Assembly: GCA_001642005.1 (NCBI GenBank)
Contig: LWCA01000314.1
Span: 1 to 32,681, forward strand
Source: Intoshia linei
Lineage: Eukaryota; Animalia; Orthonectida
Length of the DNA stretch: 32,681 nucleotides
Direction: 5' to 3'
Part shown: positions 1 through 32,681 of the stretch, in pieces
Numbering within the stretch: position 1 is the stretch's first letter
How the letters are laid out: each line of letters begins with the position of its first letter
Notes under the pieces: generated by a model
The model's database searches: none
Told to the model about the DNA's origin: nothing
What the model saw: only the letters and a program-made list of their open reading frames with translations
Translations under genes and position numbers: made by a program

Positions 1-13
1 TATATGGCCGAGA

Positions 14-946
14 ATGATTTCAACTCCTAGTAGTGATTTAAGTTTTTTTACACCGAGACTTGAAATTTTAAACAACGGTAGAACATATCAAAAAAATTCA
101 ACGCATTACATTCCCATGATAAGTTGCAGATTAAATGAAACTCCAAAGAATGTGCCGAGTTATTTCAATAATTGTAAACAATTACTATCCAATCAATCTA
201 CTGCTGATCCGTCTCAACAATACATCAAACTGCCAGTATTGCAATTATTAGATCTCGATATTTGGTCGGCATTCAACAAAGTAACCAATGAAATGATTGT
301 CAGGAGGGAAGGACGAAGTATCTTTCCAAGATTTTCACTTTGCGTTACAAATTTAAATCCGGACGTTTATTATACATTTGCACTGTGTTTTGTGAGGTAT
401 TAAAATTATTATACTTTAATATAATGTATTTTAATATATTTTTAGAACAAAAGAGTCGAAATTCAAATACGATAGAAAAAAATGGTGTGAAGTATTGGAA
501 TCTTCTGAATCAATAGAACGTAATATATAAAATTTAAATTAACTTTTTTTATTAATTGATTAATTTAGAAAGTCTTTCGTACAAACATCCAGATTCTCCA
601 CAATTAGGAAAGCGATGGAGTGAAATTATTAAATTTAACCGATTAAAAGTGTCAAATGCACGAAACGACAGTTATAAAGAACTGGTTTGATATATTTTCA
701 TTATTATTTATTTTTTTTAAACCATTTTAATTTATTCACAAGGTCAAACTAACGAGTCTGCGACAGTACGTTCCAATGATTGAAGTTTTTATACACAATT
801 TAATGACAAGTCATATGAGATGTATTAAAAGAGAAAAATTTGACGAGGCCAAATTTATTGTTGTTACAGCTTACAATAATCCAAAATTAGGTCAACTCAA
901 ATCTCAATTGAATCCTTATTCGAAGAAAATTAAATATAAATGTTAA
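14..946 (+). CDS. Divergent T-box transcription factor (Brachyury-like), 4 exons: 14-396, 446-519, 569-684, 743-946; ~258 aa (5' end may extend outside the window)
   Basis: GT-AG introns of 49, 49 and 58 nt join an open frame with T-domain motifs: IWSAFNKVTNEMIVRREGRSIFP ... YTFALCFVRTKESKFKYDRKKW ... YKHPDSPQLGKRW ... FNRLKVSN ... LTSLRQYVP ... FIVVTAYNNPKLGQLKSQLNPYSKKIKYKC*. AATAAA at ~974. TNEMIV, YxFxLxFV and LxSL match Brachyury signatures. Confidence 0.93.
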
Positions 947-1134
947 ATTTTATTTATATTGTCAAGTCAAGTCAATAAATAAATTATTTTGTAAACTTGT
1001 TTGTTTTTATTTTTTGCCTTGTTCAATGGTTTGATGATTTTATGTTAACTTTTTTTGATTTTTTTACTGCATATCATGTTTTTTCATTTTATATTGTACT
1101 AGCTTGTCTGTTATGTACTTTATACATTATACAA

Positions 1135-1779
1135 ACAGAGAAATCGGCCGAGGCCGCATGTTTGCAGCTATATGTTTTAAACAAAATCTAACTAATTGTT
1201 CTCTAAATATTATAAGTCTCCTAAAGATGAATCATTGATTTATCTTTTTCTAGCAATTTTTGTTGAGATTCTCATGTTTATTATTACACAGTATAATTAT
1301 GAATTTAGTGTAATTTACACTAACATCAGTTAAAATACATTTATATACATATCAACTGGAATAACCTCTATTAAAATAATCTTTTTGAAATAGAATAGAA
1401 TAATAATTTTTGGAAAGTTAATTATTTCATATTTTTTGTTTTAATAAAATATTTTGGAAAAAAAAAAGAGTAATTTGTGGTTTTGGCCCTAAAGATATAA
1501 TTTTTTGAAATTTAAATTTATGATAATGTTTATGATTTTAAAATCCGCATCAGCATATATAATTTTTTAAATTCTCGAACTCGTTTGATTTTCAAAAAAA
1601 AGACAATTGGGCTTTTTGACCCGTAAGATGTAAGTTTACAATGTTTAAATTTATTTTGCTATCACCCTGGAAAAAATTGTAATTGAAATGTGGACTTTAT
1701 AAAATTCGAAAACTGGCAGTCATTGAAATAAACGGTAACACACAAACAAATATTGCATAGCTTATTATATAAGTAAGGA
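1135..1779 (-). mobile_element. Non-autonomous Helitron-like element (dispersed family, near-complete copy)
   Basis: Minus-strand 5' end A|TCCTTACTTATATAATAAG...TTTGTGTGTTACCGTTTATT. GC hairpin CGGCC-GA-GGCCG (1145-1156) close to a degenerate CTAG at the other end. Internal blocks shared with 5241-5470, 17200-17798, 25373-25700, 27313-27590 and 31800-32000. Confidence 0.65.
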
Positions 1780-2114
1780 TAATTCAATAGTTGCATTGTA
1801 TATTCATCTTATTTTAAATATACTATTTCACTAGATAATCATTATTCATATTATTAATTTGGTAAAATTAAAACCTAAAAAAGTTGTTTACGACTTTTGT
1901 AAAATGAATTTCTCGAAACGAATCTGAAATAAATGATATGAACAGGATGCACAATAAATCTATCAGAAATTGAAAAATTTACTTTAATGAATAATAATGT
2001 GATTGTTAATTAATGATTTGTAGGTTATGGTATCGATAAACAGATAAGATTACACAGCAATGGATGAAAATACACTTTAAAACTTGATTTGTAAATTTAT
2101 TAGTTAAATTAAAT

Positions 2115-2720
2115 TTAATCATGTTCTTCCTCTCGTAGAGGTCTAGATATTACATTTGGTATCGGTGGATCTTCTAAATCTTCACTATCGTTATTTACAT
2201 GAATGTTTATATTTTCTATTGGAGCTCTTTCTTTTCGTGTAACACGCTCTATTTCGTCAACTTCATCGTAATACACAGTAAATGCTAAATTCTATTTAAC
2301 CTTTAAATTATTAAAATGGAATATACATTGAGATGGCATTTTGAAGAGAATTTGAAAAACTTTGTAATATTAAAAATTTAATGTTGATTAAAATATAAGT
2401 TCGTAACCTATACTTACCATTAACTTGGATTCGTCCAGCGATACATTTAATCTGTATCAAGTAGTGATTGTGTCATTGTATGGATATTATATATACAATA
2501 TAATCATTATCCATTGGATAATGACAAATATAATATTCATGCTCTATCACCGTTTCAAATTTAAATTTAATTTAAAATTAAACTAAGGACTTACAAATGA
2601 TTTCATGAATATTATTACTGCGACTTATTTTTTGGTCGTTGCAACAGTTGAAAAACTCAGGAGTAAATAACAAAAATTTAGAAGTGAAACAATAAGAAGA
2701 AACAAAGAAATAATGAATTA
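2115..2720 (-). pseudogene. Spliced orphan gene remnant (hydrophobic N-terminal segment, acidic C-terminus)
   Basis: GTAAGT donors at ~2594 and 2417, acceptor at 2285. The last two exons join in frame: HNHYLIQIKCIAGRIQVN|AFTVYYDEVDEIERVTRKERAP...DSEDLEDPPIPNVISRPLREEEHD*. There is an in-frame TGA at 2475-2473 and no clean upstream start. Confidence 0.45.
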
Positions 2721-2922
2721 AATGAAGATTTTATCTATATTTTAATTATTCAAATTTTATTAATTCTTATATTAAACAGTGAAAATGTGAAATCGAAATA
2801 ATAAACTAATTATATATAATATAATATAAATATATTCAAATGAATAAATATATTAAATAAAGCTTTATTTTCATAATTAGATTACAAATAAATATATTTC
2901 GTATTTTTGTGACTAGAGTGTC

Positions 2923-3117
2923 TTATGAACCTAAATAAAAATTAATAACTACATTGCAACGATTTACTCTCGGTGTTGTTTTCACATGTCGGTTCTACCG
3001 GTGTAGTCGTTTGGACCGTCGTTTCAACTTCCTCGACAGTCTCTGAGTTTCCTGTTCTAGTCGTATCTTCTGAAAAGTTCTTTTTCTCGTCCTCATCTCG
3101 AAATTTTTGATTATTAT
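2923..3117 (-). pseudogene. Thr/Glu-rich small-protein gene, copy A (exons 3117-2968, 2930-2923); first exon lost or separated by a Tigger insertion
   Basis: Open 150-nt exon NNQKFRDEDEKKNFSEDTTRTGNSETVEEVETTVQTTTPVEPTCENNTE|SS* with a 37-nt GT-AG intron. Paralogous to 4026-4262. Confidence 0.55.
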
Positions 3118-3179
3118 CTATAATTTAATTCAAAATATTTATTAAAATTTAAAATTTTAATAAATTATTCATTTATACG

Positions 3180-3780
3180 CATCGGAACCAATCAATTTGT
3201 CCCTTATAACCGGACGTCTCTTATATCCGAGCTCTTATTATTATATAAGCAAGTCGAAAATGTATATATTCTATGGGTTAGTCGTAGAATGTGTAAAACT
3301 TTCATTTATATTTTAGTTTAATTTTGGGTTTTAGTAATTTTTTTTTAAACCAAAATTTTAAGGGGGGTTTTAGGAAATTTTTTTTGATCCAAACTTTCAA
3401 GGGGGGTTTTTAAGATTTTTTTTTGAACCAAACTTTCGAAAGGGGTTTCAATATTTGATAATTCTCGATAAGATTTGGTACCGTTGTAAAAATGAATTTT
3501 GTTCAAAATAATTATTTTTTCATCTAATTTTAGTGATTTTCTTTTTAACGCCATTTTGGAAATTAAACTTTATTATTAAAACAATTAGTCAAAATGTTAA
3601 TGTTTCAAAAATCATTTTCTACAAAAATGTAATAATTTATTTTAAAAAAATCTTTAATATTCATTTTAAAAAACAAATTGCTTGTCCACTATAAACGGAT
3701 TTTAGTCCCATATATCCGTCTGTGATTTATATACAAAACAAGCGTTTGATGCCGTTCCTTGGTTTTTGTCCTTTATCAAT
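3180..3780 (-). mobile_element. pogo/Tigger (CENP-B-type HTH) transposon remnant with an internal ~38-bp tandem repeat (3349-3448)
   Basis: ORF 3554-3345 begins MALKRKSLKLDEKIIILNKI...KSYRELS (Psq/CENP-B N-terminal HTH pattern). Repeated subterminal TCC(C/A)NTATANNCG motifs at ~3200-3230 and ~3685-3720. Confidence 0.7.
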
Positions 3781-4025
3781 TTTTCATTGACGTGAATCAA
3801 GATTAAATACAATTTGTGTTTATTGTATAATAATTACCAGTTCAATGATTATAATAATAATATAATAATAATATTAAAATTTTATTAATTTTTAAATTGA
3901 ACAGTAGAAATGTGGAATCGAAATGATAAACCGAGAAAAATGAAATAATATATTAATTAAAGCTTTATTATAAGGTTAGATTACAAATAAATATTTAACA
4001 TTAGATTAGTTGTGACCATAGTGTC

Positions 4026-4262
4026 TTAAGAACCTAAATAAAAAATTAATAACTACATTGTAATGGTTTACTCTCTGTGTTGGTCTCACACGCAGGTTCT
4101 GTCGGTGTTGTCGTTTGGACAGTCGTTTCAACATCCTCAACAGTTTCCGGTACAGTAGTTTATGTCGTGTCTGTAAACATGTTCTTTTTCTCATCCTGAT
4201 CTCGAAAAATGTTACCTATAATTTCATACAAAATATTTATTAAAATTACTACCTTGAGTCAT
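4026..4262 (-). pseudogene. Thr/Glu-rich small-protein gene, copy B (exons 4262-4253, 4215-4072, 4033-4026) with premature TAA
   Basis: MTQG|NIFRDQDEKKNMFTDTT*TTVPETVEDVETTVQTTTPTEPACETNTE|SS*. Introns of 37 and 38 nt. TAA at 4162-4160. Confidence 0.55.
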
Positions 4263-4675
4263 TTTTGGTGTATTATTAAAAATATTAAACAAACTTGAAA
4301 TAAAAAAAAAAAAATGAAAATGTAAGCTTATCCAAATAGTATATTTAATTATAGAGGTAAACCAATAAACATTTCCACGCTGAACCAATGAATTTATTGT
4401 TCATTTCTCGTGTATTATAATACAATATTATATTGTTTTCTAATTTTAGAGTTGAAATCTATGCATATTTAAATTAGAAGACTCGGTCAAGGAACATTTA
4501 AATGACTGAAATTAATTTTAATAGTTTACAATGTATGAAATTTTACATATTCATATGGATGATTAACAATAGATTTATAATTTATAGCATGTTAATCTCA
4601 CCATGTATCATATTGTATCAATTTAATGCAATCAATGATTGCATTGTTATATATTGAAATATGATGCCTCAGTGG

Positions 4676-5126
4676 CAGTGGCGTATTTAGGATTTTCGGC
4701 CAGGGGGGCGAAATAATTATAACGGGACTAAACTCATATAATGTATTTAAATGTGAATTTTTACATTATTTTTATTAATATATTTCTTATTCATAATAAT
4801 TTATATTTTTTTTCTAGAGTTCATTATACTAAAATTTTCAACAACTACATCAAAATCGACATTTTAGTAAGTTCTTTTTCGATTATCAATAACGTTAAGT
4901 TGTATAATTTAACTTCAACTGCTGTTAAAGTCTGATAACGAATTAATATAAATAAAACGTAAACAATGATAACAAGCATAATTCAAAAAAAAATTTAATA
5001 TAATTTAATGTGTCCAAAAATTTTTTTTTTATTTTAAACAATGTTATATAAATTAAAATATTTTAGGGCACATTTGTCATCAAAGGGGACGGTCGCCCTC
5101 TACCACCACACCTAAATCCGCTACTG
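4676..5126. mobile_element. hAT-type MITE (451 bp)
   Basis: TIRs CAGTGGCGTATTTAGG / CCTAAATCCGCTACTG (14/16 match). Perfect 8-bp TSD CTCAGTGG at 4668-4675 and 5127-5134. Confidence 0.9.
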
Positions 5127-5240
5127 CTCAGTGGTTTAGCATTATTTTCATTAAAATTTGACCAAACTAGCCAATCTGAATCTATTTATTACTTTAAAAT
5201 TAGATTTAGAATTAAATTAGACAAAAACTTTTGTATTTAT

Positions 5241-5470
5241 ATCAACTGGAATAAGCTCTATCACAATAATTTTTTTTTTAATTTTTGGACGTTAATTATT
5301 TCACATTTTTTGTTTTAATAAAATATTTTGAAAAAAAAATATATGAACACTAAAATGCTTTTTTGACCGTGAAGTCGTCACTTATTTGGATTGAAATTTT
5401 CCGTGTGTGTTAACAGGATACAACTGTACCACCTGTAAATTTTTTTAAATTTTAGGGCGGTTTTCATTAA
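5241..5470 (-). repeat. Fragment of the Helitron-like dispersed family
   Basis: ATCAACTGGAATAA...TTTTGTTTTAATAAAATATTTTG matches 1351-1460. The GACCGTGAAG.CGTCACTTATTTGGATTGAAATTTT...AACAGGATACAACTGTACC core matches 17280-17350 and 31835-31902. Confidence 0.8.
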
Positions 5471-6489
5471 ATAGAGTTTATTAGTTTAAAATTTTAATTA
5501 ATTTTTTTCATGTAAAATGTGACCACAGTACACCTAATGCACATCAACCTATTTTTAGTTGTATGGTATTTTTAGTACATTTGTTCATCTTATACCAGCA
5601 GTTTATAAATTTTTTAATGGCGCTTGATGTTGGGTTATAGTAAATCAACGTTCCAAAATATACAAATGATACTACATGTATCATGTTTTAGTTAGACATT
5701 TAATAAACACGAATTAAAAAAATACAAAGTATAATGAAGTATAAGTACATTATACAAATTAAACGTACAGTGAACTTTGAACCTACAATGATGACTTATA
5801 CATGTTAATAATTTACAATTTTTTGTTTTTATATTCCGTATAAAACGACATACAAAGTATATATAAATTAGACTGTGTTGTAAATTAAATTATATAAATT
5901 TAACAAAAAAATAGAAGATAAAATCTAGAAACTGTACACTGTGTACAATAGTGTCAACGGTATCTTAAATGCAATGCCGTTCAAGAATAATTAGATGCTT
6001 ATATGCATTTAAAGTGTTAATTCGTTGAAAAATATTATTTTTATACACTAATGAACTTGCAAGCTCTAATTAATTTTTCAAAATAATATTTAAACTTTTA
6101 TAAAAATAAACATATGTTTACTCTATTATAAAAATAATTTATTTATTTTAACCTTTCCATTTTAATTTTCTTGGATTTTTAGTAGTTTTGTCATGAACAA
6201 TTGTTAATCTAATCATTAAATTCTAATGATATAAGGTTTGTCTTTCCAATCGTCTTTGTTGGAATATTTTAAATGAGTTCAATAAGATGATCATTGATCA
6301 ATGATCATTAATGATAAGTTATATATTATTAGGGTCTTAAATACTTTACAGATTAAGTCTTAATCTGAATGATTAATAAAAAATAACTTATTGTACTATG
6401 TAATGTAAGTTGGTGTATATGTAATATGATGTGTATGGATATAATAAAAAAAAAATTTGAGAGATGATTACAAAGAATGTTGTACATTA

Positions 6490-7155
6490 ATGTTAGCAAT
6501 ATTTTTGGTGGTGAAATATCCCTAAAAAAACCTGGAGCATCGTCAAAGGCCAGATGGATGTCTCACATAATTTATTGTGCTAAATCGTTTATATTGGATA
6601 TCAATAAAAACCACGCAACAGAATGTTTCCTAATATGAGTGTTTTATGGATATTTACCATTTTGGTTAAGGGCATTTGATACACAGCAAGCTAGGATCAA
6701 TGATATGGCCATGGTCATTTCTTGGGAATCAATGTCAACAATTAACCCCATTTTCAAAAGAATAATTAATTACGCGAAATTAAAATTCATGAACCACAAA
6801 GAATATCTTACAAATGATGTTATTAATGTCAAAAATGCTTCTTTTGTTAATGATCCAGCGGAGAGAGCAGTAATGAAATTCAAGAAAGCCATTACCATAT
6901 ATGATATAGAAGACGAACGAAAAAAAATAGTATCAATAATGAATGTTTTTAATAATAATGATTTATTATATTGTAAATGTATTATAATAAAGTTATTTCT
7001 TGAAAATTTTCCGAAATTTTTAATGTCTTCCTGCGGACTCAATCCTTAATTATATATATTAAAATTGAGTCATTCTTAATAATTTATTGATGTGAACCGA
7101 ATTAGCCCTGAGCGGCAAGCAAAATCTAAAAAAAATGTAAAATGTTGACACCCTA
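6490..7155 (+). mobile_element. Degenerate DNA transposase (hATm-like) with right terminus
   Basis: Frameshifted motifs KKPGASSKARWMSHIIYCAK (~6525-6585) and YLPFW...FVNDPAERAV (ORF 6639-7049) match the PGAxHxARWM / VNDxAER transposase pattern. The element ends in CACCCTA (reverse complement TAGGGTG) at 7149-7155. Confidence 0.6.
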
Positions 7156-7250
7156 GTTTACAATAATATGTATTGAACAATATGTAACAACAAACATTGG
7201 ATAATCTTTGGTATTTTGTCTGATACAAAAGGTTCTTTAAAATACAAACA

Positions 7251-8945
7251 CTATGCAAATTCTTGTGGTTTTAATTGTAATTTTTCCATTAAAATAAAAT
7301 TCAACAATCGATCATAATGCGTATTCAACGTTTCATTTTTTCGAGTCGAAATTGTATGATTTTGTTGGTTTAAAATGTCGCTATTGATAGTGTTCAAAGG
7401 TTGAAATGGTTCATTATTAATGGATTTTTCTAAATCTATTGTTTTTTGTCTATACCAGTATTTTTTTTCAATAATAAAATTGCCCATTCCATTCTCTTGA
7501 TTCAAGAAAGATGAATTCCAAAAAGATTTATTATTGACAAAAAATGTATTGTTTAGTTGATGTAAATTTTCCGATTCATTTTCATTTAAACATCTCCAAT
7601 ATACTTTCGAAATCGTATAATCAACAGTACTTTTTCCGGCATTTGCAGTTTCACCCTTTTCTTTTTTTAAAATATGCAATTTAGAAAAACTGTTATTTTT
7701 TCCAGGTTTGTCGATATTTTCAGAATCTTGAATTGTTGAACAATTCAAATTTATTCTTTCGACCATTTCACATTTTTCAATGGGAGATATGGAACAACGA
7801 GGTAAATTGAGCGTAAAGTCATAATTACAGGGTCTATCTGTGAAAAATGTGTTATTATTATTAATCTCATCATTTACATTTTTATCAATGGTTTTATCTT
7901 TATCTAGTTTTTTAAGTGATGTTGAAAAATAGTCATCATATTTTTTTAAGTTTTCAGTTTCTAAATAATTGTTAACATTTTGGTTAGTTTCACTTTTGTT
8001 ATTCTTATTTTTTTCTATGTCTAGTTGTAATTCTTTTAATTCCTTAGGTTGTATTATCCATTTTTTAATTTCTGTACTTTTTGTAATTTTGTCATTTGTT
8101 ATTTTTTCAGTTTTCTCAAGCATTTCCCCGGTAATAATTTCTCTTTTTTTTTTCAAATCTTTTTGTTCAGTGCAAATTGTTTCTTGTTTATTAGTTTCAT
8201 TATTGGTTTTATTTCGCTTTTTAGATAATTTGTAAAGATTTCCTATGGGTTCATTGTATCTTTTACTTACTTTTTCACGATTCTCGATTATTTTCCAGGG
8301 ATTTGCTAATTTTAACAATTTTTGAAGTTCCACATAATTTTTGTCTTTTTTGTTTTCCTTTTCAGTATTATTTGTGTTTTCATTTAATTTATCACTGATT
8401 ACTATAGGTCTATCTTCTATTTTTGGAATTTTTTTCCAAGGGTTAATAAATCGATCTTTTTTTAAACCATGTTTATTGTTTGCGTCATTTGAATTTTTTT
8501 TAGCAATTTCATTATCACAATTAACTTTTTTTGTCCTTGAAACTAATTTATTGAGATTTATCACAGGTGTGACGTCTATTTTTGTGATTTTTGAAATTTT
8601 ATTCCAAGGATAAATAAATTTTTTTTGTGTATTATTTATAGATTTTACTTGTAAAAGTGATGGAAAGTGAGCAAAGAAAGTTTTTGAATCTGTATTTTCA
8701 ACGCATATTGATTTCTCCACACAAGTTTCAATGTATTTCAATTTTTTATCTTCAATTCTCATTGTCACTTTAATATTAGTGTTATTGTGTTTGGAATTGT
8801 AATCATTATTATCTTTTTTATAACATTTTTTGGACAATCTTTTTCCATTTGTTTCAAGCCGGTTATTTAATGTTTGTCTGTTTTTTTTTGGGGTGGATTT
8901 TGTTGTATATACACACCAATCGTTTTCAGTGGTTTTCGATGGCAT
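7251..8945 (-). CDS. Intronless 564-aa Lys/Asn-rich protein of unknown function with three PW-centred repeats
   Basis: A 1695-nt stop-free frame is very unlikely by chance in DNA this AT-rich. Repeats: FIYPWNKI, FINPWKKI, LANPWKII. No recognisable domain. Confidence 0.8.
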   Translation of the reverse strand: MPSKTTENDWCVYTTKSTPKKNRQTLNNRLETNGKRLSKKCYKKDNNDYNSKHNNTNIKVTMRIEDKKLKYIETCVEKSICVENTDSKTFFAHFPSLLQVKSINNTQKKFIYPWNKISKITKIDVTPVINLNKLVSRTKKVNCDNEIAKKNSNDANNKHGLKKDRFINPWKKIPKIEDRPIVISDKLNENTNNTEKENKKDKNYVELQKLLKLANPWKIIENREKVSKRYNEPIGNLYKLSKKRNKTNNETNKQETICTEQKDLKKKREIITGEMLEKTEKITNDKITKSTEIKKWIIQPKELKELQLDIEKNKNNKSETNQNVNNYLETENLKKYDDYFSTSLKKLDKDKTIDKNVNDEINNNNTFFTDRPCNYDFTLNLPRCSISPIEKCEMVERINLNCSTIQDSENIDKPGKNNSFSKLHILKKEKGETANAGKSTVDYTISKVYWRCLNENESENLHQLNNTFFVNNKSFWNSSFLNQENGMGNFIIEKKYWYRQKTIDLEKSINNEPFQPLNTINSDILNQQNHTISTRKNETLNTHYDRLLNFILMEKLQLKPQEFA

Positions 8946-9454
8946 GTTTGAATTAAAATGTAATTGTAATTTTGATATTTATGTTTTTATAATTGTTAGA
9001 TAATGAATTTACAACGTTCATTTTAGTTTTACATTATTGTTAAATTTTTAAACTGGTTTTTGTTTTATTTTATTTGTCAACTAGCTTGTTTTATAGAATG
9101 AACTAAAAGTAATTATAGTACTGTAGTTCTACCAAGGATTACATTAAATTAGGGTTAACATTTTTAAATATTGTTGAAAAATTTTCAAGTCATTCAAAGT
9201 ATTTTTTCGTTTACCCTAGTTTTATAACATGTTTACAGAGTAATATAAGTAGAAAATATACACAAGATGTTAAGTAGATTGTTAAAATGTGTTCTATTGA
9301 TATCATAATAAGGTACAATTATAATTATTGCTCCGTTATAGGTCGATAAAGTTAAGATAATTTTCTTAGATTAAGTTCCGTAAAGGCTAATAAATTGTTA
9401 AGCCATAATTTACATTTACCACTTATAATTATAAGTTACTTAGTCTTATTAGTA

Positions 9455-9475
9455 CAGTGGTTTTCAACCATTTTT
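9455..9475 (+). mobile_element. Solo hAT TIR
   Basis: CAGTGGTTTTCAACC preceded by TATTAGTA (nnnTAnnn). Partner end not found. Confidence 0.45.
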
Positions 9476-9689
9476 GTGATCAATCTACTTTACATAATTT
9501 TAAATATCTCAGTAATATGATTATTCAGATTTAATGCTTTAAAGTTAAACATACATTTCAAGAATAGATAGTGTTCAGGACAGTTAAATCGCTTCATACA
9601 AAAAGAGTTCTGTAATACGGCTTGATCAACAAACTTGGATTCGTGTATAAGAACTCTATTATGTATCATTTAAAAAAACAATGAAACGT

Positions 9690-12554
9690 TTATTTGATAA
9701 AGTGAGTATTAATATGTAGTTTAAGAGGGAAGGTAGATGTATTAGTAATTGAATAGCTATTAGCTAAAAAAATATGAATATAATATAAATATAAATGAAC
9801 CTGCAGGAATAAAAAAGTCATCACCAGAATTAGCATGAATTTTCTTATTGTTTAGCATCACTAAAGCTGTACCCTTTAATACATTGCATACCTAGATAAA
9901 TTAATAAAAAAGTAAACGGAATAAATTTACCAAAAGAGTGTTAACGTCCGTTTTAGTGAGACCAGTAGATTTATTGATCTGAATAGTCAGCAATACAGAA
10001 CCAAACTTTTTTTCTCTAATGCGGTATCTCAGAGTAATATCCGCATTGTTAACGTTGTATTGGTTATCTGGTATTACCGAAATAAGACCACTTGATAATC
10101 TATATTTCACCGTTGGTTCAATATTTTTAATATTAGAAGACGTATAATCTCTCGGAATTAAAACATTTACTTTAAATTCTTGCGATTTTACTAATATTTT
10201 GTGTTGAATAGGTATAGTTGATCGATGTGAAATTAAGGAAGATGTGGACTTTAAGGTTTTCGATGCAATTTTACCTATAATGTAAATTAATTATCTTGTT
10301 AAAAAACTCACAAAATTGTATATCAATAAATTACTCCATATTGTAGATTCATAGTTTCTTTTAGACCTTCTGATGTTTGGGTATTTTTCTAAAAAATAAA
10401 ATTAAAAGTAAAAATAATAAAAAAATACCCAAATCATCATTGTTTCTCTTGCGCCGGTAATCAACATTCAAAGTATTTGTCATATAATTATATTCATCAC
10501 GTGGTACCTTAACAACAGTGTTGTCATAAGCGATGATGTCTTTGCTGATCAGTTTTTTATTTATCAGTACCTTCTTTTTTTTTTTCTTTTTAGTAAAAAT
10601 GTTTATAATTTTTGATCTGACTGATGGTTTCGAAGGTTTTAATGTAATTTTTGAATTATTAGAAGTACTCTTCTCAATAATTTCATCCACAATTTGGTCC
10701 GTTTCACAATTATTTTGACCAGTAAAACTATGAACAGATTTCACCAAAGAAATATCGGTTTTAGTAAAATGATCAGACTCAACGTTACCCATATCTACGG
10801 AAGTAATAGTGCATTGAGGTTCAGAAATTAAGGGTGGCGGAATTTTGCAATTTTCCCTTAAATTAGAAGAGCTGGTAACATTCTTTTCATTATTAATAGG
10901 TTTATCATGTGTTGAGGTATCATTGACATTCGAGAAAGCTATTTCGATAGAGCTCATCAATTTTGATTCTTCATCTAAATTAAGATTAATATCATAACTT
11001 TGATATAATTAATTTGACATAAAAAATACATTGATAACAAGGTGCGTTACTTTTGCACAATGTACAATATAATGTACAATATACATTATAAAATAATACA
11101 AATTAAAATTAAGATAAGAAAAATACAAAAGTGTCCCAAATTTTTATTATTCTTAAAATGTGTAACAATTTTTCAAAAATAAGGCGACATACACTTTGAG
11201 AATGATTGAAATAGTTGTAAATTGTACATTTAGCATCAAACCACAATTACATTAAAATGGTTAGAAACGATATTGATATTTTAAACAAAAAAGAATATGG
11301 AAATAATGAATTAAGATATTCAATGTAGATAAAATAAAAACATACTTATCGACATGGAATTACGACTAACTCTTACAGTTTTTTTAAAGTCTTCCATAAT
11401 GGAATATTCGGAAACATCATTACATCTAAATAAAGTAAGGAATAAATACAAACAGTTTACTCGTTTATTTTTTCAAATGCGTCTGCCTTTACGTCTAAAA
11501 AGTAAATTTAAAAATAAATTGAATTATTTTACTTTTAGCCTCAACACTTGAAACATCATCTAGATATGTCCTTACTGTTTCATGATACTCATTTACTTTT
11601 GCCTTTTTTTCCAATTTGTTTCTAAAAAGAATAAATACTAAAATTTACGAAATCAATTTATAATGCAATGAGGTCTGAGTGGAAGGGAGGATGGTGACAT
11701 GGATAATTTGTTATATCTAATCTTATCGTCCCGTTATAAATATGTGACAATTATTTTTAACCAACTTGTATAAATTACATATTGAATACACTGTATTATA
11801 TTGTGCTGCAAAAAAACTATATTCATTGTCATAAACAAGATTTATACGTTTAAATCTATGTTGTAACACAGGGCTCGGCAACCCTTTACATCTCATGACC
11901 ACTTTTTTATATCAATAAAAATTTAATAAGTATGTAATAGTATGTTCAACTTTGTTTTTTTTTTAAACTCAGTAAATACTTTTTTTCAAATTTTAGTCAA
12001 AGTACTCTAAAAAAATTGATGAATTTTCAGTTTTCGTTCTGAAAACGTAAAAATGCAATACATAAAATGTATGTTTCAAATTTTGGATAAAAATAAATTA
12101 TATTACTTAAAATAAATAACTAATATTTAAAAAAAGGTAATATTCGAATTTTATAATAAAATATTATCATTAGAATAGTAGATAAAATAGACAAAAATTG
12201 CTTATAAATTACTTTTTGTAGACATGAAGTTTTATTGTATTTTAAAATTCAGTTTCAATTAATTGTGGCGTAATCCTAGTTCTACGAATAGACGTGAATT
12301 ACCCCACTGCAAATAAATAATCTTTCAATTGATGCACTAATTGCAGGTATTAATAATTTAATTATCTAATTACTAGGGCGAATTATGTCATAAAAATAAA
12401 AAATTGTTCTAAAAAAATTGAACTAAAATACTAAGACATATTCACAGTATTAAATCTTAGACATTCAATAATATTAATTATAAACATACCTTCTTGTCCT
12501 TTTTTGTAGATTATTTATTTTTCTGAATAGCCTACTTCTATTTAACCGGCTCAT
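9690..12554 (-). CDS. CENPC: CENP-C/Mif2-like inner kinetochore protein, 9 exons (12554-12490, 11621-11533, 11494-11461, 11425-11346, 10974-10429, 10388-10335, 10274-9931, 9891-9801, 9763-9690), ~458 aa
   Basis: All 8 introns are GT-AG with compatible phases; the total is 1377 nt, ATG to TAA. Basic N-terminus MSRLNRSRLFRKINNLQKRTRR; low-complexity middle; CENP-C-motif-like YPNIRRSKRNYESTIW; C-terminal cupin FGSVLLTIQINKSTG...CNVLKGTALVMLNNKKIHANSGDDFFIPAANSYSITNTSTFPLKLHI. Confidence 0.8.
11869..11900 (+). mobile_element. hAT MITE left end in CENP-C-like intron 1
   Basis: CAGGGCTCGGCAACC preceded by TTGTAACA (nnnTAnnn). Right end not confidently located. Confidence 0.45.
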
Positions 12555-13084
12555 AAAATCAAATATTCAATATAATAGAATGTAGTTTGGAAATAAAGTT
12601 TTGATATGAATTATATTTACTTTTGCGCCATTATACATAAACAAATTAATTTACTATGGTATTAATATGTAAGTATGTAATTAATAGTATGGGATAAATT
12701 TTATAACAAAATATGCTAGAAATAATTTTTGTGTTGTAACAGTGAAGTTACAGTTCAAGTTGAAGCTTGTAGGTTTAAGTTCCGAATATAACAAATACAA
12801 GGTTGTTCATAATATTATAATAATTTATTTTTACATATTCTGTGGTTACTAATTCACTAATGAGTAGATAAATTAAATAAAATTTTGAATAGAATTAATT
12901 TGGTTTTATATGAACATGAAGGGAGCAGGTTTTGATAATGTTCATACTATACTGTAATATGAACATATATGAATGGTGATAATAATATAATTAAAAGTTT
13001 CAAAATGTCCCACTCAATAATAATCCCGTGATAACTTTTACATAAAAATATTTTTTTGGAATGATTTATTAACATTTTTTTATA

Positions 13085-13480
13085 GTTCCCATAAAATCAG
13101 TTATTTTCAATGATCGAGATTTTTTTTCTTGTTGAATTTCATCAATTATACCCCATATTTGAGGAAGTTTTGCATGTAGTACTTTTCTATTTCTTTTGAA
13201 CAAAGATGTGCATCATAATTTGTTACTGTATTTACCTTTTTGTTATGCTCATCATCTTCAGAATCAGATTCGTTTTTTACGCTCAATTCTTTCAATCGCT
13301 TTTCTATCAATTCGTTTAGAAATTAACTGTCATCTTTTATCTTTGTATCATAACTTTGCGGATCACACAATATTTCATTTTGTACTTCTTCATTAACACT
13401 ATTATGAATATCTAACTTTGCATTTTCCATTGATTTCGAGAAACAATTTTTGATGCGTTTTTGGTGTAGTATGCTTAATA
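13085..13480 (-). pseudogene. pogo/Tigger transposase C-terminal remnant
   Basis: RIKNCFSKS ... acidic ESDSEDDE ... LKITDFM with internal stops and a frameshift; typical DDE_1 C-terminal layout. Confidence 0.6.
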
Positions 13481-14009
13481 TCTATCTATTTGTGATTGTA
13501 ATTGCACTTGAAGTAATTATTACTTTTGTTACAACATACAGTAGTATATGACATACATGTAGTTTTGTGAAGCTGCATTTTCTATTCTAACAAATTAAAA
13601 AAAAAAGGAATAAATTAGATGTCCTGGTCGGTATGCGAGTGAACCTATCAAAAACAATGCAAAGATTTAGATCACTTCTCATTTCAAAGCAACAATAACG
13701 ATTCCATTAAAATTGGGGAGTAATTAATTTTTCAGTATTTAATTAAAATACTGACATTTTTTAATAAAAAATTTTCTGTATTTTAAAAATAAAATTGTCA
13801 GTATACACACTAAAATATTAGTAATAAAAAATATTTTGTCAGTTTTTAATTGCTTTCTTGTCAATAAATATATTAACTAGATCAGTATTCATCGAAAATT
13901 GTAAGTAACTCAACAAAAAAGTATATAGAAATAAACACATTTTATCAGTTTAATTCAAGTAACTAGTTAACTTCATTTATAATTAATATTGTTATAATTG
14001 ATTTTTAAT

Positions 14010-14076
14010 CAGGGGTGCACAGTCATTAAGATCAATATTTGGGGGTGCATAGGTCAAAAAAGGTTAAGAAACACTG
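14010..14076 (+). mobile_element. hAT MITE right end
   Basis: GGGGTGCA repeats, then AAAAAGGTTAAGAAACACTG followed by CGGTAAAC (nnnTAnnn). Confidence 0.6.
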
Positions 14077-14157
14077 CGGTAAACGAACGATAAAAAATTA
14101 GATGATTTGTAAATTAACTTTATTTTTTGTTAAATCAGGGGATGTCACGACTTTTAG

Positions 14158-14500
14158 TCAATCGATTTGATCTGAATTTTGCTTCTTAACATTGGTAACG
14201 ACTTCTTTTAAATCAGGTAATATTAAATTTTCAGCAATAGTATTAGGTTTACCATTTTTAGCAATTAATAAAGATATATTGTAAGACGCCTTTAATCCAC
14301 AAATTGGTTTTGTAACTATGCAAAGTTTTAAAAAATTTGGAATTTTGTTTAAAGTTTCATACTCAGTTTTTAATATTTTGAAATAATCAGCATTTTTTTC
14401 ACATTTATGTGGATGGAGTCGATACAAGTGATCTTTCATCTTAGAAGGCTTTATAGCATCATTGCTAAATATTTTTTTGCATAATAAGCACATTGGATTA
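14158..14500 (-). pseudogene. Buster-type hAT transposase N-terminal fragment (SCAND3/ZBED5-like)
   Basis: PMCLLCKKIFSNDAIKPSKMKDHL..LHP (BED-like finger) and KASYNISLLIAKNGKPNTIAENLILP; truncated. Confidence 0.85.
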
Positions 14501-14743
14501 GAATCTAATTAATAATTAATTAAACTATGGCCCGCAGGCCAATTTGGCCTTCAATTTAAATTAATAGTTTTAAATGTTAAGTACATAAAAATATGTTCAT
14601 TGTTCAAAAAGGACAATGTTCATATGAAAAAATCTTTTTTCATATGAATCTCTAACGTTTTTAACAAACCAAAATCGTCGTGTTCATATAGAACAGAATT
14701 GAAAATACAAGTTACACATATATTTATGTTTAATTGGAATTAA

Positions 14744-14830
14744 TTAATATTTTGTAACACCTCGTTTAGTATGTATGAGAGCCGTAATTCTCCCTGGCAT
14801 ACTATTAATACAGTCTTTTGCCAGTTTTTT
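14744..14830 (-). pseudogene. Tc1 transposase C-terminal fragment
   Basis: LAKDCINSMPGRITALIHTKRGVTKY* matches the Tc1 ending SMPxRxxAVIxxKGGxTKY. Confidence 0.7.
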
Positions 14831-14859
14831 CAAATTAGGAGAATTTATTGGAGATTTCT

Positions 14860-15050
14860 TTTCTTTTCCATTATTGTGCGATGTAGTCGTTCTACTTTAA
14901 CTATTTGTTGATGTGTGTAGGGTTCTCATGCTGTTTTGTTGATATTGAAAAGTTTACAGAGCTCATGGATTATTGAACATTCAAATTGCTTTCCTTGGTC
15001 GGTTTGAATTTGTTTTGGTGGTCCATATCTAATAACTATTTTTTTACCTA
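14860..15050 (-). pseudogene. Gypsy/Ginger-type integrase core fragment
   Basis: RYGPPKQIQTDQGKQFECSIIHELCKLFNINK, then frameshifted YTHQQIVKVERLHRTIM (second D and the E of the DDE triad). Confidence 0.8.
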
Positions 15051-15219
15051 CCGTTGTAAACCGTTTCATCAACCGGGAAAACCACCGCACAATTCTCTCG
15101 GTTTTCACCTCTGAAAAATTGTTTTTATAATAACATAAACAAAATACAGTTTTATAATACAGTTTTGATAGTTTATTTCAGTAGCTATAGAATTAGTTTT
15201 GCAAATTTTTTTTAAATTA

Positions 15220-18200
15220 ATGGGTTGCATTGTTTCTTCAGTAATGTTATTTTTCCATCATGTATTAATATAAATGTAGCTGGCTTGTTGTTGTACTGGA
15301 GCAGCGTGTTCTTTATGTTGCGCTCCTTTTACTAAATGCCGATCCTCAGTTTTAACAAGATTAACGTATTGCATTATTATAATATGTTTTGCCTTTTTGT
15401 GTTTATTTTTTACCAGATATGATGGAATTCAAGAAATTTTGGCAAAGGTATTTAAATTATAATAATTATCAAAATTCTATGAGTTCATTTATAGAGCAGT
15501 GGCCACTGGTCATCAAACTGGCCACAAAAAAATTTAAAAAAATGGATATAATCTAATTATTTATCATACAATCGTATCTAAATTATTAGAAACTTATCTT
15601 TAATTAATTCAGATAATACGTTGAGGTTTTAATTAGCGACATTTGATTTTTGTCTGACCTGCACAATTTTAATTTGGGGCTAATCCGATCCACAAGTTAA
15701 ATAGTCTGATTTCTACTGTTTTAGAGCAACAAATATTTAACTCATGGAGCAAGTGCAATTTATCTCGCAATCTAATATATCCAAGTTTATTTATCTGACG
15801 AAATTTTTGTAAAAAGGGGCTCATTTTTCCAATTTAATCATTTAAAAATGATATTCTTGAATATTATGTTTATTTTGTGTGCTTAATTTAAAATGCCAAG
15901 TTAAGACCCTTGGAGAGGTGGTTAGGGTCTATATGACTACGCATCGTTTGCATTATTTTAAAGGGATCTATTTTTCATTTTCTGGAGGCATCCTGTTGGT
16001 TAGGTTCGGCTTCAATCCAATTCATTAGTGAGTAACCAAATAATATTTTAATTGATAAAATACGTCACTCAAAATGATTAAACATTACTGTTTTAAGTTA
16101 TAGGTAAAATTCTGTATTGAATTTTAGATACCATATATCTGTAGTTCTGGGGATGTTTGCAAAAATATTTCTGGAGTTCAAGCAATTTTAAGACTTGGAT
16201 TTGTTATGGCTCTATTTCATTTTGTCATGTCCATTATTTTAATCAATGTTCAAGATTCAACAGATTGTAGAGTTGGCGTTCAAAATGGGTATTTGTTTGA
16301 TGATATAATATATATTTATTCAGATTTTGGGCTATTAAATCTTTGGGAATAATTGGAGGTGCTATTGGCATGTTGTTTGTACCTGCGGGTAAATTTGATA
16401 TTGTTATGGTATATGCTTCTACTGTGATTGGATTCATTTTTATCTTTATTCAAATGATATCCATCATATTTTTCTCCTACAGTATTCGAGATAAAATTTT
16501 TGATAAACAAGAAAATAGCGACAGCAAGGCATGGAAATGGTGTAATATTTATTTTTTTTATATTCAATATTTTCTACATACATCTGTAATTTGTTGTATC
16601 TTACAGTTACAGCACGGTTGGGTACCTCGTGCAACGGGTCACACTGCACATTTAATTTATCGCGGGTCGCACCAAGAAAAATTCTTCAATTTCACTTCGT
16701 TCCTGTTTTTAAAAATTTTTTTTAATCGATATTACATACCCTTATACCTATTTTCACTAGTTTAAGAATATTTTTAACTTAATAGTCAATACATTTACTC
16801 CTTAAATGTATTTGAATCCAGTAAATTCTCATATTCGGTAGAATTACAAAAATAATATTAAATCATTATTGTTTATTATTAACATAATTCACTCATACTT
16901 ATGATTTATTTTGCTTTTATCTATATGGCTAAATGTAATAAGCCAATTATAGTAGAAAATGTTTAAAACGGTGTTTAAAAGTTGAAACATTTAAAAATAA
17001 ATCATTTATATATCTACTCAAAGGGACAACAGAATTATTTTATGGGTCACTGGTTGCCTATCCCTGTCTGAGTGCTACATTATCATCGATTTTACTAATT
17101 TATCATTGATTTTTTCACCCAATTTTTAAACATTTTGAAGATTTTTCAAGATTATCGAACCGTATAAAAAAATTTATCATGAGTTCCTTAATAATTAAAA
17201 ACTAGCAAAAAATATTTAAACTAATACTTTTATGTATTATAATAATATATAAAAAAAATGAATATTAAAGTACTTGTTTGACCGTGAAGGCATCACTTAT
17301 TCGGATTGAAATTTTTTGTGTTTCTTAACAGGATACAACTATACCATCTGTATTTTTTATTCATTCTAGGGCTGTTTTGATTTTAAAAAAAAATTATTTT
17401 TTTTGAGGTTTTCATTTATGGAATGTTTATGATTTTAAATTTCAAACTATCCCTAAATATTTTGGAACATGTTTCATTTTTAAAACAAAGGGTAATTTGG
17501 GTTTTGAACATTAAGGTATGCGTTTTTGTGGCTGAAATTAACGACAATGTTAATGCATTTAAAACATGTCTCAGAATGTATGTTTTATTAAATTTTTGGG
17601 CTAATTTTTTTTAAACAAAAGGGAAAATTGGGTTTTTGAACCTGAAGCACTCAAATTCTGAAACTGAAAAATAGATAAAAACACGTCTTGCGAAAAACTG
17701 TATTAGAAATTTGGTTTTTTAAATTGTGCGATTGTCAATTTTTTCAATAAATGGTTACAAACAGACACACATACATTCGTTTTTATATAAGTAAAGGATA
17801 GTACAAACATTAGTGCGTATTAGCACATTAAATTAATATACATTATATTTTATAAGAAAATTATAATATCAATTTAAAAATAATCTAAAATTTTCTAATT
17901 TAATTTAAGATTCTCGCCCAGGTTGAGAATGGACGTCGAAAGATGCGGATGTTAAAGTCATAATTCACCATTGTTTTTTGAAAAATATAATTTTAACAGC
18001 GGACCAAGGCAGTGGTTCTCAACCCGTGTTCCGCGAAATTTAATAGGGGTTCCGTGAAATATAAATGCGATATTTTTCAAATTAAAGTTTTTCTAAATTA
18101 CTGTTGTATGCAATAAAACAACATCATTTCTCAAATTTAAATCAAATAAGTTTTAATAACTTCGTCTCTCAAAAACACGTCCAAGAATTAAAATCATCTT

Positions 18201-21200
18201 TAAAAAATATCAGGCCCAAATTTCTCATTGAGAACAAAATTAATTTATTTATTAAAACATTTATGTTTTCAATATTAGAAGCGTAATTTTTTAATTAAAA
18301 ATCAAATTGTTTTATATATGCGACATGCGAAAAAAAATTTTTGATCATGCTTTTAGGTGCTGCGATTTTTTGAAATTTCATAAGGGTTTCGCGCAGTAAA
18401 AAAGGTTGAGAAACACTGGGTCAAGGTATAAAAAAAGATAATATAACTCACACCTTTTCCAAAAAGATGTTATTTATATTAATGAGTCATTAATAATGAC
18501 TAGTGTATTATAAATTAATTGATTATGTAACGTTTAGTACATCTTATGCTAATTTTCTTTGGATATTGCGGATCGTTGGCGTTTGTAGTTTTTAATTACG
18601 TATTTTTTACAAGATCGACGGTATGATTATATTACATACTATAATTAATGTTTTGGTGTATGTCCGTATAAAACCAAACTAGAAATTACGGATACTGAAG
18701 TTTTACGGGCATTAATATTAAAATTGATAATGATGTTCAACTAATTTTTATTATGGCCAATTAAGTTGATTAAATAATTTTCAATTATATTTTGATCCGT
18801 AAATTACGGATAAAAATAAATAATAGGGGCAACCGTGTGGATTGGGCATACACCATAATAATGTTCACTGAATATGATGTTTTACGGTGGCTAAATTCTG
18901 GTTTGTGGAGCCCTCGATAAATTGTTCATTTTATCATATTTATGTACCACTTCTAACGTTCCACTGCCTGTCCCTGGTAGAAACGCCAAAAATCATATTC
19001 GAGCCCGCTGAAAATAAAAACAAGTCTTACAAATTTACTAAAACGGTGCGTAATGTTATATATCCATTAGCCACCTATCTACGGCTCTAGTTTTGACAGT
19101 TTAAATTAGACACATGAGATAGTTGATATTCAAAAATGAGACTCCATTTGCAAAAATTTTGTCTAATCTTTTATTACACTTTACAACAAATTTTAGACAA
19201 ACTCAGTAAAACTTTCGTTATATGTAAGTCAACTAGTATACATCTCTTTAAAATAAAAATATATTAATTTGAAGATTGAGATTCGTTTTAATTGAAGGTC
19301 AAAGTTGTTTTTGAAGAATTACCCTTCTCCGTGATGTCAATTTGCAATTAATATTGTTTTTATAAATGATAAAATTGATGGGTAAACCTATATACCTATA
19401 CACCTGTATAAAAAAAATTTCATTAATTAATTAATTATCTATAGATTTGACGCAACATCGACAAACTAAATTAAATAAACATTTTTGGTGGATTAACTAC
19501 TAACATTACACGTAAAATCATGTTTTTCGGGTTACCCATAGATCAATTTTGTTAACTATCAAGGATGCAAGTGATAGACATAAATTCCATATATTAAGAT
19601 ATAAGCATGTATCAATTAAAAATGTTTATGTTAATAAAAATAATCAGAACTTTATTTGACTTGTTTGTTTGTAATTGTAATTGTAAAACATGTCACTTTT
19701 TTTTTGTGGGTAAAAATTTAATAGAATAGTAAAATTACTAATTAAAATATCACATGTTTTTGATCTTCAATTATAAAAATATGTATATTGTTAGAATCAC
19801 AAAAATTAGCTGATTATTTTAGTATATATTACATTAAGTTTCTTTTTGCAAGGTTGGACAGTGTCATTATATAAATACTGTCATATTATATTATTATTTA
19901 AACAATTTATGGTTAAGTTATTCACGTCTCATTTCTCATTTTTTAGAAGGACAATTCAATATGCCCAATGCCAGCTCTGTTTACATCAGTAAATATGGGT
20001 ATTTGTGTGTTTTTAAATGGTTCTTCATTTATAATTTCTAAACGAACCGGTTTATTATTTATTTTATTTTTAAAACTTTCTAAAATTTAATTAAAATAGG
20101 TCTCAACACACTTCTCGTTACTGCTATCATGGGTTGTTACATAATGTTTATTACTACTACTGCTATTCATGCTAATCCAGGTAAGTTTTTTTTAGATTTT
20201 ATTTTGAATTTTATTTAAAGATATCGACTGCAATCCACAATTTGGTGTAATGACCGCTGATAAACAACTTGGAACTAGTAATAGTGTTATCGTTGACACG
20301 ATCATTATGTTTTTTATTTGGATTTTGGCTATTCTGTTTAGTTGGTATGTTTTCTTATTCTTTAGTTGACGTAAATTTAGTGTTCGTTCCAATTTGGTCA
20401 AAATTGCTAGTGGAGGTATGTAATTTTTTGTTTATTCAGTTATACAGGATTTATATTTATTCTTCATTTTTTTATATTTAAATTAATTTCATACTATTAT
20501 TTGGGAAGCCCAAACTGTATCAGACCGGCAGAAGAATCACACGTGAAAATTTTTATTGATTTTTTCTCTAATTTTTGGAAAGTTGCAGATTTTCGAGTTA
20601 CAATAAATTTTTAAATATTCATATCTGGGTATATTAAATATAATAAGATTGATACTAAAAACTGCGAAATGATAACACAGGACAACATTTTTACAGTTTT
20701 AAAAAAATTGATATTAGGTTTTATTTTTAAATGATAGACCGAATTGCAAAATGTATATTCTGGAAAATAGAGGGAAATGTGTATCCTAGTTACCGTAATA
20801 ATATCATATTAATATTATTTTATACCAAGGATTATTGCATATTTTAAATCATTAAGTTAACTATTTTGGGTAACTAATATTTTTTAAATACATAATTAAA
20901 ATTGGTGAATCTAATAAAACTATAATAATTTTAATTATAAAATTATCTTTAAAAAAAAGGGCAAAATTTACCCTAATCATAGGTTTTGTACAGAGATTTC
21001 TGGGATATTTTTTTACAATACAATCTACATGAGAAGACGTAAATATAATGCATTACACAACATTATTTATTATCCAGATTTTTTTTAAATTAAGTTTTAA
21101 TAATTAACAAATAGACAAAATTTGAAATCCACCATAAAGAATAATTATAACGCATGTATACATTTTTTTAACTTTAACACGAAATGGTTCACATTTGATA

Positions 21201-22910
21201 GAGTAAAAATTTTTTGATTTTATTACACGTAAGTCACAAATTAGACAATAATTATTTGATTTTATACAATAATGGTCATTTATTTAAAAGTGAATCAACT
21301 TTATATATTAGTTGAGTTGTATCTAACTATACAAATGACAGTTATTAATATTAATTAATCCTTTAACTACGATACATTTTTAAAATTTTTTCAGGAATGT
21401 AAAAATTATAATTCATATTTGCATATCATCTTATTTTTAAGCAGAACTTTTTTTCAGTGTTTAGTGTAATACAGTGTTTTTTAACCGGGGGGTCGCGAGA
21501 ATTTGAAAACAGTTTTATATTTTCATTTATGTGAATTGATAAGATGTTTGGAGTATATAGAAAATTTTTAGGTAGCGAAAATTTTTTATGTTTATAAGGG
21601 GGTCGCGAACACAAAAAGGTTGAAAACCACTGGTGTAATACATGAATTTATTATTAATATTATGATATATGTTATATAATGAAAAAACTAAGCTACAAGT
21701 TAATTAATATTAATTTTGATAATATCCATATATTTCACGAATTTTCAATATTAAAATATTATCATTTGATGGCTGAAGGTTAGTAAATTATTTGAACTAT
21801 AATTTTTTTCGAAAAAAATAAATAGATTACCATAATATATTCAAATTATTGTGTGAAATTTATGTCTGTAGTCATGGGCTTTTATACTTAATGTTTTTAA
21901 CCGAAATAGATTGGAAATTGTTAGTGTGAAGGTTGGGATACTTCTCTCTTACATAAAAGATTATTTATCTAATTATTTTAGACACATCAGCTGAGCTTGA
22001 TAAAAATGTTGAATACACAGAAGATAATAAAAATCACGGTTATGTTGATGATGAATGTCAAAGTGTAAACTACAGTTACACCCAGTTTCATCTTATGATT
22101 ATGTGTGGAACATTTTTCATTATTGCTAGCTTTATCGATTGGTACAAGTAATGTATTTTTAAGTGTTTATATCCCCAATTTACAATTAATGAATCTGTCG
22201 ACAAAATTATTTCATAAATTCGCAGAATTTATTCCAGATTACATGAAAAATTTCTATCATTAATGAATTATGATTTGAAATTATATAAAAAGGATTAAAA
22301 AAAACTTTGGGGAAAAGCACTTCAAAATATGAATAATGAGCAAATTTTAATTTATTTTGTATAGTAAATTTCATAGTAATAATTATTTCGATAACAATTG
22401 ATTTTCAATTTATATTTTTTTATATTTATTCAGTTTTCTCATTGGTATCGATTTTTTATCAATTCGCTGATTTAGCAATGATTCGCTAGAGGATAATTTT
22501 GCGCATCTTTATAGCTATTTGTATAAAAAATTTTATATCTAAAATAATATTTTTAAGATAATTGTCATATATTTGTTACTGTGAGCGATACATTGTTCAA
22601 AAGTTTAGAGGCGATGCCCCAGGGTTTTTTAACAGTTGAGAAGTAAGATTGGGTGCAAATTGAATATTTTCAAAATGTTCATATGGTGAAAGGGTCCACT
22701 TTTGATATAAAAATTTGTTCACACCCCTAATATACATACCATATTATTTCAACAGTTTTTTGTTTTAGTTATTATCAGCTGAAGGGTGATGGAGAATTTA
22801 TGAAATCGGAAGCTACCATGTGGATAAAAATTGCATCTTCATGGCTCTGTGCATTGTTATACATGTGGACATTAATTGCTCCTTTAATTTTGAAAAATAG
22901 ACAATTTTAA
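15220..22910 (+). CDS. SERINC: Serine incorporator (Serinc/TMS1), 11 exons (15220-15240, 15280-15447, 16128-16288, 16324-16541, 18538-18620, 19947-20049, 20100-20180, 20221-20344, 20381-20415, 21982-22147, 22769-22910), ~433 aa
   Basis: Phase-compatible GT-AG splicing gives MGCIVSSLACCCTGAACSLCC...TRLTY ... DCRVGVQNGFWAIK ... FIFIQ ... ANPDIDCNP ... DDECQSVNYSYTQFHLM ... DWY ... WIKIASSWLCALLYMWTLIAPLILKNRQF*. AATAAA at ~22931. Confidence 0.95.
15497..15718. mobile_element. Decayed hAT MITE in Serinc intron 2
   Basis: CAGTG...TACTG ends. TSD TTATAGAG / TTTTAGAG (7/8). Confidence 0.6.
16613..17066. mobile_element. Decayed hAT MITE in Serinc intron 4
   Basis: Left end CACGGTTGGGTACC...GCGGGTCGCA; right end GGTTGCCTATCCCTG. 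No clear TSD. Confidence 0.5.
17200..17798 (-). mobile_element. Helitron-like family copy in Serinc intron 4
   Basis: Minus-strand 5' end A|TCCTTTACTTATATAAAAACG. Shares the GACCGTGAAGG core and AATTGGGTTTTTGAAC repeats with the other copies. Confidence 0.7.
18010..18418. mobile_element. hAT MITE (409 bp)
   Basis: TIRs CAGTGGTTCTCAACC / GGTTGAGAAACACTG; subterminal GGGTTCCG(C/T)G; degenerate TSD GACCAAGG / GGTCAAGG. Confidence 0.85.
21472..21632. mobile_element. hAT (Buster-type) MITE (161 bp)
   Basis: TIRs CAGTGTTTTTTAACC / GGTTGAAAACCACTG; subterminal GGGGGTCGCGA twice; perfect TSD GTGTAATA (21464-21471, 21633-21640). Confidence 0.92.
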
Positions 22911-25054
22911 TATTATAATTTTTTTTGTTTAATAAAATGTTAATATGTTGTTTATAAAATTAAATTCTTTCCAATAATTGTTTATAGATTTTGTTATTGG
23001 CCCATTTTTGTAACGCGGTAATTGTTAAATTCACAAATAAATAGATGTAAAAGACAACAATATTATATCTTGTACAGAAATAACCTTAAAATGATTACAA
23101 CAAAATTTGTACGATTTTAAGTAACATTAGGACTGACGGTATTATAGATAAAAATATAATTTTATACGAGCCCGTGTATTGCATTCGGTAGTACAAGTTT
23201 TTAAACTTTAAATTTCTCGAGCAATCTCTATTTACGGCGTAAACAATATCTAAAAAACTTTTTCAATTTTGGGAACATTACAATTTGCAATGTATTGGCG
23301 GGGTAAAGGTTGAAATTACCAGAATAATGCATCCGTTTTCAATGTCCCACGAAATAGTATGACCTTATAAACAGCAAAAGTTAAATGTACCCAATATCGC
23401 CATCAAAATCAATCCTTTTTAAGGTTCCACGGCGAAAAAAGTTTGACGACTCATGACTTAACTATTTATGCATAACATATAGTTGTATGTAAATATGCAA
23501 CACAAATAAAGAAAAATACAAGTAGTTCAAGTGTTGTAAATAAGATTTGATTGATCAATAATTCTTTAGCAATTTTAAATGTGAAAACAAATGGTGTATC
23601 GAGATTATAAATTCTCATAATTGTTCTCAAAACGTTACCTTTACAAATTGATATATGATAATGTAAATACATGTCAACTTGTCAGAAATACAAAATGTAC
23701 ATAATACAAATGTCACTTGTAATCGATACGACATAATAGGTTACTAGTTTAGCTTCCATTAAATGGTTACATTAAAATGATTTGCTGCAATCGCAATGTA
23801 ACATTGCTAATTAAATAAGATCTAAAACACTGGTTGGAACATTATTGATACTTGTGCCGTCAAGTATCTTGAAAATATACACATGGGTAAACTTTTTTTC
23901 TCAAGTGAACCAAGTTTCAAAAGGCATTGACCGACTGTAACGTAAACTTTACAAATCAAACATGTTTCAATATTATAATCAATTTAAATATAAAATTAAA
24001 TTAAAATAGCAATGTGTAAAAGATTTTGCAATACATGTAAATTGATTTAGATAAATGCAATTAATCAACCAAATCAAAATTCGACTTTTGACTTTTAAAA
24101 TTCAATTAAATGTCATTGTGAAATGTAATTTTTTTTATTTTTACACAATTCAATTTTGATATTTCATTTACTTCAAAATTAATATGTCATTTATCAATTG
24201 ATAAAATTACCTCCAACCAATTTTAATCTTGTCACGCCAATCTCCAAATTTAGATATCTGCTGCTCTTCCGCTGTTTATTCAATTGCCGGAATTATCTAG
24301 CATTAATGGGTATCGTGTTGATTTAATATGTTAAATGGGTTCTCAAAACTTCATTCATACGTCACTAGTCAAAATTAGAAATATGAGCTCTCATCAATCT
24401 CAACACTCCGGGACATTTTTACTTGTCACAACTCTACTAATTGCTCAATATATTATCAATTACTGTATTGGCTATATATTCCATTTGACTTTTCGACATT
24501 ATGATTGTGTTTATCTATCAATTTTTCATCATTTTATGTAACATTTTCAGTTTTTCGCATTACTTATGCATTTATCATCTTTAATAAGTTTCGTTTATTT
24601 CATAACATTGATTCATGATATGAGTGGTTTAGTTTAAATTAATGTTTAGAGATATTAAAAATATTATAACACATTGACTACCATAATTAACAACAAAAAG
24701 TGATATTATTATACAAAATAAGCATAATTTCATATTATGCAATAATTATGGTACTTTATGAAAATTTTTGGTTAAAATAACAGTTTGGTTATACAGTTAA
24801 TCTAGGTGAATGAGATTAAGGATCATCAAAACATATCAGACTAATCCATTCAGTAATAAATTTATAAGAAAATTCACTTATTGACGTTTATCTGCAATAT
24901 CTTGGGTTTAGAAGGCAATATTAATTTTGATTAAATTTGACCACAGATAAATTTTATTTAGATTATGAATCAAATCATCAATTTTATATCAGAAAAAAAT
25001 TTCGAAAAATTTATTTTTATCTCCAGGTATTATTTGAGGTTATTCAGTGTAGCC

Positions 25055-25943
25055 CAGTGTTTTCCAAACATTTTTATACTATGCCCTACTAAATGTACTG
25101 AATGTAAAACATCCCAGACCCACTCTTTTAACAATCATATAGCATTCATTTTTGGGTGGATAATATAACAGTTCAATGCAAAAAAAAATATTGTTAATTC
25201 AGTGTCTATTTAAACTAAAAACAAAAATTTTCTAAATTAAATTACAAAATGAAAGCTTTTATTGTCGAAAGTCGACCTAATTATAATATAATATTCATTT
25301 TATAGATTCAAAAAAAATCATTAAGCCTAACGATTCTTCCAGATTTTTTTAATATTAGGTATTACACATAAAAATCAAATACTTATATAAAATTGAAATA
25401 ATATATGTGTTACCGTTTAATTATAAAATTAAAAGTCCTAAAATTAATAAAACCCAATTTCTAATACAGTTTTTCGAGAATGATGTTTTATTGCAAATTT
25501 CATTATTAGAAATTGAGTCTTTAGGTCAAAAACCCAAATTACCTTTTTTTTAAATAAATAATAAAATCAGTCATAGAATTTTAAGATACGAATTTAAGGG
25601 CGCATTTTGACATGATTTCTATTTTCTAAAATCTCAACCTCAAAAACTTCTATCTTCATGGACAAACCCCAAAATTATCTGTATTTTTAAAAATTAAAAA
25701 ATTCACAGAATTTTATAAAACATAAATTATGTATAGTTTTTAAAATGATAAGAATATCAAATAGATTATCATATATCGCAACCAAAAAAACTTAAAATTA
25801 ATTAAAAAATCGGTCTTAAAATTAATAAATCGATTCTCGGTAGAGTTAGCTGCTATTTTTTTCAAGTAAATAACAGTTCCAGGTCGCACGAAAAATTTGG
25901 TTAGGCCCAACAGTAGGCCTAAACCCACGGTTAGGAAACACTG
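25055..25943. mobile_element. hAT MITE carrying a nested Helitron-like copy (~25373-25700, +)
   Basis: TIRs CAGTGTTTTCCAAAC / GGTTAGGAAACACTG; flanks GTGTAGCC / GCGTACAT. Internal TACTTATATAAAA...GTGTTACCGTTTA...AAAAACCCAAATTACC matches the dispersed family. Confidence 0.6.
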
Positions 25944-26345
25944 GCGTACATTCCATCTGGAGCAGGGAATGTCTGGTATTGTAAAGAAATTTTGTAAAAA
26001 ATTATTTGTTTTCGATGATAGTACAGTTTACTCAGAAATTTGGGATGTTTGATTCCGCTATCATTTTAGGAAGATAGTATTGATAACCTCAATATAATTT
26101 TCTAAATCTTCTAATAACCAAGCGACACATTATACATGTATTTTTACGAAAAAACATGAATTTTTCTTCACAATTTTATCGATATATGTAACACATTTAT
26201 TCGAGAACCCTTACAAACAACCTTACATGCTACAAAACAATTAATATATAATTAAAAGTAAATATTAAACATTAAGATTTAACGTATTAGTTTTAAAGTA
26301 TGTTTTAAGTATTTTTATTAAAGTTTTAAAGAATTGGCAATATCG

Positions 26346-26465
26346 GCTAAAGCCCAGGGCGACTCATTAAAAAAGGCCCCAAATTAATAAAAGTACTTTA
26401 CATTTATATTTTAAAAAGAGGCCCCAATTTATTAAAAAATACTGCACATTTATATCTTAAGAAAC
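26346..26465. repeat. ~48-bp tandem duplication at the start of a probable decayed MITE
   Basis: AAAAAAGGCCCCAAATTAATAAAAGTACTTTACATTTATAT followed by AAGAGGGCCCCAATTTATTAAAAAATACTGCACATTTATAT. Confidence 0.6.
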
Positions 26466-27312
26466 AGTTTATCAGTTTTGGAGTGTGGGAATTAAAATAG
26501 CTAGAAAGAAAATTGTTTAATCAAAATTGAATCAAAGTTCTGGTAATTATTTAATTTAAAATATATTAAACATTAAAACCTTTAAATTAATAAATTTTAT
26601 TTAAAAAAATTAAACTGCTAGCAATTCCCTAAGCACCCGATTGAACGTCCTTGTTTGGAAACATTGAAAAAATCAAAGTGATGTGTGAAAGGTCTTGGGA
26701 AAGCTTATATATTTTTATCTTACAACAAAAATCTTAGTATTGGTCGGTTCTCACTGAAAATAACCATATAAACGCGTTAGTGTAATTACAGAGCACTGTA
26801 TACTCCCTAGTAGCTCTGTGAACCTCGTAAAAAATCTTTATATAAGGAACGTTAACAGAATAAGTTATATAGTACAAGTATGTAGTAGTATTAGTAGTAT
26901 AAGTATAGTAGTCTTAAATTATACACGCGTTTAAATTAAACTCATAATAAATTAATATTTTAATTTGGATATATAAAATTTACAATTATTGTTAATAAAA
27001 TTTTAATATCCCACTGGTCATTCATTAACACCATATCAGATCCGTATTATCATAATACCATGATGATAGTAAGTGACAAAGATTTAGGAATTACTGTTCA
27101 AAACAATACAAATCGTTTAATTTGACTTTGTTTGTTTTTCTTTTTATCAAAATCTTAGTGAAATGTAAACATTCAAAGTTAATATATAACCATATTCAGA
27201 CTTAATGATGGTAGCAAAATTGTGGTGTTTTGGAGCTTGTCACTGATCACTGATTAGATAGTCAAAATGTGTAAAAATATAAATAAGAATTTAACGTTAT
27301 ATATTATAATTG

Positions 27313-27590
27313 ATATCTTTTACGTATAAAAAAAAAAATTTTTTATTTTTTTTTGTATTTGTAATTTTTGTAAAGAAAATTGGAGTCGTGTGTGTTACCG
27401 TTTATTTAAAAAAATTCAGAATCGTACAAATTAAACAAACCCAATTTCTAATAGATTTTTTCGCGAGTCATGTCATAATATCTATTGTCATTATCCGAAA
27501 TTGAGTCCATCAGAGTCAAAAACCCAATTTGCCTTTTTTTATAAAATAAAACCAACTTCAAAATTAAAAAAAACATAAATTCTGAGACTA
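27313..27590 (+). repeat. Helitron-like family 5' fragment
   Basis: GTGTGTGTTACCGTTTATTT...AACCCAATTTCTAATA...GTCAAAAACCCAATTTGCC matches 25400-25550 and the reverse complement of 1600-1745. Confidence 0.7.
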
Positions 27591-28920
27591 GCTGCACTTT
27601 GTACAAAGTACAAACAGTTAAGCTATTTAATTAATAATTATAAATAATATAACAGCAGAAATTATCAACGATTTAAATGGTAATAAAGCTTACACAAATT
27701 AGTTAGTATGTCGTATGTTTTGTGGTAAAATCAAATGCATTGTATAATATACAGTAAAAATGACTTTCACTGTGAAATGTTGACAACTTAAAATGTAGGA
27801 TAAAATTACAATAAATAGTCTAGATTGGCAAAATTTTTAAATTCCTAGTTTTTAGATATAATAAATTATTAATTTAATGTAATATTACATTGTTAACTTG
27901 AATTACTAAAAAAACAAGAATATTATTATACATATATATTTATTACAAGAATTTATATACACAGTAATCAATAGTTCACATGTTGATCCATTAAAAAAGC
28001 ATTTTTAAATTGAAAGATAAATGAATATTCACTTAATTTTAAAAGTCATTTTCAATATATCAATTTCAATGAGGTGTATTAATTAGATAAATGTAAATGT
28101 AATGTACATTGTACAAATACAATATATATTGAATATATTCCATGTATTGTCAATATATAAATATTAACTCAAATTAAAAATATTATAAAAAAATAAAAAT
28201 AAAAATATATCGTAAACAATTATTCGCCACATTAGACTAATAATAGTTACTTAAATTTAATAATAACAAGCTAAACAGATTCCTATTTTGATTAACACGT
28301 AAATATTTTTCATAGGATAATTTTTGTAATTTCAACTATGATTTCTAACCTACTATTACACACAATATTAAAAAAGAATAATGTTAAAAGTTAATCATAG
28401 ACTTTACATACATGATATGTTATAATAAATTGAAAGTAGTCAACAACAAAATTAAAATAGCAATACACATGTACACAACTTAAATATGTCACCAATTGAT
28501 AAAATCAGACGAGTATTGAAAATATACAAAACTGTAATAAAATAATACAGATTGTCTAGTTGACTTATAATAAATAAATTATGTTACTAAATCCAATGGG
28601 ACAAATCGATACAAAATAGTTTGGTCCCAAAAGTAAAAATTAAAGGATTATGCATGTTGAATAGATGAACAAAGAATAAACGATACACGATTCGAAATTA
28701 AAGAGACTAACTGAATTTTAATTGATAAACGGATTAAAAAATTATAACAATTTAAATTTCTTATCATATTTACATTTATTATATGTAAACTGAATAAAAA
28801 ATGATTTGATGAAATACGTTAAAGCCCCGCAGAGTTGTCAACATGAGAACATGTGCCGTTAATTCATAATTTTATAAATATTTGAAAATTTAATTGATTT
28901 AGCATATATAAAAATTAACA

Positions 28921-30069
28921 TTACAAACCAAGTATGAATTCAATTCCGAAATTTGAGCAATTTTTTGATTTTTTGACATTTAATTTTTCATAATTTAGAG
29001 GAGTTTTTCGTTTTGAAGAGTTACTAGATTTTATGGACGTTGTAGATAAATCGGATGTAATATTTCGATTACTATTTTCCGTTTTATTGTGGGGTGATTC
29101 ACTGCATTCTGATTTCGGTAAATCTTTATTTTCTACATCGTCAGTATTTTTCGATTCAACGTCTTTTATAATAGACTCTTTAGAGGTAGATAAATTTATG
29201 GAGGTTGATAATTCTTTGGAAGTTGATAATTTTTTTGAAATTGACAATTCTTGTGTTGATAATTTTTCCAAATTTTCAAGGCTATTTTGTTCATTCTCAC
29301 ATTTGTTGCTTGCCTTATCCGCCAATATAGATGAGCATTTCATTAAAAAATTTTGAGTTACTGTATCAAGAGTTGCATAATTGAGAGGTGGTGGCGATTC
29401 GCAGTCATCTTCATCGTCGACGTCTTCAATTCCCATGTATTGTCTAACTTTTCTTTGAGCATGCCGTCTTCTAAAATCTCCCTTCATGAAATCACTTTCA
29501 TTTGCATCGTGAATTGACCAATAGTGACCCTTTCCATTGGCAGATCGAGTTGATTTCACAAAACATTCGTTCAACGATAAATTATGTCTAATGCTATTCC
29601 TCCAACCGGGTCCTCTATTTCTGAAATACGCGTATTTAGACTGAATCCAATCGTAAATTTCACTCAATACCAATTTTTTGTCATCCGCAAGTAAAATTGC
29701 CATTGAAATTAATCCAATATAACTATGCGGAGGTTTTGGGTCTGACAGGGTTAAATGACTTTGGTAAGGTAACGCATAAAAACTATTATACATGGCTTGA
29801 TTATAGTGATACTTTGAAATCATATTTTGGTACGCTTGAGGGTAAGAATAATTAATCATTTGTTGATAATTTGGCATTTGATATGGCATTTGAGAATACA
29901 TGGGATTTTTAATGCTATTGTTGGTCAAATATGAAACGGTATAAGAGCTAGAAAGGTATTTTTTTGTGGTTGAAAAGTCTAATCTCTTTTCATAGGCTTC
30001 CAGATCACTTTTATCTTGTTCAGAAACAGATTTCTTTTTTTTATCGTCAAAATTATCAGGTTGGTTCAT
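28921..30069 (-). CDS. FoxQ2: Forkhead transcription factor FoxQ2 (fd102C-like), intronless, 382 aa
   Basis: KPPHSYIGLISMAIL...KLVLSEIY...YFRNRGPGWRNSIRHNLSLNECFVKSTRSANGKGHYW...DFMKGDFRRRHAQRKVR is diagnostic for FoxQ2. C-terminal eh1 motif FGIEFILG. Confidence 0.95.
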   Translation of the reverse strand: MNQPDNFDDKKKKSVSEQDKSDLEAYEKRLDFSTTKKYLSSSYTVSYLTNNSIKNPMYSQMPYQMPNYQQMINYSYPQAYQNMISKYHYNQAMYNSFYALPYQSHLTLSDPKPPHSYIGLISMAILLADDKKLVLSEIYDWIQSKYAYFRNRGPGWRNSIRHNLSLNECFVKSTRSANGKGHYWSIHDANESDFMKGDFRRRHAQRKVRQYMGIEDVDDEDDCESPPPLNYATLDTVTQNFLMKCSSILADKASNKCENEQNSLENLEKLSTQELSISKKLSTSKELSTSINLSTSKESIIKDVESKNTDDVENKDLPKSECSESPHNKTENSNRNITSDLSTTSIKSSNSSKRKTPLNYEKLNVKKSKNCSNFGIEFILGL

Positions 30070-31799
30070 TTCCCAATATTAACTAATAATTTAATGTTTT
30101 TTGCAAAATACTTAGTCAATAATGAAAAATAACATTAAAATAACTAAAAACAAGAGGCGGAGTCAATGTCAAAGTTTAGTGTGTGTATTATTAAAGTTTG
30201 CATAACTAAGAAACACTTGAAATTATTTGTCTAGTATACAGTGTATTTGACATTCATTGGATAATTATGCCATTGTTTGTAATAACAATGTACTGTTAGG
30301 TTTTGTAAAATATCATTGGCTATGAACAATCAAGAGTTTGGTAAATATGTGTTAACACGTATATTTATTTTTAATATATATTAAATTCACAAATTTAATG
30401 CATTATAATCATTTTATTGATTAGTTATACAAATTTTATATTAAATTATAAATTTTAAAATGGATAGAGAATTATTCTCAATATTAACCAAAATGTAGCT
30501 CTTCTTTATAAATAAATGTCATGTACTAATTATCCATATTAATTTGAATAACGCCCCACTGTGAACTATCAATTCGTGACTGATGCATTTCAACAAGTGA
30601 ATGTTATTAATTCTGACAAATGAACTCGTCTATAGGCTTGAAATTTTGTAACTTATCAAAATTCAATAGCATAAGTTAATATTCACTATCATTACATTCA
30701 ATTTTAATAAATACAAAAAACGATGAACACATAAAGGTTTAAAAGTTTTTTCACAGTTTTAAATCTTTAAACATTTGATATATTTAAAATGTGAACGTTA
30801 TGGATTTGGATTAGTCGTTTAATTGTTTGGAACATTATACAAATTAACAAATTGCCGTTTTGGTGTACACAAAATGTAGTAAAATTAATGTCATTTTATG
30901 TGACAGATTTTACTTTTTACTGAAATTTTATTTCATAAACAATTATCTACATTACATTACATTGTTTTTATTTCTGACACTCGATTCAAAGGCTAATCAA
31001 ATATAATTAGTTTATTAATCAAATGTTTCCAATATATCATAACAGACTAAATGATCAAATTATGCGAAATCATTGATAATCAAGACATCTTTAATCTGTC
31101 ATCAAAACTATTAAATTGTACCACGTAATCATCAAAATTTCATTTATATTTACAATTTTAATTTAGAATACACTATCAAAATTGAATTATATGTATTCAT
31201 TCAAGCGTAATTATCCTTTTAAAAATGTAATTGGTGCAAAAACACTTTGATTTAAAATTTAGTATTTTTTAACTTTTTGTGTAAATGTACGTTTATACTC
31301 AATTGCACAAGCAACCATGTCACTAATTTTGTACTGTTTTTTTAAATTAATTACACATGATTAGAAATTAAATAGCGTACATATTGCGTGATATTGATTA
31401 AGTGTTTCACTACGTTTGCAAGATCTGAATTTGGTTTCATTTGTTGAGATTCGATTAAATCTATAATAATTATCAATTTTAAATATCCAAGTTTCATAGA
31501 CGATAACGGCTAATTTAAATGATTGATAATTTTTTTTTAAATTGTTGCAAGAATATTTAAATTTTTATTTATCAAAAAAAAGTATATTTTGTTTTTGATT
31601 GTAAAGATGCAAATTTATGAGAGTGAAATCAATCTTATTCGCTGTACCAAAAAAAGGTGACTTAGACTTTGTGATTTTAATTTTCTCGGACTGTCGCGAT
31701 AATATAGAATATGCTGGCTTAAGATAAGATGAAAACCATTTATAATATTTTTCACGTATAATGAAAATTACTTTTTTGATAATAATAAAATAGTTTCCA

Positions 31800-32000
31800 A
31801 ATAAAAAAAAATTAATACTAAAGTGTTTTTTATGCTGAAGGCGTCACTTTTTGAGATTGAAATTTTTTGTGTGAGTTAACTGGATATAGCTGTATCAACT
31901 GTAATTTTGTTAAACATTATGGGACTATTTTCATTTTTTTAAAAAAAGGCAATCTGGAGTTTTTATCGTGTAAATGCACTTTTTTGAGGTTTCTATTCAT
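31800..32000 (-). repeat. Helitron-like family internal fragment
   Basis: TGAAGGCGTCACTTTTTGAGATTGAAATTTTTTGTGTGAGTTAACTGGATATAGCTGTA core as at 5365 and 17280. Confidence 0.75.
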
Positions 32001-32154
32001 GATAGTGATTTTAATAACTGTAATGAAATATATGCTTAATTATGTATTTACAAAATATCTACAATAACTATTTTGTAATCCAAATCAGTTTGATAAATAA
32101 AACAAGTTTGATAAGTAACCATTTTAGTACACCTCCAATGGAGGCTCTCCATCG

Positions 32155-32681
32155 TTAATTTAATATGCAATCTTTTAAATGTTTTGGAATTTTTACGTTT
32201 CTTTGAATTCTTGTGCGAGAAACATACAAGTTTTTTTGTTTTAAGATTATTGGAAGATTAAGAGTAAAATTTTTAGCATGATGAGAATGTTTTTTGTACT
32301 CATTTATCATAATTTTTTTTTACTCGGTTGTTATGATTTTTTATATGTAATTTTACCAATCTATCTATTTCTTATCGCTCTTTACAATTTTTTTTTATTA
32401 TATTAATACCAAATGCTAATTCAGCTGGAGAAAATTTTGTTTTAAAGAATGGAGTGGATCTCAATGCCATCAGAATATAATTTAGTATATCATCTCAATT
32501 ATTACTATATTGATTTGATAAAATTCGTATTTTTTCTCTAATTGTATCGTTTTAAATTTTTTATACCAATCCATTTTCTAAGTCACAATAAGGCTTGGAA
32601 TAAGTTTCCAAAATTTTATATGATTCACATAGGTTTTTTATAACACTATTTTGGAATTGTTTACCACAATCCATTTGAATT
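32155..32681 (-). pseudogene. Gypsy/Ginger-type integrase remnant running off the window
   Basis: IQMDCGKQFQNSVIKNLCESYKI...SKPY...ENGLV*...*DDILNYILMALRSTPFFKTKFSPAELAFG, with a later C-terminal RTRIQRNVKIPKHLKD. Internal stops. Confidence 0.85.

What the first reader, a model, noticed from the sequence alone, without database searches (positions are those of the whole stretch)
9690..12554. Cryptic, minimal CENP-C-like kinetochore gene hidden in micro-introns
Seen: nine exons splice in frame from ATG 12554 to TAA 9690, while the ORF track shows only two unrelated-looking pieces; the 'GIFLLFLLLILFFR' tail of ORF 10361-10960 is really a 40-nt intron. Known: CENP-C/Mif2 has a basic N-terminal Mis12-binding segment, a disordered middle, an R...YW CENP-C motif that binds the CENP-A nucleosome, and a C-terminal cupin dimerisation domain (..G.F.VP.GN.Y.I.N..). 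All appear here in that order. Inference: a ~458-aa CENP-C, about half vertebrate length, divergent enough to be missed or scored as absent.
Basis: partly seen in the sequence, partly recalled or inferred. Interest (0 to 1): 0.8.

Follow-up and report, generated by a model that had tools for sequence, protein, structure and literature searches.

The report
Short divergent CENP-C gene in Intoshia
This stretch of the genome of the tiny parasitic worm Intoshia linei encodes an unusually short and divergent version of CENP-C, the protein that anchors the chromosome-segregation machinery to centromeres. The gene is already in public records, but only as an unnamed "hypothetical protein".

Summary
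Nine GT-AG exons on the minus strand (12554 to 9690) join in frame to 458 aa.

The gene is not hidden. Exons 2-9 (437 aa) are identical to the public 443-aa model OAF69239.1 / A0A177B4M4, "hypothetical protein A3Q56_03032" of Intoshia linei. Only exon 1 differs, and it is unresolved. The public exon 1 (13255) lies in DNA with at least three further copies in the genome.

The CENP-C reading is well supported but just under formal thresholds:
- Pfam CENP-C_C is the best family: E 3.9e-6, 27.5 bits against a cut-off of 29, and 10 bits above generic cupins.
- The best solved structure is the chicken CENP-C cupin.
- The top three protein-language-model neighbours are Mif2/CENP-C clusters.
- RRSKR followed by the protein's only tryptophan sits 88 aa upstream of the cupin.
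- The gene has no paralogue in the genome.

The motif lacks the canonical proline and tyrosine and is two residues short. The claimed N-terminal Mis12-binding segment rests on the unverified exon 1.

Verdict: a new, divergent member of a known family.

The parts
12490..12554 (-). It has an ATG, encodes a 21-aa basic peptide, and ends in a phase-2 donor AAG|GTATGT. Unverified.
   Evidence: In frame with E2. Lies in unique DNA between dispersed repeats. It is one of three start exons with good donors.
13236..13255 (-). Exon 1 of the public model OAF69239.1 (6 codons plus 2 nt, donor AAG|GTAAAT). Doubtful.
   Evidence: Located. It lies inside window 12903-13461, which has further copies on contigs C1677 (85%), C658 (82%) and C765.
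11901..12372 (.). Dispersed repeat inserted in intron 1 (46 matches elsewhere in the genome, 73-100% identity). It explains the unusual 868-nt intron.
   Evidence: the copies cover query positions 329-800 of window 12700..11630.
11533..11621 (-). Exon 2 (89 nt)
   Evidence: Same junctions as public P0001. Own-genome match.
11461..11494 (-). Exon 3 (34-nt micro-exon)
11346..11425 (-). Exon 4 (80 nt)
10429..10974 (-). Exon 5 (546 nt). Encodes a low-complexity S/T/N-rich middle region, then a lysine-rich basic stretch.
   Evidence: No credible Pfam family (only TMEM71 at E 0.069).
10335..10388 (-). Exon 6 (54 nt). Carries the CENP-C-like motif: RRSKR at residues 263-267 of P0001 and the protein's only Trp at 274.
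   Evidence: Motif DNA is 10371-10336.
9931..10274 (-). Exon 7 (344 nt). Encodes the linker or pre-cupin region and the first part of the cupin. The Pfam match starts at about 10014.
9801..9891 (-). Exon 8 (91 nt). Core cupin strands, ending in GDDFFIPA.
   Evidence: On its own it weakly hits generic cupins. It is part of the PF11699 match on P0001.
9690..9763 (-). Exon 9 (74 nt including TAA 9692-9690). End of the cupin (ANSYSITN...). An AATAAA hexamer at 9694-9689 overlaps the stop codon.

Best explanation
The locus is the single-copy CENP-C (Mif2) orthologue of the orthonectid Intoshia linei, a protein of about 440-460 aa.

Inferred mechanism, by analogy with characterised CENP-Cs:
- The C-terminal cupin, which lacks the metal ligands of enzymatic cupins, dimerises the protein.
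- The arginine-rich RRSKR...W segment, about 90 aa upstream, docks on the centromeric (CenH3) nucleosome. The arginine would contact the H2A/H2B acidic patch and the tryptophan the CenH3 C-terminal tail.
- The N-terminal part recruits the Mis12/Ndc80 outer kinetochore.

Shown here: the exon structure, the cupin family assignment at near-threshold significance, the presence and position of the motif, and single-copy status. Inferred: every binding activity, and the true first exon.
For: -: the nine exons join in frame, and exons 2-9 are identical to public P0001.
- P0001 is OAF69239.1, a hypothetical protein of Intoshia linei.
- PF11699 CENP-C_C gives E 3.9e-6 and 27.5 bits, covering 68 of 85 profile positions (residues 362-430). 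Cupin_2 gives 17.2 bits and MPI_cupin 16.6.
- the database's precomputed Pfam label for P0001 is PF11699.
- the best PDB sequence hit is 7x85_A CENP-C (E 0.025). The alignment shows G-x5-P-x-(G/A)-x2-Y-x3-N, with Tyr in place of the metal-binding His of cupin motif 2 in both proteins. Chicken dimer-interface residue H843 aligns with H436. 7X85 is chicken CENP-C 677-864.
- the three best ESM-Atlas feature neighbours are Mif2/CENP-C cupin clusters (0.92-0.93, 178-185 shared features of 256). CENP-C clusters also appear among the structural neighbours.
- the only Trp of the protein lies 7 residues after RRSKR. A relaxed motif occurs in 65 of 200,000 shuffles of the sequence.
- The gap between motif and cupin is 88 aa. 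The literature gives about 100 aa (PMC4359364).
- The motif sits on its own small exon, as reported for plant and animal CENP-C (PMC549713).
- no paralogue in the genome.
- divergent H3-like genes that are candidate CenH3 partners.
- Ndc80 is present at 95.6 bits.
Against: - The Pfam score is 1.5 bits below the curated cut-off.
- phmmer with exon 7 against 1.84 billion representatives found no relative at all. The word-indexed search with residues 255-443 found only the protein itself.
- The motif lacks the canonical Pro and Tyr and is two residues shorter than RxxxxPxxYW (PMC4830207).
- The single-sequence AlphaFold model was unusable (pLDDT 35), so no fold comparison of my own could be made.
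- ESM structural neighbours include bacterial cupins at similar TM-scores.
- No transcript or localisation data exist, and the first exon is unresolved.
Confidence: 0.8

Rival explanations
1. It is a lineage-specific nuclear protein that happens to end in a generic, non-enzymatic cupin. It has no kinetochore role, and the RRSKR...W segment is just part of a basic, nuclear-localisation-like stretch.
For: The Pfam CENP-C_C score is below its cut-off. Exon 8 alone hits only generic cupins. Bacterial cupins appear among the structural neighbours. No sequence relatives were found. The motif is non-canonical.
Against: CENP-C_C beats every other cupin family by 10 bits. The best PDB hit is CENP-C. 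The top three ESM feature hits are all CENP-C clusters. The motif-to-cupin order and spacing match CENP-C. The single Trp placed next to RRSKR is unlikely by chance (3 in 10,000 shuffles).
Confidence: 0.1
2. The gene model is partly wrong. The 5' exons (E1-E4), and perhaps E5, belong to another transcript or are mis-predicted. The real product would be shorter, starting at an internal Met, or it would have further upstream exons.
For: Three alternative start exons join E2 in frame. The region upstream of E2 is full of repeats and transposon debris. E2-E4 have no homology support. No RNA data are available.
Against: All junctions are GT-AG, with intron sizes typical of the genome. E2 has no in-frame ATG and is closed upstream, so it needs an upstream exon.
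Confidence: 0.07
3. It is a decaying or repurposed CENP-C. The cupin is kept but the CenH3-binding motif is degenerating, as reported for holocentric dragonflies. The protein would then no longer read CenH3 nucleosomes.
For: The motif is two residues short and lacks Pro and Tyr (PMC4830207). There is a precedent of a decayed motif with an intact cupin (PMC4359364). No canonical motif is encoded anywhere in the genome.
Against: The arginine cluster and a tryptophan, the residues shown to matter for nucleosome binding, are retained. Divergent H3-like genes that could be CenH3 exist.
Confidence: 0.03

Closest known systems
Vertebrate CENP-C (chicken 864 aa, PDB 7X85 cupin; human 943 aa)
   Same: Both have a C-terminal cupin with the G-x5-P-x-G/A-x2-Y-x3-N signature, in which Tyr replaces the metal-binding His. 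A His is conserved at chicken dimer residue H843. Both have an arginine-rich motif upstream, and the domain order is the same.
   Different: The Intoshia protein is about half the length. It has no detectable central region, CENP-C_N or CENP-C_mid domains (Pfam). The motif is shortened by two residues and lacks Pro and Tyr. Chicken dimer residue Y799 aligns with Asn. Sequence similarity is very low (16.7 bits by phmmer).
Yeast Mif2p / Pfam PF11699 (Mif2/CENP-C like)
   Same: It is the best-scoring Pfam family and covers 68 of 85 profile positions. Overall size is similar (Mif2p is 549 aa per PMC549713).
   Different: It scores 27.5 bits, under the 29-bit gathering threshold. There is no Mif2_N match.
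Dragonfly CenpC with intact cupin and decayed CenpC motif (Drinnenberg et al. 2014, PMC4359364)
   Same: A recognisable CENP-C cupin is combined with a non-canonical motif.
   Different: Here the arginine cluster and a Trp persist, and CenH3-like genes are present in the genome.
M18BP1/KNL2 proteins carrying a CENP-C-like motif
   Same: Both have an arginine-rich motif with aromatic residues.
   Different: Those proteins have SANTA/Myb domains and no cupin. This protein has a cupin and no such domains.

Membership tests
CENP-C / Mif2 | C-terminal CENP-C-type cupin (Pfam PF11699) | tested here: inconclusive
   E 3.9e-6 and 27.5 bits against a curated cut-off of 29. It is the best family, 10 bits above Cupin_2. 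The precomputed label is PF11699. The best PDB hit is the chicken CENP-C cupin. The top three ESM feature hits are CENP-C clusters. This leans strongly towards met, but the formal threshold is missed.
CENP-C / Mif2 | CENPC motif: an arginine-rich first half and the core RxxxxPxx(Y/W)W | tested here: inconclusive
   RRSKR is present at 263-267 and the only Trp at 274. Pro and Tyr are absent, and the R-to-W spacing is two residues short. The strict back-translated motif has no hit anywhere in the genome (positive control). Known CENP-Cs with degenerate motifs exist.
CENP-C / Mif2 | Cupin about 100 aa downstream of the motif | tested here: met
   W274 to the Pfam start at 362 is 88 aa. The expected spacing is given in PMC4359364.
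CENP-C / Mif2 | Single-copy gene | tested here: met
   the only matches to P0001 in the 41.6-Mb assembly are its own exons; no other PF11699 match. That six-frame search also missed this locus, so it is weak evidence.
CENP-C / Mif2 | N-terminal Mis12-complex binding region | not testable with these tools
   The first exon is unresolved. No profile exists for this short motif. Mis12 itself gives only a weak hint in the genome (E 0.036).
CENP-C / Mif2 | Cupin homodimerisation and centromere localisation dependent on CenH3 | not testable with these tools
   These need experiments. The AlphaFold single-sequence model was unusable.
Enzymatic or metal-binding cupins (Cupin_2, mannose-6-phosphate isomerase) | Conserved His/Glu metal ligands of cupin motifs 1 and 2 | tested here: not met
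   Read directly from P0001. There is no HxH...E in the motif-1 region, which has no His between 350 and 405. In motif 2 the His position is Tyr. These families score only 15-17 bits, below their cut-offs. The motif definitions are from my own knowledge of the cupin superfamily.

The most novel reading that the evidence does not exclude
Intoshia may carry one of the smallest animal CENP-Cs. Its nucleosome-reading motif is contracted by two residues and lacks the conserved Pro and Tyr. It sits on a 54-nt exon, half the size of the 105-108-bp motif exon conserved between plants and animals. That would imply either a changed docking geometry on a co-evolved, very divergent CenH3, or a CENP-C on its way to CenH3-independence in an extremely reduced animal.
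Probability: 0.2. Interest if true: 0.6.

Novelty: new member of a known kind. Interest (0 to 1): 0.35.

Why it matters
Orthonectids are among the most reduced and fastest-evolving animals, and nothing has been published on their kinetochore. Full-text searches for Intoshia or orthonectid with kinetochore or CENP-C returned no paper.

Naming this unnamed public protein as CENP-C prevents a false 'loss' call in comparative kinetochore surveys. It also gives a compact natural variant, about 450 aa with a shortened motif, for asking which parts of CENP-C are truly indispensable. It is an annotation-level advance, not a new kind of system.

Tried and rejected
- The six-frame Pfam PF11699 search of the whole genome gave nothing, not even this locus. 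The cupin is split over three exons, so this negative says little.
- Exon-by-exon Pfam and PDB searches gave only weak generic cupin hits for exon 8 and nothing for exons 7 and 9.
- phmmer of exon 7 against 1.84 billion representatives found only the protein itself and a spurious repeat protein, P0002.
- The search for homologous proteins on residues 255-443 found only the protein itself.
- AlphaFold2 on P0001 without an alignment gave pLDDT 35. It is unusable, so I ran no fold search. No homologues could be fetched to build an alignment, so I did not spend the second structure job.
- The joined step was left out. My own spliced model was never sent to any search or fold tool. The exons were concatenated only inside one script, to check frame and length and to compare with P0001. 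Whole-protein searches used the public record P0001, which one search returned.
- A 33-nt intron 6 (donor at 10307) and a donor at 10311 were considered and rejected. The first is implausibly short, and the second does not join exon 7 in frame.
- A hAT-transposase reading of the repeat in intron 1 got no Pfam support.
- The contig is not human. It is Intoshia linei.

Full report
**What the window is.**
The window is contig C1805 of a 41.6-Mb, 3520-contig assembly with about 25% G+C. It carries metazoan genes: a T-box fragment, a forkhead gene and a Serinc fragment. The protein found at the locus is OAF69239.1 / UniProt A0A177B4M4, "hypothetical protein A3Q56_03032 [Intoshia linei]". So the organism is the orthonectid Intoshia linei, not human.

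**Observation.**
Reading the minus strand and mapping open segments in three frames, I placed nine exons:

| Exon | Coordinates |
|---|---|
| E1 | 12554-12490 |
| E2 | 11621-11533 |
| E3 | 11494-11461 |
| E4 | 11425-11346 |
| E5 | 10974-10429 |
| E6 | 10388-10335 |
| E7 | 10274-9931 |
| E8 | 9891-9801 |
| E9 | 9763-9690 |

- A script check gives 1377 nt, 458 codons and one terminal stop.
- All eight introns are GT..AG and strongly A+T-rich. Their lengths are 868, 38, 35, 371, 40, 60, 39 and 37 nt.
- The hydrophobic tail of ORF 10361-10960 is indeed read-through of the 40-nt intron 5.
- Such introns are normal for this genome, whose published median is 57 bp with most above 30 bp (PMC6543705).
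- An AATAAA hexamer (9694-9689) overlaps the TAA stop.

**The gene is not cryptic.**
phmmer with exon 7 against 1.84 billion representative proteins returned a 443-aa protein, P0001, at 100% identity. The public annotation therefore already contains the gene, but without a name. I used P0001, a database record returned by a tool, for whole-protein searches. My own joined model was never sent to a search or fold tool. Exons were otherwise searched one by one by reference.

**The first exon is open.**
- The public model starts at 13255 (6 codons plus 2 nt, donor AAG|GTAAAT). A third start at 12631 also joins E2 in frame.
- Window 12903-13461, which holds the public exon 1, has further copies on contigs C1677, C658 and C765.
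- Window 13446-14502 is a multi-copy element with a weak BED-finger signal, and 14929-15177 has a weak integrase signal.
- A roughly 470-bp dispersed repeat, with 46 matches elsewhere in the genome, fills 11901-12372.
That makes it at least as plausible as the public one, but nothing here proves it.

**What the protein is: the cupin.**
- On P0001, the best Pfam family is CENP-C_C (PF11699): E 3.9e-6, 27.5 bits, residues 362-430 on profile positions 9-76 of 85. This is 1.5 bits under the curated cut-off.
- Generic cupins score 15-17 bits. The database's own precomputed label is PF11699.
- The best solved-structure sequence match is 7x85_A, "CENP-C" (E 0.025). This is chicken CENP-C 677-864.
- In that alignment both proteins share G-x5-P-x-(G/A)-x2-Y-x3-N. 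This is cupin motif 2 with Tyr where metal-binding cupins have His. The motif definition is from my own knowledge.
- Chicken dimer-interface residue H843 aligns with His436, and Y799 aligns with Asn392. These alignments assume a five-residue tag offset in the chain numbering.
- The motif-1 region contains no His, so an enzymatic cupin is unlikely.
- ESM-Atlas feature neighbours 1-3 are Mif2/CENP-C cupin clusters (0.92-0.93, 178-185 shared features). Its structural neighbours mix CENP-C clusters with bacterial cupins.

**What the protein is: the motif.**
- Exon 6 encodes RRSKR (263-267) followed six residues later by Trp274, the only tryptophan in the protein.
- A relaxed pattern occurs in 65 of 200,000 composition-preserving shuffles.
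- The published core is RxxxxPxx(Y/W)W, in which the Arg and the aromatic residues are required for nucleosome binding (PMC4830207). Here Pro and Tyr are missing and the spacing is two residues shorter.
- The distance to the cupin is 88 aa, which fits the "about 100 amino acids" reported for animal and fungal CenpC (PMC4359364).
- The motif sitting on its own small exon echoes the modular 105-108-bp motif exon of plants and animals (PMC549713). Here that exon is only 54 nt.

**Is it the only candidate?**
- P0001 has no paralogue in the assembly.
- A strict back-translated canonical motif has zero hits genome-wide. A relaxed control pattern recovers this locus among 63 matches, the number expected by chance (71 for the reversed control pattern), which shows the search works.
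- The six-frame PF11699 search found nothing, but it also missed this locus, so it is weak evidence.

**Context.**
- The genome encodes canonical H3 and H3.3-like genes.
- It also encodes strongly divergent H3-fold genes: on C1585 (two exons), on C1965 (150-aa ORF) and a broken-looking one on C863. These are plausible CenH3 partners.
- Ndc80 is present at 95.6 bits. Mis12 gives only a weak hint (E 0.036).
- CENP-N was not found, and the CENP-T_C hits look like cross-hits to ordinary histone genes. Given short exons and divergence, these negatives mean little.

**Mechanism.**
The most likely reading (about 0.8) is a bona fide, very divergent and compact CENP-C. By analogy, the cupin dimerises the protein, RRSKR...W docks on the CenH3 nucleosome, and the N-terminal part recruits the outer kinetochore. 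Only the sequence-level features are shown here. All activities are inferred.

Rivals are:
- a non-kinetochore cupin protein (0.1);
- a partly wrong gene model at the 5' end (0.07);
- a CENP-C whose CenH3-reading motif is decaying, as in dragonflies (0.03).

**Limits.**
- No homologue could be retrieved, so no alignment was available.
- The single-sequence AlphaFold model was unusable (pLDDT 35), and no fold search was run.
- No RNA data could be reached.
- No paper mentions this protein, or orthonectid kinetochores.

**Verdict.**
This is a new, divergent member of a known family, of moderate interest.

Noticed in passing
window 11901-12372: A dispersed repeat of about 470 bp with 46 matches elsewhere in the genome (73-100% identity). 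It contains a short peptide that reminded me of a hAT dimerisation domain, but Pfam gave no hit.
   Followed up: partly
window 12903-15177, minus strand: Transposon debris upstream of the gene. It includes a multi-copy element with a BED-finger-like ORF (14161-14508, Pfam E 0.006) and an integrase-like fragment (14929-15177, rve E 0.002). The public gene model's first exon (13255) sits inside the repeated part.
   Followed up: partly
window 7251-8945, minus strand: A 564-aa uninterrupted ORF, K/N-rich, directly downstream of the CENP-C-like gene. It has no Pfam family at E<=1.
   Followed up: partly
window 14-403 (+), 28921-30069 (-), 16343-16765 (+): A T-box exon (42.9 bits), a single-exon forkhead gene of 382 aa (112 bits) and a Serinc fragment (38.9 bits).
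   Followed up: partly
G000 contigs C1585:6186-6446 + 7778-7927 (+), C1965:5276-5725 (-), C863:4186-4392 (+): Three very divergent H3-fold genes or fragments that are candidate CenH3s. The C863 copy has a stop just upstream of the fold. Which one, if any, is the centromeric histone was not resolved.
   Followed up: partly
window 11726-11911, minus strand (inside intron 1): A 62-aa open segment, relatively G+C-rich, just downstream of the dispersed repeat. It has no family hit. It could be more repeat sequence or an unrecognised exon.
   Followed up: no
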